Source: Candidatus Woesearchaeota archaeon (GTDB taxonomy: Archaea; Nanobdellota; Nanobdellia; Pacearchaeales; GW2011-AR1). From it: a stretch of 48,594 bases of DNA. Below the pieces are notes generated by a model that was given only the letters and a program-made list of their open reading frames with translations, searched no databases and was not told where the DNA came from. Positions 1 through 48,594 of this stretch are shown here, piece by piece. Position 1 is the stretch's first letter, and each line of letters begins with the position of its first letter. The DNA lies in the NCBI GenBank assembly GCA_964653605.1, contig CAZZGW010000001.1:1-48594 (forward strand). The letters run 5' to 3'. Made by a program: the position numbers and the translations under genes.

Positions 1-844
1 CCAAATATAAATCAAGTGGTTTTGCTAAATAGCCCGGGTTTGTGGTGTTTAATTCAATTGAGTTTGTTATATCTGCATGTCTTTCAGCCGCATCTTCACT
101 TAGATAGATTGTGAAATGGAACTTACAAAAGAATGTTCCTTGAGATTCTTGACAGGGTTCTATTCCTGCACAGGTTCCATCATTTTGACAAACATAAGGT
201 ATATCCCTATCTCCTCCTATAAAAACCGTGTCGTTTCCAATCTTTGCTTTAAACTCTCCTTGATTCTCAATCATTTCTTTAAGGTCTTTTGGACTTGCAC
301 CAGCTATTTCAATACGCATAAAGTGATTTCTAGAAAGATCAGAAATAGGACTTACTTTAATATCTGAAAGCCCATATACATTTAATCTATTTGTTGTAAT
401 TGCGACCAAATCATTAATCTCTTCCTTTGTTAATTTTCTATCTTCTGCTTGAACCAATGCTGTTGATCCACCTGCTAAATCTAAACCAGCCTTAATATTT
501 GTTTTAGGTATATTTGAAACAATCATTTGGGGAGATTCATTTGAAAATAAAATTACTTCAACATCTTTTGTATTAATTATAGTTTTTACACTTTGGTTAG
601 AAGGAAACTTCCCCTGAACTATTTTAGTAAATTCTTCTATTTCAAAAATCTCTTGTCCATCAATATGGGTAATTATCTGGCCTTGACGTAGACCTTGAGC
701 AAATTCCGTTGAATTTGAATCTATGCTTGTTATAAGAACTCCTTTCTCTGTAAATGCCGGAGGTAATCCGAAGATAGAAATTAGAGATAATGCTAATACT
801 ATTATTAATAACCAAATTCTAAATGTTAATTTTTTCTTTGCCAT
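1..844 (-). CDS. secD: Protein-export membrane protein SecD (N-terminal part; gene runs off the window start)
   Basis: My minus-strand translation from ATG at 844: MAKKKLTFRIWLLIIVLALSL (signal anchor), GLRQGQIITHIDGQEI, NIKAGLDLAGGS (SecD-like). Open to position 1. Starts 1 nt after the secF stop. Confidence 0.75.
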   Translation of the reverse strand, partial: MAKKKLTFRIWLLIIVLALSLISIFGLPPAFTEKGVLITSIDSNSTEFAQGLRQGQIITHIDGQEIFEIEEFTKIVQGKFPSNQSVKTIINTKDVEVILFSNESPQMIVSNIPKTNIKAGLDLAGGSTALVQAEDRKLTKEEINDLVAITTNRLNVYGLSDIKVSPISDLSRNHFMRIEIAGASPKDLKEMIENQGEFKAKIGNDTVFIGGDRDIPYVCQNDGTCAGIEPCQESQGTFFCKFHFTIYLSEDAAERHADITNSIELNTTNPGYLAKPLDLYL

Positions 845-845
845 C

Positions 846-1742
846 CTATTGTATCCCCTTTGATTTTGCATACCATTTAAGTATTGAAACATTTGTTATC
901 CAAGTGTTTAGGAGATCAAAACCTAAACCCATAACAATTATTGAAAATATTTGTGCTAAGATTGGTGAAAATGATTTTACAACTATTAAGGCTAAAGACA
1001 TTGCAAGTAATGAGGTTAGAGTCATTGTTAACCCTGTTTTAGAAGCTTCTATTAGCCTCTTATTCAAATCCCCTTCTTTTCTTTTTAAAATCCTAGTTGT
1101 AAGAAGAATATCTGTATCAACCGAATAACCAATAAGCATTAGGAATGCAGCAATACCTGCTGTGGACATTTTCATTCCAAGAATATTAGCTAAAACAAGG
1201 GTCATTAGAATATCTGCGAATGCTGAAATAATTACTGCTATCGAAGGAACGATTGTTCGAAAAATTATGAAAACAACAATTGCCATAAAAATGAATGCTA
1301 CAAGAATTGCAATTAATAATTGCCTGTAGAAGCTTTCACTTAAACTTGAACCAGTGAATTCTACACTTGAATTCTCCTCTGTCAACTCATAGCCCAAATA
1401 ATCTCCAACAACTTCTTTTGTTAATTCTGCGGAGGATTTTGTTTCAATTATTAAAGCCATTTCCTCACGAGTTACTAAATCTGAAATTTTTCTTGTGCTT
1501 AAATCATCTAACCGAGGGCCAATAGAATCAACCAAATTTTGTGAATTTATATCTCCATAAATGGTAAGAGACGTTCCACCTGTTAAAGAAATATCTTTAT
1601 ATATAAAATCTCCATTTTGAGAGTTAAAAATTCCAAGATATACCAAAGAAAAGAGAATAAGTGTTGCTGGAATTAGTAAAAGCAACTTATAGTTTCTATC
1701 GTGCCAGTTCTTTTTCGGTTTATTTTCTGTTTGTTCTTCCAT
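846..1742 (-). CDS. secF: Protein-export membrane protein SecF
   Basis: Track ORF 846..1829 trimmed to ATG at 1742 (MEEQTENKPKK) because the upstream in-frame part overlaps a tRNA. C-terminal multi-TM block with GYSVDTDILL. Abuts secD. Confidence 0.85.
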   Translation of the reverse strand: MEEQTENKPKKNWHDRNYKLLLLIPATLILFSLVYLGIFNSQNGDFIYKDISLTGGTSLTIYGDINSQNLVDSIGPRLDDLSTRKISDLVTREEMALIIETKSSAELTKEVVGDYLGYELTEENSSVEFTGSSLSESFYRQLLIAILVAFIFMAIVVFIIFRTIVPSIAVIISAFADILMTLVLANILGMKMSTAGIAAFLMLIGYSVDTDILLTTRILKRKEGDLNKRLIEASKTGLTMTLTSLLAMSLALIVVKSFSPILAQIFSIIVMGLGFDLLNTWITNVSILKWYAKSKGIQ

Positions 1743-1759
1743 TTTCTTTAAAACGTATA

Positions 1760-1831
1760 TGCGCGGATCGGGAATCGAACCCGAATCTTCTCGTTGGAAG
1801 CGAGAAATCATAACCATTAGACCATCCACGC
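1760..1831 (-). tRNA. tRNA-Gly (anticodon TCC)
   Basis: Hand fold of the reverse complement: acceptor GCGTGGA/TCCGCGC, anticodon stem TCTCG/CGAGA with loop CTTCCAA, T-arm with GGTTCGATTCC. Confidence 0.8.
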
Positions 1832-1840
1832 AAACAATAT

Positions 1841-2665
1841 TTAGGTATTTTTGTGCTTTTTTAAATGTTTAGAATTAGAAGGTTTTATTTCTTTAAAAAA
1901 TCTTTTTATCTCTTCTCTTCTATAAAGAAATATTCTTTGATTTCCCTTTGAAACAGAAAACCCTAAAGAACCTAATGCCTGTTCAACTTCCCTCAAAAAA
2001 GAAGTGTCTGCGCTAGTAATTTGAATAACCGGTTCCTTTTTTCTTCTAAAATAAAAACTTCCGTCGGTATCATAAAGTCCCCTAATATAGGCTTTTAAAA
2101 ATTTTTTAGATTTAAATGCCTGCTTTGGAATTTTTAACTTGCCCAACTTATTTCCTTTTGGTAACTGGTATTTATTAAACAAGAGATTTGAGATCTCCTT
2201 AGAATAACATCTTAGTTTTAAGCAACTTTTCTCCCTTCTTAAAGTGAAGGAAAGCCCAAACTTCTCTTCAAAAAGCTTCTTGAGGTGCATAAAATAATCT
2301 TCTTCTCTTAAATCTCCTACAACGCAAACTTCATACTTAAACCTAGAGAGGTGCCCATCACCATTCAAAACACCCAATATCTCAGACAATCTTTCATCCA
2401 TGATAATCTTTGGAATTTCTTTTTTCATATATTTTTGTTTATTTTCTTCTGTAAATGAAATTGGAGTTACACCAACTATTCTTTTCCAATCTAAAAAAAG
2501 GTCTTTCGGAATATCATATCTTCCCGAGAGGTAATTAAAAAACATTGCCCTACTAATATTATATTTTGGATAAAATCCTTCCCAAGACTTTCCAATTTCT
2601 AATTTTACTTTATTAAAAAATTTCTTTCTTTCAGCTTCAGACAATTTTACAAAGATGGGCATCAT
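1841..2665 (-). CDS. Free-standing double-motif LAGLIDADG homing-endonuclease-like protein
   Basis: Two LAGLIDADG-type motifs (ILGVLNGDGHLS and IRGLYDTDGSFY) spaced about 95 aa apart. Lies between tRNA genes. Confidence 0.8.
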   Translation of the reverse strand: MMPIFVKLSEAERKKFFNKVKLEIGKSWEGFYPKYNISRAMFFNYLSGRYDIPKDLFLDWKRIVGVTPISFTEENKQKYMKKEIPKIIMDERLSEILGVLNGDGHLSRFKYEVCVVGDLREEDYFMHLKKLFEEKFGLSFTLRREKSCLKLRCYSKEISNLLFNKYQLPKGNKLGKLKIPKQAFKSKKFLKAYIRGLYDTDGSFYFRRKKEPVIQITSADTSFLREVEQALGSLGFSVSKGNQRIFLYRREEIKRFFKEIKPSNSKHLKKHKNT

Positions 2666-2696
2666 AAACTAAAAATGCTAATACTTATAAATTTAT

Positions 2697-2727
2697 CCTC
2701 TGTTCTACCGCTAAACTAATCCTCCTT
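2697..2727 (-). pseudogene. Orphan tRNA 5' fragment (acceptor 5' strand, D-arm and 5' anticodon stem only)
   Basis: Reverse complement reads GGAGGAT TA GTTT AGCGGTA GAAC A GAGGA, then AT-rich sequence running into the LAGLIDADG start. I found no matching 3' half in the window. Confidence 0.35.
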
Positions 2728-2750
2728 TTAATAAAATTCTTGTGAGAACA

Positions 2751-2877
2751 CGCCCGAGGCAGGATTTGAACCTGCGACTTCTTCCTTGCTCCAAAATCAA
2801 AAGATTTTGAGCAATCAAAAGATTGCATCTTTTTGCTTAGGAGGGAAGCACTCTAATCCAGGCTGAGTTACCCGGGC
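2751..2877 (-). tRNA. tRNA-Arg (anticodon CCT) with a ~51-nt intron at the canonical 37/38 position
   Basis: Hand fold: acceptor GCCCGGG/CTCGGGC, D-arm ACTC..GAGT, anticodon stem CTTCC ... GGAAG interrupted after loop CTCCTA, T-arm GCAGG TTCAAAT CCTGC. 127 nt against 76 nt expected. Confidence 0.7.
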
Positions 2878-2885
2878 AAAACCCA

Positions 2886-2969
2886 TGCGGACGAAAGGAT
2901 TCGAACCCTCGCAAGCACTAAGCTACTGGAGCCTTAGTCCAGCCCGTTTGACCACTCCGGCACGTCCGC
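2886..2969 (-). tRNA. tRNA-Leu (class II, long variable arm); the anticodon loop reads CTAAGGC, so apparent anticodon AAG
   Basis: Acceptor GCGGACG/CGTCCGC, D region CCGGAGTGGTCAAACGG, anticodon stem CTGGA/TCCAG, variable arm TAGCTTAGTGCTTGC. Aligns position by position with the tRNA-Leu at 21500. Confidence 0.75.
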
Positions 2970-3081
2970 ATAAAAATCCTACAAATTTAAGGTATAAAAA
3001 GGTATTTCTAATTATAAAAGACAAAACCCAAGTAAGAACCTCAAAAGAAAACTTTATATACTCATAATTAGTTCAGATTTT

Positions 3082-3193
3082 AAGACAGCCATAGTAATTT
3101 GGTAACACCTGTTCCCTTTCCGAACACAGAAGTTAAGCTTATTACGTTGTTACTGGTACTGCCCGGAAAGGCGGAAACGTTTCAAGCTGTCTT
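3082..3193 (+). rRNA. rrf: 5S ribosomal RNA
   Basis: Contains CCCTTTCCGAACACAGAAGTTAAGC (conserved 5S loop C/helix III region). Terminal helix AAGACAGC...GCTGTCTT. Followed by a T-rich tract. Confidence 0.85.
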
Positions 3194-3216
3194 ATTTTCT
3201 TTTTTTAAGAATTTAA

Positions 3217-3405
3217 TTACCATCTCTTTTTAATTAAATTTATTACAACATAACTTAAAATGAAGATGAATCCTAAGCCTATTAGAAAGTGATAAAGGAA
3301 CCTATCTATTCCATAACTTAAATGCCCCCTAGAATAAACAAAGCTAGGCATTATTCCCAAGAGCAGACCTATCGCTACATTGTAAAGTTTTGGTTTAAAA
3401 TCCAT
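3217..3405 (-). CDS. Hypothetical small 2-TM membrane protein
   Basis: 62-aa ORF with two hydrophobic helices. No recognisable family. Confidence 0.4.
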   Translation of the reverse strand: MDFKPKLYNVAIGLLLGIMPSFVYSRGHLSYGIDRFLYHFLIGLGFIFILSYVVINLIKKRW

Positions 3406-3433
3406 AAACTAGAGGGGCATTTTAAGAAGAATT

Positions 3434-3631
3434 TTACGACTTCTTGAATCTAGCGACTAATTCAATTGTATCAGTTTGTCCTAAGAAAACACTTCTGCAG
3501 CAGAATTTTTCAAGTCCTAACTCATCTAAGACTTTTTTTTGGTTTTCTCCGGCTTCTACTCTTTGTTTGAATTCTTCCCACAGGTGACCAATTGGTTTCC
3601 CACATGAAAAGCATCTAACTGGAATTATCAT
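3434..3631 (-). CDS. rpoN: DNA-directed RNA polymerase subunit N (Rpo10)
   Basis: MIIPVRCFSCGKPIGHLWEEF... is the canonical RpoN/Rpb10 zinc-bundle N-terminus. 65 aa. Confidence 0.95.
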   Translation of the reverse strand: MIIPVRCFSCGKPIGHLWEEFKQRVEAGENQKKVLDELGLEKFCCRSVFLGQTDTIELVARFKKS

Positions 3632-3759
3632 AATAATAAGGCTATAATTTAGTTTTTAAAGGTTTTGTCTGAAGTATTTTCTAGTTAACACAAATCTTTA
3701 AAAACTTTAAGAAATTTTAGAATTCTGAATCCCAAAGGGATGTTCAAAAAAGAGGAAAG

Positions 3760-4002
3760 ATGACAAAGAAATGTATTTATTGTTCAAGTGAAATCTCAGA
3801 CGAATCAGTCGTAGATTTTTGCAAAAGATGTGGTGTGAGTGTTTGGGGAGAAAAGATGTTCAAGACAATTGTAAATAATATGGAAAATGCTCGGGATAAG
3901 GGGGATCTATGCCACAACAACGATAGAAACGATTTTTCTGATACAATGAACAAACAAGAAAATCTTAGCATAAATCCTGAATTTCAAAGCAAATTTTCTT
4001 AA
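3760..4002 (+). CDS. Small zinc-ribbon protein (CxxC...CxxC)
   Basis: CIYCSSEI...[11 protein letters not shown]. 80 aa. Confidence 0.5.
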
Positions 4003-4039
4003 AAGATAGTTTTTTAAAGGAATTTTTCTCTAGTTTTCC

Positions 4040-4309
4040 ATGGTTAATAGAAAAAAAATCCGTACTAGAGGAAAACTTCAATTTAGCAAATATTTTCAGA
4101 ATCTTAAAGAAGGAGATTTAGTTTCAGTTGTGGCTGAAAAATCTCAAAATATCTCTTTCCCAACGAGACTTCAGGGAAGAACAGGAGTGGTAATTGGAAA
4201 AAGGGGAAGAGCAAACATTGTTAAGATTAAAGATCAAACAATGGAAAAAGAATTTATAATTAAGTCAATACATTTAAAAAAAATAAAACCTATAGAGACA
4301 AAGCAATAA
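4040..4309 (+). CDS. rpl21e: 50S ribosomal protein L21e
   Basis: RTRGKLQFSKYFQ..GDLVSVV....FPTRLQGRTGVVIGKRG matches the L21e SH3-like pattern. Conserved L21e-rpoF-DUF655 context. Confidence 0.9.
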   Translation: MVNRKKIRTRGKLQFSKYFQNLKEGDLVSVVAEKSQNISFPTRLQGRTGVVIGKRGRANIVKIKDQTMEKEFIIKSIHLKKIKPIETKQ

Positions 4310-4310
4310 A

Positions 4311-4604
4311 ATGATAAAAAATAGCGAACCTTTAAGCATGGCAGAATCTAGTGAATACCTTGAAAAAGGAGATGACGCATTGGTTTTCATAAAAAAATTC
4401 ACGAAGATGAAACCTGGAAAAGCTAAAGAATTGAGAAAAAAATTACAAGATTTAAAAAATATTAAGATAAACGATAAACACATCTCAAAAGTGATAGATG
4501 TATTACCAGAAAAGTCAGAAGAAATAAATAAAATATTTATGGACGTTGCACTGGATGAGGATGAAACAAAAAAAATACTCGAAATTGTTAAAGAATACAA
4601 GTAA
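4311..4604 (+). CDS. rpoF: DNA-directed RNA polymerase subunit F (Rpo4, Rpb4 family)
   Basis: FTKMKPGKAKELRKKL....ISKVIDVLPEKSEEINKIF....ILEIVKEY parallels archaeal RpoF. Position after L21e. Confidence 0.8.
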   Translation: MIKNSEPLSMAESSEYLEKGDDALVFIKKFTKMKPGKAKELRKKLQDLKNIKINDKHISKVIDVLPEKSEEINKIFMDVALDEDETKKILEIVKEYK

Positions 4605-5152
4605 TGAAAATGGGAAAAGAAGAACATGCAATAATACTAGAATATCTACCAAACGGTTATCCGTTGGAGAAAAAGATGATGCCCATAGCTCAAGCTATTG
4701 GTGAATCGGGCTTAACACTTCTTGAACTAGTTCCACGTAGAGGCTTACAATTAGAGATTGGAGAAAAAGTGTATATTGGAGAAGGGAAACGTGATAAAAT
4801 CTATTATATTCTTGGGAGATTAAAGAAAGAAAAAATTACTGAACAAGCTAAAGCACAATTAGAAGAATTTATAAAGGAAGTTGTCAAGAAAAAAGAGAAA
4901 GAATTTGTTGAGTTCTTCAACAAGTCTGAAGCAATCAATAAAAGGGTACATCAAATTGAATTGCTACCTGGTTTAGGAAAGAAACATATGCAAGAAATTC
5001 TAAAACAAAGGAAAGAAAAAGAATTCGAATCTTTTGAGGAAATGAAAAGTAGGATTCAAAACTTACCTGATCCAGAAAAGGCTGTTGAGAAAAGAATACT
5101 TCAAGAGTTAATAAACATGGAGAGATATAATTTATTCAGTGGTACAAGATGA
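4604..5152 (+). CDS. DUF655-family RNA/DNA-binding protein (OB plus HhH)
   Basis: AIILEYLPNGYP... N-terminus and C-terminal LPGLGKKHMQEIL HhH. Conserved neighbour of rpoF in archaea. Confidence 0.8.
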   Translation: MKMGKEEHAIILEYLPNGYPLEKKMMPIAQAIGESGLTLLELVPRRGLQLEIGEKVYIGEGKRDKIYYILGRLKKEKITEQAKAQLEEFIKEVVKKKEKEFVEFFNKSEAINKRVHQIELLPGLGKKHMQEILKQRKEKEFESFEEMKSRIQNLPDPEKAVEKRILQELINMERYNLFSGTR

Positions 5153-5679
5153 ACGAAGAAAATACAGAACTAACCAATAAAGAAAATGAATCCGCTAGTG
5201 AAAAAGGAAGCGAACTAAAGCAAGAAATAAAACAAACAAAAAAAGAAGATCGTATAGTTAGAATTCTGCAAAAAGATATCGAGGGTAAAACAAACGTTTA
5301 TTCTGGACTTGCCAAAATCAAAGGGGTCTCTTGGACTCTTTCAAATGCTGTTTGTAAAAAGGTTGGAATTCCAAAAACAAAGAAAGTAGGTACTTTAACC
5401 GACGACGAAATAAAAAACATTGAAGCGTTCTTAAAAAATCCAGATTTACCGGGATTTTTAGTTAACAGACAAAAAGATTTTGAAACGGGAGAAGACAAAC
5501 ACATTACCGGAACAGATTTGGAATTAAGAAAAGATTTTGATATTAAAAGATTGAAAAAAATAAAGTCTTATAGAGGCTTTAGACACATGGCCGGATTACC
5601 CATGAGAGGTCAAAGAACTAAATCAAACTTTAGAAGAAATAGAGCTAAAGGTTCTGGAATAAAGAAAAAAGGTAAATAA
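5149..5679 (+). CDS. rps13: 30S ribosomal protein S13 (uS13) with ~32-aa K/E-rich N-terminal extension
   Basis: IVRILQKDIEGKTNVYSGLAKIKGV....RGFRHMAGLPMRGQRTKSN. Confidence 0.95.
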   Translation: MNEENTELTNKENESASEKGSELKQEIKQTKKEDRIVRILQKDIEGKTNVYSGLAKIKGVSWTLSNAVCKKVGIPKTKKVGTLTDDEIKNIEAFLKNPDLPGFLVNRQKDFETGEDKHITGTDLELRKDFDIKRLKKIKSYRGFRHMAGLPMRGQRTKSNFRRNRAKGSGIKKKGK

Positions 5680-5681
5680 AA

Positions 5682-6209
5682 ATGAAAAGAAAACACAAAA
5701 GTTATTCAAAACCAAAAAGACCTTTTGATAAGGCAAGAATTGATGAGGAAGCTGTAATCAAGAAAGAGTTTGGTTTAAAAAATAAAAAAGAAATTTGGAA
5801 AGCTGATGCACAAATAAAAAAGATGCGTGAAAAGGCTAAAAAATTAATTGGTAAATCTGAAGAAGACCAAAAAGCTTTATTCGAAAGATTAAACAAAATA
5901 GGAATGAACGTTCATACTATTGCAGATATTCTTGCGTTAGAAAAACAAGATTATCTTAAAAGAAGATTGCAAACAGTTGTTGCAAAAAAAGAACTTGCAT
6001 TCAGTGTTAAAGAGGCAAGGCAAATGATTACCCATAGAAAAGTTTTGGTTAATGGAAAAGTTGTGAATAAACCTTCATATATTGTTCCCGTAGAACTTGA
6101 AGGAAAAATTACAATAAAGCCTAAAAAACCAAAAAAGAAAAAAGAAGTACAAAAAGAAGAAGTTCAAGAAGAAAAAGTGGAAGAAAACAAGGAGGAAAGT
6201 AAAGAATAA
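5682..6209 (+). CDS. rps4: 30S ribosomal protein S4 (uS4) with K/E-rich C-terminal tail
   Basis: KSYSKPKRPFDKARIDEE...; S4 domain RQMITHRKVLVNGKVVNKPSYIV. Confidence 0.95.
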   Translation: MKRKHKSYSKPKRPFDKARIDEEAVIKKEFGLKNKKEIWKADAQIKKMREKAKKLIGKSEEDQKALFERLNKIGMNVHTIADILALEKQDYLKRRLQTVVAKKELAFSVKEARQMITHRKVLVNGKVVNKPSYIVPVELEGKITIKPKKPKKKKEVQKEEVQEEKVEENKEESKE

Positions 6210-6760
6210 TGGCAGAAAAAGAAATCCAAAAAGATAAAAAAATGGATGAAGTTCCAGAACCAAGCTCAAAGACAGAGTCTTTGGCAAAGTCCGCTAGTGA
6301 AAAAGGAAGCGAACTTAAGGAAGATAGGATAGAAATAAAAGAAGAAGTTCCTGTAAAGAAAAAAGAAGTTCCTAAGAAGAAGGACAGAATTATTGAAGCT
6401 GTTGTAAACATTTATACTTCATTCAACAACACAATTGTTCATGTTACAGACATGTCTGGAAGAACAATTACAAAAGTTTCTGGAGGGATGGTTACTAAAC
6501 ATAACCGTTTAAAGGCAAATCCTACAATTGCTATGTTTATTGCTAAAAGAATTTCAGAATCAATGAAAGAAGCTGGTGTTAAGTCTCTTTACGTAAGAAT
6601 TAGAGCTAAAACAGGGAATAACTCTCCAGGGCCTGGTGCAAATGCCTTAATTAAGAGCTTATCCAGAGAAGGCTTTAAGATCCTTAATATATTAGATGCA
6701 ACAAGGGTTCCTCGTGGTGGGCCAAAGAAAAAAGGGGGAAGACGTGGAAGAAGAGTTTAA
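6209..6760 (+). CDS. rps11: 30S ribosomal protein S11 (uS11) with ~58-aa K/E-rich N-terminal extension
   Basis: VNIYTSFNNTIVHVTDMSG....GPGANALIKSL...DATRVPRGGPKKKGGRRGRR. Confidence 0.95.
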   Translation: MAEKEIQKDKKMDEVPEPSSKTESLAKSASEKGSELKEDRIEIKEEVPVKKKEVPKKKDRIIEAVVNIYTSFNNTIVHVTDMSGRTITKVSGGMVTKHNRLKANPTIAMFIAKRISESMKEAGVKSLYVRIRAKTGNNSPGPGANALIKSLSREGFKILNILDATRVPRGGPKKKGGRRGRRV

Positions 6761-6784
6761 AAACGCTCTTTAATTTTTATTAAA

Positions 6785-7486
6785 ATGAGAAAGATAAAGG
6801 ATACAAAAGAAAAGTTAGTATTTGAGGCAGAAGTAAACATTACTTTGGCCAATGGTATAAGAAGATACGTTAATAGCGTCCCAGTTATTGCTATTGAGGA
6901 AGTTGAAATTTCTAGAAACGACTCTCCTTTATATGATGAAACTGTTGCTCACAGAATGGGTTTAATTCCATTAAAACAAGGTAAAAAGGATGCTAAATTC
7001 AAATTAAAGGTTAAGAGAGAAGGAATGGTTTATTCTGGAGATATTGAAGGAGAAGCTCAAATTGTTTATGATAAAATACCTATTACTTTATTGAGTAAAG
7101 GGCAAGAAATTGAAATAAAAGGAACTACTGCTCCTGGAATTGGAAAAGATCACGCCAAGTTCTCTCCTGGAAACTTAACTTACAGAGAAGTTGTTGAAGT
7201 TACTTTAGAAAAAAATTGTGCCGAAAAGGTAAAACAAGTTGTTCCAGAGGTTAATATTAAAGTTAAAGGAAATAGTGCGGTAATTATTGATGAACTTGAA
7301 AAGGAAATTGTAGATGTTTGTGAAGGAATTTGTGAAAAGGAAGGAAAGAATCTTGAAGTTAAACCATTAAACAAAGTAATCTTTAACATGGAAAGCTTTG
7401 GCCAACTTAAAACTCAAGATATTTTTAAGAAAGCTCTAGATATTTTTAAGAAAGAGCTTGAAGAAGTTAATAAAAAGTTGAAATAA
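6785..7486 (+). CDS. rpoD: DNA-directed RNA polymerase subunit D (Rpo3)
   Basis: LANGIRRYVNSVPVIAIEEVEISRNDSPLYDETVAHRMGLIPL. Follows S11 as in the archaeal alpha-operon equivalent. Confidence 0.9.
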   Translation: MRKIKDTKEKLVFEAEVNITLANGIRRYVNSVPVIAIEEVEISRNDSPLYDETVAHRMGLIPLKQGKKDAKFKLKVKREGMVYSGDIEGEAQIVYDKIPITLLSKGQEIEIKGTTAPGIGKDHAKFSPGNLTYREVVEVTLEKNCAEKVKQVVPEVNIKVKGNSAVIIDELEKEIVDVCEGICEKEGKNLEVKPLNKVIFNMESFGQLKTQDIFKKALDIFKKELEEVNKKLK

Positions 7487-7543
7487 TTCTAAAATTTTGC
7501 AAAAAAAATAAGTAAATTTTTATTCTATTCTTCATATAAGTGA

Positions 7544-7606
7544 CATATGAAATTATTTTCATATGTATTTGACAAAAAAAAGATTTAAAATTAGAAAATC
7601 TTTTTT
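7544..7606. terminator. Two hairpins between convergent rpoD and the island (bidirectional terminator region)
   Basis: CATATGAAA-ttat-TTTCATATG (7544-7565) and AAAAAAGATTT-n9-AAATCTTTTTT (7576-7606), with A/T runs on both sides. Confidence 0.5.
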
Positions 7607-7649
7607 TGTTGTGTTAAATAACTTCCTTCAAGAGGAAAAGTTAAGAGGG

Positions 7650-7961
7650 TTAATTGTTAGTATTAATTAAAGAAATATTTTCTAAGATTCTATATTTGAT
7701 TATATCTTTCTTTAGTAAATCTGATTTAGGGAAAATTCTTCTAGAATGATAATCAAGAAATAATTTGTTGTTTCCTGCATGCCTCAACTTCACTTTCTCG
7801 TCTGACAAACAAAGGAATTTTTGATAACTTACAGTATCAATTAGTCCAGAAGAATTAATTACTTCAATTTCACAATTAACTTTATACTCCACTAAATCTT
7901 TTTCTTCGATGCATCCTGTAAAAAGGAGAGGCATTATCAATGTTAATAAAAACTTTTTCAA
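7650..7961 (-). CDS. Hypothetical small lipoprotein (lipobox LFTG|C)
   Basis: TTG start. N-terminus MKKFLLTLIMPLLFTGC. 103 aa. Confidence 0.55.
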   Translation of the reverse strand: MKKFLLTLIMPLLFTGCIEEKDLVEYKVNCEIEVINSSGLIDTVSYQKFLCLSDEKVKLRHAGNNKLFLDYHSRRIFPKSDLLKKDIIKYRILENISLINTNN

Positions 7962-8042
7962 CTTTTTTTCCTTTCTTTATTTAAGTTAATACTCCTTTGG
8001 TTATATATTTTTCTGCTTAATGCAGATTATTTGTATCAAAGG

Positions 8043-8080
8043 AAGAAAAAAACCCTTCCAAAAAGTTTCAGAAGGGTTTT
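8043..8080 (-). terminator. Intrinsic-type hairpin plus T-run after ORF 8093..8308
   Basis: AAAACCCTTC-n12-GAAGGGTTTT, followed on the minus strand by a T run. Confidence 0.5.
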
Positions 8081-8092
8081 TGATAATTTAAT

Positions 8093-8308
8093 CTAAACAA
8101 TTACTTCCTCAATAGGTTTCCCTCTCTTAGGAACCTTGAACTTTGTTTCAAAGAGAGGATTATTCTGTCCTCTTACTTTTACTACAACACAGTATCCTAC
8201 TCCTTTCATACATTGAATGGAAAGGACTTCTCTTCTTTCTCTTGAAGGCAGGTTCAAAGTAAATTCTCCGTTTGAAACTCCTACCTCAATCAATCTAATT
8301 TTAAACAT
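8093..8308 (-). CDS. Hypothetical small beta-rich protein (paralog of 8330..8611)
   Basis: 71 aa. Shares the EFxLxLP....R+(V/I)(L/I)S(I/V) and K(R/S)GKP patterns with the next ORF. Confidence 0.55.
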   Translation of the reverse strand: MFKIRLIEVGVSNGEFTLNLPSRERREVLSIQCMKGVGYCVVVKVRGQNNPLFETKFKVPKRGKPIEEVIV

Positions 8309-8329
8309 ATTTTTCGTTTATTTAAGAAA

Positions 8330-8611
8330 TTAAAACTCACATAAATGGATAGTCCTACTGGGCTTTCCTGATTTAAAACACCCAACAACCCTGCAGGGAC
8401 CATCCTGAATTATTGTTCCGGCCTCAACTGCCCTGAATTTTATTCTTTGAGTTTCCTTTCTAGGATTCAATTTAACGGAAAGATAATACCTTCCTTCCTT
8501 TTCACCTTCCCCTTCTTCAACTGAAATTATCTTTCTTTGACTCACTTTGGGTAAATCCAAGAAAAATTCTCTTTTTAGCTCAATTTCGAATTTTTTAGTC
8601 TCTAATCGCAT
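8330..8611 (-). CDS. Hypothetical small beta-rich protein (paralog of 8093..8308)
   Basis: 93 aa: FEIELKREFFLDLPKVSQRKIISV...KSGKPSRTI. Confidence 0.55.
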   Translation of the reverse strand: MRLETKKFEIELKREFFLDLPKVSQRKIISVEEGEGEKEGRYYLSVKLNPRKETQRIKFRAVEAGTIIQDGPCRVVGCFKSGKPSRTIHLCEF

Positions 8612-8687
8612 TTTATTTTGTTTTAATTAAAAAATAGTGTGCATATATTATTCTGCCCAATATAAATTATTTTTGCCAGTTCAATAA

Positions 8688-8724
8688 TAAAAAGAAACCC
8701 CTTTCAAAAAGGGAAAGGGGTTTC
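8688..8724 (-). terminator. 12-bp-stem hairpin plus T-run after ORF 8751..9308
   Basis: GAAACCCCTTTC-n7-GAAAGGGGTTTC, perfect stem. T run follows on the minus strand. Confidence 0.55.
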
Positions 8725-8750
8725 AATCATTGCTAATTACTCAAATCATA

Positions 8751-9308
8751 TCAACCAGCCCATTCCGGTCTTATGAACATTTCATCACCGTTTTGATCCG
8801 TTACTTTAAAGTATCCATTTGCACCCTCAAAAAGAAGTGTTGGTACATGCTCATAAACAATATTTGGATCTGCGCATTCTTTTAACAGCCAAATTTCCAA
8901 ACCTTCTTTGTCGTCATTAAGATATTCGGGCAAATAGGAATACGGTAGTTGTGCTCCACTTGCAAACTTTATGACTACTGAGGGCAACAAATACTTCTTA
9001 ACATACTTTTCCTCCGCAGGATGAATAAACTTCACAGGAAATAAACTGACAGTAAAAGAGGATTGATTTAGACCTACCACTGTTCCGGGATCAACTTTTA
9101 CAGTTAACTTTTCTCCAGGATCCAATGCTTCTTCCAAACCAGAGGACGCATTCTTCAAAAATGCTGCTTCAGAGATATTCTCCACTTTCTGTACCTGTGG
9201 GGCCTCTTCAACAACAGTTTCTACTTTCTTTTTGCAACTTGTTCCCAAAACAATTGCAAGGATGCCTAAAAACACCCAGATCTTTTTTATCATCTTCATT
9301 GTTTTCAT
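8751..9308 (-). CDS. Hypothetical secreted lipoprotein (lipobox LGTS|C)
   Basis: MKTMKMIKKIWVFLGILAIVLGTSCKKK. GGAGGG SD 8 nt upstream. 185 aa. Confidence 0.65.
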   Translation of the reverse strand: MKTMKMIKKIWVFLGILAIVLGTSCKKKVETVVEEAPQVQKVENISEAAFLKNASSGLEEALDPGEKLTVKVDPGTVVGLNQSSFTVSLFPVKFIHPAEEKYVKKYLLPSVVIKFASGAQLPYSYLPEYLNDDKEGLEIWLLKECADPNIVYEHVPTLLFEGANGYFKVTDQNGDEMFIRPEWAG

Positions 9309-9415
9309 TTTTTTTACCCTCCATTTTTTTAATTAAACATAACGCGTTAACTTACACTTAAACAAAATTGACTACGCCTCCTTTCTTATTTAATAAATAA
9401 ATAATTCTAATTATC

Positions 9416-9535
9416 TCATTTTCTCTTTCTATGTCGAGAAATGATGATTGAGTATCCCCAGAAGAATATTACGGTCCCTAAAATCCAGGAAGCGTTTGAT
9501 TCTATTTTATCTAAGGCTCCAAAATGCCCCCTCAT
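9416..9535 (-). pseudogene. Truncated/frameshifted copy of the 58-aa membrane mini-ORF at 10406..10582
   Basis: My translation: MRGHFGALDKIESNASWILGTVIFFWGYSIIISRHRKRK. Lacks the first TM because of a 1-nt indel relative to the full copy. Confidence 0.4.
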
Positions 9536-9550
9536 CTTTTTCTTCAAGGT

Positions 9551-9588
9551 AAAAAAAGTCCCCGAAGGCTAACTCAAATGCTTGGGGG
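9551..9588 (-). terminator. Imperfect hairpin plus T7 run after ORF 9616..10308
   Basis: CCCCGAAG-n13-CTTGGGG. The A7 run on the plus strand gives T7 after the hairpin on the minus strand. Confidence 0.4.
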
Positions 9589-9615
9589 GCTTTTTGTAAA
9601 TTTCATTAATAGGAA

Positions 9616-10308
9616 TTAGGCGCTGGATGCAAGAATTCCAGCAAGAATCATCCAAATCCCCCACCCTCCTAATGCGGAGTAGATGTTTTTGGACTTTGCC
9701 ACCTTACTATAACATTCTAAATAATCTGGGTCTGAAAACTGATAACCCCTTGGCATTGGATCAATAATAACTGCAGGTATTAATGCAAAAACCCCAAAAA
9801 GCAACCCCCCAAGAAAATATCCTCCAGTACTATGTTTCCTTCTGGCATCCCTTGCTCCCCTTGCACAACTTTCCTGGGGATTCATGGCCATTTCCATTAA
9901 TGGAGCATCCCATTTACTCATAGGATCTTTAAAAGAATAATCTGCCACATCAGAAACCGGAATTTTATAGGTATTCCCATCTTCAGCCTTAAATGTTATG
10001 GTGCAATTTTTCACCTTCTTAATTTCCCCATTGAAATACAAGAAATCATTCGGGTCAACTAAAACTTCTCCCCCTTCCGAAGAGTATATGGAAATGGGTT
10101 CCAAATCATTATAAAAATAATCCTCGGGGGCATTTGCCACTTCTGCAGAATAATCTAAAACAGGATATAGAGCAATCACATCATTCATTTCAAATGATTT
10201 GTCACGATTTTTTGCACTTACATTCCCAACAATTCCCAATAATAAAAGAATGCTAAGGAAAGGTAAAAGATACGTCCACAAACTTCTTACTTTTTTCATT
10301 TTTTTCAT
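9616..10308 (-). CDS. Hypothetical secreted protein with C-terminal membrane anchor(s)
   Basis: Signal peptide ...LLLLGIVGNVSA|KN. C-terminal hydrophobic segments GGLLFGVFALIPAVII and GGWGIWMILAGILASSA. Confidence 0.65.
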   Translation of the reverse strand: MKKMKKVRSLWTYLLPFLSILLLLGIVGNVSAKNRDKSFEMNDVIALYPVLDYSAEVANAPEDYFYNDLEPISIYSSEGGEVLVDPNDFLYFNGEIKKVKNCTITFKAEDGNTYKIPVSDVADYSFKDPMSKWDAPLMEMAMNPQESCARGARDARRKHSTGGYFLGGLLFGVFALIPAVIIDPMPRGYQFSDPDYLECYSKVAKSKNIYSALGGWGIWMILAGILASSA

Positions 10309-10405
10309 GATTTTTTGTTTTTGTTTAACAATAAATTTAGAATTGGTCCTACTTTCTCCTCCTTTCTTGTAAGTTTTAAAACTTTAGTAATTAATTCTAA
10401 TTATC

Positions 10406-10582
10406 TCATTTTCTTTCTCTATGTCGAGAAATAATGATAGAATAACCCCAACACAATAGTACTGCTCCAAAAATCCCTGAAGCATTTGATTCTATTTTAT
10501 CTAAGGCCCAAAAGATTCCCCAGAGGATAAGAAAAATTCCTCCGACCATTATGGCTATCCCACAAGATAGATTGTTTTTCAT
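10406..10582 (-). CDS. Hypothetical 58-aa 2-TM mini-protein (below the ORF-track cut-off)
   Basis: My translation: MKNNLSCGIAIMVGGIFLILWGIFWALDKIESNASGIFGAVLLCWGYSIIISRHRERK. GGAGG 7 nt upstream of the ATG. Confidence 0.55.
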   Translation of the reverse strand: MKNNLSCGIAIMVGGIFLILWGIFWALDKIESNASGIFGAVLLCWGYSIIISRHRERK

Positions 10583-10596
10583 TGTTTACCTCCTTT

Positions 10597-10791
10597 CTAT
10601 GCTGCAAAGCCTACAAAGTTTTTATTTTCTCCAGGTCCCTTTCTTCCTTTCCCAGGACTCTTGTTTTTCCCCCTTTCGAAAGTTTTTCTTCCATGGGCAA
10701 TGAGCCTTGAAATCTTTTCGGCTTGAATATTTGGGTAAATTTCCCTTTTGTCTGAAATATGATTTATACATTGCATAATCATGCCCTCCAT
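10597..10791 (-). CDS. Hypothetical small basic protein
   Basis: 64-aa ORF with a K/R/G-rich C-terminus. No family recognised. Confidence 0.4.
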   Translation of the reverse strand: MEGMIMQCINHISDKREIYPNIQAEKISRLIAHGRKTFERGKNKSPGKGRKGPGENKNFVGFAA

Positions 10792-10856
10792 TGTTAAATT
10801 TGTTAAATTAGCTCATTAAAATAAAACTCTTGTGAAGAGAGTTTTTAGGTAGAGAA

Positions 10857-11987
10857 TTAAGTCTTAGCTCTTTTTTGCATATTTTTTCCCACATCCTCTT
10901 CCAGCTTCTTCTTCACTTTCTCCCACTTTTCGTACTCTAATGCCCTCAGTATGGGAAGCATCTTCAATTCATACGCATCTAACCGGTCATGGTGTTTTCT
11001 TACCCATTTTTGATATCCCATTATAAAGAGAATCGAAATGGCCAACAAAGCACCTCCAAACACTAAGAAAATCCAGGGATTGCCCATTATCCAACACTTA
11101 TGATTTATATACGGCAGAATCTTGCGTATAAACCCAAGTGATTTTTCAGTTGTTAATGCTGAATAATAAATTGTTGAAGCGAGTGTGAGCCATAGGAACA
11201 TATGTGCAAACTTGAAAGTATGCGTCTTTATACCTCCAAAAAAGGTATATATCCTGTAAGAGATATTTGAATTCCCCTCAAAGTGCCTCTTATTTACAAG
11301 ATGGATCCAAGAAGCAACCATCCCAAACTGAATGAATGTTACAACCCAATCCAAGGGGTTTCCATCCCTCGCCGGATTATTAAATGGATGCGTCCGGACC
11401 ATAATAAAAACTGGAAGTACATATGAAAGCCCATATAACCCTGCAAGATACCCAAGGATTTTTGCTCTCCTATTGTGGATTTTTAGCAATCTTTTGCCTT
11501 CACTTATCCTTCCCCAGAAAAGAGTGCCTGTATAACTTACTAAAGGTCCTAATCCCCCTATTGCCATGCCAACTCCAAATGTCAAAGGCATTGCCGCAAT
11601 AATGAATGTAAAAAGATTCCAAGTTATAAACTTAGAAAATATTACAAGACAAACCAACGAACCTGCAAAAAGTAAGTATGGCTTTTGATGCATAAAAGAA
11701 GAACCTCCCCTCCTCATGTAAATGCTAACTATTCTTTCATCTTCTGAAAGAAAGAGTTGTCGCATGAAGTGCATCCAAATTACTCCTAAATTTGAAATGC
11801 CCCATCCAAACCATGCAGAATACCAAAGAAACTTTCCATCCAGTTCTGGATCTCCTTTTTCAATGGCATAGTACAAGAATAAAAAGTTTGAGAGAATATA
11901 AACAAGGAGATAACTTCCCCTTAGGAAGTTTGCAAATCTTCTTCCTCTTTCTGCTTTTTCTTTAATGTATTCTACGGTATGTGTCAT
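10857..11987 (-). CDS. Hypothetical polytopic membrane protein (about 9-10 TM, apparent internal two-fold repeat)
   Basis: 376 aa. Two halves share the pattern DG(K/N)xL(W/D)...W(I/M)H...RI(V/Y)(S/T)...GG...F. C-terminal K/E helix. Confidence 0.65.
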   Translation of the reverse strand: MTHTVEYIKEKAERGRRFANFLRGSYLLVYILSNFLFLYYAIEKGDPELDGKFLWYSAWFGWGISNLGVIWMHFMRQLFLSEDERIVSIYMRRGGSSFMHQKPYLLFAGSLVCLVIFSKFITWNLFTFIIAAMPLTFGVGMAIGGLGPLVSYTGTLFWGRISEGKRLLKIHNRRAKILGYLAGLYGLSYVLPVFIMVRTHPFNNPARDGNPLDWVVTFIQFGMVASWIHLVNKRHFEGNSNISYRIYTFFGGIKTHTFKFAHMFLWLTLASTIYYSALTTEKSLGFIRKILPYINHKCWIMGNPWIFLVFGGALLAISILFIMGYQKWVRKHHDRLDAYELKMLPILRALEYEKWEKVKKKLEEDVGKNMQKRAKT

Positions 11988-12054
11988 CGTCTTTTGGTTT
12001 TAAGAAACCTCTCATTCTTGTAAAGAGAATTTTAGGTTTCAAATTATTGCTAAT

Positions 12055-13512
12055 TCATTTTAACTTTACAACCCTTGCAATCCGCAGATTATCTCCATTG
12101 AAAGAATGGTTCCTATCTAACACTGTCCACTCTCCATACTTATGAATTACAAATCCTACACGAATTACATCATTGAATTTTATTTCATCAAGAGATGAAT
12201 AATACATGAATGGTTTTCCATAGGTGCCGGTTTCATACCATACAACATCACTTTTCCCCTCAAGAACTTTTCCAGTAATGATAATTGCAGAACCATTTGA
12301 CCTCATGAAAATCAATTCAACTTTCCAAGTACTTCTGCTTCCAACATCAAGTTCAACAGCAGTTATTGCGCTTTCAGGAAATTCAGGAGTATAAAATTCA
12401 GCCCAATTTTCCCCATATTTGTGTAATACAACGGTTCCATTTCCTTCAGGAGAATTAATTTCATTTATAGAAATCAATCCTTCTTCAAAAAGATAACCTT
12501 TATCCCAATAGTGATGGCTATTATCTGGATGATTAAAATCATCTTGTATACTTGGAGCTGGAATAAAATTACTGCTTTCACAATCACACCCACACAAGAT
12601 AAAATTTGATATTACTTCATCTGGCTGATCAATTCCATCTCCATTATTATCAAAATACCAAATATACATGATTCCAGAACCCCCATCACAATCCCAATGT
12701 GAAAGGAAATTTATTGCATGAAGAGAAGGAGTTTCCCCATTCAATCCATTTTTAGGAATCTCAAATGCAATGGAATCTACAATAACTCCATCAACCTGGC
12801 TAAGGATAATAAATAAATCATCAAAAATATCAAAGGTTATACTAGGGGTTTGTCCATCTTTACCATTCAATCCATCCTGTCCATCTTCACCATCTTTACC
12901 ATTTGTTCCATGCCAAGTGATAAAACCTCCCTTGTATTCATCTCCTTCAGAAACTTTACCATCCCTATTCATATCCCAATACAGCCTGGTTTCGGTTCCA
13001 TATACTTCAATTTCCCCTGCATTATAAACCACTTCAACATATTCTGGAACAAGACTAAATCCTGACTCTCCTAATGGAATCTGTATTATTAAAGTCCCAA
13101 CAAGCTGATCTCCTTTATAGGATTTAGCAATTATGGAGCCTCCTGGAGAATCATCTGTTGGAGGTAAAGCTTCAAGACTCAAGCTTGCATCTAAACCATT
13201 TTTTCCATCTTTTCCATCCTGTCCATCTTCACCATCTTCACCATTTGTTCCATTAAAGAGAGTAAGACTATTATCAAATTTGTCTCCTTCTGTATAGTTT
13301 AAACTATAATCCATGTCTAAATAATAGCTTGTAGTATAACCAAGTAAAACTCCATCTGTTGAATAAACAGGATCTACTTTAGTTACAGAGGAATAGCCAT
13401 CTTTTCCATCCTGACCATCATCCCCGTCATGTACAAAAATATCTTCTGAGCATGACAACATGGCAAATGAAATTGCCAATAAAATTCCGAACACTTTAAC
13501 AAATGTTTTCAT
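12055..13512 (-). CDS. Secreted lipobox protein with three short collagen-like (G-X-Y) tracts and beta-rich domains
   Basis: MKTFVKVFGILLAISFAMLS|C; DGDDGQDGKDG; NGTNGEDGEDGQDGKDGKNG; HGTNGKDGEDGQDGLNGKDG. Confidence 0.75.
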   Translation of the reverse strand: MKTFVKVFGILLAISFAMLSCSEDIFVHDGDDGQDGKDGYSSVTKVDPVYSTDGVLLGYTTSYYLDMDYSLNYTEGDKFDNSLTLFNGTNGEDGEDGQDGKDGKNGLDASLSLEALPPTDDSPGGSIIAKSYKGDQLVGTLIIQIPLGESGFSLVPEYVEVVYNAGEIEVYGTETRLYWDMNRDGKVSEGDEYKGGFITWHGTNGKDGEDGQDGLNGKDGQTPSITFDIFDDLFIILSQVDGVIVDSIAFEIPKNGLNGETPSLHAINFLSHWDCDGGSGIMYIWYFDNNGDGIDQPDEVISNFILCGCDCESSNFIPAPSIQDDFNHPDNSHHYWDKGYLFEEGLISINEINSPEGNGTVVLHKYGENWAEFYTPEFPESAITAVELDVGSRSTWKVELIFMRSNGSAIIITGKVLEGKSDVVWYETGTYGKPFMYYSSLDEIKFNDVIRVGFVIHKYGEWTVLDRNHSFNGDNLRIARVVKLK

Positions 13513-13547
13513 AATTTCTGAATTTTGGTTTATTTTTATTAAATTAT

Positions 13548-14711
13548 TTATTTGGTTCTATTCAAATTTACTGATAGACAAATTTCTGTTGGAGAAATTA
13601 TATATTTCCCTTCCATCCTATGAAAATGCCAAGCTCTCCCAAATTCGGTTAAAGCCAATGTTCCTGCAACCCCTGCACCAATTCTTAGACCCATTATGGT
13701 GTTTGACTTTCGTTTTGCTGCAGAATTATCAGCAGGATAATCCCTAAACACTGGATGCCCCATTATTTCTGTTGTCCCATAAAGACCAAGCCCAATTCCG
13801 CTAAAAATTAATCCGTTGCGAAAGGACTTTTCTGTTTTTCTCCGATAGGGGTTTTCCCAATATTCTATAAATACATTATAACCTGAAATTACTGGGTTTA
13901 CAGGCATATTAAGCATATCCTGATATGTTACACTCTTCCTTAGAATTTCCCATGTCTGCTCGGGATTATCTTTTTTCATTACAACTTCTATAGAATCATC
14001 TTCAATTCTAGAAACAGGTCCAATTTCCCATTCATACTCTGCGGTTCTCATCCCCTTTTCAAACTCTTCAAAATCAAGCGTTTCTAAAATAGGAACAATA
14101 GAGTCTTTGAAAAAATTCCATTCGGATTCATTAACTCCTGAAAAAATAAACCTCCTAAAAAATTCGAGATAATTCTCAAGACATTCTTCACAATCGGCTT
14201 CAACTTCTATAATTTTGTCTTCAATTGTAACCTGGCTTGGAATATTAGAGGATTTGTTAACCATTGCAGCCTTAACCCTTGTTGCAGGATTTCCATTTTT
14301 TGTAGTCCTAGTAACAATCACTGCTGGTTTCTGATTTTCATACTTATCAAGGTGTTTCTGCTGGACTTCACGAATATCCTCCAAAAATCCGATTTCCATT
14401 TTCCGGTGCTTAACTTCTTTTTTCAGACAATCATTTTCTGCTTCCAATTGAACATTTTTAATCATTAATTCCTGCTTCGCTTTTTGCAGGTCATTGATAG
14501 TTTTAACCATCTTATCTCCTGAACACTTTGAAAAGAATAAGATTATTAATAGAAAAATAAACAGGACAATTGCTCCTGCTCTCCACCATTTCTTATTGGT
14601 GTTGTCAATCTCGCGCTGATTTTTTTCAGCTTTTAATTCCCACTTCAAAATCTCTACTTGCTCCTGAGAAGTCTTACCTTCGAGAATTTTGTTTAATTCA
14701 TCTTTTTTCAT
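13548..14711 (-). CDS. Hypothetical single-pass membrane protein with coiled coil and Gly-rich C-terminus
   Basis: TM WWRAGAIVLFIFLLIILFF. Coiled coil INDLQKAKQELMIKNVQLEAENDCLKKE. C-terminal GLIFSGIGLGLYG / GLRIGAGVAGTLA. Confidence 0.65.
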   Translation of the reverse strand: MKKDELNKILEGKTSQEQVEILKWELKAEKNQREIDNTNKKWWRAGAIVLFIFLLIILFFSKCSGDKMVKTINDLQKAKQELMIKNVQLEAENDCLKKEVKHRKMEIGFLEDIREVQQKHLDKYENQKPAVIVTRTTKNGNPATRVKAAMVNKSSNIPSQVTIEDKIIEVEADCEECLENYLEFFRRFIFSGVNESEWNFFKDSIVPILETLDFEEFEKGMRTAEYEWEIGPVSRIEDDSIEVVMKKDNPEQTWEILRKSVTYQDMLNMPVNPVISGYNVFIEYWENPYRRKTEKSFRNGLIFSGIGLGLYGTTEIMGHPVFRDYPADNSAAKRKSNTIMGLRIGAGVAGTLALTEFGRAWHFHRMEGKYIISPTEICLSVNLNRTK

Positions 14712-14814
14712 GGTTTTTAAAATTTAAATTTTTAATTTGTTTATGTTTTACTTGATTTTTTCAATATATGTTGTTCTGCTTCCATGGTCTGAGCATAATA
14801 TTTTTTCCAAAAGA

Positions 14815-14847
14815 AAGAACCTTCATTAGAAAGTCTAAAGAAGGTTC
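14815..14847 (-). terminator. 9-bp hairpin after ORF 14856..15224
   Basis: AGAACCTTC-n15-GAAGGTTCT. Confidence 0.4.
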
Positions 14848-14855
14848 TGTGATTG

Positions 14856-15224
14856 CTAAGCATAAATTTTATTCTTTGATTCTCCAATAGAATCATTTGT
14901 TATCTCATCTCTCTTCTTCAAAAGATTCTCTCTCCACACTTTTGTTTCAAGGGCAATTCTGAAAATCTCCTGGGACCTGTAATAAAGGTGATCCATTAAA
15001 CTATCCAACATCAAAAGATCCTTTATCATTGGAATTACTATTAAACAAAGATAGGGATCATAATCTACTTCAACAATGAAATCTCTGATTACAGAGTTAT
15101 CCTTTAGAAAGCATGCCCCAATTGAAACTGTAATTGGATCATTTTTTGATTCATGGATAAATTCAATAATCTCTGCATCAGATGCCCCTGATTCGGCAAT
15201 TAAAACTGCTAATTTAGAATTCAT
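14856..15224 (-). CDS. Hypothetical cytosolic protein
   Basis: 122-aa ORF in the co-oriented train. No family recognised. Confidence 0.5.
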   Translation of the reverse strand: MNSKLAVLIAESGASDAEIIEFIHESKNDPITVSIGACFLKDNSVIRDFIVEVDYDPYLCLIVIPMIKDLLMLDSLMDHLYYRSQEIFRIALETKVWRENLLKKRDEITNDSIGESKNKIYA

Positions 15225-15261
15225 ACTTTTCTCTTCCTTTTTAATTAATAATTAATTTTGA

Positions 15262-15597
15262 TTATCGCTTATACATATCTTCTTCAATCCTTTTAGAGGC
15301 ACGATTTTGGATGCCCGCAAAGATTAGCAAAATAGCAAAATGGAGATATGCAATTATACAGCCCACTACAAATCCTTTCCAAATAGAAGGAAATATTTCC
15401 TGATTTCCCATAAAGGAAAAATAAAGGAATGCAAGAACAAAAACAATTACCCCTGAAAAAACCGGGCTTGTGTGGATGCTCTTTATTTTAATCCAAATCC
15501 AGGGAAGCGCCAGATACCAAAATGCTCCTGCAAGATACTCAATTAACCATTTGGTTATCCGAAGGTTAAGCCTTAACTTTACCATAAATTTTTTCAT
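15262..15597 (-). CDS. Hypothetical 3-4 TM membrane protein
   Basis: 111 aa, hydrophobic throughout. Overlaps the upstream ORF by 4 nt. Confidence 0.55.
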   Translation of the reverse strand: MKKFMVKLRLNLRITKWLIEYLAGAFWYLALPWIWIKIKSIHTSPVFSGVIVFVLAFLYFSFMGNQEIFPSIWKGFVVGCIIAYLHFAILLIFAGIQNRASKRIEEDMYKR

Positions 15598-16154
15598 GGC
15601 TCCAAGATTAAAGGTTCAACCTTGGATACAAGCCCATCAAAATCAGAGTCTTTATACAATTTTGACCTGTTTGTCTCTACCAGAACAGAACCAAAACATA
15701 GTGAGAGGTTCTCAAGATGATATGTTACTTCAAAAGTTCCTGCCGGTTCATTATTTTCTTCGGATAAATTTCCTCCAATCAAAAGAACATCCCCCGATAA
15801 TGGAAAGATTATCCAAAATTTATTCCCAAAATTCCAGGAAATAAACCCTCTCCCTTTTTCCTTTTGTGCAAGGTCTTCCAATTCCTTTAAGGTAAACTTC
15901 TTGACATAGGAAGGCCTGTATTCTCCTTCTTCCCAAATTGTTATTAAAACAAGATTCTTACTTGGATCTTCCTTCAAGATTGTGTTGAAGTATAGAGAGG
16001 TTCCATATCCTTGATTTTCAAAGGATTCTGCTTTTCCAACCAAGCAGGGGGACATTTCAAAAACATATTCTCCTAAAATGTTTTTAATTATTTGCGCATC
16101 CGCATTAATTGTGAATGCAATAATTCCTAGCACTACAAGAATTAGATTTTTCAT
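15594..16154 (-). CDS. Hypothetical secreted protein
   Basis: Signal peptide MKNLILVVLGIIAFTINADA|Q. 186 aa. Confidence 0.6.
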   Translation of the reverse strand: MKNLILVVLGIIAFTINADAQIIKNILGEYVFEMSPCLVGKAESFENQGYGTSLYFNTILKEDPSKNLVLITIWEEGEYRPSYVKKFTLKELEDLAQKEKGRGFISWNFGNKFWIIFPLSGDVLLIGGNLSEENNEPAGTFEVTYHLENLSLCFGSVLVETNRSKLYKDSDFDGLVSKVEPLILEP

Positions 16155-16190
16155 CTTTTCTCTTTTTTTGTTTTTAATTAATATTTATGT

Positions 16191-16445
16191 TTATTTTCTA
16201 TATGCTATTTTGTTTTCAATAAACAAAACTAATCTCAACAGAACTAAAACCATAAGGTAAGTAAAGAATATGGCTAATCCAAAAGAGACATTTGGATGTA
16301 TTGACCAGGATTCAAACCCTCCAACTATAAAGTTAAAAAATCCCAAGATTAATTTTCCAATTTTTTGAGAAACCAATCCCAAACTAACAAGCAATGTCCA
16401 CAAGGATACTGCTATCCATAACATTCTAAAGGTTTTTCTTTTCAT
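16191..16445 (-). CDS. Hypothetical 3-TM mini membrane protein
   Basis: 84 aa, hydrophobic. Confidence 0.5.
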   Translation of the reverse strand: MKRKTFRMLWIAVSLWTLLVSLGLVSQKIGKLILGFFNFIVGGFESWSIHPNVSFGLAIFFTYLMVLVLLRLVLFIENKIAYRK

Positions 16446-16457
16446 CTTTTCTTGGAT

Positions 16458-16940
16458 TTAATTACTCGTTGTTATTTTCTTTTTTCCCTCTCTTACACCT
16501 AAAATTGAGGAAACCACAAATCCCCCAAATAAAAGTATTATTGATGATGTGACTACCCAATTAATATGGATTGTTTCAAAGAAACCATTTCCTCTCAGAA
16601 GAGAAGAAATCATAACGCCTAAAAAGATTATTACTATAGCTAAAAAAGGTAAGGCCATTCCCAGTGCCACCTTATTTGCAAATTCATTCCTGAAATTATC
16701 AAAATGAATTCCTTTTTCTTCACAAGATTCATTCAGGAAATCAATAAAGAAAATGCTTCCAAGGAATGCTTCCAAACAACCTACAAAAAAGCCAAACACA
16801 TTCCAAAGGTCTGAAGGTTTTCCTATTTCTCCTAAGAATAATCCTTGAAAGAAATCTATTCTTTTAAACAGCATATAAATTACTGTTGCAAAGAAAAATA
16901 TTGCCAAACTTAGATTTATTATTTTTTCTGTTCTTTTCAC
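16458..16940 (-). CDS. Hypothetical 4-TM membrane protein
   Basis: 160 aa with four hydrophobic segments. Confidence 0.55.
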   Translation of the reverse strand: MKRTEKIINLSLAIFFFATVIYMLFKRIDFFQGLFLGEIGKPSDLWNVFGFFVGCLEAFLGSIFFIDFLNESCEEKGIHFDNFRNEFANKVALGMALPFLAIVIIFLGVMISSLLRGNGFFETIHINWVVTSSIILLFGGFVVSSILGVREGKKKITTSN

Positions 16941-17076
16941 AATTTCTAAGATTTAAATTTAATTATTTATTTTATTTTTCTCTATATCTTGATTCGCTTC
17001 TTACTAAGCGAATTATTATCTCCAATTTAAAGTCAAGCGTATCAAGCCCTGACTCCAACCAACTTCACATGTTGAG

Positions 17077-17313
17077 TTATTCACTTTCATAAATAACTTC
17101 ACATTTTTTATTGAAAACCTTATTAACAACATCCAAAGGAATTGATGAGGCAGATGCCAAGCACCCTTTTTCAAAAGAACCTGTAAAAGCATCCAAGACA
17201 ATTACCTTGTCTCCTACTTTAGATAATTTTCCAACCTCTTGCTTCTTCATTCCATATTGCTCATAATGAACAATAACCCAATCTCCTACATAATTTTTCA
17301 TCTTGTTTTTCAT
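17077..17313 (-). CDS. Hypothetical small cytosolic beta-rich protein
   Basis: 78 aa: GDWVIVHYEQYGMKKQEVGKLSKVGDKVIVLD (SH3/KOW-like feel only). Confidence 0.45.
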   Translation of the reverse strand: MKNKMKNYVGDWVIVHYEQYGMKKQEVGKLSKVGDKVIVLDAFTGSFEKGCLASASSIPLDVVNKVFNKKCEVIYESE

Positions 17314-17364
17314 GATTTATAAAATTTAATAAATATTAATATTGATTTTACTGGATTTTTTACA

Positions 17365-17556
17365 TTATTTTACTTTGTTTCTCTTTTTATCAATCTTATT
17401 GAATATTCTAATCCCTATAAGGATCATAATGAGTAGGATAAGTAATCCAATGGCAATTCCAAAATTGAGGAGTGCTCCATTGATTATTCCGACTATTGCG
17501 ATTATTGCACAAAGGGGAATGGCTGCTTGACGAATAAATTCTCTTAAGGTTTCCAT
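17365..17556 (-). CDS. Hypothetical 2-TM mini membrane protein (first gene of the membrane-protein train)
   Basis: 63 aa. AT-rich TATA-like region and the GAAATACC array lie upstream. Confidence 0.5.
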   Translation of the reverse strand: METLREFIRQAAIPLCAIIAIVGIINGALLNFGIAIGLLILLIMILIGIRIFNKIDKKRNKVK

Positions 17557-17611
17557 CTCGATTTTTATTTAGTTTATGTTGATTTATTTGTTATATTATT
17601 AATATATTAAA

Positions 17612-17687
17612 ACAGGGTATTTCCTGTGTAATTTCAGTGTATTCCGAGGTTATTTCGGGGTATTTCATGTGTGAAATAAGTGTATTT
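17612..17687 (-). promoter_or_regulatory. Phased array of 5 GAAATA(C)C boxes upstream of the membrane-protein train
   Basis: Minus strand reads catGAAATACCccGAAATAACCtcgGAATACACtGAAATTACacagGAAATACCctg, box spacing 9-12 nt, about 55-130 nt upstream of ATG 17556. Confidence 0.5.
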
Positions 17688-17875
17688 GTAATTCTATTGA
17701 TAGAAATTCTTAAGCACTCTAAAGCGAGTTGCTTCTTTTGTATCTTGTGGTTGTTAATCCAACTTCAAGACTAAGAGTTCAATGCGTTACATAACCTATT
17801 ATTAATCTTACCTTGTTGTTCCTTTCGTTTTATTGATTGATTGGAAATTTGGTTTGACTAATGTGCGGGGGTGTA

Positions 17876-19963
17876 TTAATTGATGTTCTCTAAGGGTTGT
17901 GTTTGTGATTTATTTAATGAATTTGATAACCTGATGAACTTTTTCCAGCCGGTTTTACTTTTTTGTTCTTCTACTGCTACTACTTCTTTTTCCATTAGTT
18001 TATTCTTGAGAGAATTCCCTTTTCTTGCTGAGAATCCCATGTTCTTGTAAAGTTCAACAGTACTGTAATTGTGATTTGGAAATTCCATTAAGAAACTTAA
18101 AAATATTTTTTCTTCATCTTCAAAGTTATCTAAGAATGCTTGATCTAGCTTTTCTTGATTTTCTTGTATTTCTTTTTCTGTATCTATTTCTGAAAATTCT
18201 ACAACTGGCTGATTTAATTGTTCACTTATTACTTTGCTCATTACAATTAAAACATCTTCAGAAGTGTAACCATTTTTGTTTACTCCAGATTCTAATACTT
18301 TTTCTATGTTCTTTAAGTCATGGCCTTTTGCCATTTCTTCTTTTACAAAACTAAAAAGCACTCCTTGAGAGTATTCTGGATCATAAACTTCATCTTCAGT
18401 TATTCCAGAGATTTCACTTTCCTGTGTATTTTGAGGTATTTCACCTATTTCACTGTGTGGGTGTTCCAGGGTTCTTTCATGTTCTTTCAATTTAGAAATA
18501 CCCCATTTACTATGTTCCGCTTCCTGTTCAATTGTTATTGCATCCATAAATTCTGGATCTTCCCTTTCGGCTTCAATTCCTTGCATTATTGCATCTGCTC
18601 TTGAAGTTATTTTCTCGTCTGAAATCGATTGTTCTGTTAGTGCCATATAGGGGGTTTTAACTAAGAATGGGAGGGTATATCTTTCTGATAACTTAACAAC
18701 TGCAGACCCAACTTTCAACTGGGAGAATGCTTCTTTCTTTTGGTGTAATTGGGTTATGGAGCTTATATCGTAAATATCTTGGGGTAATTGCTGTTGGAAT
18801 GCTACGTGGCATGCGCTATTTCCCTTTACTGTATCTGATAACTTTGAAATATGTTGGTCTAAACAAATAAGGCTAGTCCCATATTCCCTCATTTCCCTAT
18901 AAGCCATATCTGTAATTGATTCTGAGATAAAATTTGTTTTATCTTTTAAGAAAACATTGTGTGCTTCATCAACTAAAATTGCATAATCAAAATCCCCATT
19001 AGATTTGTGTGGGGAGGCTTTCTTTTGTTTGTAAATATATGTTAAAACGAACTCGCAAAAGAATTTCTTTTCTATGTTTCCTAAGGAATTTAACTCGAAT
19101 ACAGCCCTTTTATTGAATAAATCTTCAACAGACAAGCTTTTCTTACCTTCATAATTTATTACGTTTCCAAATGCTCCAAAAGTTAAAACTGAGGCTATTC
19201 TTAATGCACTTTCAAGCCACTCAGACTCTCTTCCTCTTGCATCTCTTGCTTTTTGTTCAAGCATTTTCTTAACATGTAACCAATTAGGATAATGTCTTTT
19301 TTCTTCTGGAAGTTTGTAAATATCCCATCCTTCAAAAATCTCATCAAGAGTTTCTAAAAGAATTTTATGAACACCAAATGAAGCTGAGAAACTTTCAGTA
19401 AGCAAATCTGCTAAAACATTAATCCATTCTTTTGGTGCAACTCCTTTTGGAGGAACATTAATATTTGTTTTGAATAAATTTGCAACTGAATCATTTCCAA
19501 TTGTAAAAACCATTAAACTTGGATCCACATTCACAAGGGGACGGAAACTTCTTTTCCAATCAAAGACTAAAAAAGGTTTGTCTTTTCCAATAAAGTTTTC
19601 AAGAATATTAAATGCAAAATTTGTTTTACCAGAACCACTCATACCAGTAATACAAACGTGTCTTGGCCAATCTTTTTCATTTAATCCAAAAGTGTATAAT
19701 TCTTTATCTGCATAAATTATATTCCCAAGAGGGTATTCCCCTATTATTTCCGATTGTTTTGGAGGTTCTAAAAGTAAACTTTGATCTAAAAGTTTGTTAA
19801 GATTTTTTTGATAAAGTAAAGTTATAACTTGCAAAATTTCATTTTTTTCTTCCAATGAATTTGCTACAGCGTATTGGGCATAAATTCTATCAATTTTTTC
19901 TCCAAAAAAAGGTTTTAATTTTCTACACATATCTTCAACTGTTAGACTTCTTTGATTCATCAT
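17876..19963 (-). CDS. FtsK/HerA-superfamily P-loop ATPase with acidic linker and C-terminal winged-helix domain
   Basis: Walker A RHVCITGMSGSGKTN. FLVFDWKRSF. Walker B YAILVDEAHNVF. REYGTSLICLDQH. C-terminal IFLSFLMEFPNHNYSTVELYKNMGFSARKGNSLKNKLMEKEVV. Confidence 0.8.
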   Translation of the reverse strand: MMNQRSLTVEDMCRKLKPFFGEKIDRIYAQYAVANSLEEKNEILQVITLLYQKNLNKLLDQSLLLEPPKQSEIIGEYPLGNIIYADKELYTFGLNEKDWPRHVCITGMSGSGKTNFAFNILENFIGKDKPFLVFDWKRSFRPLVNVDPSLMVFTIGNDSVANLFKTNINVPPKGVAPKEWINVLADLLTESFSASFGVHKILLETLDEIFEGWDIYKLPEEKRHYPNWLHVKKMLEQKARDARGRESEWLESALRIASVLTFGAFGNVINYEGKKSLSVEDLFNKRAVFELNSLGNIEKKFFCEFVLTYIYKQKKASPHKSNGDFDYAILVDEAHNVFLKDKTNFISESITDMAYREMREYGTSLICLDQHISKLSDTVKGNSACHVAFQQQLPQDIYDISSITQLHQKKEAFSQLKVGSAVVKLSERYTLPFLVKTPYMALTEQSISDEKITSRADAIMQGIEAEREDPEFMDAITIEQEAEHSKWGISKLKEHERTLEHPHSEIGEIPQNTQESEISGITEDEVYDPEYSQGVLFSFVKEEMAKGHDLKNIEKVLESGVNKNGYTSEDVLIVMSKVISEQLNQPVVEFSEIDTEKEIQENQEKLDQAFLDNFEDEEKIFLSFLMEFPNHNYSTVELYKNMGFSARKGNSLKNKLMEKEVVAVEEQKSKTGWKKFIRLSNSLNKSQTQPLENIN
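18408..18463 (-). repeat. Intragenic GTGAAAT(A/C) box array inside the ATPase linker-coding region
   Basis: Minus strand reads GTGAAATAGGTGAAATACCtcAAAATACacaggaaaGTGAAATC and encodes HSEIGEIPQNTQESEIS. Confidence 0.5.
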
Positions 19964-20406
19964 TTTAATTCCCCTTCCCTATCAAGAATTTTTTGAAGTT
20001 TAGAGGGAACGAAATACTTTACATCCATTGTTTTAAGATATTCTTCAGAATTTCTAATTGAACTATCCACCTCATCAAAAGAAGCACTTTTACTAAAATC
20101 TCCTTGAGCCCTTCTTCTTTCTGCAACTTGTAGAGGATTTACGTGAGTAACGACTCCTGCGTGGAAAGGAGCTTTACCCTCGGCAATATGTTTTGAGAAC
20201 CAACCAACAAGATATCCTCTTTCTGGTTTTTCAGATTCTTGAAGCCCTTCAAGAACTTCTTCTGAACCGTATCTTTGAACAAACTCATCTTTAGTCCTTT
20301 CCAAAGCTACATAAAGCGCTGTTCCAAGAGAATTTGAAGTTCCACTTGATTCTACGGATTTTATTTTTCCTTCCATTTCTCTGTAAAATCTTGTTTTTGC
20401 TTTCAT
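19960..20406 (-). CDS. Hypothetical protein, translationally coupled to the ATPase (4-nt overlap)
   Basis: 148 aa. No family recognised. Confidence 0.6.
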   Translation of the reverse strand: MKAKTRFYREMEGKIKSVESSGTSNSLGTALYVALERTKDEFVQRYGSEEVLEGLQESEKPERGYLVGWFSKHIAEGKAPFHAGVVTHVNPLQVAERRRAQGDFSKSASFDEVDSSIRNSEEYLKTMDVKYFVPSKLQKILDREGELK

Positions 20407-20873
20407 TATGCTGCTTTAGCAAAATCCCCTTGAGAGTATCTTACTAATTGATTTACTTTTTCTTGAGGAATAGTTTTTCTTAATCCTTTATCTAGAATTT
20501 TCAAAAGGTTAGTTGCGTTTTCTTTTAACTCAACTTCAAGGGATTCTTTCAATTCTTTCTCAGTTGGATTGCTAAAATATTCTCTTGTCTTAACAGTTGC
20601 TTTGTAAAAATTATCTACACCATTGAACATTTCTAATGACTTTATCAACGCAGATTCATTAGCAATTCTTACTAGGTTGCTTGTATCTTCAACTTCCTCT
20701 CCAGTGTATTGTTTTCTCATTTCCAGGTCATATCCAAGAGTCATTCCGGTGAATATTTCTGCAGTTTGTAAATTGAAGCATCCTCTAGCTTCTGCTTTAA
20801 GGTATTTCCCATATTCTTCAGCATTCATTTCCTTTGTTTCTTTATCTGATTTCATCTTAATTTTCCTCATCAA
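20406..20873 (-). CDS. Hypothetical protein (operon member)
   Basis: 155 aa. 1-nt overlap with the downstream ORF. Confidence 0.6.
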   Translation of the reverse strand: MMRKIKMKSDKETKEMNAEEYGKYLKAEARGCFNLQTAEIFTGMTLGYDLEMRKQYTGEEVEDTSNLVRIANESALIKSLEMFNGVDNFYKATVKTREYFSNPTEKELKESLEVELKENATNLLKILDKGLRKTIPQEKVNQLVRYSQGDFAKAA

Positions 20874-21309
20874 GCAATTTATTTATTGAATTTACTCTTT
20901 CTTCTTTTTCACTTAATTCTTGTTCTTGGGACCTAAGTTCTTTCTTAAGTAAAGCTACATCTTTCCAAGAATCAATTTTTTCTTTCATTTGAATTTCAGA
21001 GATTTCTATCTTTTTTGTTCTAAGTAAGTTCTTTTCTTTCATCAAATCCGCTTTTTCAAACTCAGTAGTATTTTCATTTTCTAAAAGGAAGTTATTAATT
21101 TCAGTCTTAACTGACTCTCCTTCTTTAATGAAGTTTTCGCTAAGCTCTTCTCTTTCATTTATCAAAATTCCTATGTCTTTGACAGAGTCTTTCAAGGCAT
21201 TAATTTTGGCTAGGCCTATCTTTGTCAGATCAGAGCCCGAGCTAGTTATTTCAGGTTTTTCAAAGCTTATTACGGGTTTTCCACCCTTTAAAAGATCACT
21301 TATTTCCAT
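20857..21309 (-). CDS. Hypothetical coiled-coil protein (first gene of the ATPase operon)
   Basis: 150 aa, K/E/L heptad-like. TTTATAAAG about 25 nt upstream of the ATG. Confidence 0.6.
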   Translation of the reverse strand: MEISDLLKGGKPVISFEKPEITSSGSDLTKIGLAKINALKDSVKDIGILINEREELSENFIKEGESVKTEINNFLLENENTTEFEKADLMKEKNLLRTKKIEISEIQMKEKIDSWKDVALLKKELRSQEQELSEKEERVNSINKLLDEEN

Positions 21310-21425
21310 AATTATATAGTAGTAACATACTTTATAAATGTTTCTATCTTGTTGCTATTATATAATGGGTACAAACTAAGAAAAGAAAGTTTAAATAAGT
21401 CGGATTTTTGATAAATTAGTCTTGT

Positions 21426-21458
21426 GCGGAGTTGCCGGAGTGGTCAGACTCAGAATCA
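21426..21458 (+). pseudogene. Partial duplicate of the tRNA-Leu 5' region
   Basis: GCGGAGTTGCCGGAGTGGTCA (21/21 identical to 21500-21520), then GACTCAGAATC (compare GACTCAAAATC of the anticodon arm). No T-arm or 3' acceptor. Confidence 0.6.
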
Positions 21459-21499
21459 AAATTCTGGTGCTATCCCCCTCCAACCCAAAAAAACAGAAT

Positions 21500-21583
21500 G
21501 CGGAGTTGCCGGAGTGGTCAAACGGGACGGACTCAAAATCCGTTAGCTTAGTGCTTACACAGGTTCGAACCCTGTACTCCGCA
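21500..21583 (+). tRNA. tRNA-Leu (anticodon CAA)
   Basis: Acceptor GCGGAGT/ACTCCGC, anticodon stem ACGGA/TCCGT with loop CTCAAAA, long variable arm, T-arm ACAGG TTCGAAC CCTGT. Confidence 0.85.
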
Positions 21584-21756
21584 TATATTCTTTTAGATGG
21601 TGATAATAAATATAAAGGAAATTTTTCTATTTATGAAATATGGGAAGATTAAATGGCTTGGAAACAAGAATCTTTGGGGAGCTTATTTCTGAAGAAAATC
21701 CGGAAAGATATCTTGAAAAACAAGCTCTTTTAAAGAAAATTTAAGGAAAAATATAA

Positions 21757-21783
21757 GTGAAATACCCGAAATACCTTGAAATC
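21757..21783 (+). promoter_or_regulatory. GAAATACC box array upstream of ORF 21834..22109
   Basis: GTGAAATACCcGAAATACCttGAAATC followed by TATATTAAAAAA. Inverted relative to the 17.6-kb array, so it has the same orientation relative to its downstream gene. Confidence 0.5.
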
Positions 21784-21833
21784 TATATTAAAAAACAATA
21801 ATTAATATAAAATATCAAATCCTTGATTCTTAT

Positions 21834-22109
21834 ATGGGCATAGAAGAAGAATTACCGGGATTAAGGAAAGGATTTTCTCAGGAATTGAAAGATACTCCTG
21901 ATTTTTTGGGTCATAAAGTTATAAGGCAAAGCAAGGTTGATGAGGCTTATAGAAAGTTTCTAAATAAAAAATATAGAGATAAATGGATTGATGTAGATTA
22001 TAAGATTTTCTTTAATGACGAATTTTTTGTAGAAAAAATTATGAAAAATTTTGGATTCAATAAGGGAAGTGGAAATCTTGGGCAGGAAAGTTTTTATTTT
22101 AAAAAGTAG
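21834..22109 (+). CDS. Hypothetical protein
   Basis: 91-aa ORF. No family recognised. Confidence 0.5.
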   Translation: MGIEEELPGLRKGFSQELKDTPDFLGHKVIRQSKVDEAYRKFLNKKYRDKWIDVDYKIFFNDEFFVEKIMKNFGFNKGSGNLGQESFYFKK

Positions 22110-22213
22110 AGACCGAATGATTTATAAACCGAAATAATCTAGGAATCTTACCTGCGAGTTTACGCGTAAGCGGGGGCATAAATGCTCTTTCTCGTTAAAT
22201 TAAGGTAATTAAA

Positions 22214-22600
22214 ATGACTAAATCAAAAACAAGGATAGAAAAACAATTACAAAAGAAAAGTAATCCAGAATTAGTTGAGACAATAATCCAAGCAAAAAAG
22301 AAAGAAGCATGGAATGAAGTTGCAGACTTACTTTCTGGTCCAAGGAGAAAAAAGGTTAATTTGAATTTAACAGAATTAAACGGGGTAGAAGCTGGAGATA
22401 AGGATATTCTTGTTATTCCGGGAAAAGTTCTCTCTGAAGGAAGTGTTGATAAAAAGTTAAAAATTGCTGCAATGGGCTTTTCTGAAAGAGCCAAAGAAAA
22501 GTTGTTAAAGACTGGATGTAAACTTTCAAGTATACTAGAAGAAATTAAATCAAACCCTGCTGGTAAAGATCTAAAAATCTTAAGGAAACAAATAAAATGA
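22214..22600 (+). CDS. rpl18e: 50S ribosomal protein L18e
   Basis: NPELVETI......LLSGPRRKKVNLNLTELN....ILVIPGKVLSEG. Followed by L13-S9 as in archaea. Confidence 0.9.
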   Translation: MTKSKTRIEKQLQKKSNPELVETIIQAKKKEAWNEVADLLSGPRRKKVNLNLTELNGVEAGDKDILVIPGKVLSEGSVDKKLKIAAMGFSERAKEKLLKTGCKLSSILEEIKSNPAGKDLKILRKQIK

Positions 22601-23004
22601 AAATAATTGATGGACAAAACACAATTTTAGGAAGATTAGCTAGCCATGTTGCTAAAGAAGCTCTTAAAGGAGAGGAAGTAAGGGTAGTTAATTGTGAAAA
22701 AGTTATTATTACTGGGTCTAGAAGAAACATTGAAGCAGAATTTACAGAAAAAAGACAAAGATATGGGTCTAGTCAAAAAGGACCGCACCCTTCAAAATTA
22801 AGTGAAAGAATGGTTAAGAGGGCCATAAGAGGCATGCTTCCAAATCACAGGATGGGTAGAGGAAGAGATGCTTGGAAAAGAATAAAATGTTACACTGCAA
22901 TCCCTAAAGAATTTGAAGGTAAAAAAATGGAAAAAGTTAAGAGCGATAAAAAAAGTAAATTTATTAGAATGGAAGAAGTTTCCAAGGTAAAGGAGAAAAA
23001 ATGA
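22597..23004 (+). CDS. rpl13: 50S ribosomal protein L13 (uL13)
   Basis: IDGQNTILGRLASHVAKEALKGEEVRVVNCEKVIITG...AIRGMLP. Confidence 0.95.
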   Translation: MKIIDGQNTILGRLASHVAKEALKGEEVRVVNCEKVIITGSRRNIEAEFTEKRQRYGSSQKGPHPSKLSERMVKRAIRGMLPNHRMGRGRDAWKRIKCYTAIPKEFEGKKMEKVKSDKKSKFIRMEEVSKVKEKK

Positions 23005-23399
23005 GAATAATTGAATCTGGTAAAAGAAAAACATCAATTGCACGTGCCACAATTGCAGAAGGAACTGGAAAAATTACTATTAATAAGAGAACTTATAATA
23101 ATTTACAAGAGTTTGATAGATTAAAGATTAAAGAACCAATTGCAATCGCTGAACAAATTTTAGGAAAGGTTAATTTTGACGTTTCAATCACTGTTCGTGG
23201 TGGGGGAGAAAGATCCCAAGTAGATGCTGCAAGATTGGCTCTTGCGAGGGCAATTGTTACATTTTCTAAATCTAAGGATTTATCAAATGCGTATATGACC
23301 TACGATAGAAATTTGTTAATTGCAGATGTTAGAAGAAAGGAAGCTTACAAACCTGGAGATTCTAAGGCTAGAGCAAAGAGACAATCAAGTAAGCGTTAA
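23001..23399 (+). CDS. rps9: 30S ribosomal protein S9 (uS9)
   Basis: GKRKTSIARATI.EGTGKITIN....VRGGGERSQVDAARLALARA...DVRRKE.YKPG..KARAKRQSSKR. Confidence 0.95.
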   Translation: MRIIESGKRKTSIARATIAEGTGKITINKRTYNNLQEFDRLKIKEPIAIAEQILGKVNFDVSITVRGGGERSQVDAARLALARAIVTFSKSKDLSNAYMTYDRNLLIADVRRKEAYKPGDSKARAKRQSSKR

Positions 23400-23477
23400 T
23401 TATCTCTTGGTCCTCACCAAGTTGCGGATTCAAATCAACACAGTTATTTGCATAAAGAAACAATCAAGTAAGCGTTA
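23381..23477 (+). repeat. 18-bp direct repeat of the rps9 3' end (23381-23398 and 23460-23477) flanking a 61-bp spacer with a hairpin
   Basis: ACAATCAAGTAAGCGTTA occurs twice. The spacer contains CTTGG-tcctca-CCAAG. Confidence 0.8.
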
Positions 23478-23522
23478 GTTTTAATCGTTAACTATATAAA
23501 TAAAATTTTGCTGTACTACTTT

Positions 23523-23738
23523 ATGGCAAAAGGTGATAAAAAGGTGAACTGGGTTTTAACTCTAGTTATGTCTATTCTTTTTGGGGCACTAGGTGTTGAC
23601 CGATTCATTATGGGCCAGGTTGGTTTGGGAGTTTTAAAATTGATTACCCTAGGTGGATGTGGTGTCTGGGCATTGATTGATATAATTCTCATTGCAACAA
23701 AGCACGACTATAAAGGCGTTGAATGGGTAGAGAAGTAA
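23523..23738 (+). CDS. TM2-domain membrane protein
   Basis: LFGALGVDRFIMGQVGLGVLKLITLGGCGVWALIDIILI matches the TM2 (two-TM, DRF motif) pattern. ATG at 23523 preferred over the TTG at 23508. Confidence 0.75.
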   Translation: MAKGDKKVNWVLTLVMSILFGALGVDRFIMGQVGLGVLKLITLGGCGVWALIDIILIATKHDYKGVEWVEK

Positions 23739-24049
23739 AAAAAATCTTATCTAAGGCTCTTACATTGAGTCATCCTAGATGGAGATTTTTTATTTTTTTA
23801 GGAGTTTTAATATTGCTTAGAGTTTTGCCATTTTTTATTATTGAAAAAACTAGACATTTTTCTGTTTGTTCCCTCATTCTTGGAAAATATTGTTATTCAG
23901 TAGGTCTTACACGAGGCATTTCTACAATTCTTAGAGGAGATCTTTCTGGAGGTTTAGAATATAATATACTCTCTATCTTTGTCTTGGGAATCTTGGTTAT
24001 TTTTATCATCCATGACCTTTTCAAAGGTTTTATAAAAAGAAAATCATAA
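23723..24049 (+). CDS. DUF2752-like membrane protein
   Basis: CSLILGKYCYSVGLTRGISTILRGD...EYNILS resembles the DUF2752 C..tG..C..CG.TR motif (partly degenerate). Confidence 0.5.
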   Translation: MGREVKKILSKALTLSHPRWRFFIFLGVLILLRVLPFFIIEKTRHFSVCSLILGKYCYSVGLTRGISTILRGDLSGGLEYNILSIFVLGILVIFIIHDLFKGFIKRKS

Positions 24050-24057
24050 TATTTAGT

Positions 24058-24411
24058 ATGACTAAGAAAAAAGCTGAAAAGGAAAGCTCAAAGAAATCGT
24101 CCGTCTTGATACAGTCATCCGAACAAAAGAAAAAATTCACAAAGAGGCAAGAAAACGAAAGAAGAGAAGCTTGGATGAGAATCCCAATTTCCATAGTTTC
24201 TGGGTTTATTTTTTATATTTGGGGATTTTTTGTATGCATCTTTGCAATTGTCCAGTTAATCATGGTTCTTGTTGAAGGCAAGAAAAATAAAGAATTTTTG
24301 GACATGTGCAAGAACTATGTTGCACAACTTTACGCATTCGTGAAATATATCACGTTTATATCAAACGAGAGACCATTCCCTTTTGGGGATTTAAGAAAGT
24401 TTGAGAAATAA
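24058..24411 (+). CDS. DUF4389-like membrane protein
   Basis: RIPISIVSGFIFYIWGFFVCIFAIVQLIMVLVEGKKNKEF....YITFISNERPFPF resembles the DUF4389 topology and terminal YPPF-like motif. Confidence 0.45.
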   Translation: MTKKKAEKESSKKSSVLIQSSEQKKKFTKRQENERREAWMRIPISIVSGFIFYIWGFFVCIFAIVQLIMVLVEGKKNKEFLDMCKNYVAQLYAFVKYITFISNERPFPFGDLRKFEK

Positions 24412-24418
24412 AGATTTA

Positions 24419-24967
24419 TTATTTTTTCTTTTTTTCAATTTTATTTAATTTATCCTGAACGTGATTAAACAATGTTGCTTGGATTATTGGTTTGTGATTT
24501 GCTGGGTGTATTTGCCCATTAAATTTTATTTTCCCAATGTATGCAAAATTCTTTAGTATTTTTTTGAGCCCGTTAACTGAAAGGTTGTGTTTCTCTGCAA
24601 CCTTTCTTAAATTCATCTCTTGTTTTAAGAACTCTTCAAATATTTCTTCTACTTCTAGATAATTTTGGGCGGGTATAAGCTCTGAAAGATTATTTCTTCT
24701 ATATCCAAAAGGAACTCTCGACATATGCTTCCCTTGAGAAGATTTTTTTATCATTCCTGATTTTTGAACATCTCCCCTAAACTGGGCGTACTTTCTATAG
24801 GGTTCTATTGCATTTTGATCTATTGGAAGCTGAATATACTTATCTAATTCTTCCGGATCATTTGGAGCAAAAGTGTAACATACGCTACAAAAGTATAATC
24901 CTCTCTTTGATTTATTTTCTTCCGAATCGTGTCCACATTTTTCACATTTCATTTTAAAGATTATCAA
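24419..24967 (-). CDS. Zinc-ribbon plus serine-recombinase 'Recombinase' DNA-binding domain protein lacking the resolvase catalytic domain
   Basis: N-terminus CEKCGH...CSVC, then VPFGYRRNN...LEVEEIFEEF....LRKVAEKHNLSVNGLKKILKNFAYIGKIKFNGQIHPANHKPIIQATLFNHVQ. No catalytic Ser domain. Confidence 0.6.
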   Translation of the reverse strand: MIIFKMKCEKCGHDSEENKSKRGLYFCSVCYTFAPNDPEELDKYIQLPIDQNAIEPYRKYAQFRGDVQKSGMIKKSSQGKHMSRVPFGYRRNNLSELIPAQNYLEVEEIFEEFLKQEMNLRKVAEKHNLSVNGLKKILKNFAYIGKIKFNGQIHPANHKPIIQATLFNHVQDKLNKIEKKKK

Positions 24968-25781
24968 TAGGGCTCTTAACCTCCATTAATCTTTGTTTGG
25001 AAATATGGGTATATAATTCTGTTGTAGATATTGAAGCATGTCCTAGTAATTCTTGTATGACTCTTAAATCAGTCCCTCCATCTAATAAATGTGTTGCAAA
25101 AGAGTGCCTTAATGTGTGTGGATGAACTTCTTTTTTTATCTCCGCTCTTACTGTTGCCTTTTGAATCATCTTCTGTAAATTTCTCGAGGATAATCTTCCT
25201 TTTGGCCCATTAAATAAATATTCTTGATTTTTTTCTTTTTGCCTTCTTGTTTGTTTCTCTAAATCTTTTCTTAAAAATTCTGGAATATTGAAGATACGAT
25301 CTTTTTTTCCCTTCCCTTGTTTAACGTATCCAATCTCTTCTTCAAAATTTAAATCATTCACTTTAAGATTAATGAGTTCTGATACTCTAAAGCCGCAGGC
25401 ATAAAGCATACTCGTCATTAGGATAGATTTTCTTGTATCAAAACTATCAAGAAGCTTCTTTATTTCGTCCCTCGTTAAGACTGTTGGAATTCTTTTCTCT
25501 CTTTTAGGTCTTTTAATATCCATTGTTATATCTTTTTTTAAAATAGAGGTGTAAGCATATTTTATTGCAGAAAGAAAAAGGATTACTGAGCTAGAAGAAG
25601 AGTTTTCCATCCTATCTGCAACGTACATTTTAACATCATCTTCCATAATTTCTTTCGGTTTTTTATTTGCCTTGTTTAAGAGTTTCTCATTTGCACTAAT
25701 GTAATTTTTAATAGTATGCTCTGAGCTTTTAGAAATCTTTAACTCAACCTCAAGTTTTTTTAGAAATTCCTCCTTATTCAT
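24954..25781 (-). CDS. xerA: Tyrosine recombinase, XerA/XerCD-like
   Basis: ACGFRVSEL (Arg I), HPHTLRHSFATHLL (HxxR), LLGHASISTTELYTH (His, Tyr). ATG at 25781 (MNKEEF) preferred over the TTG at 25856. 14-nt overlap with the downstream ORF. Confidence 0.85.
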   Translation of the reverse strand: MNKEEFLKKLEVELKISKSSEHTIKNYISANEKLLNKANKKPKEIMEDDVKMYVADRMENSSSSSVILFLSAIKYAYTSILKKDITMDIKRPKREKRIPTVLTRDEIKKLLDSFDTRKSILMTSMLYACGFRVSELINLKVNDLNFEEEIGYVKQGKGKKDRIFNIPEFLRKDLEKQTRRQKEKNQEYLFNGPKGRLSSRNLQKMIQKATVRAEIKKEVHPHTLRHSFATHLLDGGTDLRVIQELLGHASISTTELYTHISKQRLMEVKSPIDNL

Positions 25782-26141
25782 TACTAGATTATGCGAACCT
25801 AGTTTAAAAAAGTTTTTTTCAGGTTTTATCTTCAAAAAGCTGTTTGTTGCTCTCAAACCTTGTTGCTTTCATCCCTAATTTCTTCGCTGGAGGAATATTC
25901 CCCCTCCTGGTTGTCTATAAACAGCGTTTCCCCCAGGCTTAGAAGGGGTTTTCTTAAGAGTTATCTTGTATATTCTTAATTCGGTTTTTTAATCCCAACA
26001 TGGCAAGAGACAATTAGTTCATCAAATCTATTATAAAGTTTTTTGTCATCAAAGACTTCTCTGAAAGATGTCCTTGATCTGAAAGAATTAACAAATATTG
26101 AGTGCCATAATCCTTAAAAAACCATAAAATCTTGAATTTTC

Positions 26142-26756
26142 ATGGAACGAGAAAAAATTATTGAATTATTTTTGGGATTAATCTTCTTTGTATTCTTATT
26201 GCTTGTTGTTTTTGTAGTGCTTAGTTTGAACGTGCAAGAGAAAGATTCTTCAAAACAAACGGTAGTGAACAACTATTACACCGAAAATACCTATCAAACC
26301 CAAGAAAAGTCAGCAACTGGAAATGTAGTTTATAAATATCCAGAATATAAATATGTAGTGTATAATAGATATAGAAGAAATTGTTGCAGCGATTATCAAG
26401 ATTCTGATGACGATTACTCTAGTTACGGAAAACATAGAAAAGAAAAAGATGGTTCGCGTTATGTTGATGAATATTCTGTTTCTATACGAAACGAGGATAG
26501 AATTGGCAAATATTTCCAGGTCATCTTCTATTTCGAAGATTCAAGCGAATTTAGGGATAGTGAAAGCATAAACAAATGGGTCGGGTCTGGAGATGTTGAA
26601 AATTTTATTTACAGAGATTCTCATTTTGAGAGAAATAATTATGATTCTTGGGCCTATGATATCTTCTCCCAAGATGACGGATTCGAAGAAGAACTCTATG
26701 AATCAAATTCTAGAACGAAATCATTTCACAACTTTCCTTCTATTGGTTGTAGATAA
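26142..26756 (+). CDS. Hypothetical N-terminally anchored Y/D/S/E-rich protein
   Basis: TM IIELFLGLIFFVFLLLVVFVVLSL, then a low-complexity Tyr/Asp-rich ectodomain. Confidence 0.55.
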   Translation: MEREKIIELFLGLIFFVFLLLVVFVVLSLNVQEKDSSKQTVVNNYYTENTYQTQEKSATGNVVYKYPEYKYVVYNRYRRNCCSDYQDSDDDYSSYGKHRKEKDGSRYVDEYSVSIRNEDRIGKYFQVIFYFEDSSEFRDSESINKWVGSGDVENFIYRDSHFERNNYDSWAYDIFSQDDGFEEELYESNSRTKSFHNFPSIGCR

Positions 26757-26846
26757 GAAAAATAGTTGTTTTAAGAAGGAAATTAACGGGTACGTATAAT
26801 GTATATTGTGCGTAGTTTTGCCCTAGAATATTTACACACAGGGATT

Positions 26847-26878
26847 TTTTGTTCACTTAGGTTAAGTTAGTTAATTTT
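26847..26878 (+). repeat. Copy 1 of dispersed motif TTGT(T/G)CACTTAGGTTA(A/G)GT
   Basis: ttttGTTCACTTAGGTTAAGTTAGTTAAtttt, followed by a TATA-like tttttattataaaa. Confidence 0.7.
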
Positions 26879-26913
26879 TATTATAAAAGCAAATTATTTT
26901 ACTTATCAACGCC

Positions 26914-27237
26914 TTATTTTATTGGGAGTCTAAGGTTTTTTACTGCACTTTCAAGAGTTTCTTTTGAATTGGCTTTTACCCCTAATAATTTTTTTCCTTC
27001 ATGTTCTGTGAACTCACTATATGCTCCTTCAACTAAATATTTCCCAGGACTAAGAAAACTATTGGATATGTTAAAAAGAGCGGTTCTTGTTGAATCAATT
27101 TTTTCTTCTGGAACTTGGATAGGATTTAAATGAACATAACTTAAACGTTCCTTCCAAAAAGTTTCTCCTTCTTCCCCACTACATAACCGTTGCCTAAGAC
27201 CATTTTTTTTTTCAAGATTTAGAGAATATTTAAGGAT
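26914..27237 (-). pseudogene. Start-less 107-codon ORF remnant next to an A10 homopolymer and an out-of-frame ATG
   Basis: My translation: ...LRQRLCSGEEGETFWKERLSYVHLNPIQVPEEKIDSTRTALFN...KNLRLPIK*. No in-frame ATG/GTG/TTG. The ATG at 27203 is in another frame and stops after 20 codons. Confidence 0.3.
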
Positions 27238-27305
27238 TTATATCTTGAAATAAGAAATTTAGTGTTTTTAGGCCTTAAAATAGACTTATTTAGTTATATG
27301 GCTTA

Positions 27306-27337
27306 TTTTTGTTCACTTAGGTTAGGTTAATTATTTT
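27306..27337 (+). repeat. Copy 2 of the CACTTAGGTTAGGT motif
   Basis: tttttGTTCACTTAGGTTAGGTTAAttatttt. Confidence 0.7.
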
Positions 27338-27383
27338 AAGGTGACTTTTAGAGAGTTATTATTCTTTTTTATCTTTTTTTAGA

Positions 27384-27677
27384 TTAGGGGTATACTGGTT
27401 TATCTCTAAGCCACCTGGTTGTTAAAAATATTAAAAATGCACAAATAATTGTTATAAAAACAGATGCCCAAACACTTGTTGCATTTGGATTTGTGGGATG
27501 GGTCAACCAAACAATCAATGCTTTTGAAAGATCAAAAATTGTTTCACGCCAGGTAAATGCAATTGTAAACCCTAAAGTGAAGATTATAAACATCCTCATT
27601 TGCTTTCTAAATTCTTGTCTATATTGATTTCCAAGATAGAAATAATTTCTAATTCTCCTCTTTTTTATTGGGCTCAT
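27384..27677 (-). CDS. Small 2-TM membrane protein (DUF5654-like)
   Basis: EFRKQMRMFIIFTLGFTIAFTWRETIFDLSKAL... plus a second TM. 97 aa. Confidence 0.5.
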   Translation of the reverse strand: MSPIKKRRIRNYFYLGNQYRQEFRKQMRMFIIFTLGFTIAFTWRETIFDLSKALIVWLTHPTNPNATSVWASVFITIICAFLIFLTTRWLRDKPVYP

Positions 27678-27783
27678 TTCAATGAAAAAGCGTATTCATG
27701 TTTTTATATTTTTGGTTAAATTTTTTTTATTTTCATAATCTTTTTTTGAGGTAAATTTTGTTAATTCATAGTTAATCCCAGGG

Positions 27784-27810
27784 GTTGTGCACTTAGGTTA
27801 GGTAAGTTTT
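27784..27810 (+). repeat. Copy 3 of the CACTTAGGTTAGGT motif
   Basis: gttGTGCACTTAGGTTAGGTAAGtttt. Confidence 0.7.
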
Positions 27811-27834
27811 ATAACTAAAAAAGATTCCTTTATT

Positions 27835-28064
27835 TATGTGTCTAAAAGGGGTCGACAAACACCTAAAAAACAGGTGTTTAAGCTGTCCAAACAGCCTGTT
27901 TTTTCGTTTTATCGACGGTAAAATAATGGGTGTTTGTTTGCTGTCCAAAGGAAATAAAGGGGTTGTTGTGGGGTGTTTATGCCTGTTTGTTGCTGTTTAG
28001 AGGTGTTTAAACAGGCTGTTTTTGAATCTTTTTTTTGACAAACAGCTGTTTGTGGGATAGTCTT
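27835..28064. promoter_or_regulatory. Iteron-like cluster of AAACAG(N0-1)CTGTTT palindromes and CTGTCCAAA / GTGTTTA words, bracketed by an 11-bp inverted repeat
   Basis: TATGTGTCTAA (27836) / TTAGACACATA (28054). AAACAGCCTGTTT, AAACAGGCTGTTT and the perfect 16-mer ACAAACAGCTGTTTGT (28038-28053). AAACACCT-n7-AGGTGTTT. Confidence 0.6.
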
Positions 28065-28170
28065 AGACACATAATTTTGCATTAAATCGGGTTCTTTTTT
28101 TGGGGTCTTTTTTGTGTTTTTCCCGAGGATAAAGAGAAAAGTTTTTAAACCTCTTTTCCTAGATATTAAT

Positions 28171-28800
28171 ATGTTTTGGAATTCTAGAAAAAAGAAAGAG
28201 ATTGACCACATAAAAGAAGATACTAAAAGAGGATTTGAAAGTGTAAAAAAGGATATAACTTCTGTAAGTGGTTGGATTAAACACCTTGATTCTGAAAAAG
28301 AAATTCAAAAAAAGGACATAAAAGAGATAAAAGATATTTTATCGTCAATTAAAGAGGATTTAGAAGGCGTAAAAAACGTTGTTTCTGTGATGAATAATCT
28401 GAAATCCAAACAGCTGTTTAAAACACCCTCCCAGGTGTTGGAAAAACAGACAGCTGTTTATGCTGTCCAAACACCTGTTCAAACAGCTGTCCAAACACCA
28501 AATTTAGAGTATTTTTCAATAACTGAAAGAGCAATACTCTGGATATTACTAAACAGTGATATGAAGCTTAGTTATGATGATTTAGCAGCAATGTTAGGAA
28601 AAGAGAGATCTACAATAAGAGGCCAAATAAACTCAATAAAACAGAAAAGTGAGACACTAATAGAAGAAGTAATCGAAAAGAATGGGAAAAAAAGGGTGTT
28701 TATACCTGAGAAAATCAAGGAAAATATGCTAAAAAAGTCAAAAGTGAGAGTTAAAGATAAGAAAAAACCTGAGAAAAAGGGTAAAATTAGCGAATATTAG
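28171..28800 (+). CDS. Coiled-coil / Q-T-rich linker / winged-helix DNA-binding protein
   Basis: ATG at 28171 preferred over the GTG at 28114. Coiled coil KEIQKKDIKEIKDILSSIKEDLEGVKN. Linker QTAVYAVQTPVQTAVQTP. wHTH ITERAILWILLNSDMKLSYDDLAAMLGKERSTIRGQINSIKQK. Confidence 0.7.
   Translation: MFWNSRKKKEIDHIKEDTKRGFESVKKDITSVSGWIKHLDSEKEIQKKDIKEIKDILSSIKEDLEGVKNVVSVMNNLKSKQLFKTPSQVLEKQTAVYAVQTPVQTAVQTPNLEYFSITERAILWILLNSDMKLSYDDLAAMLGKERSTIRGQINSIKQKSETLIEEVIEKNGKKRVFIPEKIKENMLKKSKVRVKDKKKPEKKGKISEY
28405..28500 (+). repeat. Intragenic second iteron-like cluster (same words as 27835-28064)
   Basis: AAACAGCTGTTT (28408), AACACCctcccAGGTGTT, acagaCAGCTGTTTatGCTGTCCAAACACCTGTTCAAACAGCTGTCCAAACACC. 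Confidence 0.6.
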
Positions 28801-29064
28801 GGTGTCAAAAATTAAAAAGTGAGAGTTAAAACAATGAAAAAAACAGAAAAAGTGAAAAAAGAGGGTTTTTCCGAAAAAATGTTCAAAATCCTGCAAAGAG
28901 AGAATAAAACTGGAGGTGAAATTTAAGAAAAACAGAGTTAAATTAAAGGGAAAATCAGAAGATTTGGGAAAAAGTGGTAAAAAAGGAAAAAAAAGTACTT
29001 TTTCTATGTAAAAAAATTTTGGGAAAAAGAGTTAACACTTATTCGGTATACAGAATAACTATAT

Positions 29065-29766
29065 TTAAAGGTCCCTTAACTGTAAAATTGTGTGTAGAGA
29101 AGCTATTTTTTTTAGATTTTTAGAGATATTTAACTGAATGCTCTTATTGTTTATCTTTGTTTTCTCGATGGGAATGCCCTTTTTTATCAATCTGCCTATA
29201 TAATCCCTTATGGAACTTTCTGAGAGATTTATTCTTTCAGATATAGCTTTATAGTCTGAAAACCCCTTTTCTTCCTCTAATTGGTACAGTGTGGAAAATA
29301 CTAGGATCTCTTGATTTGTCAGTCTTTTAAATTTTAACCTAATTTCTTTCTTAATGTTATCTAAAGATTCAAGAATTTCAACAGCATTATTAATGGTGTA
29401 ATCCCCTTGATTATGCGAACCTTTATCTGTCTGTTGGTGTGTCTGTCTGTCTGTCTGTTTGTCTGTTGGAACCCCTTGATTTCCTTTGGAAATACCCTTA
29501 TTTTGGTACTTTAAGGGTTTATATTGGTAATTATGTGTCGAAGGATGTGTCTGATGTGTTGGATTTACCTGTCTGTTTGTCTGTTGGGCTATTTCAGACA
29601 TTTGAGTTTTTTTTTCGTTGATTTCATTAAATTTTTTAAATAGCTCTGCTAGATCAATTAAGCTTTCCCTAATTTCAGAAACGTTATTTTTTAGGGAATT
29701 CAATTCCTCTTGGATAGATTCCATATCAGATTTGACTTTAGAAAAAGCTTCTTTTACATGGTCCAT
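29065..29766 (-). CDS. Coiled-coil / Q-T-rich linker / winged-helix DNA-binding protein (paralog-like to 28171..28800)
   Basis: Coiled coil VKSDMESIQEELNSLKNNVSEIRESL. Linker QQTNRQVNPTHQTHPSTH...PTDKQTDRQTHQQTDK. wHTH LTNQEILVFSTLYQLEEEKGFSDYKAISERINLSESSIRDYIGRLIKKG. Confidence 0.7.
   Translation of the reverse strand: MDHVKEAFSKVKSDMESIQEELNSLKNNVSEIRESLIDLAELFKKFNEINEKKTQMSEIAQQTNRQVNPTHQTHPSTHNYQYKPLKYQNKGISKGNQGVPTDKQTDRQTHQQTDKGSHNQGDYTINNAVEILESLDNIKKEIRLKFKRLTNQEILVFSTLYQLEEEKGFSDYKAISERINLSESSIRDYIGRLIKKGIPIEKTKINNKSIQLNISKNLKKIASLHTILQLRDL
29426..29590 (-). repeat. Intragenic GTCTGT / CAACAGACAAACAGACAG repeats in the linker-coding region
   Basis: tctgtctgttggtgtgtctgtctgtctgtctgtttgtctgttgg (29426-29469) and cctgtctgtttgtctgttggg (29569-29589). 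ATGTGTC occurs twice and GGAAATACCCT once in between. Confidence 0.6.
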
Positions 29767-29830
29767 AAAAAACTAAAATTAAAGCAATATAAAAACTTTA
29801 AGATAATCTAATATATATTAACAAAAATGC

Positions 29831-30100
29831 CTAATCCTGTTTCTGGGAATAAACCTTGTAAATTTTGCTGTTTAGCTTCCACCGACTTCTTTTGAGATAA
29901 GGTGTCCCTTTGGGGTTTTTGTTTATCTCAACGATAAAATTCTTTTTCTTCAGTTCTTTTAGTAGTTTTTTGGTAAACTCTTCATCCCGTATTATCTCTT
30001 GGGCAATTTTGTTTGTAAACTCTGGTTGGGGATTTATTGAATATAAATAAGCTAAAATTTGCTCAGAAATCTTCTCTTTTTTCTTATCAGAAATTTTCAT
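29831..30100 (-). CDS. Small winged-helix transcription-regulator-like protein
   Basis: 89 aa: ISEQILAYLYSINPQPEFTNKIAQEIIRDEEFTKKLLKELKKKNFIVEI (HTH plus wing). Confidence 0.55.
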   Translation of the reverse strand: MKISDKKKEKISEQILAYLYSINPQPEFTNKIAQEIIRDEEFTKKLLKELKKKNFIVEINKNPKGTPYLKRSRWKLNSKIYKVYSQKQD

Positions 30101-30144
30101 ACAAATTAAAGGAAAAATATTTTTTTAAATGTGTTGATAAAAGA

Positions 30145-30606
30145 CTATTCTTTCTTCTCTTTGATCTCTTTGGTTTCTGTTTCGCCTTCTATTTGGGTGT
30201 TCTTTTCAAACTTTATACTTGGTAAGGGGAAATGTGGTGGGAGATTCATCTCCTCACCTAGTTGTAAGGCTCTCAGGCTTGATTTTTTCAAGATTATGTT
30301 AAATACCACTAACCGGAAGTCTTCTGGTACTTTCTCTTCTTTCCACATTTTAAACACTTCTTTTGCCTTTTTTGGTTCAACACCTAAAAGAACTTTTCCT
30401 GAGAAAGATAATTTTGCAAAATTTGGTTCATATGAAATGGTATACTCAAAAGAAACAGAAATCATTTCTTCTTTTGTTTTGAAAAAAGTCGACTTTACTT
30501 CTTTTATGTCAGAAATATCTATCCCTGTATTAATTTTTATGTTGTTCGGGTTCTCTGAAAACTTTTCCGCATTTAATTTGGAAAAGCTAAATCCTATTAA
30601 TCTCAT
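30145..30606 (-). CDS. Hypothetical protein with possible SecB-like chaperone fold (weak)
   Basis: 153 aa. IGFSFSKLNAEKF... and FNIILKKSSLRALQLGEEMNLPPHFPLPSIKFE parallel SecB NILFPYARE....G.FP.L.L.PVNF. The antisense ORF 30131..30643 is F/S-rich shadow. Confidence 0.5.
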   Translation of the reverse strand: MRLIGFSFSKLNAEKFSENPNNIKINTGIDISDIKEVKSTFFKTKEEMISVSFEYTISYEPNFAKLSFSGKVLLGVEPKKAKEVFKMWKEEKVPEDFRLVVFNIILKKSSLRALQLGEEMNLPPHFPLPSIKFEKNTQIEGETETKEIKEKKE

Positions 30607-30696
30607 ATTCTATTTAATCAATATTTTGTTTTTAAATATTTAGGTGATTAAAATATTAATTTTAAAATAAATTTTGTTTCTCTCGACGGAAAATAA

Positions 30697-30957
30697 TTAA
30701 ATTAAATCTTCTTCGGAAACAATTACAAAATCTCCAATAGCAATTATCGCGCTGTAAGGGATAAGTAAATCATTTGAAGCTGTCCTTTCAAGATTTAAAT
30801 TTTTAGTATAAGGTGTAGCATCCTTAACTAAGATATTAATTAATTCGCCAGATTGTGTCTCAAAAGTAATATCTTTAACAAAACCTAACCGTTTACCTTC
30901 CTTTGTAACAATCATCTTTCCTATAAGATCACTAAAAGGGTTTTTTTCGTTATGCAT
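30697..30957 (-). CDS. PRC-barrel domain protein
   Basis: LIGKMIVTKEGKRLGFVKDITFETQSGELINILV....LLIPYSAIIAIGDFVIV. Confidence 0.75.
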   Translation of the reverse strand: MHNEKNPFSDLIGKMIVTKEGKRLGFVKDITFETQSGELINILVKDATPYTKNLNLERTASNDLLIPYSAIIAIGDFVIVSEEDLI

Positions 30958-31120
30958 ATTAAAAATAGCTGTGAATAATTTATAAACTTTTCTGTAAGGT
31001 TATATAGAGATTAGAGAAGATATGAATAAAGATAAATCAATTATTAATGAAAAATATTTATATTAATTAAGATTAAGAAGAATATTTATATTGAAATTAA
31101 TATTTAATATATTAATTAAT

Positions 31121-31411
<291 letters not shown>

Positions 31412-31528
31412 CGGGAAGATTTGTGGGTTACAATGAGTATTTTGAAGGCTACAAACACTTAAATAATGCGTTTAGGTTAGTTTTAATTACAACTAAATAA
31501 GGCAATAAAAAAGGGAGAAAAGGGGAAA

Positions 31529-32743
31529 ATGGAACTAGAAATTGATGAGATATTTGATTCATTTGATAAGAATAGGATTTTCAAAGATAAAAATATTTTG
31601 CAAGCAAACCACAAACCAAATGAAATTTTACATCGGGGAGATCAAATTAAACAGATTGCTTCTATACTTGCTCCTGTTCTTAGGGGGGAAAAGACAAGCA
31701 ATTTGTTTCTTTATGGTAAAACAGGAACCGGAAAAACATTATCTATCAATTATGTTCGAGATGAATTGATGAAGCGTCTGAAAAAAGACACAGATTTTAA
31801 ATTAAGAATAGAATATTTAAATTGCAAATTAAAGAAAGTTTCAGATACAGAATATAGGATTCTTGCTGAGCTTATTAAGAAGCTTGGGGGAGAGGTTCCT
31901 TCTACTGGTTTGCCAACTCAGGCTGTTTATTCAAAGTTCATAGAAACAATCGATTCCGAGAAACAATTGGTTGTATTAATCTTAGATGAAATTGATCAAA
32001 CGGTTAAAAAAATATCTAACGATTTTCTTTACAATCTTACAAGATTAAATTCAGAATTATCAAAAACACAACTATGTGTTGTGGGAATAAGTAATAATTT
32101 GACTTTTTTAGATGAGCTGGATCCAAGGGTTCGTAGTTCTTTGAGTGAAGAGGAGATTGTGTTTCCCCCCTATAACGCATTGCAACTTCAAGAGATTTTA
32201 AAGAATAGATCTTTAGAGGCTTTTAAAGAGGGGGTTGTCCAGGAGGGAGTAATTGCAAAATGTGCTGCTTTTGCGGCGAGGGAGCATGGAGATGCTCGTA
32301 GGGCATTGGATTTGCTGAGGATTGCGGGTGAACTAGCAGAAAGGGAGGGCGCTGATAAGATTCATTTGAAATTCATTGATGGGGCAAATAATAAAATAGA
32401 GCGGGATAAGATTCTGGATGTCATAACTTCAGAACCAAAACAATTTCAGCTTGTTTTGAAATCAATCATTGCCCTTTCAGAGAAAATAAAAAACGGGGAG
32501 CCTCTTTTTACAGGGGATGTATATAATCATTATCAAGACATTTGTTCTAATAATAATGTAGAAGTTTTAACTCAGAGGCGAGTATCTGATATCATTCAGG
32601 AGTTTGATATGCTTGGGATAATTAATGTGCGTGTTATTTCGAAGGGCCGTGGAGGAAGAATGAGGGAAATTAAATTAGCAATAAGTAAAGATATTATCAA
32701 GAAAGCCAAAGAGATTATTGAGCATTCTTTAGATTATGGGTGA
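31529..32743 (+). CDS. cdc6: Orc1/Cdc6 replication initiator
   Basis: LHRGDQIKQIASIL, Walker A LYGKTGTGKT, Walker B VLILDEID, sensor GDARRALDLLR, C-terminal wHTH. Confidence 0.95.
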   Translation: MELEIDEIFDSFDKNRIFKDKNILQANHKPNEILHRGDQIKQIASILAPVLRGEKTSNLFLYGKTGTGKTLSINYVRDELMKRLKKDTDFKLRIEYLNCKLKKVSDTEYRILAELIKKLGGEVPSTGLPTQAVYSKFIETIDSEKQLVVLILDEIDQTVKKISNDFLYNLTRLNSELSKTQLCVVGISNNLTFLDELDPRVRSSLSEEEIVFPPYNALQLQEILKNRSLEAFKEGVVQEGVIAKCAAFAAREHGDARRALDLLRIAGELAEREGADKIHLKFIDGANNKIERDKILDVITSEPKQFQLVLKSIIALSEKIKNGEPLFTGDVYNHYQDICSNNNVEVLTQRRVSDIIQEFDMLGIINVRVISKGRGGRMREIKLAISKDIIKKAKEIIEHSLDYG

Positions 32744-32748
32744 TTTGA

Positions 32749-34320
32749 ATGGAAAATGAATTGTTAAAATTCTTTTTTGAGAAGGGCCTTTTGGTTGATA
32801 AAGAGGTTTTAGATTTGTTTCAAGATGTGCACGATTCCGAGAGCATTAAGTTTATTATTGAAAAAATAAAAAATACCACAAATCAGAGTGTAATAACAAA
32901 AACAACTCTTAGTGAAAATAGGGAGAAAGTAAATAGGGTTTTTTTGGAACTCCCTCAAGAAAATCAAAAAAAGTTAGAAAGGTTTAAGATTAATTTGGGA
33001 TTGAGCATAGAAATTTCTAAAGAGGTTTTGGTTGGGAATGCAAATGTTTCCGGAGGAGTTTCTCCTGGAGAAGGCTTTGGGGGTGTTGTGAATGTAACAG
33101 AGAGACCAAGCGAGATTGTCAAGAAAATTGAGGTTAAAAATTTTGTAAATTACTTTAAAAATAGATTTATTTCTCTTAGGGGGATATTGCAGGAACATTC
33201 TGAGCTGAATAGTTTGGTTTCCATAAATAAAATTTCTGAGGGGGCACAAGGAATTTCTTTAATTGGGATGATCCGTTCTAAATCAGTAACTAAAAATAAA
33301 AATATTATCTTGGAGATAGAGGACTTAACCGGAAAAATAAAGGTTTTGATAAACCAGAATAAACCTGGGCTGTACAAATTAGCTGAAGAAATTACTTTGG
33401 ATGCTGTTTTGGGTTTTAAGGGGTCCGGAAATAAAGAGATTTTTTTTGTTAATGAGGTTGTTTTTCCAGAAGCAATGCTTCCTGAACGTAAAAGATCAAA
33501 TTTTGATGAGTCTGCCCTTTTTATTGGGGATTTGCATTATGGAAGTAAGAGGTTTTTGAAAGAGGGTTTTGAAAAGTTTATAGATTATCTGTCTGGGAAA
33601 GTTCCAGGCACAGAAAAAGAAGTGGAGAAGATAAGATATTTGTTTTTGACCGGAGATCTCGTTACAGGGGTTGGAAATTATCCAAACCAGGAGCCAGATT
33701 TGGAGATTGTTGATTTGGAGGAGCAGTTTTTGGGTTTAACAGAGTTTTTGAAAAGAATTCCAGAAAGAATAAAGATAATAATTTCCCCGGGAAATCATGA
33801 TTGTGTTAGGTTGATGGAGCCCCAACCTCTTCTTGATGAAAAATACGCTTGGCCCTTGTATGATCTCAAGAATGCGGTTTTAACTGAAAATCCGGGTAGG
33901 GTAAATATTGGGGGGAATAATTCTTTTGTTGGTTATGATGTTTTAACATACCATGGGTTTTCTTACTTTTTTTATGCGCGGGAAATTGTTCCTTTGATTG
34001 AGAAGAATGCGGTTAACTCTCCAGATGATATTATGAAATTTTTATTAAAAAATAGGCACCTTGCCCCTACCCACAAATCTACTCAGTATTTTCCTTTAGA
34101 GAAGGACCCCTTAGTCATAAGGAAGGTCCCAGATATCCTTGTTTCTTCACATACTCACAAGTGTGCAACAAGTTATTATAATAATGTTTTGGTCATTTCA
34201 ACTTCTTGTTGGGAGGCAATGACCCCCTACCAAGAAAAGTTTGGAAATGAACCAGACCATTGTAAGGTTCCCATGTTAAATTTAAAAACAAGAGCATTAA
34301 AAGTTCTTGACTTTGAGTAA
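32749..34320 (+). CDS. polB: DNA polymerase II (PolD) small subunit DP1
   Basis: OB-fold region plus calcineurin-like phosphoesterase motifs FIGDLHYGS, LTGDLV.G, SPGNHD, HTH. Adjacent to the DP2 and cdc6 genes. Confidence 0.9.
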   Translation: MENELLKFFFEKGLLVDKEVLDLFQDVHDSESIKFIIEKIKNTTNQSVITKTTLSENREKVNRVFLELPQENQKKLERFKINLGLSIEISKEVLVGNANVSGGVSPGEGFGGVVNVTERPSEIVKKIEVKNFVNYFKNRFISLRGILQEHSELNSLVSINKISEGAQGISLIGMIRSKSVTKNKNIILEIEDLTGKIKVLINQNKPGLYKLAEEITLDAVLGFKGSGNKEIFFVNEVVFPEAMLPERKRSNFDESALFIGDLHYGSKRFLKEGFEKFIDYLSGKVPGTEKEVEKIRYLFLTGDLVTGVGNYPNQEPDLEIVDLEEQFLGLTEFLKRIPERIKIIISPGNHDCVRLMEPQPLLDEKYAWPLYDLKNAVLTENPGRVNIGGNNSFVGYDVLTYHGFSYFFYAREIVPLIEKNAVNSPDDIMKFLLKNRHLAPTHKSTQYFPLEKDPLVIRKVPDILVSSHTHKCATSYYNNVLVISTSCWEAMTPYQEKFGNEPDHCKVPMLNLKTRALKVLDFE

Positions 34321-34321
34321 A

Positions 34322-34909
34322 ATGAAAATTGGAATAGATATAGACGACGTTGTTGTGGAATATATGAAGAGTTATTTGGAATTTCATAACAAAAAGAAAG
34401 GAACAAATTATATTTTGGAAGATTTTTTTAGTTATAGTGTGATGAAAGTAACTGGTTTGCCGCGGGAGGAGATAAAATCTCTTATTTTTGAGTTTGGGAA
34501 AACTGAAGAAATGGACAACTTGGCCTTTCTTCCTGGAGCAAAAGAAAGTATAATTTCTTTAGAGAACAACAATAAAATTTTTTTTATAACTTCTAGGCCA
34601 ATTAGTTCTAAGAAACAGACAAATTCTTTTTTTGATAAAAACTTTTCCAAAAATAATTTTGAGGTCCATTTTTCTGGTGAGAAATGGGGGATTCTTAAAA
34701 CAAAGGGGGAAATCTGCCTTGATCTTGGAATTGGTTTCATGGTGGAAGATAATGAAGATTATGCTTTGGAGTGTGCGGAAAAAGGAATTAAGACTTTTTT
34801 GATTGATAGGCCTTGGAATAAAAATAGCCCAGAACATAAAAATCTAAAAAAAGTTGGTGGTTGGGGCGAGTTAATTAATTTAATTGGGGAGGAAATTTAT
34901 GCAAACTAA
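34322..34909 (+). CDS. HAD-superfamily 5'(3')-deoxyribonucleotidase-like protein
   Basis: MKIGIDIDDVV (DxDx(T/V) motif I), ITSR (motif II), MVEDN (motif IV-like). ATG at 34322 preferred over 34307. Confidence 0.6.
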   Translation: MKIGIDIDDVVVEYMKSYLEFHNKKKGTNYILEDFFSYSVMKVTGLPREEIKSLIFEFGKTEEMDNLAFLPGAKESIISLENNNKIFFITSRPISSKKQTNSFFDKNFSKNNFEVHFSGEKWGILKTKGEICLDLGIGFMVEDNEDYALECAEKGIKTFLIDRPWNKNSPEHKNLKKVGGWGELINLIGEEIYAN

Positions 34910-37900
34910 ACAATATTTTGAAGATTTGAAAAGAGATGTTGATAAAGTATATGCTATGGCAAACGAAGCAAGGGCCAAGGGGTTGGATCCAAAGCCGGAA
35001 GTTGAAATTCCTTTAGCAATGAGCATGGCAGAAAAAGTTGTTGGGTTAATTAGCACAATTTATCCCCAAATGAAGGGGTCTGGAATTGCTAAAGGAATTT
35101 TGGAGTTAGAAGAAAAATATGGAAAATTAGACTCGACAATTATTTTTCAGATTGCTGATGAAGTGGCGCACCAGAAATTTTGTAAATTTGAAAATACTCT
35201 TGAAGCAATAGATGCTGGGATAAGGGTTGGTTTTTGTTATATTACTCTTGGGGTTGTTTCTAGTCCTATCGAAGGATATACCGGGATAAAAACTCGTTTA
35301 ACCCGAGAGGGAAAAGAATATTTGGAGGCTAGTTTTTCTGGGCCAATTAGAAGCGCAGGAACAACTGCTAGTTGTATGGTCTTGATGCTTGTAGATTATC
35401 TTCGGGAAAGGTTTGGTTACGCAAAATATGACCCTACAGAGGAGGAAATTAAGAGGGTTTGGGCAGAATTGGAACATTTTAATGATCGTATTACTAATTT
35501 GCAGTATATGCCTTTGGAAGAAGAAGCCTTATTTTTGGCAAGACACATGCCAATCCAGGTTGCAGGGGATCCTTCTGAAAAGTTGGAGGTCCCTAATTAT
35601 AAAAATCTTGACAGGGTGGATACAGATTTTTTGAGGAGTGGGTTTTGTTTAATTATGGCTGAAGGTCTTGCTCAAAAAGCCAAGAAAGGTTTTAGATTAC
35701 TTAATAATGCTAAGAAAAATGGGATTAATTGTAATGGTTTTGATTGGTTAGGAGATTATATAGTTTTACATGAAAGGTTAACCTCCGCAGCAGGAAATGA
35801 GGAAAAGGATAGTGTTCCTACCTACATTAAAGATATGGTTGCTGGGAGACCTGTTTTTGGTCATCCTTCTGAATCTGGTAGTTTGAGGGTTAGATATGGT
35901 AGGGGGAGAAATTCTGGATTTAGTGCTTCTTCCGTTCATCCTGCAACGATGACTGTTAGCGATGGTTTTATTGCAATAGGAACCCAATTAAAAATAGAAA
36001 AACCAACAAAGGGTTGCGCAATAACTTCTTGTGATACTATTGATGGCCCAATTGTTAAATTAAAAAATGGAAGTGTCAGAAAACTTCAAACTGCAGAAGA
36101 GGGTAAAAAACTTTACAAAGATATTGAAGAAATTATTTATTTTGGAGATTTCCTTTTCCCTTTTAGCGATTTTTTAAATAGAAATGCTAATTTGAGTAAA
36201 CCCGGATATGTAGAGGAGTGGTGGAAATTAGATTTAAGGGAAAAATCAAAAGAGCGTGGAGATATGGAAGTTGGAATAAATCCCTACAGGGTTAGTTTTG
36301 AAAAAGCAATAGAGTTCTCTGAAAAATATAAAGTTCCATTGCACCCAGAATTCATTTATTACTGGAATCAGGTTTCTAGAAAAAGTTTTGAAGGGCTTTT
36401 AGGTTGGTTAAGGTATTCTTGGGTTGAAGGGAAGATTATTTTTCCATATAATAAAACTGAACAGGAGAAATTTGAATTGGGCAAGAGAACCTTGGAGTTG
36501 TTGGGAATAGAACACGAGGTGACAATTGAGAATGTTGTTTTAGGAAAAGAAGATAGTAAGGCTATTTTATTGAGTCTTGGATTGGATTATGGAATTGTGG
36601 AAAAGGGGGAAAGAATTTTGCTAAAGGATTATATTGATTGTCTTGGGTTTAGTGCTAGTGAGGATGTTTTGGATATGGTTAATTCTGTTTGTAAATTTAA
36701 GATAAAGGATAAGGCAGGAGATTTTATTGGAACGAGGATGGGAAGGCCAGAGAAGGGGAAATTAAGAAAATTAACTGGGAGTCCTAATGTTTTATTTCCT
36801 GTGGGTAATGAAGGTGGAAGATTAAGGAGTGTTCAGGCTGCATGTGAAGTAGGGAAAGTAAGGAGCACATTCCCTTTATTTTATTGTAAAAAGTGTAGGA
36901 GAGAGACAATTTATCCTGCTTGTGAAGTTTGTCATGAAAAATCAACGCAGATGTATTATTTTTATGAAACTAAAGAGAAATCTTTTAAGAGACAAGAAGA
37001 GCATTTAGAAAAAGATGGAACACCTTATATGACAACTAATTTAGATATTGTTCATTATTATAAGAAAGCTCTTGATAGGTTGAAAATGAAGAAGGAGGAT
37101 ATACCTCCCTTAATAAAAGGAGTAAGGGGAACTAGCTCGGGAAATAGGGTAATGGAAAATCTTGCAAAAGGATTCTTAAGGGCAAAATATGATTTGCAAG
37201 TTAATAAGGATGGAACAATAAGATTTGATGCTACAGAATTGCCTTTGGTTCATTTTAAACCAAAAGAAATTTATGTTGGCATTGAAAAACTCAAGGAAAT
37301 TGGGTATGATAAGGATATTTTTGGAAAGCCCTTGGAAAAGGTAGACCAAATTTTAGAATTGATGCCCCATGATCTTTTGCTTCCCGCCTGTCCGGATTCT
37401 CCTGACGAAAAAGCAGATGATGTTTTTATAAAAATAACAAAGTTTATTGATGAAGAATTAGAAAAATTTTATGAGTCAAAAAAATTCTACAATGTTAAAA
37501 ATAAAGAAGATCTTGTTGGCAAGTTGGGCGTTTGTATGGCGCCACATAATTGTGCGGGGGTTGTTTGTAGATTTATAGGTTTTTCAGATTCTCAAGGATT
37601 AGTTGCTAGCCCGTATATGCATGCGGCAATTAGGAGAGATTGTGATGGGGATGAGGCAGCAATTATGTTGCTTGGAGATGTTTTACTTAATTTTTCAAGA
37701 GAGTTTTTGCCAAGCCACAGGGGAGGAACCCAGGATGCCCCACTTGTTTTAAATGCAAAGATTGATGCGGGAGAAGTTGATGATCAGATTCTTGATTTGG
37801 AAATGTGTTGCGAATATCCCTTGGAATTATATCAATTAGCAGAGCAAAGAAAACATTCTTCAGAGGTTAAGGGCATTCATTTGGTTAAGGATGCTCTTAG

Positions 37901-38393
37901 GGAAGGGGAGGATCCTTTTAGAGGAATTGGATTTACACATGGAACTAAAAATATTAATGATGGGGTTTTGTGTTCTTCCTATAAATTATTGGGGTCTATG
38001 CAAGAGAAAGTTGATCATCAAATGGCTCTTGTGGAAAAGATTCGGGCGGTGGATACTTCGGATACAGCAAGGTTAATTATTGAAAGACATTTTATGAGAG
38101 ATATAAGGGGTAATTTAAGGAAATTTTCTCAACAGGACTTTAGGTGTGTAGGATGTAACTATATCATGAGAAGGCCCCCCTTGAAGGGGGTTTGCCCGAT
38201 GTGTGGGGGAAAGATAATTTTTACAATTCATGAAGGGGGAATTAAGAAATATTTGGAGCCATCCCTTGCCCTGGCTAAGAAATATAATTTAAGTCCCTAT
38301 TTACAACAGAGTTTATTTTTAGTTAAGGGTTATATTGATAGTATTTTTGGGAAAGAACTTGAGAAGCAAACAGGATTGGGAGATTATTTCTAA
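34899..38393 (+). CDS. polC: DNA polymerase II (PolD) large subunit DP2
   Basis: ~1165 aa. SGPIRSAGTTA, GRPVFGHPS, GTRMGRPEK, RRDCDGDEAA, C-terminal Zn clusters CVGCN...CPMCGG. ATG at 34899 has GGGGAGG 6 nt upstream. Confidence 0.95.
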   Translation: MQTKQYFEDLKRDVDKVYAMANEARAKGLDPKPEVEIPLAMSMAEKVVGLISTIYPQMKGSGIAKGILELEEKYGKLDSTIIFQIADEVAHQKFCKFENTLEAIDAGIRVGFCYITLGVVSSPIEGYTGIKTRLTREGKEYLEASFSGPIRSAGTTASCMVLMLVDYLRERFGYAKYDPTEEEIKRVWAELEHFNDRITNLQYMPLEEEALFLARHMPIQVAGDPSEKLEVPNYKNLDRVDTDFLRSGFCLIMAEGLAQKAKKGFRLLNNAKKNGINCNGFDWLGDYIVLHERLTSAAGNEEKDSVPTYIKDMVAGRPVFGHPSESGSLRVRYGRGRNSGFSASSVHPATMTVSDGFIAIGTQLKIEKPTKGCAITSCDTIDGPIVKLKNGSVRKLQTAEEGKKLYKDIEEIIYFGDFLFPFSDFLNRNANLSKPGYVEEWWKLDLREKSKERGDMEVGINPYRVSFEKAIEFSEKYKVPLHPEFIYYWNQVSRKSFEGLLGWLRYSWVEGKIIFPYNKTEQEKFELGKRTLELLGIEHEVTIENVVLGKEDSKAILLSLGLDYGIVEKGERILLKDYIDCLGFSASEDVLDMVNSVCKFKIKDKAGDFIGTRMGRPEKGKLRKLTGSPNVLFPVGNEGGRLRSVQAACEVGKVRSTFPLFYCKKCRRETIYPACEVCHEKSTQMYYFYETKEKSFKRQEEHLEKDGTPYMTTNLDIVHYYKKALDRLKMKKEDIPPLIKGVRGTSSGNRVMENLAKGFLRAKYDLQVNKDGTIRFDATELPLVHFKPKEIYVGIEKLKEIGYDKDIFGKPLEKVDQILELMPHDLLLPACPDSPDEKADDVFIKITKFIDEELEKFYESKKFYNVKNKEDLVGKLGVCMAPHNCAGVVCRFIGFSDSQGLVASPYMHAAIRRDCDGDEAAIMLLGDVLLNFSREFLPSHRGGTQDAPLVLNAKIDAGEVDDQILDLEMCCEYPLELYQLAEQRKHSSEVKGIHLVKDALREGEDPFRGIGFTHGTKNINDGVLCSSYKLLGSMQEKVDHQMALVEKIRAVDTSDTARLIIERHFMRDIRGNLRKFSQQDFRCVGCNYIMRRPPLKGVCPMCGGKIIFTIHEGGIKKYLEPSLALAKKYNLSPYLQQSLFLVKGYIDSIFGKELEKQTGLGDYF

Positions 38394-39583
38394 AATAAAT
38401 AAAAAATAATAACTGGAATTAATAGGCAACCCATCATATTTGTTCTACGCACATTTAACGAAATACAATATAATCCTACCCCTGTGGAGATTAGGAAAAT
38501 AAGAAATCCTAGAAACTTTGAAACGATTAGGATAATTATTCCAAGAAAGATGATGGTTCCAATTGATATTTTTGTGTAGTTTATCTTTTGGATTCTTTTA
38601 ATAAAGAATTTTGAAATGTTTTTTGCTAGGAAGAAAGAAATTATTCCTGAGATTAAAACGCAGATTAGTATTAGGATTAAAATGTTTATTGAGATATTTG
38701 GGAGAAGTTCATTTATTGCTGCTGCTGCACCTGTTCTTGTTTTTGAAAATAAATAAAGTGTTATGAATGAAAAACCCATAACTAAAGTATTTGTTGCTCC
38801 CAGGAGAATTAGGAAATCTTTTCTATCTCCGTTTTTATTTACAAGGGTATTTCCAATTATTGCTGCTTGACCAGAACCAAGGCCAGGGAGAAAACTGCAA
38901 AGAGGAGCAGAAATTACTGAGCCAAGCAAAGGCCTAAATAGTTTTACTCTTGGTCGGGATATTTTTTGTTCTGGCACTTTTGTTTTGTTTTTTATGCTAA
39001 GTAGAAGCATGGATGAACCAAATAATCCGGTTAGCATTGGGAGAAGAGGTTCTTTTAAAATTTCTAGGTTTAACACACATAATCCCAACGCCCCTGTGAG
39101 GAGGAACGCAAGAAGGGCCTTTCCTTTTTTCTTTTCAAGATTTATTAATAAAATTGAAATTAAAATTAGAAGATAGGGGAGAATTGTTCTAACAGGTTCA
39201 TAGAGTTTTGTTATTAGAAATCCAAAGGGCAAGGCAATGATCATCAGTAGAATAATTGCTGCAAGGCTTCCATAAAGCGTTAAAAGTATCGCCTGATATC
39301 CTTGCCCTTCTTTGAGAAGTTCATGCCCGGGTAAGGTGGAAAGTTCGGTGTCCGTGTCTGGACATCCCAATAAGATGGAAGGAATAAAATCGAGAAAAGT
39401 GTGTGTTATCGCCATTGCTGCAATAAAGATTACTAAATAAATTGGAGAAATTGAATAAAACAGAATTCCAGAGAATGCCACGAGAAATGAACCAATTAAA
39501 TTTATATGAATTCCGGGAATCAGGCCAGTGATTGTTCCCGCTATTAGGCCCATCAATATTGCTAGTATTATTTGTATTAGCAT
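38390..39583 (-). CDS. Polytopic membrane protein, DUF112/TctA-like
   Basis: 397 aa, about 10 TM. GLIPGIHINLIG and LPGLGSGQAAI resemble TctA/DUF112 repeats. Confidence 0.5.
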   Translation of the reverse strand: MLIQIILAILMGLIAGTITGLIPGIHINLIGSFLVAFSGILFYSISPIYLVIFIAAMAITHTFLDFIPSILLGCPDTDTELSTLPGHELLKEGQGYQAILLTLYGSLAAIILLMIIALPFGFLITKLYEPVRTILPYLLILISILLINLEKKKGKALLAFLLTGALGLCVLNLEILKEPLLPMLTGLFGSSMLLLSIKNKTKVPEQKISRPRVKLFRPLLGSVISAPLCSFLPGLGSGQAAIIGNTLVNKNGDRKDFLILLGATNTLVMGFSFITLYLFSKTRTGAAAAINELLPNISINILILILICVLISGIISFFLAKNISKFFIKRIQKINYTKISIGTIIFLGIIILIVSKFLGFLIFLISTGVGLYCISLNVRRTNMMGCLLIPVIIFYLF

Positions 39584-39632
39584 TTTGGTTGATATCGGAA
39601 AGGTTTAATAATTAAAATATGTTGGGATTTTC

Positions 39633-40709
39633 ATGAAAGCTGAAGAGAGATTTAATTTGATTAAACAAGTTGGAGAAGGTGGTGAGATAATTGGAGAAGA
39701 TGAATTAAAGGAAATGATTAAGTCTAAGAAACAGTTAGTTGCTTATGATGGGTTTGAGCCTTCTGGTTTAGCACACATTCCTTTTGGGTTGCTTAGAGCA
39801 GAAAATATTAAATTAATGTTAAAGGCAGGAGTGAAATTTAAGTTATATCTAGCAGATTATTTTGCATTGATAAACAATAAGCTTGGAGGGGATTTAAAGA
39901 GAATCCAAAGAGCTGGAGAATATTTTATAGAAGTGTGGAAAGCTTGTGGGGTAGATACTTCGAAAGTAGAAATTATTTGGGCTTCAGAAAGAATGGATAA
40001 TTTAGAATATTGGGATAGGGTTTTAAGAATTGCAAAAGAAACCACGCTAAATAGAAGCATAAGAGCAACAACAATTATGGGCAGAAAAGATGGGGAATTG
40101 CAATCTACAGCACAATTATTTTATCCTAGTATGCAAGTTTCAGATATTTTTGAGTTGGATGTGGATATCTGTCAATTAGGTTTAGATCAAAGAAGAGCAA
40201 ATGTTCTTGGAAGGGAAATATCAAACAAATTAAAATGGAAAAAACCAGTTGTTGTTTCTCACCATATGATTCTTGGTCTTCAAGGAATTCAAAAAGGAAA
40301 GGATAAAGAGGAAATTCTTTTAGAAAGTAAGATGAGCAAAAGTAAACCTGAAACTTGCATTTATATGCATGATTCTAAAAAGGATATTGAAAGAAAAATA
40401 AACAAGGCTTTTTGTCCTGAAAAAGTTCTTGAAGGAAACCCTTTATTTGATTATTTGAAATATCTTATTTTCAAAAGATATGATAAATTAAAAATTTCAA
40501 GACTAGACAAATTTGGAGGGGATTTGGAAGTGGATTATGATGAATTAGAGGATATTTATAAAAAAGGAAAATTACATCCTTTGGATTTGAAAAAAACAGT
40601 TTCTTTTTACCTTGATGAAATGATTAAACCAGTAAGAGAATACTTTGAGAAAAACAAAAAAGCAAAAGCACTTTATGAAGAAGTTAAAGAATATTCTATA
40701 ACTAGATAA
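39633..40709 (+). CDS. tyrS: Tyrosine--tRNA ligase (archaeal type)
   Basis: AYDGFEPSGLAHI (HIGH-equivalent), YPSMQVSDIF, KMSKSKP, KFGGDLEVDYDELEDIYKKGKLHPLDLK. Parallels M. jannaschii TyrRS throughout. Confidence 0.9.
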   Translation: MKAEERFNLIKQVGEGGEIIGEDELKEMIKSKKQLVAYDGFEPSGLAHIPFGLLRAENIKLMLKAGVKFKLYLADYFALINNKLGGDLKRIQRAGEYFIEVWKACGVDTSKVEIIWASERMDNLEYWDRVLRIAKETTLNRSIRATTIMGRKDGELQSTAQLFYPSMQVSDIFELDVDICQLGLDQRRANVLGREISNKLKWKKPVVVSHHMILGLQGIQKGKDKEEILLESKMSKSKPETCIYMHDSKKDIERKINKAFCPEKVLEGNPLFDYLKYLIFKRYDKLKISRLDKFGGDLEVDYDELEDIYKKGKLHPLDLKKTVSFYLDEMIKPVREYFEKNKKAKALYEEVKEYSITR

Positions 40710-41624
40710 TCACTTCGTCTTAAATTCCACAACATCTAAATCTTTAACCTTGTGTCTCATTCCAACTATTTGTCCTGGGAATTTTGATGATGGGCCCCAG
40801 ATTCTTATTTGTTTTATCCTTTGAGAAAATCCTTTCAGAATTTTTTCAGCAGCGTCTTTAACAGTTTCTCCTGGTTCAAGGATCATGGGCCTTTTTTTGT
40901 CTAAGTTTTTTCCTGGTTCTTTTGTGTATATTCGTAGTTTTTTGAAGCTTTTAAATAATTTATCTTTGAGTTCTTCAATGTTTTCTTTTGTTTTTGTTGA
41001 GATTATCACAAATTCATAATTTCTATATTTGGATTTTAAGTTAGCACGTAGTTTTCTTTTTTCGTTTTCAGAAAGTAGATCGATTTTATTTATGATGATT
41101 ATTTTTTTTCCATTTGTTCTCAAAATGCTTAGAAGATCTTTTAGGTCTTCTAGGGAATTTATGAGGATTAAAACGGTATCCGCTGTGTAAACAATCCCTT
41201 TGTCGTAAAACTCTGAATCTGTTGCTGGAATTTCAACTAATTGGATGCTTGTGGTAGCATAACCCATCATCCCTATGCTTGGTTTTTTTGTTGTGAATTT
41301 GTTTTCAGATATTTTTGGAGAGGCATTAGTTAGAATTTTTAATAGGGAAGATTTTCCAGAGTTTGTTTTTCCAATAATTACTGCTTGCATGTCTTCTTTT
41401 CTAATTCCAATTTTTGAAGATTTGCTTGCCTTTTTTTGCTTTTCTTGTTGATCTTGGAATTTTTTTAAACGTGTTTTTAATTGGGCTCTAAGGTTTTCAG
41501 CTCCTTTGTGGCCTGGAGCTAGAGAAATCATTTTTTTCAATTTTTCAATTTTCTCTTCTGGTGTTTCTGCTCTTAGATATTCTGCTTCAGCAGCAACATA
41601 ATCTGGATGTGCATTTATTGGCAT
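40710..41624 (-). CDS. DRG/Obg-like GTP-binding protein with C-terminal TGS domain
   Basis: G1 IIGKTNSGKSSLL, NKID (G4), TGS-like RIYTKEPGK...PMILEPGETVKDAAEKI...VGMRHKVKDLDVVEF. Confidence 0.75.
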   Translation of the reverse strand: MPINAHPDYVAAEAEYLRAETPEEKIEKLKKMISLAPGHKGAENLRAQLKTRLKKFQDQQEKQKKASKSSKIGIRKEDMQAVIIGKTNSGKSSLLKILTNASPKISENKFTTKKPSIGMMGYATTSIQLVEIPATDSEFYDKGIVYTADTVLILINSLEDLKDLLSILRTNGKKIIIINKIDLLSENEKRKLRANLKSKYRNYEFVIISTKTKENIEELKDKLFKSFKKLRIYTKEPGKNLDKKRPMILEPGETVKDAAEKILKGFSQRIKQIRIWGPSSKFPGQIVGMRHKVKDLDVVEFKTK

Positions 41625-41657
41625 AATTTATTAAGTTAAATTGTATTTAATAAAATT

Positions 41658-42425
41658 ATGGATAGGGAAGAATTAATTAAAAAAATAACAGAGAAAAAAG
41701 AATTTTCACAATTACCTAAAAAAGATGTTGAAATGGTTTTTAATAAATTTGATAAACCAAATTATGTGGATTCTGAAAAAGTAAAAATGACTCGTGATCT
41801 TTTGAGAAAGGTTTATAGTGTTTTTACAAGCCAAAAATTATTGAAGCTGAAAGACAAGGATGCGGAATGGATTTTGGGAAAACATTTGTCTACTAAAGAG
41901 AGAGTTCCTTATTACAAAGAAGTTTATGATAGAATTTTTAAAGGAGTTAAAGGAGAGGGATTAAGCGTTTTTGATTTGGGTTCCGGAATTAATGGGTTTG
42001 GCTATGGTTATTTTCCAAAGGGAATAAATTATATTGGTTTTGAGGCAATGGGTCAGTTAGTTGAATTTACTAATTATTATTTTGATAGGGAAAAGATTAA
42101 TGGGAAGGCCTTACATGGGAGTTTATTTGAACTGGATAGGTTGAAGAAACTTTTGAAAGAAGGGGGTGGGGAGAAGGTTGTTTTTTTGTTTAAGGTTCTT
42201 GATAGTTTGGAAATGATTGAATCTGATTTTTCTAAAAAGTTGCTTTGGGAGATTGTCCCTTTGGTGGATAGGGTTGTTGTAAGTTTTGCGACTCGTAGTT
42301 TGCGTAGAGGAACCAAGTTTAAAGTTAATAGGGGTTGGATTTTAAAATTCATTTCGGATAATTTTAATCTTTTAGATGATTTTGAAATTGGAACAGAAAG
42401 ATATATAGCATTTAGTAAAAAATGA
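41658..42425 (+). CDS. ArmA/Rmt (FmrO) family 16S rRNA (guanine-N7)-methyltransferase homolog
   Basis: HLSTKERVPYY..VYDRIF, VFDLGSGINGFGY, VVFLFKVLDSLE, VVVSFATRSLRRG, IGTERYIAF. These parallel RmtB/ArmA HASTKERL, LDIACGLNPLA, LIFKLLPLLE, VSFPTRSLGG, IGTELIY. Confidence 0.7.
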   Translation: MDREELIKKITEKKEFSQLPKKDVEMVFNKFDKPNYVDSEKVKMTRDLLRKVYSVFTSQKLLKLKDKDAEWILGKHLSTKERVPYYKEVYDRIFKGVKGEGLSVFDLGSGINGFGYGYFPKGINYIGFEAMGQLVEFTNYYFDREKINGKALHGSLFELDRLKKLLKEGGGEKVVFLFKVLDSLEMIESDFSKKLLWEIVPLVDRVVVSFATRSLRRGTKFKVNRGWILKFISDNFNLLDDFEIGTERYIAFSKK

Positions 42426-42465
42426 CAGCAGCATATTTATATAGTAAAAGGAATTTTATTTTTTT

Positions 42466-43674
42466 ATGAAAGAGAATTTTAAAAAAAAGGTTTTGAAGAA
42501 TGGTTTAACCATCCTTTTTGAGAAAAGAGACGTTCCTGTTGTAAGTGTTTCATTTTCAATTAGGCAGGGGGGAGTAAATGAAGCTCCGGAGGAAAGAGGA
42601 ATTTCTCATTTTATTGAACACATGTTGTATAAAGGAACTAAAAATAGAAATGCAAAGGAAATTGCCCAAGAAGTTGAGAAAAATGGGGGGGAATTAGATG
42701 GATTTACCTCTGAGGAGATTACTTCTTATTGGTGTAAGATGCCCTCTAGGAATTTAAAAATAGCTTTGGAAGTTTTAAGTGATTTGATTAAAAATCCGCT
42801 CTTTAACGAAAAAGAAATAGAAAAAGAAAGAAAAGTTATTTTTGAAGAAATGAAAATGCACCAGGATAATCCTATGAAATATGTTCTGGATGAAATACAA
42901 AGGCATCTTTATGAAGGAAATATTGCCGAGAACCTTGCGGGGACATTTAAAATCTTGGAATCTATTGGAAGAAAAGAATTGGTTCAAAAATTTAAAGAAG
43001 TCTATACACCAAACAATATTATCTTGACAGTTGTTGGAGATGCTAGTTTTAATGAGATTGTCAAATTTGCAGAGGAAAATTTTGGAAATGAAAAAGGTTC
43101 TATTCCTAAGCAAGAGTTTGGTTTAAAAAATGAGGTGAAAGAAGAAAAGAGGGAAGGGGTTGATCAGGCAAATATGGTTTTAGCTTACCATGTCCCCCTT
43201 GCTAATGACCCAAAGCATTATGCTGCGAGAGTTCTTAGTGCGGTCATGGCAGAAGGGATGTCTTCTAGACTTTTTACAGAAATAAGGGAAAAAAGGAATC
43301 TGGCTTATGTTATTCAAGGGGGAGCAAATATAAGTAAGGATTTTGCGCATAATTTAATTTTGGCAGGAACAACAAAAGAAAATGTTCCTTTAGTTAAGAA
43401 GTTAATTCTTGAAGAATTTAAGAAAGTTGGAAAAGATTTGGATGAGAAAGAATTAAACCAAATTAAAGAACAGCTTATTGGACACCACCAGATTTCCATG
43501 GAAGATTCTCAGGTGCAAATGATAGGTTTACTTTCAGAGGAGCTTTCTGGAACTGTCGAAGATTTTTATAATTTTGAAGAAAAAATAAGAAAAGTTAAGT
43601 TGGAAGATGTGAAAAAAATGGCAAGAGGAGTAAAAGAGGGGAAATATAGTTTTTTTGCTCTTGTTCCTAAATGA
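42466..43674 (+). CDS. M16-family (pitrilysin/insulinase-like) zinc peptidase
   Basis: Inverted zinc motif HFIEH ... E in GISHFIEHMLYKGT. Two-domain length of 402 aa. Confidence 0.85.
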   Translation: MKENFKKKVLKNGLTILFEKRDVPVVSVSFSIRQGGVNEAPEERGISHFIEHMLYKGTKNRNAKEIAQEVEKNGGELDGFTSEEITSYWCKMPSRNLKIALEVLSDLIKNPLFNEKEIEKERKVIFEEMKMHQDNPMKYVLDEIQRHLYEGNIAENLAGTFKILESIGRKELVQKFKEVYTPNNIILTVVGDASFNEIVKFAEENFGNEKGSIPKQEFGLKNEVKEEKREGVDQANMVLAYHVPLANDPKHYAARVLSAVMAEGMSSRLFTEIREKRNLAYVIQGGANISKDFAHNLILAGTTKENVPLVKKLILEEFKKVGKDLDEKELNQIKEQLIGHHQISMEDSQVQMIGLLSEELSGTVEDFYNFEEKIRKVKLEDVKKMARGVKEGKYSFFALVPK

Positions 43675-43736
43675 TTTGTTTTCTTGAAGTTAATTAAAAT
43701 AGTTAAAGTTTTAAACTAGGATATTTCTGTAAATTT

Positions 43737-44567
43737 ATGGAAAAAGCATTTGTTGTGAAAGTTCCAGGCATAAATGGTCTAGGGAAAACAAAAGGTTGTG
43801 AGGGTAGTGGAAACGCTGTTTTAAAGGCCCTTAAGGAAGAAATTTATACTTCTGAAGAAGGAAAGAAGATAGACTTTCGTAAAATAGATTTAGAGGAGAT
43901 TCATTTAGATAATTCTGATTTGGTAAAGAGTAATAAGTTAATTTATAAAAATGCATTTGAAACATATGAAACAAAACCTAAAACTATTTTTTTAGGAGGA
44001 GATCATTCTGTATCATATAATTTAGTTAGGGGTTTTTTTGATTATTGCCAAAATCAGGTTCCTGTGAAAGAACCATGTTTGATTGTTTTTGATGCTCATC
44101 CTGATTTAATGACTCCTATGAAAGAGCCAACTCATGAAGAATGGTTGCGCGCTTTGATTGAGGATGGTTTTCCCCCAGAGAATATCTTGTTAGTTGGTTT
44201 GCGGAATTCTTATCCTGATGAACTTAAGTATATTAAAGAAAAAGGGATAAGGACAATTTCTTTGAATAAACTTTTGTTAAATATTGAAGATGCTTGCGAT
44301 GTTATAATGGAATTTTCAAATGGAAAAGAACTTTATGTTTCATTAGATATAGATGTTGTTGATCCCGCATTTGCTCCTGGGACAGGATACAGCAATGAGG
44401 TTGGAGGATTAACGAGTAGGCAAATGTTGTATTTAATTCAAAGGATTAATAAGATAAAGCATTTACGTGCAGTTGATATAGTTGAGATTAATGAAAAAAT
44501 TGATTTTGAGAAATTTAATGGAATTACCGTTAAGTTAGGGGCTAAGATTTTGGGAGAATTAGTTTAG
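43737..44567 (+). CDS. speB: Arginase-family ureohydrolase, probably agmatinase
   Basis: LGGDHSVSY, VFDAHPDL, SLDIDVVDPAFAPGTG (Mn-binding motifs). Confidence 0.8.
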   Translation: MEKAFVVKVPGINGLGKTKGCEGSGNAVLKALKEEIYTSEEGKKIDFRKIDLEEIHLDNSDLVKSNKLIYKNAFETYETKPKTIFLGGDHSVSYNLVRGFFDYCQNQVPVKEPCLIVFDAHPDLMTPMKEPTHEEWLRALIEDGFPPENILLVGLRNSYPDELKYIKEKGIRTISLNKLLLNIEDACDVIMEFSNGKELYVSLDIDVVDPAFAPGTGYSNEVGGLTSRQMLYLIQRINKIKHLRAVDIVEINEKIDFEKFNGITVKLGAKILGELV

Positions 44568-44569
44568 GA

Positions 44570-45259
44570 TTAATATTTTCTTCCTATTAATTCTAGGAAG
44601 GTTTCTGATTTTTTCCCAAGAATTTCTCTTAGTTTTTCTTCTGGCGCATTAATTATATTTTGTATTGTTCCAAGTTCATCTAGGAGTTTTCTGGAAGTCT
44701 TTGGACCTATTCCTGGAAAGACTTCAATTATAAACTGTAGTTGTTGTTTTTTATCTAAGTTTGATCGTGTTGGATTTAATGAAATTTCTTTTTCTTTTTT
44801 ATTTGCTATTAATTGTATGAACTTTGCTGTCTCTTTTTGATTTTTTGAGAAGAGAATTGGTATTTTATTTTTTAGTGCTATTGAAAGAAGGAAACCCCGT
44901 ATTGCGTTTGGGTTTATTCCAGAGTTTACATCGTCGTAATTTTCTTGTCCTTCTATTAGGAGTAACTTTTTATCAATTTTTTTTAGATCTTCAATTTGTC
45001 TAAGGAGTCTTTTGTTAATCATTGAACCCAAAAAATCTTGCTGGGTCTTTCTTTCTATAATAGTATTTCTTACAATGTAATCCCCAACTTTTAATTCTTT
45101 AAGTTCTACTTCTAAGCCGAGTTTTTTGAGTTCTTCTGGGACTGTTGATTTGTTTTCTCTATGGTCCACTATGATTCTTTGCTTTGGTTGTTCTTTTCTT
45201 GGCTTGCTCTTAGAAAAGATTTCTAATGCTTGTCTTTGTTTTATTATTTTAGGAGTCAT
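44570..45259 (-). CDS. ERCC4/XPF-type nuclease with C-terminal (HhH)2 (Hef nuclease module)
   Basis: IIVDHRE, GDYIV, IIERKTQQDF, and FPGIGPKTSRKLLDELGT. Confidence 0.85.
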   Translation of the reverse strand: MTPKIIKQRQALEIFSKSKPRKEQPKQRIIVDHRENKSTVPEELKKLGLEVELKELKVGDYIVRNTIIERKTQQDFLGSMINKRLLRQIEDLKKIDKKLLLIEGQENYDDVNSGINPNAIRGFLLSIALKNKIPILFSKNQKETAKFIQLIANKKEKEISLNPTRSNLDKKQQLQFIIEVFPGIGPKTSRKLLDELGTIQNIINAPEEKLREILGKKSETFLELIGRKY

Positions 45260-45324
45260 TTTGTATTTGGATGTATGTTTTCCACTTTAATTATCTTTTT
45301 ATATCCGAGGAGGGTTATTTTTTT

Positions 45325-46362
45325 ATGGCCAGAATTATTGGAAGAGGATATTCTTTTGAAGATGTTTTAATTGTCCCAAAATATAATAAAATACATTCTA
45401 GAAAAGAAGTTTCATTTAAAACATGGGTTACTAAAAATCATTCAATTGAAATTCCTTTAATTGTTGCTAATATGGATACTACTTGTGAAGTTGAAATGGC
45501 TGTTGCTATTGGTAAATTAGGTGGTTTAGGAGTTATACATCGATTTATGAGCATTCAGAAACAGAAAAAACAAGTTATAGAAGTTAAAAATTATGGTTTG
45601 TTAAGTGCTGCTGCTTTGGGTGTTAAAGATTATGAAGAAAGAATTAAAGCGCTTGTTGAAGCAGGGATTGATATTGTTGTTTTAGATATTGCCCATGGAC
45701 ATTCAAAGTATGCTGGCAAAATATTAGATTATATTAAGGAAAATTATCCCCTTGTTGATGTGATGGCTGGAAATATTGCAACAAAAGATTCTGCGGAATA
45801 TTTTTTCTCAAAAGGAGCAGATGCAATTAAAGTGGGCATTGGTCCTGGTTCAATGTGCACAACTAGGATTATGACTGGTGCTGGTGTTCCTCAGTTAACT
45901 GCAATAATGGATGCTTATGAAGCAACTCAAGGAAGAATCCCAATTTGTGCTGATGGGGGTGTGTGTAATCCAGGGGATTTAGCAAAGGCCTTGGGTGCTG
46001 GCGCAAATACTGTAATGTCTGGTTCTATTTTTGCAGGAACAAAAGAAACACCCGGCAAAATTGTTAAGAGCGGGGGGAGGGGGTTTAAACTTTATAGAGG
46101 AATGGCGAGTTTTGATGCAACTTTGAAAAAGAAAAAGTTAGACGGAGAGGATATTCACGAAATAATTTTTATTGAAGGTGAAAAAGCAATGGTTTCTTAT
46201 AAAGGACCCGTTAAAGAAGTTGTTAAACGCTATCTTGGGGGTTTGGCTTCTGGAATGACTTATGTTGGGGCCTTAGATATGGCCTCATTTATTGGAAAAG
46301 TGGATTTTCTTGAAATTTCTGCAGCGGGATATAAAGAAAGTGTTGCTCATGGAATTAATTAA
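45325..46362 (+). CDS. IMP dehydrogenase / GMP reductase family protein without CBS insert
   Basis: ATG at 45325 ([18 protein letters not shown]) with GAGGAGGG upstream. Catalytic loop [24 protein letters not shown]. Confidence 0.85.
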
Positions 46363-46386
46363 TTATTTTGTTTTTGGGTTTGTTTG

Positions 46387-47946
46387 TTATAATGTCCTTT
46401 GTTTTTCTCTATAGTCTAGGATTCCCAAGTCCATATCTTTTTTAATTTTTTCGATGGTGGTTTTCATTTTTTTTTCTCTAACTCGGGAAACATAGAAGGA
46501 CCTTTCATCCCGTGTTCCCTTTGTCACCATAATTATTAGTTTTCCTTTGCTTAATCTTGCTGTTCTCCCAGCTCTCTGTATTGAACGGATTGCAGAGGGA
46601 ACTGGTTCGTAGAGAAGAACTGTGTTTACTTCTGGAATATCAAGGCCTTCTTCTCCAATACTTGTTGCACATAGAACATTTATTTTGTTTTCTCTAAAAT
46701 CATCAAGAATTTTCTTTTGTTCTTTTTGTGTGAGTCCCTTAGCTGAACCTTTGGTTGCTTGTCCAACAAAAACTTTTGCCCTTATGCTTGGAAGGATATT
46801 TATTTTTTTTGCAATTGCCGTTGCTGTATCCCTAAATTGACTGAAAATTATTATTTTTGCATTCGCATTTTCTTTTTTCTCTTCAATTATTAATTCTAAT
46901 ACTTTCTCCATTTTTGGATGTTCCTTCCCTTTTGCCAATAATTCATTGGATTGCATAAATACATAGTTGAACTCTTGTTTTGAAACTAATTTTACGACCC
47001 CCTTGCTTTGTTTTTTTGCGGCTTGGTTAAAAAGTTCTTTAAGGTATTTGTTAAAGCTTTGAAGTGTCTGGGTCTCAAGAAGCTCTAGTGCATGCTGGAT
47101 TTTTATTGCCTGTGCACATGCGCTTGCTCCTAGGAGATAATTATAATTTGTGCTTATATTTCCCGAAGAGAGGGTTCTTGAAATTTTCTTTTGGAGTTCA
47201 ATTAGCCCTATTTTTGTTGCAGGGCCAAATAGGACTTTTCTCCTTTTTAGCTCCTCAACATATTGATTAAAGAGTTTGGTTATAACTTGCCTCATTTCTT
47301 CAAATTCTGGAGGGAAGTCCACAATAATTTTTTCAAATTCTAATTCTTGGAGATATTTTTTTACATCTGGGCTATCTCTCGATCTTAATTCTACATTGGT
47401 TATTGAAAGATTTCTGCAAATTTCTTTTATTTTTGTTGCCTCTGATCCAGGAGATGCTGTTAGACCAATTATTCTCTGGTTTATAGCTTGTTTCTTGTAC
47501 ATTTGAGCCACATAGTTATAGTCATAATTTTTCATACATCTATGGGCCTCGTCTTCAATGAGGAGAGAGACTTCTTCTAGGGTATATAGTTTATTTTTTA
47601 CGTCGTTGGCAACACATTGGGGAGTTGAAAAAATTATGTCTGCTGTTTGCCATATTTTTTTTCTTTGATCGGCCTTTATGGCTCCTGTAAAAAGTTGCAT
47701 GTCTGCAAATAATTCTGGAAGATGTTTTTTAAAAAAATCAATATGTTGCTCTGCTAGAGGTTTTGTTGGGGCCAAGAAAACTATCCTTTCTGTAGGAAAT
47801 TTTTTTAATCTATCTATTACGAGCATTAATGCAATAAGAGTTTTTCCTAGGCCTGTCGGAAGAACAACTAGACAGTTATCTTTTATACAAGACTCAAAGA
47901 TCTTTTGTTGATATTCCCTAGGTTCAATGTCTTTTAAGAATTCCAT
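46387..47946 (-). CDS. Hef-type SF2 helicase (DEAH) module
   Basis: PREYQQKIF, LPTGLGKTLIA (motif I), DEAHR (motif II), TASP, QRAGRTAR (motif VI). Confidence 0.85.
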   Translation of the reverse strand: MEFLKDIEPREYQQKIFESCIKDNCLVVLPTGLGKTLIALMLVIDRLKKFPTERIVFLAPTKPLAEQHIDFFKKHLPELFADMQLFTGAIKADQRKKIWQTADIIFSTPQCVANDVKNKLYTLEEVSLLIEDEAHRCMKNYDYNYVAQMYKKQAINQRIIGLTASPGSEATKIKEICRNLSITNVELRSRDSPDVKKYLQELEFEKIIVDFPPEFEEMRQVITKLFNQYVEELKRRKVLFGPATKIGLIELQKKISRTLSSGNISTNYNYLLGASACAQAIKIQHALELLETQTLQSFNKYLKELFNQAAKKQSKGVVKLVSKQEFNYVFMQSNELLAKGKEHPKMEKVLELIIEEKKENANAKIIIFSQFRDTATAIAKKINILPSIRAKVFVGQATKGSAKGLTQKEQKKILDDFRENKINVLCATSIGEEGLDIPEVNTVLLYEPVPSAIRSIQRAGRTARLSKGKLIIMVTKGTRDERSFYVSRVREKKMKTTIEKIKKDMDLGILDYREKQRTL

Positions 47947-47985
47947 TTTATAGCCAGATTATAGTCTTTTAAAAATTTTTAGGAG

Positions 47986-48594
47986 TTATACTAATAAAAA
48001 TGCATATCCTAGGCCTATTAGTGAAAGAATAGCTAGGATTATCCAAAGAACCAAATTTCCAAAGAATATTTTGTTTCCATCTAAATCAGATAGGGGGATT
48101 ATGTTGAAGAATGCTAACCAGATATTTATTTTGGCAAAGAAAGGGAGCCCTATCATGTAGAAGATTAATGCGAAGAAAAGATTTGCAATGACTCCTGCGG
48201 CAGCAATTCCTCCTATGTGGTTTTCCGTTGCTTCTGAAAATGAATAGTATCCATGCCTTTTTGCCGTTTTATATTTCTTTGCCTTTACTTCAAAGACCAT
48301 TGAAGCCATCCATATGAATCCGTTTAAAGGAGCAAGTAGAATTCTTGAAAGTATTGGAATTACTGCTCCTGCTGGAAATCCTTTTTTGAATTTGTCATGT
48401 GCCCTAAAGCCCCATCTTTTAAATTCCCAAATTTTAATTTCTATTTCTGAATCCAGATAAAAAGCAGTTACTTTCTTTACTAGTATATTTATTATCAAAG
48501 CTAAGAAAACTCCAAGCAATGCAGAGAGGAATAATGTAATTCCTTGGTCTAGTGTTATTGAGAAAGCAAGGATTATTGTTAAAATAATAATTAC
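47986..48594 (-). CDS. Membrane protein, site-2-protease (M50)-like C-terminal region; reading frame open to the window end
   Basis: FNIIPLSDLDGNKIF resembles the M50 NxxPxxxLDG motif. No HExxH seen in the visible part. The frame stays open upstream of the track start at 48519. Confidence 0.45.
   Translation of the reverse strand, partial: VIIILTIILAFSITLDQGITLFLSALLGVFLALIINILVKKVTAFYLDSEIEIKIWEFKRWGFRAHDKFKKGFPAGAVIPILSRILLAPLNGFIWMASMVFEVKAKKYKTAKRHGYYSFSEATENHIGGIAAAGVIANLFFALIFYMIGLPFFAKINIWLAFFNIIPLSDLDGNKIFFGNLVLWIILAILSLIGLGYAFLLV

Follow-up and report, generated by a model that had tools for sequence, protein, structure and literature searches.

We analysed a window of 48,594 nucleotides (the whole stretch of DNA under study) from an AT-rich DPANN archaeon, centred our attention on the gene at 28171–28800, and found two clusters of CTGTTT/AAACAG half-sites, one upstream of this gene (27854–28053) and one within its coding sequence (CDS; 28405–28506). 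The features at the locus are as follows.

28171–28800, plus strand: gene for a 209-aa protein with a coiled-coil helix, a disordered segment and a winged helix-turn-helix (wHTH)
27834–27845, plus strand: left arm of an inverted repeat, TTATGTGTCTAA, containing the word ATGTGTC/GACACAT
27854–28053, no strand: upstream array of [GC]TGTTT/AAACA[GC] half-sites, intergenic, conserved in orthologous loci
27857–27879: AAACACCT-n7-AGGTGTTT, in the upstream array
27868–27879, 27889–27901 (AAACAGCCTGTTT), 28009–28021 (AAACAGGCTGTTT) and 28040–28051: palindromes of the upstream array
27907–27918, plus strand: second conserved word, TTTTATCGACGG (TTATCGWCG), inside the upstream array
28003–28021: near-invariant core of the upstream array, GTGTTTAAACAGGCTGTTT
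28029–28053, no strand: T8 run (28029–28036) followed by the last palindrome, ACAAACAGCTGTTTGT (28038–28053)
28063–28074, plus strand: right arm of the inverted repeat, TTAGACACATAA
28133–28149, plus strand: inferred promoter, a purine-rich BRE-like stretch and the TATA box TTTTTAAA (28142–28149)
28279–28284, plus strand: isolated AAACAC half-site in the CDS (K37-H38)
28337–28346, plus strand: TTTTATCGTC in the CDS (L57-S58), a word common to the upstream array
28405–28506, no strand: intragenic array of about 10–12 half-sites, codons 79–112
28408–28419: AAACAGCTGTTT, in the intragenic array
28461–28498: GCTGTCCAAACACCTGTTCAAACAGCTGTCCAAACACC, in the intragenic array, a stretch of CDS that encodes QTAVYAVQTPVQTAVQTP

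The 28171 protein consists of a coiled-coil helix (residues 3–77), the segment KQTxVxxVQTxVQTxVQTP (78–112) and a wHTH domain (117–187). AlphaFold gave residues 78–109 a pLDDT below 50, which indicates disorder, and the wHTH a pLDDT of 80–91. The fold search placed this confident domain among MarR/MepR/Fur/Lrs14-type regulators, with matches that were generic MarR/Fur/Lrs14-like wHTH folds (E ≥ 7e-4), and a sequence search against solved structures found no relative (best E 0.18). Across the Pfam, NCBIfam, PDB sequence and fold searches, the protein was recognizable as a generic single wHTH plus a coiled coil alone. The 75-residue helix is predicted to be suited to oligomerization.

Scanning the window for AAACA[GC]/[GC]TGTTT half-sites gave 14 in the 250 bp at the upstream cluster (27844–28094) and 10 in the 250 bp at the intragenic one (28407–28657), against a window mean of 0.51 per 250 bp and a next-highest peak of 3. 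For longer words, AAACAGNCTGTTT occurred twice with 0.01 expected, AAACAGCTGTTT with at most one mismatch occurred five times with 0.24 expected (four of the five inside the clusters), and all four copies of CTGTCCAAA in the window lay within the two clusters. The words cited in the first-pass annotation, which had been made from the sequence alone, were all found where it had placed them, and at frequencies far above background. In the upstream array, direct repeats start at 27973, 27983, 27993 and 28003, a step of exactly 10 bp, and at least three word classes are present (sTGTTT, TTATCGWCG and GACACAT). Copies related to TTTTATCGACGG lie 14–18 bp upstream of the TATA box in orthologs and also within the CDS; in this window the TATA-proximal copy of the TTATCGWCG word is degenerate (CCCGAGG, 28122–28128). 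The intragenic array lies 235–335 bp into the coding sequence. Each locus carries one upstream array, and the window contains no other.

Both clusters have been kept as DNA in at least 170 related uncultivated archaea. Among species-level genomes, the upstream array was present in 77 of 77 orthologous loci with enough flank, whose upstream 400 bp held a mean of 9.3 half-sites (minimum 4) against a background of 0.77. Its consensus architecture was also kept across 78 orthologous loci, and the last palindrome stood at a fixed distance of 37 bp from the core start in 62 of 73. Metagenomic matches to the 19-nt core with enough flank sat 0–500 bp upstream of an ortholog in 94 of 112 cases; the remainder were mostly single chance palindromes in unrelated GC-rich contigs. 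The comparison of orthologous loci proposed in the first-pass annotation therefore found the cluster in every locus examined, which contradicts the notion, also raised there, of a decayed pseudogene copy of the linker-coding region. Neither of the two outcomes named there as telling against an iteron- or operator-like array, background word frequency and pseudogene decay, was observed, and the array organization is supported. A search of IMG/VR found neither the core motif nor the 28171 protein, and the locus is core chromosomal; these results speak against a plasmid or viral origin, and on the IMG/VR result we rejected an episomal replication origin. Our literature search found no paper on the motif in such a context, nor on the gene cluster.

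Another reading makes the intergenic cluster a decaying duplicate of linker-coding DNA, or else a MITE-like insertion with the inverted repeat as its ends. The vocabulary common to the cluster and the CDS, in roughly similar word order (AAACACCT .. TTTTATCGWC .. array), and the 12-bp terminal inverted repeat of this window would fit such an event. However, the array occurs in all orthologous loci at a protein identity of only about 70%, with a constant internal spacing and with its promoter phasing retained. Local alignment of the upstream and CDS consensus scored 37 against 29.4 ± 4.7 for block-shuffled controls (p ~0.09), so that the comparison shows common words and does not show collinearity, and we rejected an ancient origin of the intergenic cluster by duplication of the CDS. 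The inverted repeat itself, by which the cluster had been described as bracketed, is real in this window and fails as a defining feature: its arms occur as a pair in 3 of 78 orthologous loci and are missing as such from the other 75. On that count we rejected it as a closing stem or a transposon end. The array is single-copy in each locus, with no other copy in the window or in IMG/VR, unlike a MITE. In some loci the position of the right arm is the distal end of an element resembling an origin recognition box (ORB; TTTCCAnnGGAAA..GGG..CTTCGACACAT). We consider a duplicate or MITE-like insertion extremely improbable.

We examined codon usage across the intragenic array. The (VQTx)3 peptide was invariant, and its synonymous sites were frozen. 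Threonine was encoded by ACA in 371 of 390 codons and by ACG in 19, and never by ACT (0/390), which makes up 38% at other conserved threonine codons of the same gene. All 235 glutamine codons were CAA, and the V96 codon was GTT in 78 of 80. The x codons switch amino acid (GCT/GGT/CCT) while keeping T as the third base in about 97%, and codon 82 varies among GTG, CTG, CCG and GCG with G fixed at the third position. Third-position identity was 0.81–0.90 over codons 81–110 versus about 0.65 elsewhere, and amino-acid changes within the array occurred only where the DNA word is degenerate. The two outlying words of the CDS behaved similarly: H38, in the isolated AAACAC half-site, is CAC in 68 of 76 orthologs despite the AT-rich genome, and S58, in TTTTATCGTC, uses the rare codon TCG in 71 of 76. 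The repeat units of the CDS also undergo within-genome homogenization, which adds to uniformity inside each genome.

These sequence data point to selection on the DNA of the intragenic segment. Because it is invariant both in protein and at synonymous sites, the segment is a DNA element embedded in the CDS rather than a free linker with a chance likeness to the array, and the earlier label of linker is not borne out. The locus is a remarkably clear example of protein-level freedom being overridden by a function of the DNA: 30 residues are invariant in at least 170 species, yet predicted to be disordered, and their silent positions stay fixed although some amino acids vary. The neighbouring gene at 29065–29766 shows the same frozen-codon pattern around an ORB-like element. 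Annotators would take both segments for conserved protein motifs, and the evidence indicates that they are DNA sites instead.

We further asked whether the words act in duplex DNA or in RNA. Same-orientation half-sites were spaced by 10, 20 and 30 bp, together with a 13-bp offset series. An alternative is that selection acts on RNA, through a structured intergenic ncRNA closed by the inverted repeat and/or through an intragenic mRNA structure or antisense target. In this window, a TATA-like TTTATAA (about 27808), an inverted-repeat arm at either end and the T8 run would be consistent with such an RNA, and the palindromes could in principle pair. Nevertheless, the palindrome spacers of 0–1 nt are sterically impossible for an RNA hairpin. 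The base after AAACAG was C in 58 cases and G in 41, as expected from the 58% C background, so that no pairing preference is evident at the palindrome centres. No covariation was seen between codons 82 and 86, the sequence being conserved rather than covarying, and Rfam gave no match at gathering thresholds for the whole window, nor at E up to 10 for 27600–28250. The inverted-repeat bracket is confined to the 3 of 78 loci mentioned above, and no conserved promoter lies upstream of the array. An RNA-level constraint is therefore very improbable in our judgement.

The spacing between the array and the promoter gave a further line of evidence. We assigned promoter function by the archaeal promoter consensus; the promoter block CGAAAAACAAAAnATTTTTAAA is conserved in 78 loci, and the TATA box lies 21 nt before the ATG, a spacing that implies an mRNA with no leader or almost none. 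Core-to-TATA distances from 100 loci fell into classes near 115, 125, 137, 147 and 156 bp with empty gaps between them, and the Rayleigh statistic (nR2) was 31 at a period of 10.5–11 bp, a value reached by 0 of 2000 jittered nulls, the loci being phylogenetically related and thus not fully independent samples. What varies is a spacer between array and TATA, which is free of repeats and changes in sequence from locus to locus. The TATA box and the start site are clear of half-sites, and the nearest palindrome is about 90 bp upstream. Given the 10-bp phasing, the palindrome centres and the helical quantization of the array-to-TATA spacing, we consider a protein bound to duplex DNA a better explanation than RNA structure. 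The first-pass annotation had likened the clusters to iterons, centromere-like sites or autoregulatory operators; of these three functions, the helical quantization favours a transcriptional operator or upstream activating sequence (UAS).

As the best explanation, held with about even confidence, we propose that the clusters are arrays at which a sequence-specific protein binds double-stranded DNA, and that they govern the promoter of the 28171–28800 gene, likely through autoregulation by DNA looping. The upstream cluster is probably an operator/UAS array and the intragenic cluster an auxiliary array, through which the wHTH gene would regulate itself. The recognition unit would be the 6-bp half-site [GC]TGTTT, which occurs in two arrangements: direct repeats in 10-bp phase, and inverted pairs that abut (AAACAG|CTGTTT and CTGTTT|AAACAG). 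The upstream array would end in a fixed module, made up of the core GsTGTTTAAACAGGCTGTTT, a T-run and the last palindrome 37 bp from the core start, that is held on a constant helix face relative to the TATA box. In the intragenic array of about 12 half-sites, the required DNA words would dictate the (VQTx)3 peptide. The most economical candidate for the binder is the 28171 product, which would dimerize or oligomerize through its coiled coil and carry a MarR-like winged helix on a flexible tether, and AAACAGCTGTTT and CTGTTTAAACAG are candidate duplex sites for its dimer. Both the recognition helix and the half-site are invariant in all loci retrieved. Dimers on the two arrays may link one to the other, so that the promoter is looped out and autoregulation becomes cooperative; the xerA and recombinase promoters carry weaker single sites. 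What the data show is conservation, selection at the DNA level, phasing by 10 bp and quantization of the distance to the TATA box in helical turns; the identity of the binder, loop formation and the direction of regulation we infer.

Several observations weigh against autoregulation. The TATA box and start site, where archaeal repressors usually act, are free of half-sites, and more than 25 half-sites are far above what simple autoregulation needs and more typical of centromeres, iterons and origin-control regions. Other candidate binders are also at hand. The arrays may be bound by the coiled-coil/wHTH protein of 29065–29766, by the 89-aa wHTH-like protein of 29831–30100 or by Orc1/Cdc6, with the 28171 gene as a target rather than an autoregulator. 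Three wHTH-type genes (28171–28800, 29065–29766 and 29831–30100) lie within 2 kb in all loci, and the GACACAT/ATGTGTC word, one of the array's three or more word classes, recurs in the linker of the neighbouring 29065 gene. On the other side, half-site arrays are always found directly ahead of the 28171 gene and within it, and sites at a regulator's own gene would be the commonest arrangement. We regard a different binder as unlikely. Profile–profile alignment of the 29065 and 28171 proteins covered only 30 HTH columns (90% probability), so that their architecture is common while common ancestry beyond the HTH is not demonstrated, and we did not treat the two genes as paralogs.

We then considered the neighbourhood of the arrays, which includes the following elements.

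29468–29494, minus strand: ORB-like element ATTTCCAAAGGAAATcaaGGGGTT in the coiled-coil/wHTH gene 29065–29766, with no synonymous variation in 78 orthologs
31123–31149 and 31384–31409: ORB-like elements (TTTCCAnnGGAAA plus G-string) flanking the AT-rich DNA unwinding element (DUE) of oriC

The first-pass annotation had put the arrays 3 kb from oriC and in a recombinase-bearing accessory region. Its first statement was borne out: inverted ORB-like elements surround an AT-rich stretch at 31121–31410, just upstream of cdc6, and in every locus of sufficient length the array lies about 3.3 kb from cdc6/oriC. The second was not, since the array, the 28171 gene and the genes through to cdc6/PolD are syntenic in 80 of 80 loci, gene content varies only in the left flank, and the recombinase is the housekeeping archaeal XerA. 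The ORB consensus is a TTTCCAnnGGAAA dyad plus G-string, set at origins in inverted pairs around an AT-rich DUE beside orc1/cdc6. The array itself was rejected as an Orc1/Cdc6 origin, because its words are unlike ORBs and a complete ORB/DUE/ORB origin is present at 31121–31410. The ORB-like element in the 29065 gene is frozen in about 76 of 80 loci, and in about six loci an ORB-like element stands at the right edge of the upstream array.

This setting keeps an origin-linked or centromere-like role plausible. The arrays may nucleate a multi-protein architectural, replication-control or centromere-like complex beside oriC, serving tethering, segregation or initiation control, with gene control as a by-product as in parC/ParR or tubC/TubR. 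The constant distance to oriC, the ORB-like elements inside the neighbouring gene and, in a few loci, next to the array, the large number of phased sites ahead of a small wHTH gene, and the nearby XerA and PRC-barrel (cell-division-type) genes are all consistent with such a complex. However, the conserved neighbours within about 5 kb include no partner NTPase of the ParA/SegA, ParM or TubZ type, the half-site differs from the ORB, the origin beside cdc6 is already complete, and a pure segregation site has no need of helical quantization relative to a TATA box. As the primary function of the arrays, we find it rather unlikely; if true, it would be a new wiring of replication initiation to gene expression in archaea. 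A possible extension, which we put forward tentatively, is that the ~3.6-kb stretch from array to cdc6 forms one extended origin-proximal nucleoprotein domain, in which the linkers of the two coiled-coil/wHTH proteins are passenger translations of cis-acting DNA (the half-site array in one gene, an Orc1/Cdc6-type ORB and ACAGAC repeats in the other) and both proteins and Orc1/Cdc6 assemble on each other's genes. Such a domain would couple initiation to expression of both proteins, or serve as a chromosome tether or centromere, in a major lineage of the DPANN archaea.

We compared the autoregulatory reading and its rivals with known systems. In lac and gal looping, auxiliary operators lie inside coding sequence (lacO2 in lacZ and galOI in galE), and an oligomeric regulator bridges sites around the promoter. 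The present locus likewise has sites upstream of the promoter and within the transcribed gene, with helical-face-dependent spacing of integral turns. It differs in that each operator is an array of 10–14 half-sites instead of a single site, the promoter is of the archaeal TATA/BRE type, the intragenic site fixes 30 codons over about 100 bp, and binder and looping are proposed rather than observed. Type II and III plasmid centromeres double as operators, as in parC/ParR, tubC/TubR (TubR being a winged-helix protein) and the archaeal pNOB8 AspA. Here too, phased 10–12 bp repeats with many cooperative sites lie directly upstream of the gene for a small DNA-binding adaptor, the putative binding protein, but without a partner NTPase within about 5 kb in the conserved block and in chromosomal core rather than on a plasmid or virus; no sequence relation of the 28171 protein to the ParR, TubR or AspA families was detectable.

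Plasmid iterons flank the rep gene, as in P1 incC/incA and F incB/incC. The locus resembles them in its helix-phased tandem repeats and in repeat clusters on either side of the start of the presumed binder's gene. In contrast to P1 and F, the protein has a coiled coil and a single MarR-like wHTH instead of a WH1-WH2 Rep initiator, no episome or mobile element is involved, one cluster is inside the CDS, and no DUE adjoins the array, the origin being 3 kb away. In Bacillus subtilis, parS lies inside spo0J, and "duons" are coding sequences that also carry factor-binding sites. The intragenic array is similarly embedded in the coding sequence of an origin-proximal gene for a DNA-binding protein, with constrained codon choice; unlike parS and duons, it makes a 30-residue, predicted-disordered peptide invariant across a large clade. 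Archaeal ORBs are bound by Orc1/Cdc6 (PMC4010727). The array is origin-proximal and repeated with dyad elements as ORBs are, but its sTGTTT/AAACAs half-site does not fit the TTTCCAnnGGAAA plus G-string pattern, which was found at 31121–31410 and as the single element inside the neighbouring gene.

For the uncultivated DPANN archaea, gene regulation and cell-cycle control are almost unexplored. In a block invariably beside the replication origin, the locus gives a precisely defined and testable cis-element grammar: half-sites of 6 bp in 10-bp phase, a core module of fixed length (37 bp) and a distance to the TATA box set in helical turns. GC skew tracked gene orientation and did not locate the origin on this scale. 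A further site of the window lies near xerA.

25834–25845, minus strand: one degenerate site, AAACAGCTTTTT, ~20 nt ahead of the xerA BRE/TATA

In the orthologous loci, half-sites were enriched about 3-fold upstream of xerA and at recombinase promoters and were at background upstream of other neighbours, and full composite sites were found upstream of xerA in 4 of 29.

A scan of the window for the half-site AAACA[GC]/[GC]TGTTT gave two peaks, 27844-28094 with 14 copies per 250 bp and 28407-28657 with 10, compared with a window mean of 0.51 and a next-highest value of 3. The first peak is an intergenic cluster (the upstream array, 27854-28053) and the second lies inside a plus-strand winged helix-turn-helix (wHTH) gene at 28171-28800, hereafter the 28171 gene (the intragenic array, 28405-28506, codons 79-112). 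The 13-mer AAACAGsCTGTTT (s, G or C) occurs twice in the window against 0.01 copies expected from shuffles, and AAACAGCTGTTT with at most one mismatch has five matches against 0.24 expected, four of them inside the clusters. These positions, densities and expected counts confirm the palindrome clusters described in the first-pass annotation, whose listed words were all found where it had placed them; the inverted repeat said to bracket the intergenic cluster is real as well, and measures 12 bp (TTATGTGTCTAA, 27834-27845; TTAGACACATAA, 28063-28074). Phased half-sites in the same orientation start at 27973, 27983, 27993 and 28003.

The upstream array is conserved. Among the 77 loci whose flanking sequence is long enough, the half-site count in the 400 bp preceding a 28171 ortholog averages 9.3 and never falls below 4, compared with 0.77 per 400 bp in the remainder of those loci, which disposes of both doubts that the annotation had raised against itself, namely that the words might be unconserved or at background frequency. 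Alignment of 78 upstream regions gave the following common architecture, in order.

Conserved 20-mer
Palindrome, then TTTTATCGACG
Second palindrome
Phased sTGTTT repeats
Near-invariant core, GsTGTTTAAACAGGCTGTTT
T-run
AcAAACAGCTGTTT
Variable spacer
CGWCG
BRE/TATA block, AAAACAAAAnATTTTTAAA
ATG, about 22 nt after the BRE/TATA block

This TATA-to-ATG distance suggests a leaderless mRNA for the 28171 gene. When metagenome contigs were searched with a 19-nt core, 94 of the 112 matches with enough flanking sequence lay 0-500 bp upstream of a 28171 ortholog; the others were mostly lone palindromes on unrelated contigs of 45-57% G+C.

The grammar of the array is that of a protein predicted to bind one face of duplex DNA. 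Same-orientation half-sites are spaced by 10, 20 and 30 bp, with an additional 13-bp offset series, and sTGTTT outnumbers AAACAs on the plus strand (484 vs 255). Most of the palindromes have a spacer of 0 or 1 nt and are therefore unable to form hairpins. The two halves vary independently at the central base: of the half-sites that follow AAACAG, 58 are CTGTTT and 41 are GTGTTT, in line with the 58% C seen there overall, and there is thus no preference for perfect complementarity. No covariation was found between codons 82 and 86, a possible mRNA pair, and an Rfam search gave no match for the array.

Across 100 loci, the core-to-TATA distances fell into classes near 115, 124-127, 134-141, 143-149 and 154-158 bp, and the gaps between classes were empty. 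Their Rayleigh power was highest for periods of 10.5-11 bp (nR2 = 31), and 2000 nulls, made by jittering every distance by half a turn, never attained this value; as the loci are phylogenetically related, the spacing classes are only partly independent of one another. In 62 of 73 loci the last palindrome lies a constant 37 bp from the core, and the quantised part is the spacer from the last palindrome to TATA (78, 87-90, 97-103, 106-112 and 117-120 bp). Repeat-unit slippage does not account for the classes, since the spacer lacks repeats and its sequence varies from locus to locus. Conservation of helical face is a classical signature of proteins bound at a remote site that touch others at the promoter or at another site. 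The helical spacing is the strongest argument for regarding the array as a putative transcriptional control element of the 28171 gene.

The 28171 gene product (209 residues) has more than 3000 database relatives, with identities of 68-87% among the 120 listed, and is encoded at 177 loci in GTDB species genomes. The most invariant stretch in the protein alignment is KQTxVxxVQTxVQTxVQTP. In the AlphaFold model, residues 78-109 are disordered, with pLDDT values under 50, and the flanking N-terminal helix (3-77) and wHTH (117-187) reach values as high as 91. When the codons of 81 orthologs were aligned, frozen silent sites became apparent in the intragenic array. Its five Thr codons are ACA in 371 of 390 cases, ACG in 19 and never ACT, which accounts for 38% at three other conserved Thr positions of the gene. 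Gln100, Gln104 and Gln108 are CAA in 235/235, compared with 49/77 for Q152; V96 is GTT in 78/80, and K84 and K92 are AAA without exception. Codons with variable amino acids read GCT, GGT or CCT (Ala, Gly or Pro; third base T in about 97%), and codon 82 reads GTG, CTG, CCG or GCG (Val, Leu, Pro or Ala) with an invariant third-base G; replacements are therefore confined to the degenerate positions of the word [GC][GC]TGTT, and silent positions are under constraint. Mean third-position identity is 0.81-0.90 in codons 81-110 and about 0.65 elsewhere. The coding unit GTT-CAA-ACA differs by one base from the intergenic consensus GTTTAAACA, whose base at that position would create an in-frame TAA stop. 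Further words are embedded at K37-H38 (AAACAC; His is CAC in 68/76) and at L57-S58 (TTATCGTC, also present in the upstream array; Ser is the rare codon TCG in 71/76). With frozen silent sites in a segment modelled as disordered, what had been taken for a protein linker is a DNA element within the coding sequence.

The between-species identity of the intragenic array requires purifying selection on nucleotides. At orthologous codons 98-109, minor variants are often common to the three 12-bp units of one genome (GCT GTC three times, or ACG twice; e.g. L006, L014, L018, L019 and L026), which indicates some concerted evolution of the units, by conversion or slippage, on top of that selection. At the sequence level, the locus is a real and strongly conserved dual-use element, coding and apparently cis-acting.

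The first-pass annotation had placed the arrays in an accessory region; because gene order is conserved and the recombinase is archaeal XerA, they belong instead to the core chromosome. The tyrosine recombinase at 24954-25856 scored above the NCBI archaeal XerA equivalog cut-off. In 80 loci, every sufficiently long contig kept the order array, 28171 gene (+), second coiled-coil/wHTH gene (-; 29065-29766 in the window), 89-aa wHTH-like gene (-), 153-aa gene (-), PRC-barrel gene (-), oriC, cdc6 (+) and putative PolD small-subunit ORF (+), and gene content varied only in the left flank, from xerA to the array. The window is archaeal with 32.7% G+C, and the names given to related contigs (Woesearchaeota, Pacearchaeota or Nanoarchaeota) all denote DPANN groups. 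The Orc1/Cdc6 gene (31529-32743) is directly followed by an ORF (32749-34320) for a putative PolD small subunit and directly preceded by a canonical-looking oriC (31121-31410), in which a very AT-rich stretch with an (ATT)n run lies between two inverted ORB-like elements; a mini-ORB-like TTTTCCATAAGAAAT occurs at 31283-31297. The elements are termed ORB-like by comparison with the ORB consensus. The elements at the origin and in the neighbouring gene are as follows.

31123-31149, ORB-like element with C-string, ACCCCCCC..TTTCTTCTGGAAA, inverted relative to that at 31384-31409
31384-31409, ORB-like element TTTCCATAGGAAAT..GGGG, inverted relative to that at 31123-31149
29468-29494, minus-strand sense, ORB-like element ATTTCCAnnGGAAATnnnGGGGTT encoding ISTGNxGV, within gene 29065-29766
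29427-29469 and 29570-29586, minus-strand sense, ACAGAC/CAAACAGAC repeats encoding (TDRQ)n, beside the embedded ORB-like element
29533-29559, plus strand ATGTGTC (coding sense GACACAT), three P/S-T-H units, TCGACACAT/CCAACACAT, in the linker of 29065-29766

Archaeal ORBs have been reviewed (PMC4010727). The embedded ORB-like element matches the one upstream of cdc6 and is present in about 76 of 80 loci. Among 78 orthologs its codons lack synonymous variation (TCC 78/78, GGA 76/76, GGG 77/78, GTT 72/72, CCA 62/62), and amino-acid changes fall solely in the dyad centre and spacer. The ACAGAC/CAAACAGAC repeats are likewise free of synonymous variation (GAC 71/71, AGA 63/63, ACA 78/78), unlike the wHTH domain of the same gene, which varies freely. 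The GACACAT/ATGTGTC word also forms inverted-repeat arms around the array in the window and two other loci, and in some loci (e.g. L018, L064) follows ORB-like elements at the array edge.

The main rival to transcriptional control is an origin-linked or centromere-like role of the arrays, with which the very many sites, their fixed position near the origin and the nearby ORB-like elements are consistent. The locus resembles the centromere/operator arrays parC/ParR and tubC/TubR, and iterons flanking a rep gene. One defining feature each of the iteron/Rep, par/tub, ORB, MITE and known-RNA classes was tested and found lacking, and these classes were rejected; for par/tub, the search for a partner NTPase covered the conserved neighbours within about 5 kb. 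Of the iteron, centromere and operator likenesses first proposed, the operator array is thus the favoured one. The literature searched contained no account of the motif or of this gene cluster. We favour an operator array with an intragenic partner, of unusually clear sequence grammar and with an intriguing link to the replication origin.

The most economical candidate for the binder is the 28171 gene's own product; two other wHTH-type proteins near the locus and Orc1/Cdc6 are further candidates. Its wHTH fold has only generic likeness to MarR/MepR, Fur/PerR and archaeal Lrs14-type regulators (best E 7e-4), and no solved structure related by sequence was found. For binder identity, looping and the sign of regulation, we infer the following. 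Coiled-coil dimers or oligomers of the 28171 protein would sit on phased half-sites, the flexible coil-wHTH tether fitting direct, head-to-head and tail-to-tail arrangements. Bridging between complexes on the two arrays, upstream (-340 to -95) and intragenic (+235 to +335), may then place the promoter and the gene's 5' half in a loop, and the outcome would be cooperative feedback control. An intragenic auxiliary operator is also found in lac/gal looping, which the proposed loop would resemble.

The 150 bp upstream of xerA and of a recombinase-domain gene contain 0.83 and 0.71 half-sites, respectively (about threefold enriched), and most other neighbours are at background (0.1-0.26); the exceptions are cdc6, with a mild excess (0.47), and the divergent DUF5654 gene, which has the array itself as its upstream region. 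Full composite sites were found at 4 of 29 xerA loci and 2 of 21 recombinase-domain-gene loci. In the window, the site near xerA is as follows.

25834-25845, AAACAGCTTTTT, about 20 nt upstream of the xerA BRE/TATA

These counts suggest that the array-binding factor may also act at the xerA and recombinase promoters, as a small local regulon. Single or composite sTGTTT/AAACAs sites lie just upstream of BRE/TATA of these two genes in a minority of loci (e.g. L005, L008, L016, L046 and L090).

Several minor observations were made. The word TTATCGWCG, which probably marks a second binding specificity, has three conserved positions: within the array, beside the promoter and within the coding sequence.

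27907-27918, TTATCGWCG word in the array
28337-28346, TTATCGWCG word in the coding sequence
14-18 bp upstream of TATA in orthologs, TTATCGWCG word

The only clear array lacking the gene is on a 1275-bp metagenome contig (L155), which carries the full array, the 20-mer and GACACAT words, but has no ortholog of the wHTH gene in the following 1 kb, perhaps through rearrangement or misassembly. A conserved element of about 22 nt, TTGT(G/T)CACTTAGGTTAGsTTAGT, has three plus-strand copies in the window (26854, 27314 and 27790) and 158 copies of constant orientation upstream of the 28171 gene over 80 loci. Among copies with a minus-strand ORF within 400 nt, it lies mostly 60-120 nt upstream of the start codons of various small genes encoded on the minus strand in the variable xerA-array region; it may represent a promoter-proximal site common to these genes or mark the boundary of a cassette. 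Elsewhere in the window, a 127-nt Rfam tRNA match on the minus strand (2751-2877), not called by ARAGORN, is probably an intron-containing archaeal tRNA, and a 5S rRNA gene stands alone at 3081-3195.
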